Positions 1 to 32,000 of a stretch of 32,000 bases of DNA are shown here, one piece after another; positions within the stretch are counted from its first letter, which is position 1; each line of letters begins with the position of its first letter. Source of the stretch: Candidatus Heimdallarchaeota archaeon. Lineage in GTDB: Archaea > Asgardarchaeota > Heimdallarchaeia > Heimdallarchaeales > Heimdallarchaeaceae. The stretch is from positions 1 to 32,000 of the forward strand of contig DAOVER010000001.1 in the NCBI GenBank assembly GCA_030668875.1. The letters are read 5' to 3'. Position numbers and translations under genes: made by a program. Under the pieces are notes generated by a model, which saw nothing but the letters and a program-made list of their open reading frames with translations, did not search any database and was not told where the DNA came from.

Positions 1-1686
1 TACTCCCTTATCAATGGTACATCAGCAGATATTTTAGATGTTACTTTAACACAAATACTTGATACTTATGTTGTTTCAGTTTCCATTAACAGCAGTATTG
101 TTCCAGTTCAAAGTTTTCTAATAGAGCTTACTTTCTATAAAAATGGTTTTGAGAATCAAACCTGGATAATAACGATAATTGTGTCAATTCATCCAACAGC
201 TATTGATCCTTCTTCTCAAAATCAAGATACTATTTATGCTGATGAAGACAGTGAACTCACAATCATCTATGAGACTATAGAAGGAGATTTCATCCCTGGT
301 GCAGAAATGGATTATAATATTATTAATGGTACTTCAGCTGAAATTCTATCAGTTACCTATTCTCAAAGAACTGATAGTTATGTAATATCCGTTTATTTCG
401 ATGAAACTCTGATAGCTGGGAAGAACTTCACCATAGAGCTTACATTCTATAAACATGGTTTTGAAAATCAAACATGGATTATAAACATAAGTGTTTATGA
501 AAAGATAATCTATGAAATTAATGTGGAAATAGTTGGCACAGTCCAACAATTGAATACTATACAATTTCAAATATCTTTAGCGAATCTCTCCTTAGCAAAT
601 CTTCAAGCTTTATCATCAGTGGACATCAAATACGCTCCATCACCTGTTGGGGGTTTTGTTACTATTGACTATACATTTGTCTTCTCAAATGGAACAAGAG
701 TATCTTCTTCAATTCAAGTGGAAATAGGAAGTGACTATACTGGGTTATCCGAAGAGATATATATCCCTTGGATGGTAGGAGAAATTTTCTACAATGTCAC
801 TTACACTCCTACAAATGGGGCGGTTATAGAGTCTACTACTCTTAGCAACAATCCTGCTTTGCTTCCTATCTCACCTGATTTTGCTACTCTCTTAACCTAC
901 TTATTCCAAGAATTTACAGTATACATGGTTATAGGTTTAGCACTAATTGCTATCTTATTCATCACGTTGACAGTATATTTTGCCAAAATTAGACCTAAAA
1001 AACAAAGAAGAAAGGCAAAGAAGAAACGATACTTGGATAAAATTTCAAAGATTCTTACAAGTGTTCTATCATTGAGAAAAGTTATAGTGGTTCATAATGA
1101 GACTGGACTGCCTGTTTATGAATGGGATTTAGGTGGATCCATGACTGTAGATTCTTCTCTAGTGTCTGGCTTTTTACAAGCTGTATCAGGCATGGGTGGA
1201 GAAATAAGTGGTGGAGAAGCTCAAGCGATTCGTAAAATTGATTATGGACAATTCTGCGTTTCAAGTTCATCAACTGAAAACTTAACCATATATCTTTTCA
1301 GCACAAGTGATATCTCTGTTGATGTTGAAGAAGGTTTGGCTAGTTTCATTAGTTGGTTCACAAAGAAATTCCAAGGAACCTTAGGGGAACAATGGGATGG
1401 TGTTACTGATGTTTTTGACCAAGCTTCTAGAGCTATCATTGATAGACTCTCTGAAGACCTATTCGTCTGGACTCTTCATCCTCTCTCTGTTAATCCTGTA
1501 AAAGAAAATGACGTTGCAAAGTTAGATAGTTTTAGTCAGAAACTCTACAAATTCATTAAGGATTATAGGGAAGTGACTATTAGTGTCTCTCTTGAATACT
1601 TCAATAAATCTCCCATTGAAGAAACACTTTCGAAGCTGTTTGAACTAGTTGATAATGCTTTCATACTAAGAAAACGTCTGAGATAG
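1..1686 (+). CDS. Membrane-anchored surface glycoprotein, 5'-truncated: extracellular ~104-aa beta-rich repeats, single TM helix, cytoplasmic longin-like domain and probable C-terminal winged helix
   Basis: Frame 1 is open from base 1 (YSLINGTSADILDVT...), so the ORF-track start at 181 is not the true start. Internal repeat ELTFYKNGFENQTW (121-170) vs ELTFYKHGFENQTW (433-483). TM FTVYMVIGLALIAILFITLTVYFA is followed by basic KIRPKKQRRKAKKKR. Cytoplasmic motif KVIVVHNETGLPVY...DSSLVSGFLQAVSGMGGEI resembles Asgard longin-like domains. Confidence 0.75.
   Translation, partial: YSLINGTSADILDVTLTQILDTYVVSVSINSSIVPVQSFLIELTFYKNGFENQTWIITIIVSIHPTAIDPSSQNQDTIYADEDSELTIIYETIEGDFIPGAEMDYNIINGTSAEILSVTYSQRTDSYVISVYFDETLIAGKNFTIELTFYKHGFENQTWIINISVYEKIIYEINVEIVGTVQQLNTIQFQISLANLSLANLQALSSVDIKYAPSPVGGFVTIDYTFVFSNGTRVSSSIQVEIGSDYTGLSEEIYIPWMVGEIFYNVTYTPTNGAVIESTTLSNNPALLPISPDFATLLTYLFQEFTVYMVIGLALIAILFITLTVYFAKIRPKKQRRKAKKKRYLDKISKILTSVLSLRKVIVVHNETGLPVYEWDLGGSMTVDSSLVSGFLQAVSGMGGEISGGEAQAIRKIDYGQFCVSSSSTENLTIYLFSTSDISVDVEEGLASFISWFTKKFQGTLGEQWDGVTDVFDQASRAIIDRLSEDLFVWTLHPLSVNPVKENDVAKLDSFSQKLYKFIKDYREVTISVSLEYFNKSPIEETLSKLFELVDNAFILRKRLR
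121..483 (+). repeat. Intragenic diverged direct repeat, 312-bp (104-aa) period
   Basis: atagagcttactttctataaaaatggttttgagaatcaaacctggat at 121 vs atagagcttacattctataaacatggttttgaaaatcaaacatggat at 433. The upstream motif INGTSA(D/E)IL also recurs with the same 312-bp offset. Confidence 0.85.
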
Positions 1687-1736
1687 GTGAAAAGAGTAAA
1701 CATAAAAGGGCTTCATTACATAATTTCTTGGGTATT

Positions 1737-2477
1737 ATGAACGAACAATCCACCTGGAAAAATTATGCTCTCCTTTTTGATATGGATGGTGTTATTCTTA
1801 GTTTAAAATCTAGATGGATTGATCCATTAGAGAAAATAATCTCAACTATCAAACCAGATTATAACAGGGCTGCAATTGAAGAGAAAAGCTCCTCTTTACT
1901 TTTAGTACATGGTGGTAGAAGTAGCACGTTTATGCTTAGAGGTATAATCCAAGTTTGTCAAGTTTGTGGTCTTAATCGCCTTCAAACCGCAAGAGTGATG
2001 TTCCGCTTAGGTTTAATGCTCATATCTAGAAAAAAGTTCAGAATTGTGCCTCTTAATGGTGTATTTGAGACCCTTCAATATCTTAAAAACCAAGGATTCA
2101 ATTTAGCTTTAGTTACATCTGCTACAAGATTCACTACTCGCGCTCTGAAAAAATATTTTCCTGACATTTACAATAAATTTGATTGTATTTACACAAGAAA
2201 TGATGTAAAGTTAACCAAACCTAACCCTGATCAACTCTTACTTGCTTTGAATGCTCTCAATATAGAGAAAGATAAAGCAGCAATTGTAGGTGATTTCATA
2301 ACAGATATAATGGCAGGAAAAGGAGCTGGAATAAAGACAATTGCTATTTTAGGTGAGTATCCAGAAGTGAATCGGTTTCCCTTGGAAAGTGTAGAACCTC
2401 ACATTATAATCAATGATATAACCGAAATCCCGAATATACTTCTACAAATTTTTCATCAAAACCTTCTTACTATTTGA
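1737..2477 (+). CDS. HAD-superfamily hydrolase (phosphoglycolate phosphatase-like, subfamily IA)
   Basis: Motif I LLFDMDGVI, motif II LVTS, motif III KPNPD, motif IV GDFITDIMAG. ATG at 1737 is preferred over TTG at 1728. Confidence 0.9.
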   Translation: MNEQSTWKNYALLFDMDGVILSLKSRWIDPLEKIISTIKPDYNRAAIEEKSSSLLLVHGGRSSTFMLRGIIQVCQVCGLNRLQTARVMFRLGLMLISRKKFRIVPLNGVFETLQYLKNQGFNLALVTSATRFTTRALKKYFPDIYNKFDCIYTRNDVKLTKPNPDQLLLALNALNIEKDKAAIVGDFITDIMAGKGAGIKTIAILGEYPEVNRFPLESVEPHIIINDITEIPNILLQIFHQNLLTI

Positions 2478-2543
2478 ATTTCTGAAAAAAACATAAATAA
2501 GGAAAACTTCAAAAATAGTATTGAAACGGGTTGTTAGACATAC

Positions 2544-3032
2544 ATGAAACACAACTTTCGATTTCCGGAACAGTATCAATATCAATCTACTTCAGTTTGG
2601 TTAGAAGATATAGGCAGAGGCATATTCAAACTTGGAATAACAGACTATGCACAGTATGTTCTTGATGATATTATCTCAATTACTTTTCCTGAAACAGGAT
2701 ATATAATAGAGAAAGACGAGGAATTGGCCTCAATTGATTCAATTGAAGATACTTTAGTCATTATGTCTCCAATTGGAGGTAAAATCACAGAGATTAATGA
2801 AGAATTAAGACAATCTCCAGAACTTTTAAATGAAAGTCCATTCGAAGATGGTTGGATTTTAATAATTGAAGTCAGTTCGGAGGATGATTTGGATCAATTG
2901 TATGATATAAATGAAATCTTAGATCAACATCAAGAAGAGCTCGCGGACGGTGGCTTTGTTGATGAAGAAAAAGATTTTGATGAAGATTCATATGAGGATT
3001 TAGAAGGTTCTACATCTGATTCAGACTATTAA
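2544..3032 (+). CDS. Glycine cleavage H-like (lipoyl-domain fold) protein lacking the lipoyl lysine, with acidic C-terminal tail
   Basis: GITDYAQ, SPIGGKITEINEEL and PELLNESPFEDGWI match GcvH. The canonical ES-V-K site reads DS-I-E (GAA at 2745-2747). Confidence 0.85.
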   Translation: MKHNFRFPEQYQYQSTSVWLEDIGRGIFKLGITDYAQYVLDDIISITFPETGYIIEKDEELASIDSIEDTLVIMSPIGGKITEINEELRQSPELLNESPFEDGWILIIEVSSEDDLDQLYDINEILDQHQEELADGGFVDEEKDFDEDSYEDLEGSTSDSDY

Positions 3033-3222
3033 ATCTATTTCACTAACCTCTCAATTATCTTGAGTTAGAAACTCTTATATAATTTCGTGATTAAAAAACA
3101 TTAAACAAAACTTGATGGGGCGTATCGTGACTTGGAATTTCTATAACTTCTTCTGAAAACCCCCAGCTAAACAAGTTAACAGTAATTATTTTTTTAAACT
3201 ATGTAACTAGGAGAGGTAAACA

Positions 3223-4713
3223 ATGAGTAATTTAGAAGATAAAGTAGCTTTACCACCTGAAGCCATCAACTTGTATAAAAAAATTAGTTCTTTAAAAGAA
3301 ATTTCTATGAAAGAACTTGAGAAAGAAATGCAACTTGATCGCGGAAAAATGGAATATTTTCTTTCTTTCTTAATTTCAAATGCACTTGTAGAACGAACCA
3401 CAACAGTTAATCAAAAGTATGTATTGACAGATGCTGGAAAACAAGCTGCAGAGAAAGGATTGATTGAAAGACTGATTGTAACTGCACTTTTGAATAAACA
3501 ATCGCTCAATTTCAGCGAACTAGCGAAAATCTTAGAATGCGATAAACAGGAAATGAATGCGGGTATAGGATATTTGAAGAAACTAGGATTACTTCAAATC
3601 ATCCAAGGTAAACTGTCTTTGCTTGATGATAAAACTAAAATAAACGAAGCTATGCAAGAAGTGTTAAAAGAGCTATTAAAAGGCAATGAAGTAGACATAA
3701 CTCAACATCAAAAAGAATTGATTCAAAGAAATCTTGTTTTTGTTGATGAAATTAGGGATTCAATTTTAAAAACCACAATTCCTTATTCCAAGAGCAAATC
3801 AATGATTACAGAATCTGTTGATATAAGTCGCTTAACACCTGCAATGATAAGAGATGGGTCATGGAAGACAACAAAACTAAGATCTTACAATCTTGATGGT
3901 GCTCCCCCCAAATATTATCCTGGTAGAAAACAACCATATGCGCAGTTTCTTGATGAAGTAAAACAAAAACTCGCTGCATTTGGGTTTCAAGAAATGCGTG
4001 GTCCCATAGTTGAATTAGAATACTGGAATTTTGACGCTCTTTTTCAAGCACAAGATCATCCTGCTCGAGAATGGTCTGATGTATACAGAGTTGCTAATCC
4101 AAAGCTAGGAGAACTTCCTAAAGAGAATCATGTCAAACTCGTTCAGAAAGCTCATGAGGATGGGTATGATACTGGAAGTAAAGGATGGAGATACAAATGG
4201 TCTCCTGAAAAAAGCGCAAGGTTAGTTCTTAGAGCACAAGGAACATCAGTAAGTGCAAGAACCTTAGCTAATCTTGCTGTACCCTCAAAATACTTCAGCA
4301 TTTCACGATGTTTTCGACCAGATACTGTTGATGTAACTCACCTTTCTGAATTTAATCAAGCTGAAGGTATTGTTGCGGATACGTCTATAACATTCAGAGA
4401 CTTGTTGGGGATATTGGAAACTTTTGCTCTAGATATTGCAGAAACTGATAAATTTTTTTTCAAACCTGATTATTATCCTTTCACAGAACCTTCTGTCGAG
4501 CTTAGTGTTAGAGATCCCAAATTGGGCAACATTGAATTTGGTGGAGCTGGAATCTTTCGACCAGAAGTTGTTAGACCATTCAATATTGACGTTCCTGTTA
4601 TTGCATGGGGATTAGGTATTGATAGACTCTTCATGGTGAAATATGGAATAACTGATATAAGAGAATTATTCAGTCATAAAATGGAGTGGTTACGCTCAGC
4701 AAAGATGTCTTAA
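3223..4713 (+). CDS. pheS: Phenylalanine--tRNA ligase alpha subunit (archaeal/eukaryotic type with N-terminal winged helices)
   Basis: WNFDALFQAQDHPARE, RCFRPD, HLSEFNQAEG, YYPFTEPS, EFGGAGIFRPEV, AWGLGIDRL. SD-like ggagaggt precedes the ATG. Confidence 0.98.
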   Translation: MSNLEDKVALPPEAINLYKKISSLKEISMKELEKEMQLDRGKMEYFLSFLISNALVERTTTVNQKYVLTDAGKQAAEKGLIERLIVTALLNKQSLNFSELAKILECDKQEMNAGIGYLKKLGLLQIIQGKLSLLDDKTKINEAMQEVLKELLKGNEVDITQHQKELIQRNLVFVDEIRDSILKTTIPYSKSKSMITESVDISRLTPAMIRDGSWKTTKLRSYNLDGAPPKYYPGRKQPYAQFLDEVKQKLAAFGFQEMRGPIVELEYWNFDALFQAQDHPAREWSDVYRVANPKLGELPKENHVKLVQKAHEDGYDTGSKGWRYKWSPEKSARLVLRAQGTSVSARTLANLAVPSKYFSISRCFRPDTVDVTHLSEFNQAEGIVADTSITFRDLLGILETFALDIAETDKFFFKPDYYPFTEPSVELSVRDPKLGNIEFGGAGIFRPEVVRPFNIDVPVIAWGLGIDRLFMVKYGITDIRELFSHKMEWLRSAKMS

Positions 4714-4722
4714 GGTGATATT

Positions 4723-6417
4723 ATGGTTTCAATAAAAACAAGTTATACAAAGATGAAAGAATTACTTGGGATAGATGTTACTATCGAAGAATTAGATGAT
4801 CTTCTAGCATTTGCAAAGTCAGAAATCGATGATTTTGTAGAAGAGGAAGATATGCTAGTAATTGACATAAAAACTAGTAACAGGCCTGATCTATGGTGTC
4901 CTGAGGGAATGATAAGAGAAATCAAAGGCATTCTTGAGCAAGAAGCTGGAATTCCTCAATATGAAGTCAAAAAAAGTGACTATAAAGTAGTTGTAGATTC
5001 AGCGCTTGCATCTACTCGTCCATACATCGCATGTGCTATAGCAAAGAATCTTGACCTAACTGATTATTCGATCAAACAGCTAATGCAACAGTCAGAGAAA
5101 ATTGATAACTCTTATGGAAGAAAACGAAAACGTTCCTCTATTGGAATGTATAACCTTTCAATGATTGAATCACCAATTGAATACAAGGTAATTGATAAAT
5201 CACACAAATTCGTGCCTTTAGAGCATGAAGAAGAAATGGACTTGCCAACAATATTGGAAGAACATGAGAAAGGGCTTGAATTTGGTGATATTGTGAAAGG
5301 ATACGGACATTACCCAATCCTTCTTTCAGCTAATGGTACAACTCTTTCTCTCCCTCCTGTGATAAATAGTAACGATGTAGGAAGAATAACTGAAGATACC
5401 AAAGAATTTCTCATTGAAGTAACTGGAACAAATTACGAAACAGTTAATGTTGTTCTCAATATACTATGTCAAACCATGGTGGAATATGGTTCAGATATCT
5501 ATAGTGTTGAGATAGTCTACCCTTCAGAAATCAGAAAAGAAAATGATATAACTCCACTTCTAGAGAAGGAAGAAATAACTGTTAATTTGGACAAGATTAA
5601 CAAATATCTAGGTGTCAAACTAACTTCTGATGAAGGAATAGAAAAATTAAGGAAAAGAAGATTTGAATGTAAAACCATTGGCAAGACCAATCTTGAAGTG
5701 AAAATTCCACCTTACCGAAAGGATATTTTACACTGGGTAGATATAGCAGAAGAAATTGCTATAGCTTTAGATTACAATAAAATCGGTGTAACAAAATGGA
5801 AAGTTATTACTAAAGGAGGGCTTCTACCAGAAACTGAAAGCGAAAATAAGGTGCGAAATATTCTAGTAGGCTCTGGAGGTATCGAGATATTCTCTAATAT
5901 ACTAACTGATCCAGAAATATTGACAACCAATGTTAATATGACGAAAGTAGATTTAGTCAACCTGCAAAATCCTGTTAGTTTAACATACAGTGTGTTAAGA
6001 GACAAACTTTTTCCTCTCTTAATCAGTGTTCTGTCAAAAAATACACATGAAACCTATCCTCAATCAATTTTTGAAGTTGGTGAGGTTGTTAAGATTCTAG
6101 GTAAAAGAGTTCTAACTCAGACGAATGCGTCTTATGGTTTTGCAGGAGCAGAGGCTAGCTTCGAAGATGTTCATAAGCGATTACACATGATGCTAGATCT
6201 GTTAGATACAGAGTACAAAATCGAATCGATATCACACCCAGCTTTTACAGAAGGGAGAAGTGGCAAAATAATAATTGCTGAAAAAGAATGTGGTATTATT
6301 GGAGAGATTCATCCTAGTGTGTTGGAGCTGAACCAAATTTGGGTTCCAGTTGTTGTCTTCGAAATCCAATTACCCTATATACCTACATTGAACTGTAAAA
6401 AGAAATTCACTGATTAA
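4723..6417 (+). CDS. pheT: Phenylalanine--tRNA ligase beta subunit (archaeal type)
   Basis: NRPDLWCPEGMIREIKG, RPYIACA, LSLPPVINS, PPYRKDILHWVDIAEEIAIA, NPVSLTYSVLR, GEIHPSVL. Directly follows pheS; SD aggtga. Confidence 0.97.
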   Translation: MVSIKTSYTKMKELLGIDVTIEELDDLLAFAKSEIDDFVEEEDMLVIDIKTSNRPDLWCPEGMIREIKGILEQEAGIPQYEVKKSDYKVVVDSALASTRPYIACAIAKNLDLTDYSIKQLMQQSEKIDNSYGRKRKRSSIGMYNLSMIESPIEYKVIDKSHKFVPLEHEEEMDLPTILEEHEKGLEFGDIVKGYGHYPILLSANGTTLSLPPVINSNDVGRITEDTKEFLIEVTGTNYETVNVVLNILCQTMVEYGSDIYSVEIVYPSEIRKENDITPLLEKEEITVNLDKINKYLGVKLTSDEGIEKLRKRRFECKTIGKTNLEVKIPPYRKDILHWVDIAEEIAIALDYNKIGVTKWKVITKGGLLPETESENKVRNILVGSGGIEIFSNILTDPEILTTNVNMTKVDLVNLQNPVSLTYSVLRDKLFPLLISVLSKNTHETYPQSIFEVGEVVKILGKRVLTQTNASYGFAGAEASFEDVHKRLHMMLDLLDTEYKIESISHPAFTEGRSGKIIIAEKECGIIGEIHPSVLELNQIWVPVVVFEIQLPYIPTLNCKKKFTD

Positions 6418-7366
6418 TCGGAAGTTTTGTCTTCTTCTTTTTCTTTTCTACTTTTTTCTCTTGTTTATCAAGTACTACTATTCTCTCCCAGACTTTATCC
6501 ATAATTTTTTTCAATGCCTCACCACTCTCGGATGTTTCAATTATTGGGATTTTCGCTTTCGTTGCTTCTTCAACAAGGTAAGTTTGAATATTCCTAATTT
6601 CAGAAAAGGCATCAATATACCGTTCAGATTTTCTAAATTCTACTTCGGTGCCTCTCGCTTTGATTCTTCTTTTATGTTCCTCTTTCTCTTCGAGATATAA
6701 GAGAATCATTATAACATGAGCTTCTGCTAATACTGAAGGATCTAGTATATTTGGTGCTAAGTGAACACCTTCAATGATTGAATTTTCTCTAGAATAAAGA
6801 GCAGTTTGAATTGCAGATTCTACTCCAACAATAACATGACGACATTGTTCCTCATATCCTACTATTGATTGTCTCAGAATAGGATTAATTTTAGGTTTCA
6901 ACATTTTGTAAGCTTCATAGCTGCTTGAATGAAGCTCTGGGATTAGTTTTGCTGAAATAGTTTGTCTAAGAACTTGTCTTATCATATCTGTTCCTATAAT
7001 GTGTGAGATTTCTAATCTTTGGGATAACTGTGAAGCTATAGTACTCTTTCCAATACCTGGAACTCCAGCAAGCAAAATGATAATTGGTTTATAACTTTGC
7101 TCTCCCTCAAATACGCTATATCTCTCTGCCATTTTAGGATCAAAATTATTAATTTCGGAAGTTATAATATGAACTAGCTTTTCTTTATCTATGGGATCTG
7201 AAGCCTCACTAACAATATGTTCCACTTTACTCGCTATTTCAAAAATGAGGTTGGAATCCATACCAATAGAATGTAAAGAAGTTGACAATATGCCCTTTGA
7301 GAAATACTCGTACCTATCCTTTCTAAGTCGAATTTTAAGGAAATTATCAAGTTGATCTACATTCAT
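6407..7366 (-). CDS. 2-phosphoglycerate kinase family protein (ATP-cone + P-loop), paralog 1
   Basis: N-terminal FSKGILSTSL ATP-cone-like segment, LLAGVPGIGKST Walker A, IIGTDMIRQVLR, PELHSSSY, IIEGVHLAP. Basic C-terminal tail. Confidence 0.85.
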   Translation of the reverse strand: MNVDQLDNFLKIRLRKDRYEYFSKGILSTSLHSIGMDSNLIFEIASKVEHIVSEASDPIDKEKLVHIITSEINNFDPKMAERYSVFEGEQSYKPIIILLAGVPGIGKSTIASQLSQRLEISHIIGTDMIRQVLRQTISAKLIPELHSSSYEAYKMLKPKINPILRQSIVGYEEQCRHVIVGVESAIQTALYSRENSIIEGVHLAPNILDPSVLAEAHVIMILLYLEEKEEHKRRIKARGTEVEFRKSERYIDAFSEIRNIQTYLVEEATKAKIPIIETSESGEALKKIMDKVWERIVVLDKQEKKVEKKKKKTKLPINQ

Positions 7367-7534
7367 ATTAACCTAAATTATTAATTCATTCTAATAATAT
7401 AACTGTTTCTTAGAGGAATTTATTTTATGAAATATTATTCTGTTCCTTTCTTCTTTCACTATCCGGTGCTTTTAAATAGGAATCTGAGTAGTATTTTAAT
7501 AACGCTGAATTGAGAAAATAGAAGGTACAATTTT

Positions 7535-8431
7535 ATGGAAGCAGAACGTCAAATATTTATCAAAGATAGAGACAAAAGATTATTTTCTCGAGGAATATTA
7601 GCTAAAAAACTTAGGTTGTTAGGAATTCCTTCTTCAACTGGTTATGAAATTTCTATTCAAGTATATAATGAGATCTCTAAACCTCAAGAAACAACCATTG
7701 AAAAAGAAGAACTTGATAACATTGTTTTTGATATTCTCGAATCCAATTATAACAAAGAATGCGCAGATAAGTATTTGCTTGTTGAAAGGTGGAAAACATC
7801 AAACATACCTTTATGGATTCTCATTGCGGGGGCAATAGGCGTTGGAAAAAGCACTCTATCACAGAAAATTGCTGGTGACCTTAACATTCAACATGTTGTA
7901 GGAACCGATGTAGTGAGAGACATTTTACGGAAAATATTATCAGTTGAAGTTATGCCAGAATTACATTCGCCCTCTTATAGTGCTTATAAGACTCTGCGAC
8001 CTATTTATAGTAGTAGATTTGAGGAAGTGATACTAGGTTTTGAAAATCATTCTAAATATGTTAATCTGGGTGTCGAAGCTGTACTTTCGAGAGCATCTAC
8101 TGAATCTGTATCTATCGTAATTGAAGGAGAACATCTTCTACCCGCTTTGCTTGATGAAGACATTCTCTCACAAACAAATGTATTATATATGACAATTTCA
8201 GTTCCCGACCCCTTGTTACATAAGGAAAATCTAAGTTCACAGTACACAAAAGAAAAGGATGTTTTAATTAGTCATTTTCATGATATAAGAAAAATACACG
8301 AACACATCGTTAGTGAAACACGAATTCGAAAGTTACCTATTGTTGAAACTAGTAAAGATTTAAACCCACTAGATACCGTAAGAAAACTTGTCGTAGACAA
8401 AATCGTTTCTATGGTTACAACTAAATCGTAA
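7535..8431 (+). CDS. 2-phosphoglycerate kinase family protein (ATP-cone + P-loop), paralog 2
   Basis: LFSRGILAKKL, LIAGAIGVGKST, VVGTDVVRDILR, PELHSPSY, IVIEGEHLLP. Colinear with the paralog at 6407-7366. Confidence 0.85.
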   Translation: MEAERQIFIKDRDKRLFSRGILAKKLRLLGIPSSTGYEISIQVYNEISKPQETTIEKEELDNIVFDILESNYNKECADKYLLVERWKTSNIPLWILIAGAIGVGKSTLSQKIAGDLNIQHVVGTDVVRDILRKILSVEVMPELHSPSYSAYKTLRPIYSSRFEEVILGFENHSKYVNLGVEAVLSRASTESVSIVIEGEHLLPALLDEDILSQTNVLYMTISVPDPLLHKENLSSQYTKEKDVLISHFHDIRKIHEHIVSETRIRKLPIVETSKDLNPLDTVRKLVVDKIVSMVTTKS

Positions 8432-8455
8432 TTCTTTAAAACTCATTTGAATAAA

Positions 8456-8521
8456 TAGCATAGCCAATGATGTAGTTGCAACGATCTGAAGAATGATGAT
8501 CGACTTTTGGCTGAGGCGCTA
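8456..8521 (+). ncRNA. Box C/D guide sRNA (2'-O-methylation guide)
   Basis: C box ATGATGT 8467-8473; 12-nt guide AGTTGCAACGAT; D' CTGA 8486-8489; C' ATGATGA 8493-8499; 11-nt guide TCGACTTTTGG; D CTGA 8511-8514. Terminal stem GCC (8463-65)/GGC (8515-17), extended by TAGC/GCTA. Wholly intergenic. Confidence 0.8.
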
Positions 8522-8533
8522 AATGTGATTTGA

Positions 8534-8809
8534 ATGACAAAATACTGTTATATCCATGAATCAACAGAATCTTTCAAAGAGTGTGATGGTTGTGGGGCCG
8601 ATATTTGTCATGATTGTGCTGAGACTTACTGGCATACTAATGCGATTTCTTCAATGTTTTTACCAAAAAAAACAGAAGAACAGAAATTAATTTTATGTCC
8701 AAAATGCTTGAAAAAGGCAAAACGTAAAAATGCATGCATGACTTCCTTCTTATTGATTATGGTTATTGGTTTTATCGGTCTAACTATTCTTCTAGCTCGT
8801 TCAGGATAG
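8534..8809 (+). CDS. Small B-box-like zinc-finger protein with C-terminal TM anchor
   Basis: C-x2-H-x8-C-x2-C-x4-C-x2-C (CYIH...CDGC...CHDC), a later CPKC, then hydrophobic CMTSFLLIMVIGFIGLTILLA. Confidence 0.65.
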   Translation: MTKYCYIHESTESFKECDGCGADICHDCAETYWHTNAISSMFLPKKTEEQKLILCPKCLKKAKRKNACMTSFLLIMVIGFIGLTILLARSG

Positions 8810-8814
8810 AGCGG

Positions 8815-9807
8815 TTATTTGCTTGATTTTTTATCCTTTTTTTCCTGTAATACATCATTAACTTCAGTAATTTTTTCTTGATTGCTTTTGTCTTCTATTT
8901 TCTCCGAGTCTTCTTCAAAATCTTCAGCAGAATATTCTGCATCTATCTCTTCAATTTCCTTTAATAGATCAACATTACAGATAGGACATTCGGAAAAATT
9001 ACTGGATATAATAGATCCGCAAGAAAAGCAAGTAATGGGAATATAATCATCGCTTTCCCAATTATAACTATAAGGTTTCTTCCCCCATGTTTTTGCCTTC
9101 CATTTCTCCATGTCTACTTCTCCATCTCCCTTTAGGAATTCGTTAATATCTGTTTCTGATGTTACTTTTATTCTTCTTTTTGACTGAAAGTTATACAAAA
9201 AAATTAGTAGAGGAAACACAAGGATATGAACAACTAAGAATATAAGATAAACCAAACCAAAAGATTGGGACGCGTAATTTGTAATAAGACTCGATATAAA
9301 GAAGGACATAATTATTGTCGTAATAGCCATTGTAATTAATTCAATTGTAATGAAAACAAGAATCGAAAAAAGAGCTATAATCCCTATATCTAAAGTAATA
9401 ATTTGAATTTTGTCTAGTTTTCCTAAACTTTTCATATCTGTCTTTAGATACTCATTGTAAACTCTTAATTTATTGAATCTAGTACGTGTTAAGAGGAATG
9501 TCAGTAGAATTGTAACACATAAAAACACAAAGAAAAGTACAAAGATTAACCACCATCTATTCGCAATGTAACCTAAAGTATTAACACCATTGCTGATTTT
9601 TTCCAAGAATTGGAGATCTGCAGATCTTAGAAAAGGATACATTCCGCCAGACATACCAAACATGTATAGAAGGTAATAAAAGAATACAAATAAAATTGAA
9701 ATGAAGTTCCCTAATTCATGGTTCTTTTTCTTGCTTATGGTACTGTCCTTATCCCATGGAAAAAGAATCTGTATAATTTCTGGCATCAACAAAACTCTAC
9801 TAATCAA
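8815..9807 (-). CDS. Multi-pass membrane protein with C-terminal zinc ribbon and acidic tail
   Basis: About four hydrophobic segments, then CFSC-x10-CPIC, then a Glu/Asp-rich end. An alternative ATG start lies at 9786. Confidence 0.7.
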   Translation of the reverse strand: MISRVLLMPEIIQILFPWDKDSTISKKKNHELGNFISILFVFFYYLLYMFGMSGGMYPFLRSADLQFLEKISNGVNTLGYIANRWWLIFVLFFVFLCVTILLTFLLTRTRFNKLRVYNEYLKTDMKSLGKLDKIQIITLDIGIIALFSILVFITIELITMAITTIIMSFFISSLITNYASQSFGLVYLIFLVVHILVFPLLIFLYNFQSKRRIKVTSETDINEFLKGDGEVDMEKWKAKTWGKKPYSYNWESDDYIPITCFSCGSIISSNFSECPICNVDLLKEIEEIDAEYSAEDFEEDSEKIEDKSNQEKITEVNDVLQEKKDKKSSK

Positions 9808-9877
9808 GAGTATTAAATGTATCTAAAAAGTTTTGAAAAATAGGTTTTTAAAAGATGGATGCTTGCGTTTTTCATAA

Positions 9878-10879
9878 ATGATCTCTATTGGCATTGAAAG
9901 CTCTGCAGATAAATTGGGAATAGGTATCATAACTGATACGGGTGATGTACTAGCTAATGTTAGAAGAACCTATAAACCACCACACGGTAGCGGAATCCAT
10001 CCAAGAGAAGCATCTGAATTCCATTCTTCTTATATTGCAGATGCAATAAAAGATGCATATATGGAAGCAAACCTTAAACCAAAAGATGTTGATTTGATTT
10101 CATTTACTAAAGGACCTGGTTTAGGACCCTGTTTAAGAGTAGGAGCTGTCGCTGCAAGAACACTTGCTTTGACTACAAGAAAGCCATTAATCGCTGTTAA
10201 TCATCCTATAGCTCATGTAGAAATAGGAAGATTGATTGGAGATTTGGATGACCCCGTTGTTCTCTATGTATCTGGGGGGAACACTCAAGTTATCGCTTAC
10301 TCCCATGGAAGATATCGCGTTTTTGGAGAGACTTTGGATATTCCAGTAGGTAATTGTTTAGACGTTTTCGGTAGAAATGCAGGTTTAAGTGATAAAAAGA
10401 TGCCAATGGGAAGAGCAATAGAATTAGAAGCAGAAAAAGGAACAGAGTACATACCTATTCCTTATGTAATCAAAGGTATGGATGTCTCATTCTCAGGAAT
10501 TCTAACTCATGTCACAAAACTTCTTCTGAGCAATAAGTACAAACTTACAGATTTATCCTATAGCTTGCAAGAGACAGTATTTGCGATGTTAGTTGAAGTA
10601 ACAGAAAGAGCCTTAGCTCACACTAAGAAATCTGAAGTTCTTGTTTGCGGTGGAGTAGCTTCAAACAAAAGATTGAAGGAAATGCTAAAGGATATGTCTT
10701 CTTCCCACGGGAATGGTGTAAAGTTCACGGGATTAGATGCAAATCTAGCAATAGATAATGGTGTTATGATAGCATGGTTAGGATTAATTATGTATAATTC
10801 TGGAAACAGAACAAAATTAAGCGATACACTTGTAGATCAACACTTCAGACCAGATGATGTAGTAGTTAATTGGAGATAG
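9878..10879 (+). CDS. kae1: tRNA N6-adenosine threonylcarbamoyltransferase Kae1 (KEOPS)
   Basis: IGIESSADK, GIHPREASEFH, GPGLGPCLRVG, VNHPIAHVEIG (HxxxH), YVSGGNTQV, GETLDI, FAMLVEVTERA, GGVASN, DNGVMIAW. Confidence 0.97.
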   Translation: MISIGIESSADKLGIGIITDTGDVLANVRRTYKPPHGSGIHPREASEFHSSYIADAIKDAYMEANLKPKDVDLISFTKGPGLGPCLRVGAVAARTLALTTRKPLIAVNHPIAHVEIGRLIGDLDDPVVLYVSGGNTQVIAYSHGRYRVFGETLDIPVGNCLDVFGRNAGLSDKKMPMGRAIELEAEKGTEYIPIPYVIKGMDVSFSGILTHVTKLLLSNKYKLTDLSYSLQETVFAMLVEVTERALAHTKKSEVLVCGGVASNKRLKEMLKDMSSSHGNGVKFTGLDANLAIDNGVMIAWLGLIMYNSGNRTKLSDTLVDQHFRPDDVVVNWR

Positions 10880-10881
10880 TT

Positions 10882-12198
10882 ATGTCCACTAATTCAGTTG
10901 CAATTGTGTTTGATATTCGCAAAAAGAACTTCTACAGTTTAACTTCTCTTATTGCGACTATTGATGGGGATACAAATTTAAAAGCCCTTGATCAAATAAT
11001 TACTGGAGACTTATCTAGTAATGATATTAAATCTCTCTTGAAGAAATATACTAAATTAATAATAGCTTACTCTTTTCGAACAAGTCAGTTAGAAGAAATC
11101 TATACAAAAATGAAAACATTCTATTCCTCACTTTCAACAGATGAAATACATAGGGTGACTTTCATCGCTGGAGGAAGTCATCCCACAGGTGACCCACTTA
11201 CAACATTGAAATTTGGCTTTGACTTCTCTTTTATAGGTGAAGCAGAATATTCCCTCCCCTTCTTCTTGAAAAGTTTTTTAGAGAAAGAGGACATTTATGA
11301 AACACCTGGTATCACTTTCTTGGAAAATGAAATTTCTTTATCTTCTACATCTAGACCGCTTCCTATAAATTTAGATGATTACCCCTTTCTATCAAAAAAG
11401 CGAAAACTATATCCCCCGCTCGAAATCACAAGAGGTTGTGGTTTTGCTTGCGCTTTTTGTCAAGTTCCAATGCTGTTCAAACATAGAATCCGTCATAGAT
11501 CTCCTGAGATAATTATAGAACTGGTAAAATGGATGGTAACAGAAAAATTGAATGACATTCGTTTTATCACACCAAATTCTTTTGGTTACATGTCAAAAAG
11601 TGCAAGATCAGTAAACCAAGAAGGTATAATGCATCTGTTAGAAGGTATACGGTCTATTAAGGGAATAAGAAACATTTTTTATGGAACATTTCCTGGAGAA
11701 GTAAGACCTGAAACTGTTTCTGAAGAGCTTTTAACAAAGATTAAACCTCTTATTACAAACAGACGAATTTCAATTGGTCTCCAATCAGGTAGTAATAAGG
11801 TATTAAGGGAAATTAGAAGAGGACACACGGTTGAAGAAGCTGTTTCTGCCATAGATATTTTACTTGCATCAGGATTTACACCAATAGTAGATATAATTGT
11901 AGGATTACCGGGGGCAACAGAAGATGATGAAGAACAAACAATTCAGGTCATTGAGGATTTAGTTCAAAAACAAGCAATAATTCGAGCTCATGTTTTCATG
12001 CCATTGCCTGGAACAGCGTTGGAAGATTCTATTTATCAACCGATTTTTCCAGAAATCAGAAAGAAACTAGGAAGACTAAGTACAATCGGTAAGATTGAAG
12101 GAAATTGGAATCAACAAGAATTATACGCAAAAAGAGCTTGGGAAATGATACAAGACATGCAATCAGTTTCTCCGTTGTCTAGAGAAGATAATCACTGA
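10882..12198 (+). CDS. B12-binding-domain radical SAM protein (MJ1487-like family)
   Basis: IAGGSHPTGDP...GFDFSFIGEAE (B12-binding-like), EITRGCGFACAFCQVP (CxxxCxxC), RHRS, DIRFITPN, GLQSGS...RGH. ATG at 10882 lies 2 nt after the kae1 stop. Confidence 0.88.
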   Translation: MSTNSVAIVFDIRKKNFYSLTSLIATIDGDTNLKALDQIITGDLSSNDIKSLLKKYTKLIIAYSFRTSQLEEIYTKMKTFYSSLSTDEIHRVTFIAGGSHPTGDPLTTLKFGFDFSFIGEAEYSLPFFLKSFLEKEDIYETPGITFLENEISLSSTSRPLPINLDDYPFLSKKRKLYPPLEITRGCGFACAFCQVPMLFKHRIRHRSPEIIIELVKWMVTEKLNDIRFITPNSFGYMSKSARSVNQEGIMHLLEGIRSIKGIRNIFYGTFPGEVRPETVSEELLTKIKPLITNRRISIGLQSGSNKVLREIRRGHTVEEAVSAIDILLASGFTPIVDIIVGLPGATEDDEEQTIQVIEDLVQKQAIIRAHVFMPLPGTALEDSIYQPIFPEIRKKLGRLSTIGKIEGNWNQQELYAKRAWEMIQDMQSVSPLSREDNH

Positions 12199-12868
12199 AA
12201 AGCTGTTCTTCATTTAGATGCCTACCTCTTGCTTCAACTTTTACAGCTCTTTTGAAAATGGTCTTGAAATTATTCACTGTCTCTTTGTATCCTTCTTGAA
12301 AAGCTAAGAAAAGCTCTCTACTATATTCGGTGTGAGTGCTTATGAAACACTTCTTAATTAGCAATATGTCTACTGCTTTATCTTCTATCGCGCTTGAAAA
12401 CTTACCAAGTCCGAAATCAATGAATACTAATTTAGTATCAAGTTCTAGAATGTTGCTAGTTGTTAAATCACCATGAATAATGTCATTATTATGCAATTTT
12501 CCTACTTGTTTACCTATTTCTTTTACAACATTCAGTTTTTTCTGTAATTCTACTTCGCTATCTAAAATATCTTTGACTAATATCCCATCAATATCCTCCA
12601 TAATTATGGTTGTGTTAACTATATCAATCTCAAATACATAAGGTGTAAGCACCCCACTTTTTTTTGCGGATATTAACAATTTTGATTCTGTTACAGTTCT
12701 ACTTTTTCTCAATTCTACATCGAGGGGAGCTATTCGATATTTCTTTGGAATTCTGACTTTTTTCATTGCTTTATAATCTAACCATTCACTTTTACTAAGA
12801 ATTGCCTCTGCTCCCCATTTATCTATGCTAAGATTATCTTTAGAACTATTCTCAGTATGTTCAGCCAT
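12179..12868 (-). CDS. bud32: KEOPS complex kinase/ATPase Bud32 (standalone, not fused to Kae1)
   Basis: GAEAIL, KVRIPKKYR..LD..LRKSRT..E, IIHGDLTTSNI, FIDFGLG, EDKAVD, VEARGR. Confidence 0.95.
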   Translation of the reverse strand: MAEHTENSSKDNLSIDKWGAEAILSKSEWLDYKAMKKVRIPKKYRIAPLDVELRKSRTVTESKLLISAKKSGVLTPYVFEIDIVNTTIIMEDIDGILVKDILDSEVELQKKLNVVKEIGKQVGKLHNNDIIHGDLTTSNILELDTKLVFIDFGLGKFSSAIEDKAVDILLIKKCFISTHTEYSRELFLAFQEGYKETVNNFKTIFKRAVKVEARGRHLNEEQLFSDYLL

Positions 12869-12869
12869 C

Positions 12870-13904
12870 TTATAATTTCTCCAATTCTTCTAAAGCTTTT
12901 AGGATATCGTCACCATCCGGTTTATCAAGGGTGGTTAGGTTATCGAGGATAACCTCACCCTTGCTTTTGATAACAGTTCCTATAATTTTACATGGGATAT
13001 TGTTCAAATTGCAATATTCAGCTATTTTTAGGGATTTTTCGTGATTGGTAGATAAGATTATTGCACCCGATGAAATTAACCGATATGGGTTGAACCTCAA
13101 TCTTTTTGCTATTTTTTTTGTAACACCTGATATTGGTGGGTCATCTTCTAATCTAATTCCAACATCTGTATATGCTACAATTTCTGATAGGGCCCCATAA
13201 ACTCCACCTTCAGTAGCATCATGTATTAAGGAAGGTTTGAATCTCTTGTTTAGATCTAGTGCCAATTCTGCAATATTGATATTGGAACCTATTCTTTTAC
13301 CCTCCTGGATTTCATCTTCATCCAGTATTCTGTTTATCTTTTTTCCTGCTTCTTTAATTATAATCCCAGTTCCCTCTGCACCTGAATATCCTATGATTAT
13401 AATCTTCTCATCTAGTGATAATTTATTTGGGATAAGATATGCTTTTGGAACAAATCCAAACATATGACCAGACAATATGATGGAGTTAACCGATGATGAA
13501 ATTTCTGTGTGTCCTCCTAGAATTGTGATCTCAAGCTTTTTGCATTGTTTGTGCATCTGTTGCTGGATTTCATAAATTTCCTCAAAGCTTATTGATTTTG
13601 GTGCTATTATTGTAGATAGAAACCCATAGGGTAATGCACCAGAACATACAACATCATTTGAGTTAACAATTACAACATGTTTTCCTGGTTCTGAAGTAGG
13701 AAAAGTTATTGGATCAGATTTTTCTATGAGGTAAACATCTGAGTTTTCATCATAGAATTCATTCGCTTCATCTTTAGCTAATTCAATATCGATTATAGCA
13801 ACATCAGATCCGATTTTTCCACCTAACACTACACCTTTTTTTTCACTTCCACTTAGTTTAATAAGTTCCTTTAAGAGTGGAAGCTTCAATTTTCCTTCAT
13901 ACAT
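12870..13904 (-). CDS. AIR synthase-related (PurM/HypE/ThiL/SelD superfamily) protein
   Basis: KSDPITF, VNSNDVVCSGALP, ILGGHTEIS, IHDATEGGVYGALSE, NPYRLISSG. Stop codon is 1 nt from the bud32 start. Confidence 0.85.
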   Translation of the reverse strand: MYEGKLKLPLLKELIKLSGSEKKGVVLGGKIGSDVAIIDIELAKDEANEFYDENSDVYLIEKSDPITFPTSEPGKHVVIVNSNDVVCSGALPYGFLSTIIAPKSISFEEIYEIQQQMHKQCKKLEITILGGHTEISSSVNSIILSGHMFGFVPKAYLIPNKLSLDEKIIIIGYSGAEGTGIIIKEAGKKINRILDEDEIQEGKRIGSNINIAELALDLNKRFKPSLIHDATEGGVYGALSEIVAYTDVGIRLEDDPPISGVTKKIAKRLRFNPYRLISSGAIILSTNHEKSLKIAEYCNLNNIPCKIIGTVIKSKGEVILDNLTTLDKPDGDDILKALEELEKL

Positions 13905-13979
13905 TAATTGTTAATTTTATCTGAATCTCTAAAACTTTTCTAATTTGGTATAAATATGAAAAAGTAAAGTGGAGGATAA

Positions 13980-14936
13980 TTAGAAACCCATGGTATCGAG
14001 AATGTGCTTGATAATCTTGAATTTATATGCAACATTCATTACATCATTCACATTTGTAGTCATACCTACTAAGATTTTACCTTCTGAACAACCTTCAACT
14101 ATGATTTGTACAACTCCTGCATTAAGGAATTTAATCTCTTCTTTTGACTGTATCATTTCATATATAACACTGGGATATTTGGTTAAAGTCTCTAGAACAT
14201 AGATGATTTTCTTTTCCTCAAGATTTCCTGCGTAAAGTTGCCCCATTGTTCCTTGCTCTTTTGGAAAAATATAAGCTGAAGCTGAAGGTGAATCACAGCT
14301 TCTTATGGAGGAAAATAACAGTGATGTAATTGCTCTTTTATTTGCTTCAGCTAAGATTTCTTGTGTCATTTCAGCTACAGGTATCATGGGGACAGTTTCA
14401 TATGGCTTTATTTTTTCAAATGTTTCAACTCTCGTTTCAGAAGCATTCGTAACAGGATATCTTACTTTTGGAACAAGTACAATTTTCGGTCTTTCAATTC
14501 CAAATCTATCAAAAATGCCTTCTATTTTATTACGTATAGAAGAGAAACCTTCTGCCATTATACTTTTACAAGTGAGTTCTAACAGATCTGTTGGGTCTTC
14601 TGCATTAAGAGAGTCAAGAAGAGTATTCCCTAGCACTTCAATATAATTTCCAATTAGAGGACGAAGTTCTATCGAAAAATTTTCTACACGAGAAACAAAT
14701 AAAATAGTTAAATCAATGAAAGTAACATACGTTGCTCTGAATCTTCCTCTAAAAATTGTAATTTCACTATATCTTCTAACCCACTGATAAAACTCTATTG
14801 GATGAATAAAGTATCTATTTACCTCAATTCTTTCTATTTCACTCTTTATTTTATCAATAGTGAAAATGTTAGCTCCTTTTGTATCATATATTATAATCGC
14901 TACCAAGGGGCTAATGTCAATCTCTGGAAATAGCAT
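13980..14936 (-). CDS. Hypothetical protein: N-terminal longin-like + C-terminal roadblock/LC7-like domain (paralog A)
   Basis: ATG at 14936 is preferred (ORF track extends to 15011). N-terminal VAIIIYDTKG..; C-terminal domain ...SASAYIF...LETLTKYPSVI...EIKFLNAGVVQIIVEG...ILVGMT aligns with the ORFs at 15078 and 16326. Confidence 0.65.
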   Translation of the reverse strand: MLFPEIDISPLVAIIIYDTKGANIFTIDKIKSEIERIEVNRYFIHPIEFYQWVRRYSEITIFRGRFRATYVTFIDLTILFVSRVENFSIELRPLIGNYIEVLGNTLLDSLNAEDPTDLLELTCKSIMAEGFSSIRNKIEGIFDRFGIERPKIVLVPKVRYPVTNASETRVETFEKIKPYETVPMIPVAEMTQEILAEANKRAITSLLFSSIRSCDSPSASAYIFPKEQGTMGQLYAGNLEEKKIIYVLETLTKYPSVIYEMIQSKEEIKFLNAGVVQIIVEGCSEGKILVGMTTNVNDVMNVAYKFKIIKHILDTMGF

Positions 14937-15077
14937 AAGACCTCTGTCTAAAATTATGCAATTCTTTGCTAATAAGCTTATTGGACAACTTTTGTATGTG
15001 AATAATTGCATAATTAGTCAACGGAACCAAAGAAATATTTTTAGATTTTAGTATTATAATGAATATGAGGTTATGTA

Positions 15078-15659
15078 ATGAGTAAGAATTCTAGTAATTC
15101 AAAACCACCATCAACAAAGATATCTTCCAGAAAGAGAAAAACTGTAAAGAAAGATATATTTGTAGAAATGGAAGAAATTGCTTACGAGGCTTTAAATATC
15201 TCAAAACGCAAACTAAAGAGTGGACAATATCTTAAAGATTTTCTAAATCAAACTTCATCAAAAGATTCTGTTCTCGAAGCAATTAAAGTTACTATCGATG
15301 CTCTATTAGATAGCATAGCTTCTGATTTGGACTCACTTTCAGCAGCGGCTTTAGTTCCACACCCTGAGAGTGAAGAACCAAAAGCAATTGTTAGAGGACC
15401 TTTAAATCGAGAGATTGTAAAACAAATTTTAACTATATTTAGAAAATACCCTCCTGTTATTAATGACCTTCTTGGGTCTGATGACGAATTAAAAGTTCTT
15501 GATACTGGAATTGGTTATGTAGTCTTAGAAAATTGTCAGAAGGATAATTATTTGGTTGGGATAGTTAAAAAACAAAAAGATGTTGATGAATTATCTAGAA
15601 AACTAAGACATGTACAGCAAGTAGTTGTTGACAATACTTTACTTCTTGATGGATTGTAG
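15078..15659 (+). CDS. Hypothetical protein: basic N-terminal extension + roadblock/LC7-like domain (paralog B)
   Basis: IDALLDSIASDLDSLSAAALV (roadblock-like helix1-strand1), ILTIFRKYPPVI, ELKVLDTGIGYVVLE, YLVGIVK, terminal helix. Confidence 0.7.
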   Translation: MSKNSSNSKPPSTKISSRKRKTVKKDIFVEMEEIAYEALNISKRKLKSGQYLKDFLNQTSSKDSVLEAIKVTIDALLDSIASDLDSLSAAALVPHPESEEPKAIVRGPLNREIVKQILTIFRKYPPVINDLLGSDDELKVLDTGIGYVVLENCQKDNYLVGIVKKQKDVDELSRKLRHVQQVVVDNTLLLDGL

Positions 15660-15664
15660 AATGT

Positions 15665-16318
15665 TTAACGTCTATCAGTCAAACTTTTATTGCAATTCTC
15701 ACAATAATCCTGTTCTAGATGTACTTCCTTGAAACAGTTCCAACATCTCTTTAAAGATGTTTCTTGTTTTGAATAATCATGAATTATCTTCTCAATTTCA
15801 TTAGCAATTTCAAGCATTGCTTTGTACCTATTAGACTTCGCATATGAGAATAATTTAGTTAATGGATTGTGAAATATCACAGCTAGAACAGCTAATACAA
15901 CAGAAGAAATTCCAACTAGTAGTAATGCTTGAGCATTTTGCCAATATACTGTGATTAAGACAATTAATACACTTAACAACGCAATTAAAATGGTTACCGA
16001 AGCCATTCTAACTCCAAACAGTCGCTTGTTTAATAATGAGTTGAAGAATTGTTTAACACTTGAATTTTTTGAAATAAAATCAAGTTTAAGGAAATTTCCT
16101 TCCACAGAATCTTGAATCCTTACTACAACTTTCTGTAGTTGTATTTTTGTAATGAATAATAGTGTCTTATTTTCTTGTAATCTAATATCTGGATATTTAT
16201 ATTTCAACTGTTTAATAATATGCATGAAAAGATTTGATGTATTCTTAATGTCTGTACTGATATCTTTTGAAAATGTTATGTGTTCGTGTTGTACTGCGAA
16301 AACGATTGTACTCACCAT
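15665..16318 (-). CDS. Two-TM membrane protein with C-terminal zinc ribbon
   Basis: TM pair VTILIALLSVLIVLITVYW and ALLLVGISSVVLAVLAVIF; C-terminal CWNC-x10-CENC. Starts 7 nt downstream of the 16326-17393 stop. Confidence 0.75.
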   Translation of the reverse strand: MVSTIVFAVQHEHITFSKDISTDIKNTSNLFMHIIKQLKYKYPDIRLQENKTLLFITKIQLQKVVVRIQDSVEGNFLKLDFISKNSSVKQFFNSLLNKRLFGVRMASVTILIALLSVLIVLITVYWQNAQALLLVGISSVVLAVLAVIFHNPLTKLFSYAKSNRYKAMLEIANEIEKIIHDYSKQETSLKRCWNCFKEVHLEQDYCENCNKSLTDRR

Positions 16319-16325
16319 CCGTTTT

Positions 16326-17393
16326 TCAGAATGTGGATATCAAAAACTCAGATATCATTACCTTAACAAGTTTCATTCTTTTAGCTATAATGGGTATTTC
16401 TTCCCTGTTTTTTGTAATACTTACAAGAATTCCATTACTAGATCCCTCTAAAATAACTACTCCATCTCCTGCATCTATAGTTTTTTCATCAGATTCTGTT
16501 TCCAAAGTTTGTTTCACAATTTCAGGATATTTTGAGAGGATTCCTAAAACAAACTCTCCATGCTTTTCGGACATACCGAATGTGATGGTTTCTAAATCTC
16601 CTTTTTCCCCTGTATAAACAAAACATACACCTGTTTTTGTTGATAATCCTTTAACGATAGAGGATAAAACCCTCTCAACTGATAGCCTCTTTGTTTCTTC
16701 CAATAGTTGTTGTGTTAGTTCTACTTTGTTTGAATCCTTAACTAATACTGTTTTCTTATCTGATTTTTGACCAATGAATTCAAGGAGACCTCCAACATCT
16801 GTAGATGCTGTTGAGTCTGCTGCTTGGGCAGAACTAGATGTTGCTGCAGACTGTGAATGATTTTGTTCCATTTCTACGTTTTTCTCTACTTTTGTTGAAA
16901 CTGGTTCCCCTGTACTAATTTGCTCAACCATCGATGTTTCAACTTGTTGAGGTTTTTTAGTTGGATAATAGTCGTATTTGACTTGACTTGATGCTCTTTC
17001 GGAGATTAGGCTACCTAATCGTTTAATCAAAGCTGTCTGTGATTTTGGTTCCATTTTATCGATAGCTCCATATTCACGCAACTGATCGACAAGTTTATTC
17101 TTTATAATTTCAATTATACTTTCTGCAATCTGATCTTCAATATCTGGTAGAAACATGCAGCTTAATATTATATTAAAAAAAAGATGATAATCGACTCTAA
17201 ATATCTCGTTTTTGAGTGTTATAGCTTGTGATTTTCTTAATTCTTCCCTTGTTTTTGCACTTGTATCAATTACTTGAAAAACTGTTGAAAATGCAGTTTT
17301 TTGGTTAATTACTTTATCGAAAATCATGTCCTCATCTAATGTAAAGAGGCTAAAACCTACAAACTTATTCCAAGGTAAATCGAACTCACTCAT
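16326..17393 (-). CDS. Hypothetical protein: N-terminal longin-like domain, Ser/Thr/Ala-rich linker, C-terminal roadblock/LC7-like domain (paralog C)
   Basis: Strong SD gtgaggt upstream. FVGFSLFT..; linker QSAATSSSAQAADSTAS; C-terminal VLGILSKYPEIV...EKTIDAGDGVVILEG...ILVSIT. Confidence 0.7.
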   Translation of the reverse strand: MSEFDLPWNKFVGFSLFTLDEDMIFDKVINQKTAFSTVFQVIDTSAKTREELRKSQAITLKNEIFRVDYHLFFNIILSCMFLPDIEDQIAESIIEIIKNKLVDQLREYGAIDKMEPKSQTALIKRLGSLISERASSQVKYDYYPTKKPQQVETSMVEQISTGEPVSTKVEKNVEMEQNHSQSAATSSSAQAADSTASTDVGGLLEFIGQKSDKKTVLVKDSNKVELTQQLLEETKRLSVERVLSSIVKGLSTKTGVCFVYTGEKGDLETITFGMSEKHGEFVLGILSKYPEIVKQTLETESDEKTIDAGDGVVILEGSSNGILVSITKNREEIPIIAKRMKLVKVMISEFLISTF

Positions 17394-17493
17394 GTTTCAT
17401 ACCTCACATGCTTATGTTAGTAGTTATCTTCTATTTCTCGAACCATATACAACAATCAATATTTCTCTTCTATTAAATAGCTTACGGCAATTA

Positions 17494-18615
17494 CTATTTC
17501 TTCTTTTTCTTTTTCTTCTTTTTATCATCTTTTTGTTGTTGTCTAGCAATTTTCTTCCATTTTTTGAGGTTTCTATTTGATTCTTGTCCAAAAACTACAG
17601 CTGAATACTTCCTTCCTTCAGTTTCACCTAAACCTCTTATAGTTAGATTTTCTTCTTCTTCCCTTTTCTTTGTTTCTTGGAGCATCTGTTGAATTATCTC
17701 TTCCCTTCTCTTCATCTTAGCTTGAAGTTCAGGATCAATTTCTACTTCTGGTTCGGGAACTACTTCTGGTTCGGGAACTACTTCTGACTCAAGAATTTTT
17801 TTCGTGGCAATCTTTTCTTCAATTATTGCAATTTCTTTGATTAAAGAGATATCTTCGGTTTCTAATTCCTTTTCCTGTACTTCTACATGTGGAATCTCTT
17901 CTTCTGCAATGGGAACACTTGATGCTTCCTCAACGAATACAAACTTATGAACATCCTCTGGAATATTTTCTGGTTTGATTTGAATATCTTCATCAATCAC
18001 AGGTTCAGTGACTATAGGAGCAGACGAATCTATTGTTTCAATTTCAGTACTAAGATGATCAAGGATTTCTAGTTGTTCAGTTCCTATTGCCTCAGCTTCT
18101 TGAATCTCTTGTTCTGTTTTCAGTTTTTCCGAATCTATTTCTATTTTAGGTTCAGTCACAGAAGACTCTACTGTAGATTCAGCTGGTTGAGTTAATAATT
18201 TTTTAAGAGCTGTTTCTTTTTCATCAGAAGGTAGTGGGATTTTTTCTTGTTCAATTATTTCTTTAATATCTTCCAAATTTGTGTCAGAAATAATCTCTTC
18301 TACATCTTCTCCTGATACTGCTTTAGCTAAACCGATAGTCACTTCTTCAAGCTCTCTAGATCTCTTTATTTGCTCTTCAACAACACCTTCTTCAATGACT
18401 GGCTCTACTTCTTCAACAACACTTTCTTCAATGACTGGCTCTACTTCTTCAACAACACTTTCTTCAATAGTTACCTCTTGTTTTTTCAATTCATCTGCTT
18501 GCGTTGCTTCTTCTTTGGCTTTAGTCTTTGCTAAATCATACAAATATTGGGCAAATCTAGATATATTCTTCTTGTCCCATTCAAGCACTTCGTTCTCTTT
18601 TCCGTTGGAATTCAT
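17494..18615 (-). CDS. Glu-rich low-complexity, probably disordered protein with poly-Lys C-terminus
   Basis: 373-aa ORF dominated by E/V/I/P, with internal tandem repeats; ends KKWKK...DDKKKKKKKKK. Confidence 0.75.
   Translation of the reverse strand: MNSNGKENEVLEWDKKNISRFAQYLYDLAKTKAKEEATQADELKKQEVTIEESVVEEVEPVIEESVVEEVEPVIEEGVVEEQIKRSRELEEVTIGLAKAVSGEDVEEIISDTNLEDIKEIIEQEKIPLPSDEKETALKKLLTQPAESTVESSVTEPKIEIDSEKLKTEQEIQEAEAIGTEQLEILDHLSTEIETIDSSAPIVTEPVIDEDIQIKPENIPEDVHKFVFVEEASSVPIAEEEIPHVEVQEKELETEDISLIKEIAIIEEKIATKKILESEVVPEPEVVPEPEVEIDPELQAKMKRREEIIQQMLQETKKREEEENLTIRGLGETEGRKYSAVVFGQESNRNLKKWKKIARQQQKDDKKKKKKKKK
17742..17786. repeat. 18-bp tandem repeat, ~2.5 copies (encodes VVPEPE)
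   Basis: ctacttctggttcgggaa at 17742 and 17760, partial at 17778. Confidence 0.9.
18374..18468. repeat. 36-bp tandem repeat, ~2.6 copies (encodes EESVVEEVEPVI)
   Basis: tcttcaacaacac(c/t)ttcttcaatgactggctctact at 18374 and 18410, partial at 18446. Confidence 0.9.
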
Positions 18616-18804
18616 AAGGTAACCACTTATCTAGATAATTCTAAATCCTTATTCTTACTTCTTTTCTTGTCTTATTAAATTTTCTTAAGCTTCTAAGATA
18701 TAATTTATAGAAAGCCTCATCTATATTAAATCTATTTGCAAATAGGAAAATAGATACAGGGAAAAATAAACTAAACTTTAATAAGATATTTTAAGGAATA
18801 TAGT

Positions 18805-19851
18805 ATGATGAGTGATTCCCTTAAACCATTGTTAATTCGATTAGTGGATTCCTTTTCCTATTATTTGATAAATGAAGCAAGGATTAGCACTGGTGAAGAG
18901 GTTATGCAATCAAAAATCAATGATATTGCATATAGAAAAGCAAGTGGGAGATTTGGAGAAGTATATGTCATTGACGTGTTTTACAGTTCTGAACATGGGA
19001 ACCATAAAAGCAAATTAGCTATTAAATTCATTGACAATATTGAAGATATAATCACGGAAATAAAAAACACCGCATTTCTTGAAAAGCATTTTTCAACTCG
19101 ATCTATAGTTAAGATTCCTCGTTATATTTATGTAAATTTGAAAAAACCTACTTATATTGCATACGAAGGAATGACTGGAATCAACTATGAAGATGCTCAT
19201 TTAGTTTCTGATAAAAGCTTCTGGGCAGGATATATACTATCAATCATACATGCAGGTAAGCCAAAACCGGTGATTACTGATATCTATGAAGAATTATACA
19301 GAAGATTAATATTATCTGTGTTTGGTGGATCCGAAGAAGAACATAGTATAATGGAAAAATCCAAAATCTTGATCGAAATGATTAAAGCTTCGCAAGGAGG
19401 TAGTGATTCCTTTGGTGACTATCATCAAAGCAATCTTATGGTTCGAGTAGCTCCAGAGGGTGAGGTTGTAAGTATTGCATTAATAGATCCAACTTTCTGG
19501 ATGCAAGGATCATTTGATAGATTTGAAGACATAGGAACATTTTTTGGAAGACAATCATTTCTTGAGTATCGTGTAACAAAATTGCTCACATCAACGATAA
19601 ACGACATACAGCAATTTATTCAAGGTTATAATGTTCACTTGAAAGAAGTAAATGGTGCTTCCTTGGAGGAAATGTATCCAAAAGGGTATCCTATCGATTT
19701 TTTTCTAGCAACATGGGCGATGATGGATGTCTTAGATAAAACAAATAGTTTCAATATAGATGCAAATCATCCAGACATTATCCTGTTAAGAGCATTAGCC
19801 CATTATCTGTTAACAGAACAACCAATAGGAAAAGAAGTGAACAATTTTTAA
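18805..19851 (+). CDS. Protein-kinase-like fold phosphotransferase (APH/atypical kinase family)
   Basis: Gly loop ASGRFGEVY, LAIKF (VAIK-like Lys), helix-C Glu in ITEIKN, hinge IAYEGMTG, catalytic FGDYHQSN, Mg-binding LIDP. Confidence 0.8.
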   Translation: MMSDSLKPLLIRLVDSFSYYLINEARISTGEEVMQSKINDIAYRKASGRFGEVYVIDVFYSSEHGNHKSKLAIKFIDNIEDIITEIKNTAFLEKHFSTRSIVKIPRYIYVNLKKPTYIAYEGMTGINYEDAHLVSDKSFWAGYILSIIHAGKPKPVITDIYEELYRRLILSVFGGSEEEHSIMEKSKILIEMIKASQGGSDSFGDYHQSNLMVRVAPEGEVVSIALIDPTFWMQGSFDRFEDIGTFFGRQSFLEYRVTKLLTSTINDIQQFIQGYNVHLKEVNGASLEEMYPKGYPIDFFLATWAMMDVLDKTNSFNIDANHPDIILLRALAHYLLTEQPIGKEVNNF

Positions 19852-19902
19852 TCCAATTAAGGGGAAAAAATTTATAGAACTAATACAATGTAATTTAGTA
19901 TA

Positions 19903-20745
19903 ATGATTGATTATAATTCAGAAATAATGATATCAGCGTATGTCATTGCTAAGATTTTAGAGGTAGATGCTTTAGATACTTCGAAAGAATCTGCTGGGGT
20001 TCTCTTGGGTTATGTCGATGAAGCAACACAGAAGCTAATCATAACTGATTTTGATACTGGAAAACAAAGACAAACATCGACATTTGTTGTTCTAGATGAT
20101 GAAGCTCTTGTTCAGATTGTTACAGATTTGCAGAATAGAGATAGAAAAGAATCAATTGTTGGATGGGCACATACGCATCCTTCCTATGGTTGTTTCCTTT
20201 CTGGTACAGACAAGGGAACACAAAGAATCTATCAAAATCTCTTCTCCAAAGCAGTAGCTTTAGTGATTGATCCTTCAAAATATTATCAGTCTCAAGAGAG
20301 TTCTGATTTAGAAATTCAGTTTTTTAGATTAATAGATGATATTGATTACAAAGCAATACCTTACCAGCTATTTTTTGATGAACATACCAAACACGTTTCC
20401 AACTTAGCCAAGGTTGACCTCAAATGGGAATTACCTAAATTGACACAAGAAGTTGTTCAACTTTTGCATAAAAAATTTGAAACGATTGTCACTCCATCCT
20501 TAATTGATCAAGATAAGAAATTACTTCATGGACTTGTTGATATACTAAGCGAATCTCACGAAACACTATCGGAAGCTGGGGAAGAAAAAGAAATTCTTGT
20601 GACTATCGATAAAAAACTACACTCAATAAATCAGAATGTTAACAGAATTTACAATGAGGAGACAAATAATATTTATTCGGTAATGAATGTCGTAGCTGTA
20701 ATTATATTGGCCATATCTTGGTTTTTGATTGCTTATTTTGTGTAA
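19903..20745 (+). CDS. MPN+/JAMM metalloisopeptidase (Rpn11/CSN5/AMSH-like) with C-terminal TM tail anchor
   Basis: ESAGVLLG plus IVGWAHTHPSYGCFLSGTD (H-x-H-x7-S-x2-D at 20170-20211) and AVALVIDP. C-terminus VMNVVAVIILAISWFLIAYFV. Confidence 0.88.
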   Translation: MIDYNSEIMISAYVIAKILEVDALDTSKESAGVLLGYVDEATQKLIITDFDTGKQRQTSTFVVLDDEALVQIVTDLQNRDRKESIVGWAHTHPSYGCFLSGTDKGTQRIYQNLFSKAVALVIDPSKYYQSQESSDLEIQFFRLIDDIDYKAIPYQLFFDEHTKHVSNLAKVDLKWELPKLTQEVVQLLHKKFETIVTPSLIDQDKKLLHGLVDILSESHETLSEAGEEKEILVTIDKKLHSINQNVNRIYNEETNNIYSVMNVVAVIILAISWFLIAYFV

Positions 20746-20818
20746 TTTATGGAATATGATTTCAAATTTTTCTTTAATTAATAGAAGGATTTTTCTAATC
20801 GATATTTTAACTTGATTC

Positions 20819-21634
20819 ATGCCTAATATTGAGATTATAGCAATCCCGTCTCACAAAATAATTGAGGAAAATGATGTTTTATTTGATATTTTATTGGAAT
20901 CAATGCAATCAAAATCAATCGTTTTTCAAGAAAATGATGTCTTAATTATTGCTAGTAAAGTTGTTTCTGTAACTGAGGGAAGAGTGGTGAGTTTTGCTAC
21001 AGTTTCTCCATCTCCGCTTGCAAAAAAACTTGCTGAACAAATGCAAACTGCAACTGAGTTCACCCAAATTATACTTGATGAATGTGAAAATAATTACATC
21101 GGCGTTGTTCCAGGAGCTTTAACTACCATTAATAAATATGGGATATTGGCAAATGCTGGTGCAGATCAATCAAATGTTAAAAACAACAAAGCCATAATTC
21201 TTCCTGTTAATTGCAAGAAATCAGCTTATGATCTTCACTCAAGGATATTTGAGACAACTCAAAAAAGGGTTGGCGTAATAATTGCTGACTCTAGAACAAT
21301 GCCAATGAGATTGGGAACAGTTGGGACCGCTTTAGCAACGTATGGATTCAAATCAGTAATCGATGAAAGAGGAAAGAGTGATCTGTTTGAAAGACCTATG
21401 CATATTACCTCTAGGGCAATTGCAGACCAACTTGCTACAGCAGCTGAAATAGTAATGGGTGAAACAGATGAAAGGACCCCATTCGTAATTATTCGAAATT
21501 ATCCTCTGATTCCAATATCTGAGGATGATGAAATTGATATAAATGACCTAATCCTTGCAGATTTATGCATGTACATCGGACCACTCATGCCGTGCATTAA
21601 AGAGAAAATTGAAGGAGAAAAGCAGAATGATTAA
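20819..21634 (+). CDS. cofE: CofE-family gamma-glutamyl ligase (F420-0:L-glutamate ligase-like; possibly FolC2-type folate glutamylase)
   Basis: IASKVVSVTEGR, ANAGADQSN, GVIIADSRTMPMRLGTVG, DERGKSDLF, IADQLATAAEIVMGE...PFVIIR. Confidence 0.85.
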   Translation: MPNIEIIAIPSHKIIEENDVLFDILLESMQSKSIVFQENDVLIIASKVVSVTEGRVVSFATVSPSPLAKKLAEQMQTATEFTQIILDECENNYIGVVPGALTTINKYGILANAGADQSNVKNNKAIILPVNCKKSAYDLHSRIFETTQKRVGVIIADSRTMPMRLGTVGTALATYGFKSVIDERGKSDLFERPMHITSRAIADQLATAAEIVMGETDERTPFVIIRNYPLIPISEDDEIDINDLILADLCMYIGPLMPCIKEKIEGEKQND

Positions 21635-22478
21635 TGGTTTTCTCGGTAATCTCCAAATTGGTGATGACTATCCAGCTAGAATAATAGGAATTGTAAATCT
21701 ATCAAAAGCTTCGTTTTTTAGAGGTTCAGTGGCTTCTTCTCAAAGAGAATTGCAAACATCGATAGAGAAAATGGTTAAAGATGGAGCGAATGGAATTGAT
21801 ATAGGTGCTCAATCTACACGACCAATACAAATCTATGGGGGCGAGGGTCGACTCAATGAGGACCAAGAGCTGAAAATTATAAGGGAAGCCGTTGAAGCAT
21901 CTCTAGATGTATTGAGTAGTTACGATGAAATAGTGCTATCTGTTGATACAATGAGAAAATCTGTAGCAGAATATTCTCTTAAAGAAGGTGTTAGAGTAAT
22001 AAACGATATTTCAGGTTTTAAGAAGGAGAAAGAAATAGCTAAATGCATAGCTGAATTTGATGCTAGTGTTGTTTTGATGGCAGCAAAATCTGAACCTGGT
22101 GATGTATATGAGATCAATGACATATTGCACGAACTACAGAAGAGTCTCTCCATTGGTGAAGAAGCTGGAATTGAAAAGCAAAACATGTCAGTGGACCCTG
22201 GAATTGGAAGCTGGGAAGCTAGAGATTTTAAACATGATTATTCAATAATTAAAAATCTTAAAGAATTTAGAAAATTAGAATCACCTATTTATGTTGGTAT
22301 AAGTAGAAAAACATCTATAGGGAAAATTCTTGAGAATGCTCCGCCAGAAGAACGATTATTCGGATCATTAGGAGCTACTATTATAGCTATTGTAAATGGA
22401 GCTCATGTCATTAGAACTCATGATGTCAGACCAACACTTGAAGCTATTAAAGTTGCTGAGACAATCTTAAATTATTAA
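21627..22478 (+). CDS. folP: Dihydropteroate synthase
   Basis: IIGIVNLSKASF, IDIGAQSTRP, SVDT, INDISG, VDPGIG, GISRK, IRTHDV. ATG at 21627 has SD gaaggag and overlaps the cofE-like stop by 8 nt. Confidence 0.92.
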   Translation: MINGFLGNLQIGDDYPARIIGIVNLSKASFFRGSVASSQRELQTSIEKMVKDGANGIDIGAQSTRPIQIYGGEGRLNEDQELKIIREAVEASLDVLSSYDEIVLSVDTMRKSVAEYSLKEGVRVINDISGFKKEKEIAKCIAEFDASVVLMAAKSEPGDVYEINDILHELQKSLSIGEEAGIEKQNMSVDPGIGSWEARDFKHDYSIIKNLKEFRKLESPIYVGISRKTSIGKILENAPPEERLFGSLGATIIAIVNGAHVIRTHDVRPTLEAIKVAETILNY

Positions 22479-22485
22479 GTTATCA

Positions 22486-23589
22486 TTAAATTGATGAATT
22501 CTTGTAATTATCATCAAAGTAAACACCCTCATCAAATTTAGCAAACCAGGTTGGTAATTTTAATCTCTCTTGTATCCTTTGAAGAATGTCTGCGCCGTTT
22601 TCTTCTACTAGAAGAACGGCACACCCTCCTAATCCAGCACCAGTTAGTTTTCCTCCTAAAGCCCCTTCCTCTATACCTGTTGTTACGATTTTATCCAGTA
22701 TTGGTAGTGAAACTTTAATGCCTTCTCGGAGTGCATCTTGTTGTGAAGATAATAGTTTTCCTAGTAAGTAGAGATTAGGTTTTACGCTCTGAAGCTCTTT
22801 CTCAGCAAGTTTGGTATCTTCTTTAATTTTTATTACCGCTTGAATAATGGATAATTCTTCTTTTGTAAGCTCTTTCTCATGCTTTCCTATATCTTCTCTC
22901 TGAATGAACTCTAACTCTAAGTTTGTCAATTTTTCAATTTTTTGCGCAACCCTCTTTATTTTATAAACTACAGAACCATGTACATCACTTGTTAGTTTGG
23001 GGGTGTTACTATTTACTATAATTAGACCTGAATTAGGATTTTTTAAATACTTAAGTTTAGGTGGTTCTGTGCAGGACAAACTAATAATTGATCCATATGC
23101 ACTAGAGTATTGATCCATTTTTCCACAAGGTATATGCATTATCTCATGTTCTGCATAATAAGCTAATTCCGCTATTTCATCATTTTTTAAATTTAACTCA
23201 AGAATTCCCGCAAGATGTGAAATCCATCCAACTTGAAGGGCGGCAGAGCTAGAAAGGCCACTTGCTACTGGTATAAAACTTTCAATCGTTGCGCTTACTA
23301 AGGGTATCTGTATGTCTTTGAAGTTTTGCTTAAGAGAAATAATTCCTGCTTCCATGAATGACTTGAATGAATCGTTCAAGTTAGATAATTTTTCAATGTT
23401 AGGAGAAATTCTAATTGACTTATTCAGATTCTTACTTGATATTGTCAAATATTCTTCTTTAGTTTTCGCAGAAATTATATTCAATCGGAGATCAATTGCA
23501 GCAGGAATTACTTTTTGAAGCAAATAGTCTTGGTGTTCTCCAAATAAACATACTCTCGCTGGTGCGGATGATAGATACACTGTTACCAA
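22486..23589 (-). CDS. galK: Galactokinase-like GHMP kinase
   Basis: APARVCLFGEHQDY, IPVASGLSSSAA, CGKMDQY, KLTGAGLGGC. Exact sugar substrate not determinable. Confidence 0.8.
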   Translation of the reverse strand: MVTVYLSSAPARVCLFGEHQDYLLQKVIPAAIDLRLNIISAKTKEEYLTISSKNLNKSIRISPNIEKLSNLNDSFKSFMEAGIISLKQNFKDIQIPLVSATIESFIPVASGLSSSAALQVGWISHLAGILELNLKNDEIAELAYYAEHEIMHIPCGKMDQYSSAYGSIISLSCTEPPKLKYLKNPNSGLIIVNSNTPKLTSDVHGSVVYKIKRVAQKIEKLTNLELEFIQREDIGKHEKELTKEELSIIQAVIKIKEDTKLAEKELQSVKPNLYLLGKLLSSQQDALREGIKVSLPILDKIVTTGIEEGALGGKLTGAGLGGCAVLLVEENGADILQRIQERLKLPTWFAKFDEGVYFDDNYKNSSI

Positions 23590-23765
23590 CTTTCTATTCT
23601 CCTACGTCCTAATAATACTTACTTGAAAAATTAATTTATGTCATAGGTCATCAATTGTATTTCTCTTTTCCGTTGTAACAAAGTATTTAAGGAAAAATTA
23701 CTGTATAAAGCGTAGGAATAAATTTCAAGCATACAGAGGTCGTTTCCTTCAATTTGGTGTTATAT

Positions 23766-25007
23766 ATGAACTTATTAGAGAAAATATTCAAAATCTCACA
23801 ATACCTTAAAGATGGAAACTTCAATGTTCAAAACCAAGAGTTTCAAAACGACCCTTGGACAATGGAGTACGTGCATGAGTTATTTATTTCATCAGAACAA
23901 GTAAATAGCCAGATTGTGCGTTTAATTCAACATTTGACAGGCGGGAATGCCATATGCTCAATTATTGGAGGACAAAAATCTGGTAAATCATATTTGATGA
24001 ATATATTACATGATGGTTTGAAAGAAGATTTATGGAAATATACTGAGTATGACAAAGTACATGTTTTACTTTTTAATCCTGATAATTTGAAGGAATGTTC
24101 ACTAACAAATTATTATATGGCTATAGCCGATCAAGTGCTTTCAAAGCATTTTACAAGATATGAAGAAGTAATTGTGGAGTTAAAGAGATATTTAGAAGGT
24201 AATAACGCTCTTCTAGTAGTTATGCTTGATAACTTCCAAAATGACAATCTTTCTACCATCATAAAAAACACAGCAAAACTTCTAAAACCTTTGAAGAATC
24301 ATTTCTCTTGCGTAATTTCAAACCAAATCTATGAAGCAAAGCTTTGTAATGGTGGTTTGGAGAATGGAGGAATGAAACATTTCTCTTACACAATTAGAAT
24401 TCCTGAAGTTCTATCACTAGAAGAAACCAAGTTATTGATTCAAAAACGCATTTCATATGCTTTGAACCAAACTATTGCGAGTGCAACTGACTTTTTCTCG
24501 GAAAGAGCAATAGAAACTGTATGGAATGAATCTCAAGGAAAGCCTTGGCAGTTAATCTCATTATTAGAAGATTCTTATACATATTCCAGAAATCAAGGAT
24601 CAAAAATTGTTTCACATGATGAAGTGCTTACTGTAGCTAAACTATTTGATAGGTCAACGAATCAAGATGGTGTTGAAGATCATGATAATTTTGCTATTCG
24701 ACAGGCTTTGAACAATTTTCCATATAGAGAAAGACAAGTTTGTCAGTATCTTATGCAAAAAGATGCTAGTGCAAAAGAAATAACGATTTATTTATATGGT
24801 GAACTTCCCTCTAACGAGTATAGAAGTAAATATATGGGAACTAAAAGTTTCTTAAAACGACTTAAAGATAAAAACGTAGTAGTGGTTAAAAACCAAACCG
24901 GGAGATCTTTGATATTCGGTATAAATCCAAAGATGAAAGCTATGTTTTCTCAAGGAAGCGATGAAACAGATTCAACCTTCGCAATTGAAAATAAGATAGA
25001 AACCTAA
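23766..25007 (+). CDS. AAA+/Cdc6-ExeA-like P-loop protein with C-terminal winged helix
   Basis: Walker A GGQKSGKS, Walker B LVVMLDN, lid region AIETVWNESQGKPWQL, C-terminal HTH ERQVCQYLMQKDASAKEI...LKRLKDKNVV. ATG at 23766 (TTG at 23754 possible). Confidence 0.7.
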   Translation: MNLLEKIFKISQYLKDGNFNVQNQEFQNDPWTMEYVHELFISSEQVNSQIVRLIQHLTGGNAICSIIGGQKSGKSYLMNILHDGLKEDLWKYTEYDKVHVLLFNPDNLKECSLTNYYMAIADQVLSKHFTRYEEVIVELKRYLEGNNALLVVMLDNFQNDNLSTIIKNTAKLLKPLKNHFSCVISNQIYEAKLCNGGLENGGMKHFSYTIRIPEVLSLEETKLLIQKRISYALNQTIASATDFFSERAIETVWNESQGKPWQLISLLEDSYTYSRNQGSKIVSHDEVLTVAKLFDRSTNQDGVEDHDNFAIRQALNNFPYRERQVCQYLMQKDASAKEITIYLYGELPSNEYRSKYMGTKSFLKRLKDKNVVVVKNQTGRSLIFGINPKMKAMFSQGSDETDSTFAIENKIET

Positions 25008-25030
25008 AAAAGGAGAAAAAGGGAAAGAAG

Positions 25031-26167
25031 TTATTTTTTAGCTATTAATCTAATTATTGGTATGATTTTGAAAATCACATATGCTACTAATAGATTTATT
25101 AGTAAAAGATTTGTGAATTCTGTAAATATTGGGAACCAAGTTGCTGATTCCAAATAGAAATAATAGCTTGATCCAATAAGATTCTGGAAAGGATAACTAT
25201 AAGCACAAATTATTAGAAATGGGACAAGATTTAGTATAAAGAATGGTCCTTCAAAGTTAAACCGCATTTTACCTGAAGTCCCCTCAGCTCTTTGATAAAC
25301 GATAAAAGCCAAGCCTATTCCAATTCCAAATCCTACTATTGGTAATATGTATAACCCATTCAGGTATGTTATAGCCATGAAACTGCCGCTCGGGACTTTC
25401 GAAAACATCTCGTTAAGAAATATAGTATTTGTATCTCCAAAGATTGAAACAGCAGTGCTATTATCAAATATGGTATTTGATAGAGCTATAAATACAAGAG
25501 CTCCTGTAATGCTCAAGAATATAATAATTTGACCGATAATTTCAAATTTCTTACCGTCAATTTGCTTTGTAACGATTTTCCTAGAGATTATAACGAATAC
25601 AATCAAGAATATTAGCGAAAAAACAGCTACAATAATATCCCAAACTGGAACGTTATTTATAAATTCTCCAAATGCTATCCCTACTGAATTATTATGAAAA
25701 TCCTTTTGAGCTTCTTGAAAAGATAAGAACATGCTCACTCCCGATCCAATAAACCCTTGAAGACCGAATATAATTCCTATTAGTAGTAACCCGGTTCTCC
25801 CTGTCATCTCGTTTGTTGCAAAGAATCCTGCGAAAAACGCTGTTACAATAAATATAATGAGAAGTGCAGCTAATCCGTAATCAAATGATTCATATGGGTT
25901 GTAGAATGATAATACTGCTGCTGCACCTATAAGAACAGAAGCAACGACATTCTTTGCTATTGCACTTGAAACAAAAATGACTGCTAGAGTGAAAGTTATA
26001 GTAGTTGGGGTAATCCATTCCCACAAAGCTTCCTCCTGTAGAAATCCCCACATTGGAAGAAATAATTCGGTTAAAGCAATTAAACCTGCTCCGAAAAGTG
26101 TTGAAAGTAAGGTTCTAAGCGAGAAAAATTGTCCAAGATGAAAGTATTTTACTTTTGCCATATACAT
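25031..26167 (-). CDS. Polytopic integral membrane protein, function unknown
   Basis: About ten hydrophobic segments over 378 aa; no recognised motif. Confidence 0.7.
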   Translation of the reverse strand: MYMAKVKYFHLGQFFSLRTLLSTLFGAGLIALTELFLPMWGFLQEEALWEWITPTTITFTLAVIFVSSAIAKNVVASVLIGAAAVLSFYNPYESFDYGLAALLIIFIVTAFFAGFFATNEMTGRTGLLLIGIIFGLQGFIGSGVSMFLSFQEAQKDFHNNSVGIAFGEFINNVPVWDIIVAVFSLIFLIVFVIISRKIVTKQIDGKKFEIIGQIIIFLSITGALVFIALSNTIFDNSTAVSIFGDTNTIFLNEMFSKVPSGSFMAITYLNGLYILPIVGFGIGIGLAFIVYQRAEGTSGKMRFNFEGPFFILNLVPFLIICAYSYPFQNLIGSSYYFYLESATWFPIFTEFTNLLLINLLVAYVIFKIIPIIRLIAKK

Positions 26168-26254
26168 CGTACTCTCTAATATAATTTAAACTAATATTAT
26201 GCATATTAAGTCTTATGGGAAAAAAAAGCTTTTGGAAGTATCCAATTGAAAAAA

Positions 26255-26629
26255 TTATCGAGGTTTAATTGAAATCATCGTACATCCAATGAATGTAATT
26301 AAACCAGATGCTGCTGCAATCATTATTGTCGCAATACTAGCAATTACAGGTTGAAGAGCTTCAAGATCATTTTGCCAAACAGCTAAGTATACTGTAAAAA
26401 TAATCAGAGCTGCAATCATTAATCCTGTGAAAACAAGATATGCGTTTTTTTCTTCAGATTTGAATACTCTTGAAACTGAGCCTAGTGAAAAACCACCTAA
26501 TGTTCCTATTCCAAGATAAAACAAAAGCCACCAGAATTGTGTAGTTAATTCAACGATGGTAATTGTAACGCCAGCGATTCCTAAGGCAACTAATATTCCA
26601 CCAATGAATGATATAGGTCTAGCACTCAT
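26255..26629 (-). CDS. Small four-TM membrane protein
   Basis: Four hydrophobic helices in 124 aa; SD-like ggag upstream. Confidence 0.7.
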   Translation of the reverse strand: MSARPISFIGGILVALGIAGVTITIVELTTQFWWLLFYLGIGTLGGFSLGSVSRVFKSEEKNAYLVFTGLMIAALIIFTVYLAVWQNDLEALQPVIASIATIMIAAASGLITFIGCTMISIKPR

Positions 26630-26743
26630 TAAATCATCTCCATTATTTTATCTCCAAGTTTATTATATTAATATTTCTAAATCATTTGCGAATACAATTT
26701 ATCTTTATTAGTTGTAAATCGTGCTTAAAATTAGAAAAAACTA

Positions 26744-27481
26744 CTACTTCATAGAGGAATCCTTGGCGATTGTTCCATCATTCATTATAATCTGTCTTTG
26801 AGCTAACATTGCTTGCTCGTTATCGTGAGTAACATAAACTAATGTTTTTTTCTGTTCTTTACTTAGGGCTATCAAGAGATCAAGAATTCTCTTACCTGTA
26901 CTTGAATCAAGATTTCCTGTAGGTTCATCTGCTAGTATTATCTCAGGATCATTTGCAAGAGCTCGTGCAATTGCAACTCGTTGTTGTTCTCCTCCACTCA
27001 ATTGGTCAGGTTTATGATTTCTCCGTGACAACAACCCTACATCGGAGAGTAACTCTTCTAGTATCTCTTTTCGCTCTTCCTTAGGCCTTTTTGATAGAAT
27101 CAATGGCATTTCTATATTCTTTTCTGCATTTATTTCTTCTAACAAATTAAAATTTTGAAAAACATATCCAATTGTTTCTCTTCGCACAAAACTTAATTCC
27201 CTATCATTTAATTTGCTAAGCTCTTGACCATCTATGGTGATGGTTCCTGAATCGATGTAATCTAGAGCTCCAATTAAATTGAGTAATGTAGTTTTTCCAG
27301 ATCCAGAAGGACCAACTATCGATACTATCTCGCCTCTATCTATTGATACTGTAACGTTATCTAGCGCTTTAACCATTACTTCTCCAAGAGAATATTTCTT
27401 CGAAACATTTATGACGTTTATGAAATTCTTTCTTGTTTTTCTCTTAGTTTTTTTCACTGCGTTAGTAGATTTTCGAGACAT
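26744..27481 (-). CDS. ABC transporter ATP-binding protein (LolD/MacB/FtsE family)
   Basis: [48 protein letters not shown]. Confidence 0.95.
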
Positions 27482-27503
27482 TCTTTTTTACACTCCCAAA
27501 TTC

Positions 27504-27827
27504 TTATTTGTAGTTGTCGATTGGTGAAAACCTCTCTCTCATGATATCCATTTCTTTTACCCAAGCTTCTTCTAGATCAATATCGTGAAGTATGCATAAT
27601 TGTAAAAGAAGTGTGAAAACTTGAGCGAATTCTCTAGACAATTCTTTGCTTTGTGGTTTTTGATGACCTTGTTCTTCATTTTTATATCCTGAAGCGAAAA
27701 TCAGATGTTTTCCTATCTCTCCCAGTTCTTCTACTAAATGAATGAAAACATCATTTGGTGAATATTTCAACCAATTACGTTCTTCTAAAAACAGTTTCAA
27801 GGTGCTAATTATCTCATTTAATTCCAT
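27504..27827 (-). CDS. MazG-like nucleotide pyrophosphohydrolase family protein
   Basis: FLEERNW, HLVEELGEI, REFAQV (usual ELADV), HDIDLEEAW..M...RERF. Confidence 0.8.
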   Translation of the reverse strand: MELNEIISTLKLFLEERNWLKYSPNDVFIHLVEELGEIGKHLIFASGYKNEEQGHQKPQSKELSREFAQVFTLLLQLCILHDIDLEEAWVKEMDIMRERFSPIDNYK

Positions 27828-27841
27828 TAATCATCACATTA

Positions 27842-29917
27842 TTATGTAGAATAAGCTTTGAGCGTCCTTTTAGTAATGCGGGTTTTGCAAATGGGGCACT
27901 CTTCTTTTATTTTAAGCCACTGTTCCATGTGCTCTTTATGTGCTACATTGTTACATGTAGGGCACTCCAAAACATTTTCACCGTGCTTGATTAATCCTTG
28001 ACATATTAAGCACTTTGTAGGAAGCTCTTTACAGTTCTTACACGGATCATTTGCAGATTCAATAACGTGCCCACATTTCAAGCAGTGTGTCTTTTTAGAT
28101 GGAAGTCTTATTCTTGTAAGTCTTTCAAAAGTTGATTGAGTTAGAGAACCTTGATAATAACCATGAGCAATAAGTTGGCTTGTCATTTTGAAAATATCTA
28201 TTTCTGGTAGCTTCAACTGCTCAGCAATCGTAACTAGTCTAATCTTCCTTCTTCTAGATTTTTCTATCTCATTAACAACTCTAATATAGACTTCTCCAAG
28301 ATCCTTCAACTCCCTACTAGGTAAAATCTTCTGGAAAGACTCAACATATACTGCGCTCCCTCTGAGTTCAATACTTAACAATCCAGAACCCACTAGCTCA
28401 AATATTATATTAGTTGCAGCTACTGCAGATTTTCCCCAGATTTTCTGAATGGATTTCAAAGATGTTTTTTGATTAGAAATAGCATATCCGAATATTTCTT
28501 GATAGTGGATAGGAAGGTCATCCAATTGAACAAGTGGGGGGAATAGAGGAATTTCTTCTGGAACAAGCTTATTACCTTGTATTGACCCCTTAATCAACCC
28601 CTTTCCATAGAATCCATATAGCCTTTCTTTTGCATGGTGTTTGTCAATACCTAATGCAAGGGAAATGTCTTTAGTAGTTATATAAGCTTTGGAAACAATC
28701 ATCCCTAGAACTATTTTTTCCCATCTTTCTAGGGTCCCTTCTTGAGCTCTACTATATCTCTTGATACCTTCCATAATCAGAGTATTCCCACTCAATGAAC
28801 AGCTTATGAAGCCTTCCAAAAGCAGGTTGATGACTCCTTCTAATATCTCTCCATCGGTTCTATTCATAAGGACACTAAGTTTTCGTAAAGAAATTTTCTT
28901 TTGTGTTGAAAGAAGACCAAATAGTGCCTCATAACTGAAGAATGACAAAGTTGCCATCTCTTCTATGGTTCTTGTTGGACTGAACTCAGGTATGGTGATT
29001 GGAACAATATCATTTGTTCCTGAAAAAACAAATTGGAAGGTTCCTCTTGCAGTTAGGGCTGCCAAAGTTCTTAGGATTTCATTTCTTTCTCTTCCTATGA
29101 ACTTGCTGATTTCTTGAGGAGAAGCTTTTTTGGTTAATATGAGGTAACCTATAATTTCTTTCTCAATTCTTTGTAATGATGATAAAGGAATTATCTTTGG
29201 TTCAATAATATATTTTGTAACATTGATGAATAATGAATCAGTTCCCAGTTTTTTCTTTTTAAATTCCAATTTTGCTTCTAGTTTTTTTAACAGAAAAAGT
29301 CTTGATATTTTTTCTATGATTTCCTTTTTGGGAAATTCAGTGATTCTTGAAATTGTGGATACATCTGCTTTTCTCAGCATCATAGCGATTCCAACAATAA
29401 ATGTGTCATCCTTTGTAAGTTTAATTTTCTCGTCTGGTTCCCAAATCCATTGCACAAGAATATTCTCTTGCTTTATTGAACCTATAAATAGACCCCGACT
29501 TACCAGGAAAAATATGTGATCAATAAGTTCTTTTTTTGGTATGTCTACTATTTCTGTAAGATTCGATACATTCACCTTTTCTGATTGAGATAGAAATCCA
29601 AGAATCATCTTTCTTAATGGTGTCACTCGTGAAGAAATTATTTTGGGATACTTGTATATTGTTGCTAAAGAAAATACGCCTTTTCTGTACGAGCCTCTCA
29701 CTACGAGAGCTTGTACAATTAACTGAATATAATCCTTAATTGCTTCAACTGGAATTTCATAATCAGTTGAAAACTTTGTTAGATTTATCTCTCGCATTAA
29801 ATATAGTTGGGTTAGAATTTGTGCTCTAATACGTTTTGAGATGTTAACTTCTGGGAGATCTAAATCACTAAAAGTAATTTCATAAACATCATCTCTCTCA
29901 AAAGTCAGTTTTACCAT
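27842..29917 (-). CDS. Tandem PCI-like winged-helix repeat protein (8 copies) with zinc ribbon and C-terminal RING-variant finger; candidate E3 ligase/scaffold
   Basis: Eight ~45-aa units of pattern hhxhh..h...i..l...l.i...ei...l..L...G.h.Gsh; CLKC..CKNC ribbon; C-x2-C-x12-C-x2-C-x4-H-x2-H-x3-W-x6-C-x2-C at 27887-28012. Confidence 0.75.
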   Translation of the reverse strand: MVKLTFERDDVYEITFSDLDLPEVNISKRIRAQILTQLYLMREINLTKFSTDYEIPVEAIKDYIQLIVQALVVRGSYRKGVFSLATIYKYPKIISSRVTPLRKMILGFLSQSEKVNVSNLTEIVDIPKKELIDHIFFLVSRGLFIGSIKQENILVQWIWEPDEKIKLTKDDTFIVGIAMMLRKADVSTISRITEFPKKEIIEKISRLFLLKKLEAKLEFKKKKLGTDSLFINVTKYIIEPKIIPLSSLQRIEKEIIGYLILTKKASPQEISKFIGRERNEILRTLAALTARGTFQFVFSGTNDIVPITIPEFSPTRTIEEMATLSFFSYEALFGLLSTQKKISLRKLSVLMNRTDGEILEGVINLLLEGFISCSLSGNTLIMEGIKRYSRAQEGTLERWEKIVLGMIVSKAYITTKDISLALGIDKHHAKERLYGFYGKGLIKGSIQGNKLVPEEIPLFPPLVQLDDLPIHYQEIFGYAISNQKTSLKSIQKIWGKSAVAATNIIFELVGSGLLSIELRGSAVYVESFQKILPSRELKDLGEVYIRVVNEIEKSRRRKIRLVTIAEQLKLPEIDIFKMTSQLIAHGYYQGSLTQSTFERLTRIRLPSKKTHCLKCGHVIESANDPCKNCKELPTKCLICQGLIKHGENVLECPTCNNVAHKEHMEQWLKIKEECPICKTRITKRTLKAYST

Positions 29918-29975
29918 CTCGAAAAGGTTAGATAAAATTAGTTAAACATGATTTATAATAAATCTTTGTCATGTG

Positions 29976-30010
29976 GTCATATAAACTACACTAGTGTCAG
30001 TTTAAATGAC
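29976..30010. promoter_or_regulatory. Near-perfect 35-bp inverted repeat upstream of the WH-RING gene
   Basis: GTCATATAAACT-ACACTAGTGT-C-AGTTTAAATGAC: 12-bp arms with one mismatch around a 10-bp perfect palindrome. Confidence 0.45.
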
Positions 30011-30082
30011 AACAACCCATCATTAAAGTTCCTTTATTAGAAATGAATTTATCGTTAAAATAGTAAAGAAGAGAAGAGTCGA

Positions 30083-31417
30083 TTAAACTCTCTCTAAATA
30101 TTTTAGATATTCCCATTCCCATTCAGCTTCACTACTAGTAGATTTAGCTTCAGAATGATCTTTACATTCTTTTCTCTTCACTTCTAAGAAAATGTCGACA
30201 ATGTCTTTCCCGAGAACTTGAGAAACTAGATTACTACTTTCTAGATAATCCAAAGCATCACTTAAACTAGAAGGAAGTTGGGTTATTCCCATATCTTTTC
30301 TTTCTTGAACAGTCAGTTTTTCTATGTTTTTAACAGTAGGTTGTATTGGTTCAATTTTCTTTTTCATACCATCTAAACCAGAAGATAAGAGTAACGCAGA
30401 AGCAAGATAGATATTTGTAGCACAATCTGCTGCGCGAAATTCAATTCTTGCTTTCTTTTCGTATCCTGGAACCCGGATCAATGCTGTACGATTAGCTATT
30501 CCCCACGATTTGAATACTGGAGCCTCATGGCCAGTTACTAATCTTTTATAGGAGTTTGTTGTTGGATTGAATATAGCTGACATAGCGTCAACATTTTCTA
30601 AGATACCACCAACAAAAAATCGTAAATTGTCACTAATTCCTTTTTCTTCATCTGAAAAAATATTTGTTCCATTTTGAGTAAGAAATTGATGTATATGTAA
30701 TCCACTACCTGCCAAATCCTCAAAAGGTTTAGGCATGAATGTAGCAATTACTTCATCAAAAAGCGCGTTTGCTTTAATGATTAGCTTTGCAGTTTGAGTA
30801 TTATCAGCTTGTTTTAAAGCATCTAGGATACCAAATTCTATCTCTTGCTGAGCATGCCCACATTCATGATGAATTGTTTTAACGGGTATTCCCATTTCTA
30901 GCATATCATTTGCCATACTTCGTCTTAAAGAACCTAGAATATCAAATGGTAAAGTGTCCATGTATTCCCCATCTTCAACAGGCTCTAATTCATCATCAAG
31001 AAAATACCACTCTAGTTCAGGTCTGACTTTGTATTCAAACCCTAGATTATTGGCATTGCCTATCTCTTTTTTCAATATACTCCTTGGATCTGTAGGGTGA
31101 GGGGTTCCATCATTTTTTTGAATATCACAAATGAATCTAGCAACTCTTGGTTCCCATGGAATTATAGATAAAGTGTCCAAATCAGGAATGATTTTCATGT
31201 CACTTTGCTCAGTTTGTAAGAATCCTAATGAAGACCCATCCACACCACTTCCTTCTTGCATCTCATCCCAGATGTTTGCAGGAAATTCCACAGACTTGAG
31301 TTCTCCAAAAATTGTCGTAAACTGAAATTGTATAAACTCGATTTTATTTTCTGTAAAAAACTTGTTTAAATCACTCATTTCAATAATCACGCTTTCTAAC
31401 TCTGTATCAAACATCAT
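30083..31417 (-). CDS. glnA: Glutamine synthetase type I
   Basis: DGSSLGF..QSDM, RPELEWY, HHECG..QQEI, ATFMPKP, GSGLHIH, NSYKRLVTGHEAP, NRTALIRVP, RIEFR. Confidence 0.92.
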   Translation of the reverse strand: MMFDTELESVIIEMSDLNKFFTENKIEFIQFQFTTIFGELKSVEFPANIWDEMQEGSGVDGSSLGFLQTEQSDMKIIPDLDTLSIIPWEPRVARFICDIQKNDGTPHPTDPRSILKKEIGNANNLGFEYKVRPELEWYFLDDELEPVEDGEYMDTLPFDILGSLRRSMANDMLEMGIPVKTIHHECGHAQQEIEFGILDALKQADNTQTAKLIIKANALFDEVIATFMPKPFEDLAGSGLHIHQFLTQNGTNIFSDEEKGISDNLRFFVGGILENVDAMSAIFNPTTNSYKRLVTGHEAPVFKSWGIANRTALIRVPGYEKKARIEFRAADCATNIYLASALLLSSGLDGMKKKIEPIQPTVKNIEKLTVQERKDMGITQLPSSLSDALDYLESSNLVSQVLGKDIVDIFLEVKRKECKDHSEAKSTSSEAEWEWEYLKYLERV

Positions 31418-31448
31418 TAAAATTCTATTTATATAGTTTTGTCAAGGG

Positions 31449-31462
31449 TGAAAACTATTTCC
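31449..31462 (-). promoter_or_regulatory. Possible nitrogen-regulon operator (NrpR-like GGAA-N6-TTCC, 7/8 match) upstream of glnA
   Basis: Minus strand GGAA-ATAGTT-TTCA, 32-45 bp upstream of the glnA ATG. Overlaps an 8-bp inverted repeat ATAGTTTT-N10-AAAACTAT (31433-31458). Confidence 0.3.
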
Positions 31463-31525
31463 ATGAATATTTTATTTCAATTCGACAATTATTTAAGGTT
31501 GTAACAATTTAATAGCAAGAAGGGC

Positions 31526-32000
31526 ATGACAATACCTAGCAGATTCTGGATAACTAAGGGAACAGGGGAATCTAATGTATCAGATCTTTCTGCCATTGAT
31601 GAATCCTTGATGAATGCAGGAATAGGTTATCAGAACCATGTTTTAGTTTCATCCATACCTCCCTCCATTGAAATTCAACCAAAAATTATTGCTCGACATG
31701 GATTAACCCGCGTTCCAGTTGGGGTTGAATGGAAACTTATACCTTCAAGCGCGATATTATATGTTGTTAGGGCATTAAAAACTGGCAAACGAGGTGACAC
31801 TGTTGCAACTTGTATCTCTTTAGCAAAAGTAGAAATAAAAACAAGTGATGCAAATCTTGAATGCGTTCTAGCCTATGAGTCTAATGGGTCAAAAATAGAC
31901 GAAGTAGAAAATATTGCACTATCTGGATTAAAAGAGATGGTTGAAAGAAGACATGCAATTCTCGATGAAAATTGGGGAAATTCTGGATATAAAACCATCT
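31526..32000 (+). CDS. pdaD: Pyruvoyl-dependent arginine decarboxylase, 3'-truncated (absent from the ORF track)
   Basis: Own translation: MTIPSRFWITKGTGESNVSDLSAIDESLMNAGIGYQNHVLVSSIPP...; Ser-Ser self-cleavage site at 31649-31654; frame open to the window end. Confidence 0.85.
   Translation, partial: MTIPSRFWITKGTGESNVSDLSAIDESLMNAGIGYQNHVLVSSIPPSIEIQPKIIARHGLTRVPVGVEWKLIPSSAILYVVRALKTGKRGDTVATCISLAKVEIKTSDANLECVLAYESNGSKIDEVENIALSGLKEMVERRHAILDENWGNSGYKTI

Follow-up and report, generated by a model that had tools for sequence, protein, structure and literature searches.

The window analysed here, a stretch of 32,000 nt from a Candidatus Heimdallarchaeota contig, has a gap of 102 bp between the stop codon of one open reading frame (8431) and the ATG of the next (8534), and within this gap, at 8463-8517 on the forward (+) strand, lies a 55-nt archaeal box C/D sRNA of which all the expected parts can be read from the sequence. 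Upstream of it is a divergent pair of paralogous P-loop (AAA_18-type) genes at 6407-7366 (-) and 7535-8431 (+); further family members also have this pair ahead of the sRNA, though Ca. Heimdallarchaeum does not. Downstream is an ORF of 91 aa (8534-8809, +), which is Cys/His-rich and C-terminally hydrophobic. An initial annotation of this DNA had placed a complete C/guide/D'/C'/guide/D layout in a 102-bp intergenic gap; we find every part of that layout in the sequence, and our measurement of the gap agrees.

Architecture of the sRNA

The RNA is closed by a terminal stem in which GCC (8463-8465) pairs with GGC (8515-8517). Box C, AUGAUGU (8467-8473), ends in U instead of A, as it does in most of the genus, and is followed by the 12-nt D' guide AGUUGCAACGAU (8474-8485), whose fifth base upstream of box D' is A8481. 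Box D' (CUGA, 8486-8489) and box C' (AUGAUGA, 8493-8499) are separated by the loop AGA (8490-8492). The 11-nt D guide UCGACUUUUGG (8500-8510), with U8506 as the fifth base upstream of box D, leads into box D itself (CUGA, 8511-8514). All of these features lie on the + strand. The arithmetic by which the initial annotation picked the fifth guide base upstream of D or D' (the N+5 rule) is correct. Its closing stem holds in part: the inner GCC/GGC pairing is conserved, but the proposed outer pairing of 8456-8459 with 8518-8521 is not conserved in relatives.

Together with the stem, boxes C and D have the geometry of a canonical K-turn (3-nt bulge, tandem G-A, then U-U and G-C), while C' and D' form a predicted K-loop. 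The locus thus has what is expected of an archaeal box C/D sRNA: boxes C and D with a terminal stem, D' and C' with a short loop between them, guides close to 12 nt (12 and 11 nt) and a total length within the usual range of about 50-60 nt. The D' guide also holds an 8-nt palindrome, GUUGCAAC (8475-8482), so that the guide is identical to part of its own target and two copies of the sRNA could pair guide-to-guide; we found no sign that this palindrome matters.

Putative promoter and downstream ORF

A TATA-like element, TTTAAAA (8435-8441, +), lies 28 nt 5' of the terminal stem and is a candidate promoter. The block TTCTTTAAAA, which starts directly behind the stop codon of the preceding gene, shows almost no variation across 24 genomes of the genus; it stands at a constant distance from GCC even though the 20-nt stretch between the two diverges in sequence. 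Similar A/T boxes stand at equal distance in other genera and in the sister family. This pattern fits an archaeal TATA box that would place the start of transcription near the stem.

On the 3' side, a Shine-Dalgarno-like GTGAT (8525-8529, +) begins about 7-8 nt after the end of the sRNA, and GTGAT and the ATG are both conserved in the genus. Since these signals fall within 16 nt of the sRNA (the distance from its end to ATG 8534), and since no oligo-T terminator was seen between the sRNA and the start of the ORF, co-transcription of the two is plausible. Synteny of this ORF with the sRNA extends to each of the five genera that make up the family, but the ORF is absent beside the sister-family orthologue. 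Its product has an N-terminal B-box- or RING-like zinc-binding pattern, with only faint Pfam matches, and looks tail-anchored, given its hydrophobic C-terminal tail.

Conservation in related genomes

The initial annotation had proposed conservation of the boxes in related genomes as a check on its reading, and both the boxes and the guide cores proved invariant. BLAST returned one strong match in each of 24 genomes of the genus, the window's own included, and a covariance model built from these matches found the sRNA in 29/29 family genomes besides the window's own; its weaker matches outside the family are noise or different C/D sRNAs. The sRNA is also present in two of the three sister-family genomes. 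When 185,579 genomes, one per species, were scanned with a pattern, there were 28 archaeal matches, all with the same sRNA, and one bacterial chance match. By title, 24 of the 28 are Heimdallarchaeota or Heimdallarchaeum, with AB_125, Ca. Heimdallarchaeum endolithica PR6 and Ca. H. aukensis PM71 among these 24, and four are Thorarchaeota or a non-specific archaeon. These titles bear out the attribution to Asgard archaea in the initial annotation.

Within the genus, the invariant parts are, in order, GCC, the UGAUG of box C, the D' core UUGCAACGA, CUGA, the UGAUGA of box C' (its first base varies), the D core CGACUUUU, CUGA and GGC, and the D' core UUGCAACGA is invariant across the whole family (f1). 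Between the invariant boxes D' and C', the loop is hypervariable among relatives, and the two flanks and the base beside D' (U, C, G or A across the family) vary as freely. The terminal stem is paired in 100% of 27 distinct sequences, with compensatory double changes in two of its three pairs, in an alignment that was itself fitted to the covariance model.

Chance expectation, model scores and partner proteins

Across the 3.23-Mb genome, a strict pattern of boxes, spacing and a 3-bp stem has this locus as its sole match, and five shuffled genomes gave none. A relaxed box/stem scan, which required a 4-bp stem and hence missed this locus, gave one weak additional candidate on another contig and none in the shuffles.

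Searched at gathering thresholds, the whole window has no Rfam match. Below them, the generic Pyrococcus C/D model RF00095 (snoPyro_CD) matches the locus with 33.8 bits (genome-wide E of 3.7e-5), the second-best match in the genome; the alignment runs end to end (model positions 1-58) and takes in boxes C, D', C' and D and the terminal stem, although the guides differ. The gathering threshold of this family is 45 bits, and because the model was built from Pyrococcus sequences a score below it does not count against membership of the C/D class; pipelines that depend on Rfam gathering scores would miss this sRNA. Many further C/D families match more weakly at the same coordinates when E-value thresholds are used. 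The minimum free energy (MFE) fold of the locus is no better than that of shuffles (z -0.16), which is normal for K-turn RNAs, since a good score in MFE folding is not to be expected of them.

The proteins that such an RNA would need are encoded in the genome: fibrillarin (307 bits) and Nop5 (Nop, 212 bits) by adjacent genes on the contig of the window itself, and L7Ae (93.9 bits) elsewhere. We also searched public RNA runs for the locus, and no run containing it was listed.

Genome-wide, snoPyro_CD has only two good matches, this locus and one on contig C95, and the genome seems to carry very few box C/D RNAs. The C95 locus (73248-73306, -), outside the window, is a second box C/D sRNA candidate and the best match to the generic model, at 41.3 bits. 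It has a GGC/GCC stem, a variant box C (AUGACGA) and a degenerate C' (UGUUGA), and a quick scan gave no clear rRNA target for its guides.

Predicted targets in 16S rRNA

The genome is a MAG in which our search found no 16S or 23S rRNA gene, and the targets were therefore read on the 16S rRNA of relatives. Positions are given in E. coli numbering, counted from the CCCGUC and AAGUCGUAAC motifs, which we take to be its landmarks. The numbering rests on conserved landmarks rather than on a full structural alignment, and it agrees with the alignment in PMC4644070.

On the congeneric 16S, the D' guide matches GUCGUUGCAAC at 1405-1415 over 11 contiguous pairs, of which 10 are Watson-Crick and one is G-U, with its fifth base facing U1409, and the predicted duplex energy is -16.8 kcal/mol as against -10.7 for the next-best rRNA site. 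The D guide forms nine contiguous Watson-Crick pairs with CAAAAGUCG at 1489-1497, and here the fifth base faces A1492. Its duplex (-11.9 kcal/mol) is the best 16S site, and the only all-Watson-Crick match of 9 bp; the site is invariant across the family. The two targets, separated by 73 nt, belong to the two opposing strands at the top of helix 44. In the rRNA of relatives, both guides are complementary to a site with the target opposite the fifth base. When shuffled guides were run against 16S and 23S, the observed match was equalled in 0.9% (D') and 5.3% (D) of trials.

Pairing involves guide positions 1-11 (D') and 2-10 (D). Position 1 is a G-U wobble in the D' duplex and a G-G mismatch in the D duplex, and the duplexes stop at position 11 or 10, respectively. 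Structures of archaeal C/D RNPs show a duplex limit of roughly 10 bp, which the lengths seen here match. The initial annotation had predicted targets from the full-length guides and had proposed a search of 16S, 23S and tRNA. Run on relatives' rRNA and on 24 tRNAs, that search leads to U1409 (D') and A1492 (D), both in 16S; the complements of the full-length guides are not found exactly in rRNA. In the window's own genome these full complements have one additional 12-mer and three additional 11-mer exact matches, about the number expected by chance from a composition estimate.

Other targets were considered and set aside. Two 23S sites come near the D guide's 16S energy (-11.3 and -11.2 kcal/mol), and the 23S alternatives for this guide, at about 500, 2257 and 3023, need G-U pairs or bulges and vary within the genus. 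Among the 24 tRNAs found with aragorn, the best duplexes (-12.2 kcal/mol with a bulge, and -9.8) are weaker than the 16S sites.

Four metagenome runs contain the window at full word share and are a possible source of it. On the congeneric 16S, the 16S contigs from these runs cover both target sites and leave them unchanged, differing in this region at only four positions, in distal helix 44. These contigs are not attributable to this MAG, and their agreement with both target sites is supportive only.

Two other features of the 16S were observed in passing. Position 1408 is G in the relatives' 16S of this family (L002 and others), as it is in eukaryotes and many Crenarchaeota; bacteria have A. 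One congeneric 16S (G002, locus L159, about 90-159) carries an insertion of ~68 nt right after GUCGUAA, near E. coli 1500, and in metagenome contigs of related 16S this insertion is missing or replaced. An rRNA intron is one possible explanation, a variable insert another.

Covariation of guides with the 16S rRNA

The D' guide selects 1409 in every genome that has both the sRNA and a 16S gene (12/12). The sister-family orthologue (G026 and G030) has a different terminal stem and different guides, and the 16S of that family reads GUCGCUCGAGG and GAGAAGUCGU, with C-G in place of U-A at 1409-1491. Its guide changes restore pairing at 1409, 1411, 1414 and 1415 (D' guide) and at 1491 (the other guide), with position 1412 left uncompensated. 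Within the family itself, in genome G042, a C-to-U change at 16S 1415 is matched by G-to-A in the guide. We take the covariation in the sister family and in G042 as strong evidence that both guides have been selected for pairing with the two strands of helix 44.

The register of the D guide is less constant. By the N+5 rule it points to A1492 in three genera, the window's included, to A1493 in Ca. Heimdallarchaeum and the sister family, and to G1494 in the genus of G043; the D core is unchanged between genera, and what differs is the number of bases from the core to box D. Guide indels that shift targets have been described in Pyrobaculum (PMC6009581). This difference in register between genera argues against selection for one exact methylated nucleotide on this strand. 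Only the site of the D' guide is constant, so methylation at 1409 seems to be what is selected, and the D guide may mainly hold the partner strand and methylate whichever purine falls in register.

Discussion

The locus had initially been read as a box C/D methylation guide, and this reading is upheld by the features of its sequence, by conservation throughout the family and by the presence of genes for all three partner proteins. We consider it very probable that 8463-8517 is a canonical archaeal double-guide box C/D sRNA that acts on helix 44 of 16S rRNA in the manner outlined below. It would most likely direct ribose methylation of 1409 and of a decoding adenosine, beside the decoding site. 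The prediction is firm for 1409 and soft for the methylation by the D guide, whose register differs between genera.

We infer transcription, RNP assembly and the methylations from these features, and can propose how they might fit together. Transcription would be driven by the TATA-like box ~28 nt ahead of the sRNA, which might form the leader of the small ORF that follows it. Boxes C and D would fold into the K-turn and C' and D' into the K-loop, to be bound by L7Ae, a Nop5 dimer and two fibrillarins. With the D' guide on 1405-1415 of pre-16S, one fibrillarin would be brought to the ribose of U1409, and with the D guide on 1489-1497, on the opposite strand, the second would be brought to A1492. 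In the mature ribosome the two strands that the guides address are base-paired to one another (U1409-A1491), so the sRNP would have to meet the top of helix 44 unfolded; it could act on it, or transiently hold it open, during assembly of the small subunit. Decoding involves the 2'-OH groups of A1492 and A1493, and for this reason methylating either of them could be harmful. That the decoding adenosines are indeed 2'-O-methylated under guidance of this RNA (A1492 in the window's genus, A1493 in Ca. Heimdallarchaeum and the sister family), together with U/C1409 across the internal loop, is a proposal that we put forward tentatively and regard as somewhat unlikely. If true, it would mean that the very nucleotides by which the codon-anticodon helix is read naturally carry a modified ribose, and it would supply a dedicated canonical guide for Nm1409, the mechanism of which has been left open in other archaea.

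Other readings of the locus have to be weighed against this one. That short box motifs in AT-rich intergenic DNA have simply matched by chance, with no gene present, is scarcely credible. The MFE fold equal to shuffles and the lack of an Rfam family at gathering score would suit such a reading, but the strict pattern has a single match in the genome and none in the shuffled versions, and the selective pattern of a guide RNA in 29/29 family genomes, together with covariation with the target, refutes it. A more substantial alternative is that the element acts mainly in cis, as a K-turn leader through which L7Ae or the sRNP controls translation of the 91-aa ORF, with rRNA guiding secondary or absent. 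The short distance to ATG 8534 with no oligo-T terminator seen in between and the synteny of sRNA and ORF in all five genera are what such a leader would show; co-transcription of sRNA with mRNA is documented (PMC6009581), and binding of L7Ae to K-turns in archaeal mRNA leaders has been proposed (PMC5539422). However, guides are superfluous in a K-turn regulator, and here the cores of both are kept invariant and covary with the 16S rRNA. Moreover, the sister-family orthologue keeps both guides in a different neighbourhood, where the 91-aa ORF is not beside it, which disfavours a purely cis-regulatory role. We therefore think it improbable that regulation in cis is the main function, while noting that leader and guide roles are not exclusive.

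There is a real possibility that the sRNA has a single methylating function, with only the D' guide modifying its target (N1409) and the D guide serving as a helper for the 3' strand of helix 44, as an orphan or as a guide for 23S. The D register slides by 1-2 nt between genera over an unchanged pairing core, shifts of target caused by indels are known for other guides (PMC6009581), and the D duplex is short (9 bp), with 23S sites at ~2257 and ~3023 similar to it in predicted energy. The 16S site of the D guide is nevertheless its only all-Watson-Crick match of 9 bp, is family-invariant and lies directly opposite the D' target; the D guide of the sister family follows the A-to-G change at 16S 1491; and the 23S alternatives vary within the genus. 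Boxes C' and D are, in addition, canonical, so the site should be catalytically competent. We favour the double-guide reading, in which both guides address helix 44.

Predicted guides for helix 44 were called sparse in a survey of seven species, which lists sR129 of S. acidocaldarius and sR13 of N. equitans for 1408 and sR5 of M. maripaludis for G1494 (PMC4644070). Seistrup and co-workers measured 2'-O-methyl groups at 1408 as well as at 1409, at stoichiometric levels in N. equitans, and observed them in I. hospitalis too (PMC5389701). The closest parallels to the sRNA described here are N. equitans sR13, I. hospitalis sR56 and S. acidocaldarius sR129, each of which has one guide for the same 16S segment, 1405-1415, in the 5' strand of the helix 44 top. 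By the canonical N+5 register, however, these three point to 1408, whereas the present sRNA points to 1409. The second guides differ as well: that of sR13 is directed to A1534 in the 3' tail and that of sR56 to U1380, sR129 has no prediction, and here it is the opposite strand of helix 44 that would be bound. Apart from the boxes, we could detect no homology between their sequences and the present one, which comes from a different lineage (Heimdallarchaeia). Neq sR13 is likewise a double guide that pairs with 1405-1415 in the 1408 register, and its authors, who propose a role in the timing of folding of the 16S 3' region, termed the mechanism at 1409 unclear (PMC5389701; PMC4644070).

The measured Am1409 of N. 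equitans and Cm1409 of I. hospitalis are on the same nucleotide as is predicted here, one that abuts A1492/A1493 (PMC5389701). In neither of those organisms, the only archaea in which Nm1409 is known, did the search for guides yield an sRNA whose canonical register falls on 1409 (PMC5389701). The present sRNA has that register, and its methylation is a prediction. On the other strand, M. maripaludis sR5 is a predicted guide for 16S G1494, in the 3' strand of the helix 44 top (PMC4644070), and the G043 orthologue of the sRNA described here likewise points to G1494. M. maripaludis sR5 comes from a methanogen, and the register in the window's genus is A1492 rather than G1494. In bacteria, 1409 is modified by a type II TlyA methyltransferase, which makes 2'-O-methyl C1409 at the subunit interface; unlike the sRNA described here, TlyA is a stand-alone protein enzyme that works without a guide RNA, and it also methylates C1920 of 23S (PMC5778110).

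The sRNA is thus ordinary in build and constitutes a new family of archaeal box C/D sRNA. Full-text literature searches turned up no catalogue of box C/D sRNAs for Asgard archaea. Box C/D guides are the archaeal counterparts of eukaryotic snoRNAs, and Asgard archaea are the closest known archaeal relatives of eukaryotes. One of only two good C/D matches in this genome would, if our reading is right, be aimed at the most sensitive spot of the small subunit, the helix 44 top, which frames the decoding adenosines, and would offer a canonical guide candidate for 1409, at which methylation has been measured elsewhere with no known guide. It would also be a clean case of a single sRNA addressing the two strands of the same rRNA helix, and as such is relevant to the view that sRNAs of this kind are chaperones of rRNA folding. 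The prediction that follows is testable, namely Um1409 and Am1492 in the window's genus, or Am1493 or Gm1494 in its sister genera.

Finally, we looked for the D-guide motif among 399 genomes of the phylum. Outside the family and sister family, 16 matches were in the target orientation as against 12 in the reversed control, and these matches are mostly chance. Two small Asgard groups (G243, G246, G254 and G267; G310 and G314) share identical C'-guide-D strings with CGACUU, which may be further C/D sRNAs that pair near 16S 1494-1497.

Follow-up and report, generated by a model that had tools for sequence, protein, structure and literature searches.

In eukaryotic cells, dimers of longin and roadblock domains are platforms for switching Rab, Rag and Arf GTPases, and Asgard archaea also hold many domains of both kinds. 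The two modules can be joined on a single chain: in Fuzzy, Inturned and the BLOC-3 subunits, as in Mon1 and Ccz1, a roadblock domain (LD2) is fused to a longin domain (LD1). Each Mon1 and Ccz1 chain contains a canonical longin LD1, a roadblock LD2 and a lamtor-type LD3 (Klink et al., 2022; PMC8833172), so that the preliminary description of the present locus, which had assigned eukaryotic longin and roadblock modules to separate proteins, was incomplete. The tri-longin Rab GEFs are defined by an alphaX helix and a betaX strand in the LD1-LD2 linker, and most eukaryotic paralog pairs of the longin-roadblock build are obligate heterodimers (PMC8833172). More generally, GTPase platforms are usually built of longin and roadblock dimers (PMC3747258; PMC10933270). 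In GAP-type longins (FLCN, NPRL2, SMCR8, C9orf72 and their Asgard look-alikes), strand 2 is preceded by a GP motif, and an arginine finger is present as well (PMC12290439). Loki archaea such as MK-D1 have longin-GTPase-roadblock fusions (PMC10933270), and other lineage-specific Asgard forms include longin-TRAPPC3 in Heimdall, FLCN-like longin-DENN proteins and NPRL2-like longins (PMC10933270; bioRxiv 10.1101/2020.10.19.343400). In the literature searched, there was no description of a direct longin-to-roadblock fusion in an archaeal protein, nor of an archaeal look-alike of the Mon1-Ccz1 type.

The window, i.e., the whole 32-kb stretch analyzed, comes from a genome of the Heimdallarchaeaceae and contains two genes with a common predicted build: a longin domain at the N-terminus, then a disordered linker, then a roadblock domain at the C-terminus (AlphaFold2). 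We will refer to them as A and C, and to a related gene located between them as B. The open reading frames of A and C, which had been located within 13980-17393, are both present there. The features are as follows:

13980..14936, minus strand: gene A, 318 aa from the conserved start
14499..14909, minus strand: A residues 10-146, predicted longin domain (AlphaFold2 and structure matches)
14367..14498, minus strand: A residues 147-190, linker, pLDDT below 50 at residues 151-186
13983..14366, minus strand: A residues 191-318, predicted roadblock domain (AlphaFold2 and structure matches)
15078..15659, plus strand: gene B, 193 aa
15665..16318, minus strand: gene between B and C, 217 aa, two membrane helices and a C-terminal zinc ribbon
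16326..17393, minus strand: gene C, 355 aa
16962..17369, minus strand: C residues 9-144, predicted longin domain (AlphaFold2 and structure matches)
16731..16961, minus strand: C residues 145-221, low-complexity variable linker, pLDDT below 50
16329..16730, minus strand: C residues 222-355, predicted roadblock domain (AlphaFold2 and structure matches)
17494..18615, minus strand: acidic repeat protein, poly-lysine tail; adjoins C on its upstream side

The longest open reading frame of A has 343 codons and reaches 15011, its first 25 codons being unconserved. Since nearly all A homologs have 314-327 aa and align from Met26 of this frame, the real gene A is taken as 13980-14936 (318 aa); positions 1-318 of the family profile align to 13983-14936.

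Confidence in the AlphaFold2 models of A and C is moderate (mean pLDDT 68 and 69.5 for the two proteins, about 75-88 in the domain cores); the underlying alignments are shallow, with 38 and 31 sequences from close relatives. In A, the N-terminal half is modeled with a longin topology of two strands, a broken helix, three strands and two helices (strands, E, and helices, H: E11-17, E23-28, H33-43/H47-54, E58-63, E66-73, E76-83, H92-111, H117-145). For residues 10-123, structure comparison gives Z 8.1 with AP-3 sigma (99 residues at rmsd 2.5 Å) and Z 7.9 with synbindin, and Y17, D18, G21, F62, R63, G64, R67, A68 and T69 of this domain are invariant among homologs. The C-terminal half of A (H192-211, E218-225, E231-237, H241-263, E270-272, E277-282, E288-293, H297-316) matches roadblock folds with Z 9-10.4 for residues 194-318; Mon1 LD2 (9rs7_A residues 366-519, Z 10.4) is its top VIA match, tied with MglB (Z 10.3) and LAMTOR2 (Z 9.9). 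The modeled N-terminal half of C (E11-18, E23-28, H46-55, E57-61, E66-72, E75-81, H87-106, H116-142) fits longins with rmsd of about 3 Å over 114-121 residues. Its residues 9-144 reach Z 9.8-11.5 against delta-COP (9qpq_L, Z 11.5, rmsd 3.1 Å, 118 residues), AP mu/sigma (AP2 mu, Z 11.2), VAMP7 (Z 10.6), Sec22b (Z 9.8) and zeta-COP. The C-terminal half (H222-247, E255-261, E267-272, H276-298, E305-307, E312-317, E321-327, H330-351) reaches Z 9.4-10.7 over residues 232-354, with Roadblock/LC7 3leq at Z 10.7 (rmsd 2.6 Å, 99 residues), and LAMTOR2, MglB and the Gtr/Rag C-terminal domain at Z 9.4-10.

As modeled, the N-terminal domains of A and C are longins and their C-terminal domains are of the roadblock/LC7 fold. 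The longin-then-roadblock call of the preliminary description, made by pattern, is therefore borne out by predicted structures and structure searches; its strands and helices are matched almost residue for residue by the AlphaFold2 secondary structure, and the predicted N-terminal folds are neither non-longin nor mutually unrelated. Sequence alone does not establish that the N-terminal domains are related, their profile comparison (hhalign E 0.039) being below significance. The C and A profiles, aligned over their whole length, continue to match into the N-terminal domain; the predicted strands stay in register there, and a strand motif, F-R-x-x-Y, is common to both. Homology of the two longin domains would thus rest on fold, position and this motif. 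The linkers of A and C are poorly conserved while both folded domains are conserved, and both domains are kept by purifying conservation. In C, where the linker had been rightly described as low-complexity, mean pairwise identity is 0.30 in the linker vs. 0.68 and 0.73 in the two domains. Each linker nonetheless holds one conserved motif: a proline-rich ETFE-I-PFE-VP-IP just before the roadblock helix in A, and a short helix motif, G-VE-LLEFIG-K, at about residues 198-209 in C (modeled helix 202-206), both in low-confidence parts of the monomer models.

B begins with a basic, probably disordered N-terminus and also carries a short motif that is conserved (YLKDFLNQ) and a single roadblock-type domain at about 15261-15626, which groups in its predicted fold and size with stand-alone roadblock proteins. 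By BLASTP (2e-14 and 3e-10) and HMM matches (E 3.6e-13 and 1.8e-13), this domain is a paralog of those at the C-termini of A and C. Taken together, BLASTP values of 2e-15, 2e-14 and 3e-10 and an hhalign value of 2.5e-15 make the C-terminal domains of A, B and C clear paralogs at the sequence level. A scan of the genome found no further copies of either domain besides A, B and C. The N-terminal part of the 217-aa gene was considered as a fourth paralog and rejected (no hhalign signal; its KYKYP string is unconserved).

The family is confined in sequence searches to the Heimdallarchaeaceae (A in 27 of 29 genomes, C in 25 of 27), with one partial relative in the sister family, where a single two-domain protein of 346 aa occurs (L022:8050-9090, minus strand) and no A/B/C trio. 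Searching 1.84 billion representatives with phmmer returned only 9 clusters, all of close relatives or paralogs; word-indexed searches found only Heimdallarchaeaceae proteins, and PDB profile searches gave no meaningful match. No Pfam longin or roadblock family, including Robl_LC7 (PF03259), matched A, B, C or their 69 aligned homologs at E ≤ 1. Protein-atlas look-ups remained sub-threshold, at 0.90 or lower to Asgard clusters, with 0.84 to Loki proteins automatically named “First Longin domain of FUZ, MON1 and HPS1.” Longer, fused forms of the family were not found either, which is weak evidence.

A and C lie within about 3 kb of each other in four of five genera examined (that of the window and four others). 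The fifth, genus G004 (91% complete), keeps B and C without A at the locus, the AIR-synthase-like gene being directly beside B. The acidic repeat gene lies upstream of C on the same strand in all five genera, and its product is a possible candidate partner. The 217-aa membrane/zinc-ribbon gene is not a core part, being found in only two of them. Kae1, Bud32, the AIR-synthase-like gene, a kinase and a JAMM protease around the locus are equally syntenic, so the clustering of A, B and C may reflect shared descent and not shared function.

The closest described systems are the tri-longin GEFs. Mon1, Ccz1, Fuzzy, Inturned, HPS1 and HPS4 all have a longin, a linker and a roadblock-type domain on one chain, and in these GEFs two paralogous chains share one build, as in A and C, whose domain order is that of the front two-thirds of Rab-activator subunits such as Mon1. 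The best full-length Foldseek matches of A are in fact tri-longin GEF subunits (E 2.6e-6 to 1e-3), namely BLOC-3 8zwc_A (2.6e-6), Mon1 8jbe_C (7.5e-6), 9lol_B (5.1e-5) and CPLANE 7q3e_B (8.2e-5), although at rmsd 17-18 Å domain order and fold alone are in common, not domain packing. Full-length C matches such subunits more weakly (Mon1, E about 8e-3). Tri-longin GEF subunits have three domains, whereas A and C have two folded domains and lack the lamtor-type LD3. Neither A nor C has a sequence match to any PDB chain, and in scans of their own genome the Pfam models Fuz_longin_1 and Fuz_longin_2 found neither protein at E ≤ 10.

On the roadblock side, the C-terminal domains of A and C share predicted fold and size (Z 9-10.7) with MglB, MglC, LAMTOR2/3, Asgard Roadblock2/3 and Rag/Gtr. 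Stand-alone roadblock proteins have no longin, whereas in A and C the domain is fused to one, and the 6-7 canonical roadblock genes of the genome were not found by the family's HMMs. The described Asgard fusions are similar in that the same superfamily is shuffled into lineage-specific architectures, but they include GTPase, TRAPPC3 or DENN domains, none of which stands between or after the modules of A and C. The strand 1-2 loops of A and C (YD-KG-N and LDEDM, respectively) contain no GP motif; invariant arginines are found on the strand 3-4 hairpin (R63 and R67 in A, R66 in C).

To our knowledge, in all longin and roadblock proteins of characterized structure, domains of one kind pair with each other through an edge strand, and an analogous pairing is proposed here. 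The longin domain of A would pair with that of C, and the roadblock domains of A, C and B among themselves, A and C each contributing longin and roadblock on a flexible linker with one short conserved motif, and B, the third paralog, its motif and roadblock domain only. The result would be a pseudo-symmetric layered platform able to bind one of the organism's small GTPases and to regulate it as GEF, GAP or scaffold, with the LD1-LD2 part of Mon1-Ccz1, Fuzzy-Inturned and BLOC-3 as closest architectural parallel. Dimerization, pairing partners, GTPase binding and direction of regulation we infer by analogy, and we give this reading an even balance of belief and doubt. The genome encodes about 38 Ras-like and 2 Rag/Gtr-like GTPases as candidate clients; that no GTPase gene was found within the 32-kb window counts against the platform. 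So do the absence of a GP motif and of Pfam longin or roadblock matches, the moderate confidence and shallow alignments of the models, the equal synteny of the surrounding genes, and the genus that lacks A. A stronger version, which we regard as distinctly improbable, would make A, C and B a split archaeal counterpart of the tri-longin Rab GEFs, with A and C supplying the LD1 catalytic pair and flanking LD2 domains, and B the central LD3-like pair in trans; the linker motifs would then act as the alphaX connector, and the complex would activate a Rab-like GTPase at a membrane. If true, the Mon1-Ccz1 design would have a relative among prokaryotes, or would have been invented there a second time, independently.

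The paralogs may instead keep the same folds and act apart, A and C forming separate homodimers or taking other partners, having diverged after duplication for different clients, with no A:C heterodimer. We consider this possible, if doubtful. It would suit the genus with B and C and no A, the single two-domain relative of the sister family, and N-terminal domains diverged past sequence recognition; A, B and C also lie in three separate transcription units and the solved Asgard roadblocks (9jue and 9jq8) are homodimers, two observations that count directly against the layered platform. Speaking for the heterodimer are the co-occurrence and proximity of A and C and the mostly obligate heterodimers formed by eukaryotic pairs of the same build (PMC8833172).

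Two further readings concern what the domains do. A and C might have a structural or adaptor role without contact to GTPases, like the longin cores of small and medium adaptor and coatomer subunits, SNARE longins or dynein LC7. B, through its basic N-terminus, may anchor them to the membrane, or the acidic neighbor may do so through its poly-lysine tail. Both these basic segments are present, no GTPase gene is adjacent, and the best matches of the C N-terminal domain are delta-COP, AP mu/sigma and SNARE longins; these scores are, however, tied with those of TRAPP and other GTPase-platform longins, and the cluster holds no coat or SNARE partner domains. We regard such a role as unlikely. A very unlikely alternative is that one or both domains are small-molecule sensors of GAF, PAS or IclR-effector type. 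GAF, IclR-effector and profilin domains also match roadblock-size alpha/beta folds (Z 7.5-9.7), which counts against the GTPase-platform reading, and the C-terminal domain of A scores close to its roadblock values with GAF 2qyb_A (Z 9.7) and IclR effectors (Z 7.7-8.5). Nevertheless, the strand/helix order and the length of about 125 residues fit roadblock exactly, the top matches are mostly roadblock or longin (exclusively so with Foldseek), and no output or DNA-binding domain is attached.

Confinement to one archaeal family argues against a deep evolutionary role, and is in line with earlier descriptions of lineage-specific domain shuffling in Asgard archaea. Should A and C prove to be a heterodimeric GTPase regulator, they would provide a small, bacterially expressible model of the tri-longin GEF LD1-LD2 core, and a test of whether the tri-longin design predates eukaryotes.

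In the window, the three paralogous genes A, B and C, together with two neighbours, are arranged as follows:

13980-15011, minus strand: A (longest open reading frame)
15078-15659, plus strand: B
15665-16318, minus strand: membrane and zinc-ribbon protein, 217 aa
16326-17393, minus strand: C
17494-18615, minus strand: acidic repeat-rich protein, 373 aa, ending in a C-terminal run of ten lysines

Homologs of A are nearly all 314-327 aa long, their alignment begins at Met26 of the longest open reading frame, and positions 1-318 of the family profile correspond to 13983-14936; A is therefore read as a 318-aa protein with its start at 14936. The 25 additional N-terminal codons (14937-15011) are unconserved, and the conserved start gives a divergent A/B intergenic region of 141 bp. 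Pfam returned zero matches for A, B and C. Source names of close homologs place the window in the Heimdallarchaeaceae (Asgard archaea).

The folds and the paralogy of A and C are established at the level of prediction. AlphaFold2 models from family alignments (38 and 31 sequences) show a common layout, with mean pLDDT of 68.0 (C) and 69.5 (A), mostly 75-88 in domain cores and <50 in linkers; these models, with the two domains told apart by VIA-align ranges, confirm the longin plus roadblock layout noticed in the preliminary description, whose strand positions also agree with the modelled strands in both proteins. Residues 9-144 of C align to the longin of delta-COP (9qpq_L; Z 11.5, rmsd 3.1 Å over 118 residues) and to further solved longins (AP2 mu, Z 11.2; VAMP7, Z 10.6; Sec22b, Z 9.8), and residues 232-354 to Roadblock/LC7 (3leq; Z 10.7, rmsd 2.6 Å over 99 residues), LAMTOR2, MglB and the Gtr/Rag C-terminal domains. 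The N domain of A gives weaker matches (AP-3 sigma, Z 8.1, rmsd 2.5 Å over 99 residues; synbindin, Z 7.9), and the roadblock protein MP1 likewise reaches Z 7.9, so that its predicted longin label rests equally on topology and score. Residues 194-318 of A match roadblock folds at Z 9-10.4, LD2 (the roadblock domain) of Chaetomium Mon1 (9rs7_A residues 366-519; Z 10.4) tying with MglB (10.3). Matches of this region of A also include GAF (Z 9.7) and IclR effector domains, which leaves a ligand-sensor role at low probability.

Paralogy is clearest in the C-terminal ~120 residues, which are related among A, B and C (BLASTP 2e-15, 2e-14 and 3e-10; hhalign 2.5e-15 for the excised domains of A and C). 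Between A and C, BLASTP found no similarity in the N-terminal half, and a profile comparison restricted to the N domain stayed below significance (E 0.039). The whole-length profile alignment extends into this domain with predicted strands in register, placing A ITIFRGRFRATY opposite C ITLKNEIFRVDY; the shared F-R-x-x-Y includes residues invariant within each family. The N domains are likely homologous, though sequence alone does not establish it. Neither N domain recurs elsewhere in this genome, where the C-terminal domain is confined to A, B and C.

Mean pairwise identity is 0.68 (N domain), 0.30 (linker) and 0.73 (C domain) in the C family, and 0.55, 0.43 and 0.76 in the A family. Each linker carries one short conserved motif directly before the roadblock helix (G-VE-LLEFIG-K in C; ETFE-I-PFE-VP-IP in A), and YLKDFLNQ of B aligns to that of C; therefore, the duplicated unit seems to be motif plus roadblock domain. 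The N-terminal ~50 residues of B (15078-15230) are lysine-/arginine-rich and probably disordered, and B is the best kept paralog across genera (57-75% identity vs 38-56% for A and 48-59% for C).

The A profile was matched in 27 of 29 other Heimdallarchaeaceae genomes, spanning five genera, and in none of the 52 from the class's other six families; that of C was matched in 25/27 genomes within the family and, among 28 further Asgard families sampled, in a single sister-family genome. This exception (G001, L022:8050-9090, minus strand), a 346-aa open reading frame, has only the C-terminal domain in common with C (hhalign 3.7e-9), its N-terminal alpha/beta domain, behind a helix, being without sequence similarity to A or C. 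Its gene context differs, and it adjoins a weak gelsolin-like reading frame.

Across genera the order is JAMM, kinase, acidic protein, C, B, A, AIR-synthase-like, Bud32, radical SAM and Kae1, complete in one genus and as shorter stretches in others; as it reaches genes of plainly unrelated function, this synteny supports a functional module only weakly. One genus (genome G004, 91% complete) lacks A: B and the AIR-synthase-like gene are 170 bp apart there, and a search for an N domain like that of A found none at E <= 1. At this locus (L015, contig C80) A is gone at 5058-5229 from otherwise conserved surroundings, and the segment with the acidic protein and C is inverted relative to the window. 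The gene for the acidic protein immediately precedes C and shares its strand in 5/5 genera (the window's and four others), with partial conservation, chiefly in the C-terminal region of the protein; by analogy with LAMTOR1 for Ragulator, this protein may serve as an extended scaffold or as a tether to the membrane. The protein encoded between B and C, which crosses the membrane twice and ends in a zinc ribbon, occurs in two genera only and is missing from 2/4 other genera checked; its first 100 residues read by eye as strand-strand-helix-strand-strand-strand-helix, and hhalign links it to none of A, B and C.

The preliminary description held that eukaryotes keep longin and roadblock modules on separate proteins, which is incomplete: according to Klink et al. 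2022 (PMC8833172), single chains of Mon1 and of Ccz1 combine a canonical longin domain (LD1) with a roadblock domain (LD2) and a lamtor-type one (LD3). In Foldseek, the best matches of A were collinear full-length alignments to such tri-longin subunits, above every single-domain match: BLOC-3 (8zwc_A, E 2.6e-6), Mon1 (8jbe_C, 8c7g_C, 9lol_B and 9rs7_A, E 7.5e-6 to 6.9e-5), CPLANE (7q3e_B, E 8.2e-5) and Fuzzy-Inturned (9rs8_B, E 3.5e-4); C retrieved the same targets more weakly (E about 8e-3). The rmsd of 17-18 Å shows that fold and order are in common but domain packing is not, as expected because the inter-domain geometry of the models is arbitrary. Tri-longin Rab GEFs, whose LD1-LD2 linker is said to contain a defining alphaX-betaX connector (PMC8833172), have three domains, whereas A and C have two; neither matches Pfam Fuz_longin_1 or Fuz_longin_2 at E <= 10, nor any PDB sequence. 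On domain number, Pfam and PDB sequence, A and C fall outside that group. A, B and C may together form a split complex resembling the tri-longin GEFs, at low probability. The GP motif before strand 2, signature of GAP-type longins (PMC12290439), is missing from both.

The earlier interpretation is partly supported: predicted structures back its fold assignment, whereas the A:C heterodimer combining both platforms is hypothetical. By analogy to all solved members, we infer domain pairing, a GTPase client and an activity for A, B and C: longin domains would pair with like and roadblock domains with like, and the resulting layered assembly would offer a small GTPase its platform. The genome encodes about 38 Ras-like and 2 Rag/Gtr-like GTPase candidates and 6-7 canonical roadblock genes, none of them inside the 32-kb window. 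On its contig C69, a sub-threshold Fuz_longin_1-like stretch (11352-11534, E 1.8e-4, in a 294-aa reading frame) and a Ras-like GTPase gene (12109-12621) are separated by about 600 bp, and a canonical roadblock gene (3435-3701) adjoins another GTPase gene (2815-3324); as operon-linked regulators of GTPases, the genes of this region (about 2815-12621) are stronger candidates than A and C.

About 130 roadblock and longin gene families with lineage-specific domain shuffling are already known in Asgard archaea, as are longin-GTPase-roadblock fusions in Loki; in the literature searched, no direct longin-roadblock chain or Mon1/Ccz1-like protein was found in archaea. The predicted architecture of A and C is a variant of a well-known superfamily, limited to one archaeal family.

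Follow-up and report, generated by a model that had tools for sequence, protein, structure and literature searches.

A predicted longin/roadblock gene set lies beside an order-wide kinase-JAMM gene pair in a genome of the Heimdallarchaeaceae

Platforms of longin and roadblock domains form the core of eukaryotic GTPase regulators in trafficking and nutrient sensing. The tri-longin RabGEFs (Mon1-Ccz1, Fuzzy-Inturned, and HPS1-HPS4) are heterodimers of paralogues whose subunits are multi-domain proteins of the longin/roadblock type, and the scaffold of Ragulator (LAMTOR1-5) is extended, largely disordered, and membrane-anchored. Roadblock domains are common in prokaryotes (PMC12962969), and MglB/MglC and the Asgard roadblock proteins are dimeric platforms for small GTPases (PMC10933270). 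Asgard archaea are known to have dozens of longin and roadblock domains (PMC10933270, PMC12962969), and their small GTPase genes are generally not found in operons with their roadblock/longin genes (PMC10933270).

Herein, we analysed a stretch of 32,000 nucleotides from a Candidatus Heimdallarchaeota archaeon of the family Heimdallarchaeaceae (contig DAOVER010000001.1), called the window below. A first-pass annotation had placed seven ORFs at 13980-20745 and proposed that they act as one system. All seven genes are real and were found at the coordinates and on the strands it gave, together with the divergent pairs (A/B and acidic protein/kinase) and the same-strand runs that it described. Within the genus, the encoded proteins are 57-79% identical, except for the Zn-ribbon and acidic proteins. 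Our preferred reading, with a probability of about 0.6, is not one seven-gene system but two evolutionary units that lie next to each other in this genus: a longin/roadblock GTPase platform and a kinase-JAMM pair. The features, including two P-loop genes elsewhere in the window, are as follows:

13980..15011, minus strand: protein A, with an N-terminal longin-like domain, a disordered linker, and a C-terminal roadblock-fold domain (predicted)
15078..15659, plus strand: protein B, with a polybasic Ser/Thr/Asn-rich N-terminal tail of ~60 aa and a single roadblock-fold domain (predicted)
15665..16318, minus strand: Zn-ribbon membrane protein, with an N-terminal domain of ~100 aa, two hydrophobic segments, and a C-terminal CxxC...CxxC zinc ribbon
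16326..17393, minus strand: protein C, with an N-terminal domain of longin-like layout, a disordered linker of ~80 aa, and a C-terminal roadblock-fold domain (predicted)
17494..18615, minus strand: acidic protein, largely disordered; five short islands are conserved, and it has a poly-lysine tail
18805..19851, plus strand: kinase, a predicted phosphotransferase of the APH type (aminoglycoside/choline-kinase-like) in which the catalytic set is complete
19903..20745, plus strand: JAMM protein, a JAMM/MPN+ metalloprotease (Rpn11-like) whose middle region is helical and which ends in a transmembrane helix (tail anchor)
6407-7366, minus strand: 2-phosphoglycerate-kinase-like P-loop gene (NCBIfam NF003259; Pfam AAA_18 and ATP-cone, as for its paralogue)
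7535-8431, plus strand: paralogue of the preceding gene, divergent from it

The left flank of the seven genes consists of tRNA-modification genes (Kae1, radical SAM, and Bud32) and an AIR-synthase-family gene, and the right flank of CofE-like and FolP genes; a RING ligase gene is also present in the window. The flanks had been described as metabolic and tRNA genes. The metabolic and tRNA-modification neighbours are there, but ARAGORN detected no tRNA gene in the window.

Sequence alignments and hhalign revealed a C-terminal domain of ~130 aa common to A, B, and C; for two of the trio's alignments (A3 vs A4), hhalign gave a probability of 98.2% and an E value of 2.7e-14, covering the C-terminal domain only. 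The two N-domains, of A and of C, were not linked by hhalign. In sequence the family is an orphan, with 10 matches among 1.84 billion representative proteins and none in Pfam. Robl_LC7 (PF03259) matched neither A, B, and C nor the 13 A and 9 C orthologues at E values up to 1, and at the same limit no A or C orthologue was matched by Pfam Fuz_longin (Fuz/Mon1/HPS1) or Intu_longin (Intu/Ccz1/HPS4). A weak profile match to CvnB5 (E 0.047-0.23) was the only sequence signal toward roadblock.

The AF2 model of A (pLDDT 75) showed the order b-b-a-b-b-b-a followed by a-b-b-a-b-b-b-a. Residues 13-145 were modelled with the longin layout b-b-a-b-b-b-a(-a) and residues 192-316 with the roadblock fold a-b-b-a-b-b-b-a, and three fold searches returned the same two folds. 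When the C-domain was searched with VIA-align, the top match was the third domain of Mon1 (LD3, Z 10.7), followed by MglC (10.4) and the LokiRagO C-terminal domain (9.7), and MglB, CvnB5, and Asgard Roadblock2 fell within the range of Z 9-10.7. For the N-domain, the Z values were 8.4 for AP-3 sigma, 8.2 for the roadblock protein MP1, 7.9 for the VAMP7 longin domain, and 7.8 for synbindin. These N-domain matches are middling, with Z about 8. The model of C was poor (pLDDT 55), with the same order of secondary structure as A, and its N-terminal domain is probably longin-like. Both models have two globular domains with a disordered linker between them. The C-terminal domain of all three proteins is thus a predicted roadblock fold, assigned in B and C through homology to A. 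The model, the fold searches, and hhalign bear out the earlier assignment of a roadblock fold in A, B, and C and of a longin-like N-domain in A. Protein B is the best conserved of the trio (57-79% identity across the family), and its first 60 residues have a pI of 10.1 with 14 K+R.

Over its whole length, A has its best Foldseek matches among the tri-longin RabGEFs, in Mon1, Ccz1, HPS1, and Fuzzy subunits (E 4e-6 to 2e-4). However, the TM-scores are low (0.2-0.27), the Pfam profiles of these subunits find nothing in the sequences, A and C have two modelled domains each instead of three, and for the A N-domain no TLD domain is a better match than AP-3 sigma, MP1, and VAMP7 are. The likeness to MglB/MglC, the MK-D1 and Thorarchaeota Roadblock proteins, and the LokiRag C-terminal domain lies in the shared a-b-b-a-b-b-b-a fold (Z 9-10.4). 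Unlike those proteins, A, B, and C form an orphan sequence family without a Robl_LC7 match, and A and C have a predicted longin-like domain ahead of the roadblock-fold domain in the same chain. With Ragulator and the Rags, the locus has in common several paralogous roadblock domains and an extended disordered candidate scaffold, and LAMTOR2/3 and Rag C-terminal domains are among the fold matches of A. But here the candidate scaffold is the acidic poly-lysine protein, which has no similarity to LAMTOR1, and there is no adjacent Rag gene.

In every case the gene of the acidic protein (373 aa, 26% D+E, pI 4.5) immediately precedes that of C in the same orientation, and the alignment of the acidic protein contains conserved islands including KRREEIIQQML...YSAVVFGQES..KKWK. 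The Zn-ribbon gene lies 7 bp downstream of C, also on the same strand. Its product is fast-evolving, only 18-26% identical to its orthologues, which nevertheless keep the two hydrophobic segments (residues ~100-125 and 128-150 here) and the CxxC...CxxC motif, with C192, C195, C206, and C209 invariant. Pfam DZR and Zn_ribbon_15 matched it weakly, and hhalign gave no relation to the A/B/C domain (probability 0.2%). Composition and alignment on the one hand, and Pfam, cysteines, and hydrophobic segments on the other, agree with the original descriptions of an acidic disordered protein and a membrane protein with a Zn ribbon.

Complex prediction for A+C gave an ipSAE of 0.33, against 0.00 for the best control, with a partner pLDDT of at least 65 and contacts agreeing between runs in at least 5%. 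Of 80 solved complexes, 58 passed the ipSAE mark applied to A+C, as did 2 of 110 mismatched pairs; among the passes, scores of at most 0.60 came from just 7 of the 80 solved complexes and from both passing mismatched pairs. The score of A+C is a weak pass and may reflect mere likeness to solved roadblock dimers.

For the kinase, K74, E85, D205, N210, and D228 did not vary among 17 orthologues, whose identities go down to 27%. The window kinase itself had no sequence match in Pfam, NCBIfam, or the PDB, whereas Pfam APH (PF01636) matched 9 of the 17 orthologues (best E 5.6e-7). Its Atlas neighbours were APH, choline-kinase, and fructosamine-kinase clusters (0.97-0.99), and the nearest families are mostly small-molecule kinases. 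The APH matches in orthologues and the Atlas neighbours point to the APH type rather than to a classical protein kinase. The name "kinase" holds for a kinase-fold enzyme with complete catalytic residues. With the APH/choline-kinase/MTR-kinase family (PF01636) it has in common the kinase fold, the Lys and Glu, the HGD-type Asp...Asn, and the IDxx Asp; it differs in lying below Pfam detection and in belonging to an orthologous subfamily limited to one Heimdall order.

The JAMM protein matched Pfam JAB (E 4.6e-12; 46.2 bits vs a cutoff of 22.5). Its metal-site motif HTHPSYGCFLSGTD begins at residue 90, with Glu29 upstream. In all 14 orthologues HxHx7Sx2D was intact and the most hydrophobic 19-mer lay at the extreme C-terminus, so that motif, Pfam match, and terminal helix uphold the claim of a tail-anchored JAMM protease. 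The nearest solved protein is the Rpn11-like protein of Caldiarchaeum, CsRpn11 (PDB 6fjv, E 3.8e-23; PMC6043591), followed by eukaryotic Rpn11 (~1e-15); these and CSN5 have the same JAMM motif. The window protein differs from them by a helical extension of ~130 aa and a conserved C-terminal transmembrane helix. It is encoded outside the ubiquitin operon and is paired instead with the APH-type kinase. Two ubiquitin-like genes (PF00240) are present in the genome, both on other contigs; another contig also has a second JAB gene, close to a ubiquitin-like one.

Gene order was compared across Heimdall archaea; the two complete 'Candidatus Heimdallarchaeum' genomes belong to the family Heimdallarchaeaceae. 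The acidic, C, B, and A genes occurred together in all five genera of this family, except that A was not found in g11 (one genome); acidic and C were adjacent in all four of the other genera, and A and B in three of them. The Zn-ribbon gene was detected in g1 and g10 only. Unit 1 comprises the acidic, C, B, and A genes, joined in some genera by the Zn-ribbon gene, and is confined to Heimdallarchaeaceae. Unit 2, the kinase and JAMM genes, is older and is conserved as a pair order-wide; in family f3 the two were adjacent or one gene apart in 11 of 11 loci examined, and HMMs for A/B/C, the Zn-ribbon protein, and the acidic protein found no match in 27 kinase loci outside Heimdallarchaeaceae. Elsewhere the usual neighbour of kinase-JAMM is the 2-phosphoglycerate-kinase-like pair or one of its members, which adjoins the kinase in f3, f4, and g10. 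Against NCBIfam NF003259, the two genes in the window gave values of 2e-74 and 2e-69, short of the equivalog cutoff.

A different reading is that all seven genes form one membrane-associated signalling module: the Zn-ribbon protein would tether a roadblock/longin complex whose control would lie with the kinase and with the JAMM protease, the latter by stripping off a ubiquitin-like modifier. The genes are contiguous in g1, and the kinase still adjoins the acidic and C genes in four of the five family genera, despite an internal inversion in g11 and flank changes in g12 and g13, whose breakpoints lie at the outer edges (AIRS|A and JAMM|CofE) and not inside. The JAMM and Zn-ribbon proteins are both predicted to be membrane-bound, and such a module would also fit the ubiquitin-like proteins of the genome and the RING ligase gene in the window. 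However, kinase-JAMM occurs throughout the order without the other five genes, and in g10 it is ~38 kb away from acidic-C-B-A, the five-gene block there being flanked by other genes on either side. The Zn-ribbon gene is missing from the detections in three of the five genera, the kinase is closest to small-molecule kinases, and within the family the unrelated flanking pairs Bud32|AIRS, AAA22|g25, and RING|glutamine synthetase were kept as often as the module pairs. The proposed synteny check therefore returned two conserved sets and not a conserved block of seven, and we regard a single module as improbable. Since the kinase-acidic-C adjacency was kept through the inversion and the flank changes, a functional link between the units specific to this family is possible. 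The seven genes should not be handled as one operon-like system.

The platform role of unit 1 can also be questioned. The A/B/C fold might serve outside small-GTPase control, for example in ligand sensing or as an adaptor, as a lineage-specific expansion with no eukaryote-like role and with unrelated neighbours. The absence of a small GTPase gene reported for the window extended to the whole contig, and 38 Ras-superfamily matches occur elsewhere in the genome. All seven genomic Robl_LC7 matches fall on genes other than A, B, and C, and one of these genes adjoins a GTPase gene. GAF/IclR-type ligand-binding domains also match the A fold (VIA-align, Z 8-9), roadblock domains are widespread in prokaryotes (PMC12962969), and a distant fourth paralogue adjoins a PAS/GAF histidine kinase. 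Against this, the best whole-length matches of A are the GTPase-regulator subunits named above, and MglB/MglC, LAMTOR, and Rag C-terminal domains are among the top matches to its single domains. The missing GTPase neighbour says little, because Asgard GTPase genes generally lie outside such operons (PMC10933270). We consider a role outside GTPase control unlikely, though slightly less so than the single module.

For the reading with two units, the most likely arrangement, by analogy with all characterised longin/roadblock systems (MglB-MglA, Ragulator-Rag, TRAPP, and Mon1-Ccz1), is that A and C, possibly with B, would assemble a hetero-oligomeric platform by pairing of their roadblock and longin sheets. 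A small GTPase encoded at another locus would bind to this platform or be regulated by it, and the acidic disordered protein may act as a scaffold through its conserved short motifs. Membrane attachment of the assembly could come from the poly-lysine and polybasic tails of the acidic protein and B, respectively, and from the Zn-ribbon protein in the genera that have it. The tail-anchored Rpn11-like isopeptidase of unit 2 probably removes ubiquitin-like modifiers at the membrane. A far more speculative version, to which we give little credence, is that A-C is a heterodimeric 'di-longin' GTPase regulator, a surviving archaeal relative of the ancestor of the eukaryotic tri-longin RabGEFs (Mon1-Ccz1, BLOC-3, and CPLANE), with B and the acidic poly-lysine protein as accessory and membrane-recruiting subunits and with the adjacent kinase and tail-anchored protease tuning its activity at the membrane in Heimdallarchaeaceae.

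Given the dozens of known cases, another longin/roadblock set in Asgard archaea is unsurprising. What is new is a sequence-orphan subfamily with a predicted two-domain longin-plus-roadblock layout, whose best whole-length structural matches are RabGEF subunits of the Mon1/Ccz1 type, and a fixed A/B/C trio with a conserved acidic disordered partner. This provides a small, defined set of proteins with which to ask whether Asgard longin/roadblock proteins form Ragulator-like or TLD-like complexes. In the literature searched, we found no description of this order-wide pair, an APH-type kinase and a membrane-anchored Rpn11-like protease. The pair points to ubiquitin-like deconjugation at an archaeal membrane and is a lead separate from the trio.

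As a minor observation, orthologues of A begin at its Met26, so the start of A is probably at 14936, which gives a protein of 318 aa.

All seven ORFs of the first-pass annotation were recovered with their strands, their divergent pairs (A/B and acidic protein/kinase) and their same-strand runs (acidic protein-C-Zn-ribbon and kinase-JAMM), as follows:

13980-15011, minus strand, A, 343 aa
15078-15659, plus strand, B, 193 aa
15665-16318, minus strand, Zn-ribbon membrane protein, 217 aa
16326-17393, minus strand, C, 355 aa
17494-18615, minus strand, acidic protein, 373 aa
18805-19851, plus strand, kinase, 348 aa
19903-20745, plus strand, JAMM protein, 280 aa

Orthologues start at Met26 of A, so the true start of A is probably 14936. 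The left flank consists of an AIR-synthase-family gene (AIRS) followed by Bud32, a radical-SAM gene and Kae1, and the right flank of CofE-like and FolP genes. The tRNA genes described as bounding the set were not recovered, ARAGORN detecting none in the window. In the stretch 9878-12868, the radical-SAM gene lies between kae1 and bud32, a position that it also has in all three other genera that could be checked (g11, g12, and g13). A 124-aa protein without a Pfam match (26255-26629) is encoded farther along and is tandemly duplicated in genus g12 (L057:8334-9077).

Gene order was compared within the family Heimdallarchaeaceae, which besides this Heimdallarchaeota MAG includes 'Ca. Heimdallarchaeum' PR6, PM71, and the MAG AB_125. 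Within the window's own genus (g1), synteny was uninformative on a module, since the entire 32 kb was colinear. Among the four other genera, the order was JAMM-kinase-acidic-C-B-A-AIRS in g13, FolP-JAMM-kinase-acidic-C-B-A-ABC ATPase in g12, and AIRS-B-acidic-C-kinase in g11, where A was not found. In g10, the order was acidic-C-Zn-ribbon-B-A with both flanks different, and the kinase-JAMM pair directly adjoined a 2-phosphoglycerate-kinase-like (2PGK-like) gene, ~38 kb from this block in the same contig. The Zn-ribbon gene was detected solely in g1 and g10. Counted over evaluable genera, adjacency was kept for C and acidic protein in 4/4, for A and B in 3/4, for acidic protein and kinase in 3/4, and for kinase and JAMM in 3/3. 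The flanking pairs Kae1/rSAM, rSAM/Bud32, and Bud32/AIRS were likewise kept in 3/3 each, and AAA22/g25, g28/RING, and RING/glutamine synthetase in 2/2 each. Thus, adjacency within the family cannot tell function from inherited gene order.

For the other families of the order, a kinase orthologue was present in 39 of the 40 genomes searched, and in all 11 loci examined from family f3 the kinase adjoined JAMM or was one gene away. Scanning 27 kinase loci outside the family with HMMs for A/B/C, the acidic protein, and the Zn-ribbon protein gave no match. Of 29 family genomes, 28 had the trio according to a profile of the A/B/C domain, which gave just single weak matches outside the family. The orthologous kinase subfamily was confined to the order, and a paralogous subfamily was patchy across the phylum. 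The single seven-gene functional unit proposed earlier is therefore not supported, given the split in g10 and the 27 outside loci; acidic-C-B-A is kept in the family (apart from A in g11). The links with the best support join acidic-C-B-A (unit 1) and, separately, kinase-JAMM (unit 2).

A, B, and C have in common a C-terminal domain of ~130 aa, with a paralogue identity of 27-28%. The A and C orthologue sets matched by hhalign with 98.2% probability (E 2.7e-14), confined to this domain; hhalign gave no link between their N-domains. B consists of a single roadblock domain and a polybasic tail. No Pfam family was matched by A, B, or C, or by 13 A and 9 C orthologues, and NCBIfam gave no match for the three proteins. 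When 1.84 billion representative proteins were searched exhaustively with a profile, only 10 came back at E ≤1e-3; these appear to be mainly clusters of orthologues of A, B, and C, together with a distant paralogue of 334 aa.

In the AF2 model of A (pLDDT 75), a disordered linker joins an N-terminal domain of layout b-b-a-b-b-b-a to a C-terminal one of layout a-b-b-a-b-b-b-a. Over the whole length, Foldseek placed subunits of Mon1, Ccz1, HPS1, Fuzzy, and Inturned on top (E 4e-6 to 2e-4), with LAMTOR, MglB/MglC, and Asgard Roadblock2 ranking below these RabGEF subunits. In a Foldseek-independent alignment, the C-domain scored Z 10.7 with Mon1 LD3, 10.4 with MglC, 9.7 with the LokiRagO C-terminal domain, and 9.2 with MglB and CvnB5, and the N-domain scored 8.4 with AP-3 sigma, 8.2 with MP1, and 7.9 with the VAMP7 longin. 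An ESM Atlas search agreed with these results. The model of C (pLDDT 55) was too poor for a fold search, and its element order was the same as that of A.

The acidic protein, 26% D+E in composition, has five conserved islands besides its poly-lysine tail, and had no Pfam or NCBIfam match. The Zn-ribbon protein carries two hydrophobic segments and an invariant CxxC...CxxC. It evolves far faster than its neighbours, its orthologues being just 18-26% identical versus 57-79% for neighbouring genes, yet the membrane hairpin and the four cysteines are kept. A 'KYKYP' string in the window copy had prompted the idea that its N-domain was a fourth A/B/C-type domain; this was rejected, as the hhalign probability was 0.2% and the string is not conserved among orthologues.

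From the folds and the paralogue structure, unit 1 would be a longin/roadblock hetero-oligomer serving as a platform, like those of Mon1-Ccz1, Ragulator, or MglB/MglC. It might associate with the membrane via the Zn-ribbon protein and two basic tails, poly-lysine in the acidic protein and polybasic in B. A single complex prediction for A and C gave an ipSAE of 0.33 versus 0.00 for the best control, with a partner pLDDT of at least 65 and runs agreeing in at least 5% of contacts. Of 80 solved complexes, 58 reach this mark, versus 2 of 110 mismatches, and a score ≤0.60 belongs to only 7 of the 80 and to both passing mismatches. The modelled score is weak support for a complex, and the pass may reflect the likeness of roadblock-type proteins to solved dimers. 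The genome contains 38 Ras-superfamily matches, with none on the window's contig, which fits the published finding that Asgard GTPase genes generally do not share an operon with genes for roadblock or longin proteins (PMC10933270). Away from the window, a small GTPase gene has a canonical Robl_LC7 gene as its immediate neighbour (G000:C69:2815-3701), like an MglA/MglB-type pair; therefore, classical roadblock-GTPase pairs exist elsewhere in the genome.

Unit 2 is predicted to pair a membrane-anchored Rpn11-like isopeptidase with an APH-type kinase. The first-pass domain calls were largely right for the roadblock/longin, Zn-ribbon membrane, acidic, and JAMM proteins; the kinase call needed revision to APH-type. 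The window kinase itself had no match in Pfam, NCBIfam, or a PDB sequence search, and its sole profile match was marginal (MTR kinase 2pyw). Pfam APH was matched by 9 of 17 orthologues; K74, E85, D205, N210, and D228 are invariant across all 17, and the Atlas neighbours were APH, choline-kinase, and fructosamine-kinase clusters. The JAMM protein scored above the Pfam JAB cutoff and was closest to a Caldiarchaeum Rpn11-like protein (E 3.8e-23), then to eukaryotic Rpn11; HxHx7Sx2D and a C-terminal hydrophobic helix were kept in 14/14 orthologues from two families. The genome's second JAB/MPN gene is on another contig, ~3 kb from a ubiquitin-like gene (G000:C80:2837-3184 and 6281-6442); this locus is probably the archaeal ubiquitin operon in its canonical form, to which the tail-anchored JAMM gene does not belong.

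Asgard archaea are rich in roadblock and longin domains; 40 AsCOGs contain roadblock domains, many of them not eukaryote-specific (PMC12962969). What is new in the present set is that its sequence family is an orphan, that the build has two domains, and that a fixed trio comes with an acidic partner. Two defining features of tri-longin RabGEFs, the three domains and a match to their sequence models, are lacking here, so A/B/C should not be filed with them. In the open-access literature searched, we found no paper treating tri-longin RabGEFs and Asgard homologues together, and neither a tail-anchored archaeal Rpn11 nor a kinase paired with a tail-anchored JAMM was described.

The window contains a divergent pair of paralogous 2PGK-like genes (6407-8431; ATP-cone plus P-loop), separated from kinase-JAMM by ~10 kb. 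One or both such genes lie beside the APH-type kinase in f3, in family f4, and in g10 (L038-L046, L050, L081, and L101), with the tail-anchored JAMM gene also adjacent in f3 and g10. A type II/IV secretion ATPase was rejected as a general kinase-JAMM partner: it lies between the two only in genera g3 and g8, is absent from this locus in other genera, and is lineage-specific. This ATPase is FlaI/PilB-like, 515 aa long (L038:8062-9606; also L039, L043, L044, and L045), and has a T2SSF-type membrane gene nearby. In one f3 genome, 2 kb from the kinase, a 433-aa protein (L038:12735-14033) has a membrane region of many passes fused to an N-terminal longin domain, which weakly matches Pfam Fuz_longin_1 (E 3.5e-4). 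Finally, the distant 334-aa paralogue of A/C type (G000:C15:7158-8162; L062), the fourth of its kind and without a Pfam match, occurs in other genera too; its gene is oriented head-to-head to that of a GAF-PAS histidine kinase.

Follow-up and report, generated by a model that had tools for sequence, protein, structure and literature searches.

In this study, we analyzed a 280-aa protein encoded in the window (the whole 32,000-nucleotide stretch of DNA), and both its sequence and its fold place it in the JAMM/MPN+ superfamily and among the archaeal Rpn11-like proteins. It consists of three parts, an intact JAMM/MPN+ domain, a helical linker and one uncharged hydrophobic terminal helix of 22–24 residues, and is apparently an active JAMM of the Rpn11 type whose tail anchor is conserved. 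Its role is probably that of a membrane-tethered zinc isopeptidase of the CsRpn11 type (CsRpn11 being the enzyme of Caldiarchaeum subterraneum), which would trim ubiquitin precursors and remove ubiquitin at the membrane surface. Below, we present the architecture of the protein, its distribution in archaea and its genomic context, and weigh several other explanations.

Locus and gene structure

The gene lies directly downstream of a putative kinase gene on the same strand, and the features of this part of the window are as follows:

18805..19851, + strand: gene for a 348-aa protein, probably of the APH/ABC1-type kinase fold; upstream neighbor, 51 nt before the JAMM gene
19871..19876, + strand: TATA-like hexamer TTTATA after an A-run, 27 nt upstream of the ATG of the JAMM gene, read from the sequence
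19903..20745, + strand: gene for the Rpn11-like JAMM/MPN+ metalloprotease, predicted to be tail-anchored; 280 aa, stop codon at 20743–20745, from the ORF listing and translation

Only three open codons are found 5' of the ATG. The TTTATA hexamer is a possible promoter of the JAMM gene itself, in which case the mRNA would be leaderless or have a short leader. Downstream of the JAMM gene, the window contains CofE-like, dihydropteroate synthase and GHMP-kinase genes. Because 50 full-length homologues (277–294 aa, 49–93% identity) were present in independent assemblies, from MAGs named Heimdallarchaeaceae or Heimdallarchaeota, the protein is not a chance product of the reading frame.

Catalytic domain and its closest relatives

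The catalytic part of the protein comprises the following features:

19903..20373, + strand: MPN+ catalytic domain, residues 1–157, including Ins-1 around residues 50–65 (AF2, Foldseek and alignment with CsRpn11)
19987..19989, + strand: codon of the catalytic Glu29 (ESAG motif), invariant in both homologue alignments
20170..20211, + strand: JAMM zinc-binding motif H90-T-H92-P-x6-S100-x2-D103, invariant, aligned to the motifs of CsRpn11 and yeast Rpn11

First, the domain was assigned by Pfam JAB (PF01398), which matched residues 6–113 with an E-value of 4.6e-12 (46.2 bits against a curated cut-off of 22.5), and Prok-JAB also gave a weak match. Residues E29, H90, H92, S100 and D103 showed no variation across 23 close and 31 distant homologues, the latter at 22–51% identity. 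Second, a sequence search against solved structures ranked CsRpn11 (3.8e-23) ahead of eukaryotic Rpn11 (1e-15) and CSN5 (2e-12), followed by weaker matches to AMSH/Sst2 (7e-8) and BRCC36 (0.005). No SAMP-type JAMM (desampylase) appeared among solved structures at E ≤ 0.01, and the NCBIfam desampylase model scored 18 bits on the protein against a cut-off of 130. Third, the AF2 model (23 homologues) had a mean pLDDT of 73, with the MPN domain at residues 8–157 mostly between 70 and 88. Foldseek searches with this model placed Rpn11, CsRpn11 and CSN5 on top with a probability of 1.00, in line with the ranking of the sequence search, and MPN-only structures gave TM-scores (by target) of 0.77–0.85 at 30–35% identity.

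The best sequence match, CsRpn11 (PDB 6FJU, 6FJV, 6FNN and 6FNO; 34–35% identity, TM-score of 0.8–0.85 on the MPN domain), is a proven ubiquitin-precursor protease and deubiquitinase (DUB) (PMC6043591, PMC5654768), and the JAMMs of Caldiarchaeum and Asgard archaea are those nearest to Rpn11 (PMC6043591). The alignment covered residues 9–145 of CsRpn11 with short gaps only, contained no insertion of Ins-2 size and was gap-free across the Ins-1 segment (residues ~50–65); the two proteins share the catalytic motif and Ins-1, and helices follow the MPN core in both. Within the Ins-1 region, T52, G53, Q55, Q57, T58 and V62 were invariant among the 23 close homologues. Judging from the alignment, this is the segment that pairs with the ubiquitin tail in the CsRpn11/Asgard group (Fuchs et al., 2018), and it has been kept in the protein studied here. 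On the other hand, CsRpn11 is a soluble protein of 202 aa encoded beside a Ub-E2-E1-RING operon, whereas the window protein has a stalk of ~100 residues and a predicted terminal TM helix, and its gene is not linked to such an operon. Eukaryotic Rpn11/PSMD14 and CSN5 have the same MPN+ fold and motif context as the window protein. They are soluble subunits of large complexes, whereas the window protein has no RPN11_C or CSN5_C domain, MPN- partner or PCI-lid context.

Helical linker and C-terminal helix

The C-terminal half of the protein is made up of two features:

20380..20670, + strand: helical linker, residues 160–256 (AF2 helices, pLDDT 48–75; no Pfam family at E < 0.01)
20671..20742, + strand: C-terminal hydrophobic helix, residues 257–280, the end of the protein; predicted tail anchor (hydropathy and conservation)

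Beyond the MPN core, the AF2 model contained helices at residues 160–168, 182–194 and 202–217 and a long one at 227–279. The length of the linker varied among homologues, and the proteins of other lineages, with 219–245 aa, had a shorter one. The TM prediction was made from hydropathy together with the AF2 helix. The best 19-residue Kyte-Doolittle (KD) window was 262–280 (mean 2.47), the last 24 residues carried no charge at all, and the helical hydrophobic moment was low (0.51). All other windows had KD values of 1.6 or less, which means that a second hydrophobic segment was absent, and no signal peptide was seen, the N-terminus already belonging to the MPN fold as its first strand and helix. 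The predicted protein has a single TM segment at the C-terminus, no other TM segment and a large N-terminal domain, which is the layout of tail-anchored proteins. The terminal segment stayed hydrophobic in 23 close and 30 distant homologues while its residues varied, with Y258, N262 and W273 being fixed among the close ones. Anchored homologues had 0–3 residues beyond the terminal helix, and dozens of representatives as well as 26 genome loci had comparable C-terminal segments (KD 2.0–3.1).

We also scanned residues 145–280 and two homologues against Pfam with E-values up to 10. The idea that the C-terminal half holds a SNARE-like domain or any other named one was rejected, the matches being scattered, with E ≥ 0.0085 and below the family cut-offs. 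No MIT domain was found by Pfam, in which only JAB and Prok-JAB matched the protein.

The terminal helix might instead remain outside the membrane and pack into a helical bundle with partner proteins, in the manner of the C-terminal helices of Rpn11 and CSN5, which build complexes in established structures; the low confidence of the linker region in the AF2 model would fit such a reading. However, 22–24 consecutive uncharged residues with KD values of 2.4–2.5 and a low amphipathic moment argue against it, as does the constant location of the segment at the extreme C-terminus, where it is hydrophobic despite turnover at 22–30% overall identity. Moreover, Pfam detected neither RPN11_C nor CSN5_C in the JAMM protein, whereas eukaryotic controls matched both models, and with only two JAMM-domain genes in the genome there is no obvious Rpn8-like partner. 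We regard this packing as highly improbable and favor membrane insertion of the helix as a tail anchor.

These results bear out what the initial annotation had read in the protein, namely an intact JAMM motif (the motifs it quoted are at residues 86–124) in a context resembling Rpn11 and CSN5 rather than short prokaryotic JAB proteins, then a helical region and a hydrophobic helix at the extreme C-terminus.

Distribution in archaea and phylogeny

HMMER, run exhaustively against 1.8 billion representatives, retrieved 101 proteins at E ≤ 1e-10, and dozens of the best matches were JAMMs of 200–300 aa with one hydrophobic segment at the very C-terminus. The design of an MPN+ domain with a TM segment thus recurs in many Asgard lineages: the anchored form was present in contigs labeled Heimdall, Kari, Jord, Frey, Baldr, Hel, Hermod and Odin, and within Heimdallarchaeia full-length matches occurred in five of the seven families (82 genomes). 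A few generically or oddly labeled MAGs also carried it. The anchored form serves many Asgard lineages as their conserved core JAMM.

The possibility that the anchored form is universal in Asgard archaea was rejected, since soluble JAMMs alone were observed in several groups. Two Heimdall families had only soluble JAMMs of ~190 and ~300 aa in the loci inspected, and in the three complete genomes inspected from a 69-genome Asgard family, the 5–6 JAMM paralogues carried long coiled-coil tails and lacked an anchor. Because the 69-genome family possesses E2 and, like the two Heimdall families, relies on soluble JAMMs, membrane tethering appears to be dispensable. All of the ~20 orthologues examined from Aigarchaeota/Nitrososphaerota were also soluble (163–245 aa).

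In trees of the MPN domain, eukaryotic Rpn11 and CSN5 formed one well-supported clade that joined the archaeal Rpn11-like sequences. The archaeal backbone was a polytomy in both the quick and the careful tree, with the anchored forms falling in several groups, and no archaeal lineage emerged as the sister of the eukaryotic clade. A single origin of the anchored forms was not rejected by the AU test (p = 0.37).

Relationship to ubiquitin

Analysis of 300 Asgard genomes revealed an Rpn11-like JAMM in 208 and an E2 fold in 207 of the same sample, counting all Rpn11-like proteins and including related genomes that are not independent of each other. The two also agreed closely at the level of families, with JAMM and E2 being present, for example, in 1 versus 0 of 77 genomes, in none of 5 for either, and in 69 versus 68 of 69 genomes, respectively.

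Some genomes offered a closer view, as the anchored protein was their only JAMM. In two Odin genomes, exactly one JAMM was detected by both Pfam models, and this was the tail-anchored one; their Ub/E1/E2/RING cluster was ~825 kb away from it. The ubiquitin of these genomes ends in GG followed by 10 residues (a propeptide), so something must remove this extension, and the anchored enzyme is the sole JAMM there. A 19-genome Asgard family had a single JAMM match of 229–242 aa, and the contigs matched to this family by coordinates (L034, the same as G086 and G139) contained the anchored form. In the family of the window's genome, the closed genomes G006 and G007 each had one JAMM match spanning the full model and kept three E2 matches. 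Where the anchored enzyme is the sole JAMM, general jobs such as precursor processing would also fall to it.

The genome of the window itself has only two JAMM-domain (JAB/Prok-JAB) genes, both with intact motifs. The second one (contig C80, G000:C80:2618-3379) encodes a soluble protein of 253 aa and is flanked by an E2 gene on one side and by a RING E3 gene on the other, the latter with six predicted TM segments; Ub-like and E1 genes follow ~3 kb downstream of the soluble JAMM. Its motif is intact like that of the window JAMM, from which it differs in an acidic N-terminal extension of ~100 residues and in the lack of a TM segment, and it was very divergent, forming a long branch in the tree. 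The genome also has, on contig C91, a cluster of ESCRT-III, Vps4, Vps25-like, UEV-E2-like, E1 and ubiquitin genes, in which no protease was found and whose ubiquitin ends in GG-Y. In all, the genome has two Ub/E1/E2 sets, and the soluble operonic JAMM alone could do all of the ubiquitin work in it.

With regard to gene order, Ub, E2 and E1 were directly beside the soluble JAMM in every well-flanked Aigarchaeota locus, and JAMMs with a mid-protein TM segment were directly beside Ub-E2-E1 genes in contigs of Thermoplasmata and Bathyarchaeia. No Ub, E1 or E2 gene was found within 6 kb of the anchored JAMM, either in the window or in the 26 anchored loci; its link to ubiquitin is therefore one of co-occurrence and not of operon membership. 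Considering this co-occurrence, the genomes with a sole JAMM and the relationship to CsRpn11, we think that ubiquitin is the substrate of the anchored JAMM.

The initial annotation had gone further and proposed a membrane-inserted deubiquitinase for membrane cargo with an AMSH-like role. In its strictest form, this would be a dedicated enzyme of the ESCRT pathway that takes ubiquitin off membrane cargo immediately ahead of sorting or scission by ESCRT-III/Vps4, and does little else. Such a role would fit the ESCRT-ubiquitin cluster on C91, in which no protease was found, and the predicted position of the enzyme at the membrane, where ESCRT acts; moreover, a Borrarchaeum contig has a short soluble JAMM inside an ESCRT-Ub cluster (see also bioRxiv 10.1101/2023.07.25.550441). 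AMSH, AMSH-LP and Sst2, the endosomal K63-specific DUBs, share the JAMM core with the window protein, as well as the proposed membrane site of action and ubiquitinated cargo. However, their similarity to it is far weaker than that of CsRpn11 or Rpn11 and confined to residues 28–127 (E-values from 7e-8 to 1e-4), and neither MIT nor any other ESCRT-binding domain was detected by Pfam. In addition, neither in this genome nor in any of the 26 anchored loci is the gene linked to an ESCRT cluster, and as the sole JAMM in Odin the enzyme must also mature the ubiquitin precursor. A dedicated ESCRT function is thus unlikely in our estimation, and what stands of the earlier proposal is its membrane part, which is favored by the conserved tail anchor, and its ubiquitin part, which is favored by the co-occurrence with E2 and by the Odin genomes; specific support for the AMSH-like part was lacking. 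The role looks like that of a CsRpn11 tethered to the membrane rather than that of a dedicated endosomal DUB.

Gene neighborhood and the putative kinase

The product of the upstream gene appears to be an APH/ABC1-type kinase-fold protein, based on language-model similarity and on weak matches of family members. Its language-model neighbors were APH-family clusters (0.97–0.99), and Pfam APH and ABC1 each gave weak matches to three of eight members of the kinase family. The window kinase itself had no Pfam match, and the kinase profile matched none of the solved structures. The residues invariant in the family were K74 in an AIK-like motif, E85 in helix C, the D205-x4-N210 catalytic loop and D228 in the metal-binding I-D-P.

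In the window's family, this gene directly adjoined the JAMM gene in all 26 genomes that could be assessed, and in a second Heimdall family it was located within 2.5 kb of the JAMM gene in 11 of 12 genomes. It was unlinked in two small families and absent from a fifth family (0 of 12) and from the other classes, and paralogues of the kinase occurred without an anchored JAMM. The association of the two genes is thus genuine, yet restricted to Heimdallarchaeaceae and one sister family. The putative kinase may regulate the JAMM enzyme or share its substrate. A complex prediction for residues 1–256 of the JAMM protein with the kinase gave a score of 0.00, which counts neither for nor against an interaction. 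In other Asgard lineages the neighbors were different: two conserved genes, coding for proteins of ~405 aa and ~256 aa, precede the anchored JAMM in contigs labeled Odin, Jord, Frey, Baldr and Hermod. Those of Odin, Jord, Baldr and Hermod had no match in Pfam, PDB profile or atlas searches, the AF2 model of the 256-aa protein had a pLDDT of 35, too low to be of use, and no homologue of either gene was found in the genome of the window.

A conserved kinase neighbor is left without explanation by a pure DUB model. One could ask whether the two genes form a membrane module that is unrelated to ubiquitin and acts on some other substrate, such as a different Ubl, a peptide or a phosphorylated component of the membrane, with the soluble operonic JAMM serving ubiquitin. 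The tight adjacency of the two genes in both families is in line with this idea, as are the separate JAMM inside the E2/RING/Ub/E1 operon of the genome and the fact that the anchored gene was never within a ubiquitin operon in the 26 loci. Yet the kinase link is confined to two families, and both anchored JAMMs without the kinase and kinase paralogues without an anchored JAMM exist. Furthermore, closed genomes of the same family have the anchored JAMM alone and nonetheless three E2 matches, and the Ins-1 segment that binds the ubiquitin tail is conserved. Such a module is quite unlikely in our view, and ubiquitin remains the substrate that we favor for the anchored JAMM.

Beyond the initial annotation, we observed that the anchored design is widespread in Asgard archaea, that a second, soluble JAMM is found in an E2/RING-E3/Ub/E1 operon of this genome, and that the kinase gene is a conserved neighbor.

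Comparison with other deubiquitinases

The tail-anchored architecture was absent from the solved and eukaryotic JAMMs compared. AMSH is recruited to its site of action through protein partners and not by a TM helix. USP19 and USP30 are DUBs with one TM helix and a cytosolic catalytic domain, USP19 being tail-anchored in the ER; since both are cysteine proteases of an unrelated fold, their likeness to the anchored JAMM is a functional analogy. To our knowledge, TM-anchored or tail-anchored DUBs are known only in the USP class.

In the searchable literature, which leaves most subscription journals outside its scope, we found no description of an anchored JAMM deubiquitinase. Such an enzyme is mentioned neither in the papers on CsRpn11 nor in the Asgard ubiquitin-ESCRT paper or the UEV-Vps23 preprint. 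In the two CsRpn11 papers, the word 'transmembrane' is absent and 'membrane' is never used of the enzyme (PMC6043591, PMC5654768).

Proposed mechanism

Under the reading that we prefer, the JAMM protein would be made in the cytoplasm and its terminal helix inserted post-translationally as that of a tail-anchored protein, maybe via an ArsA/Get3 homologue. A full-length homologue of ArsA/Get3 is present in the genome of the window (G000:C34:18035-18970, E-value of 2.5e-83); since every control genome has one too, its presence allows such a route of insertion without pointing to it. A flexible stalk of helices, ~100 residues long, would then display the MPN+ domain at the inner surface of the membrane. 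In this position, the anchored JAMM could trim ubiquitin precursors to expose Gly-Gly and strip ubiquitin from conjugates, plausible substrates being membrane proteins that are targets of the multi-pass RING E3 or clients of ESCRT.

Implications

In the published picture, the archaeal Rpn11-like enzyme is a small soluble protein whose gene adjoins the ubiquitin operon. The conserved and sometimes sole JAMM of many Asgard lineages is instead predicted to be fixed in the membrane, and its gene is unlinked to that operon. If true, ubiquitin would be both matured and removed at the membrane, and the main class of substrates would probably be located there too.

A more far-reaching version holds that the anchored form was the ancestral Asgard ubiquitin protease and the direct forerunner of eukaryotic Rpn11 and CSN5, with solubility and complex binding gained on the eukaryotic stem, where the TM helix would have been swapped for lid-bundle helices. 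We consider this a long shot. Should the anchored form be ancestral, archaeal ubiquitin processing and removal would have begun at the membrane surface, in the service of an ERAD-like or ESCRT-like control of membrane proteins.

The proposed membrane-tethered isopeptidase would provide a testable handle on the purpose of ubiquitylation in archaea. The protein is small, its soluble domain should be easy to produce, and the genomes that encode it have also yielded the cognate ubiquitin precursors.

Gene neighbourhoods in other lineages

In Odin-, Jord-, Frey-, Baldr- and Hermod-labelled contigs, the anchored JAMM (the Rpn11-like protein with a C-terminal hydrophobic helix) was preceded on the same strand by two conserved genes of about 405 and 256 codons. 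The pair was found at the following positions and at six more loci:

L061:3969-5985
L072:2665-4679
L020:3880-5877

Neither gene had a match in Pfam, PDB or the atlas, nor a homologue in the genome from which the window derives, and fold prediction for the ~256-aa protein gave no usable model (pLDDT 35). In one family (L034:6771-7463, minus strand, with equivalent positions in L033, L041 and L048), a Roadblock/LC7-domain gene followed the anchored JAMM at a distance of 83-91 bp.

Two contigs bearing Asgard-type anchored JAMMs were filed as 'Candidatus Deferrimicrobium', a bacterium, and 'Bathyarchaeia' (L028 and L019), yet these JAMMs adjoined Hel and Heimdall sequences in the tree, which suggests that the contigs are mis-binned or mislabelled.

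Ubiquitin-related loci in the same genome

Outside the window, two contigs of the same genome carried ubiquitin-related gene clusters:

C80:2037-7858, ubiquitin operon: E2, soluble JAMM and RING E3, followed by another TM protein, a Ub-like gene and E1
C91:41535-48331, ESCRT-ubiquitin cluster: two ESCRT-III-like genes, Vps4, Vps25-like, UEV/E2-like (467 aa), E1 and ubiquitin

The soluble JAMM of the operon (253 aa) has an acidic N-terminal extension, and the RING E3 (370 aa) has six predicted TM segments and a linker rich in Ser, Arg and Thr. The Ub-like product ends in TAGC, and the ubiquitin of the ESCRT cluster ends in GG-Y. No protease gene was present within the latter cluster.

Other genes of the window and a kinase paralogue

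The APH-type kinase encoded just upstream of the anchored JAMM has a paralogue that, in many related genomes, contained exactly one in-frame stop (TAA, TAG or TGA) within the match (e.g., G018:C39:655-1707, G021:C28:6265-7311 and G013:C122:126356-127393); in the window's own genome its reading frame was open (C88:2346-3392). Small unannotated genes were also observed upstream of the kinase. Pfam gave no match in window positions 13980-15011 or 15078-15659. Other genes included:

12179-12868, minus strand, RIO/Bud32-like kinase (229 aa)
15665-16318, minus strand, protein with a zinc ribbon at its C-terminus (217 aa)
21555-22478, plus strand, dihydropteroate synthase ORF, listed with a TTG start

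Because this TTG start gives an 80-nt overlap with the CofE-like gene, the true start of the synthase is probably further downstream.

Other JAMM architectures

JAMM paralogues numbered five or six in one large Asgard family and were 315-529 aa long, some of them in tandem (L122-L137; genomes G205, G245 and G122). None of them had a tail anchor, and their long C-terminal extensions are probably coiled-coil. JAMMs of 427-527 aa with a mid-protein TM segment and a large C-terminal part occurred in Thermoplasmata, Bathyarchaeia and unnamed archaeal contigs:

L066:5992-7275
L081:5965-7293
L069:620-2203
L084:5992-7503

These four genes directly adjoin Ub and E1 genes, and in L066 also E2. Such proteins are a second, independent route for placing a JAMM at the membrane.
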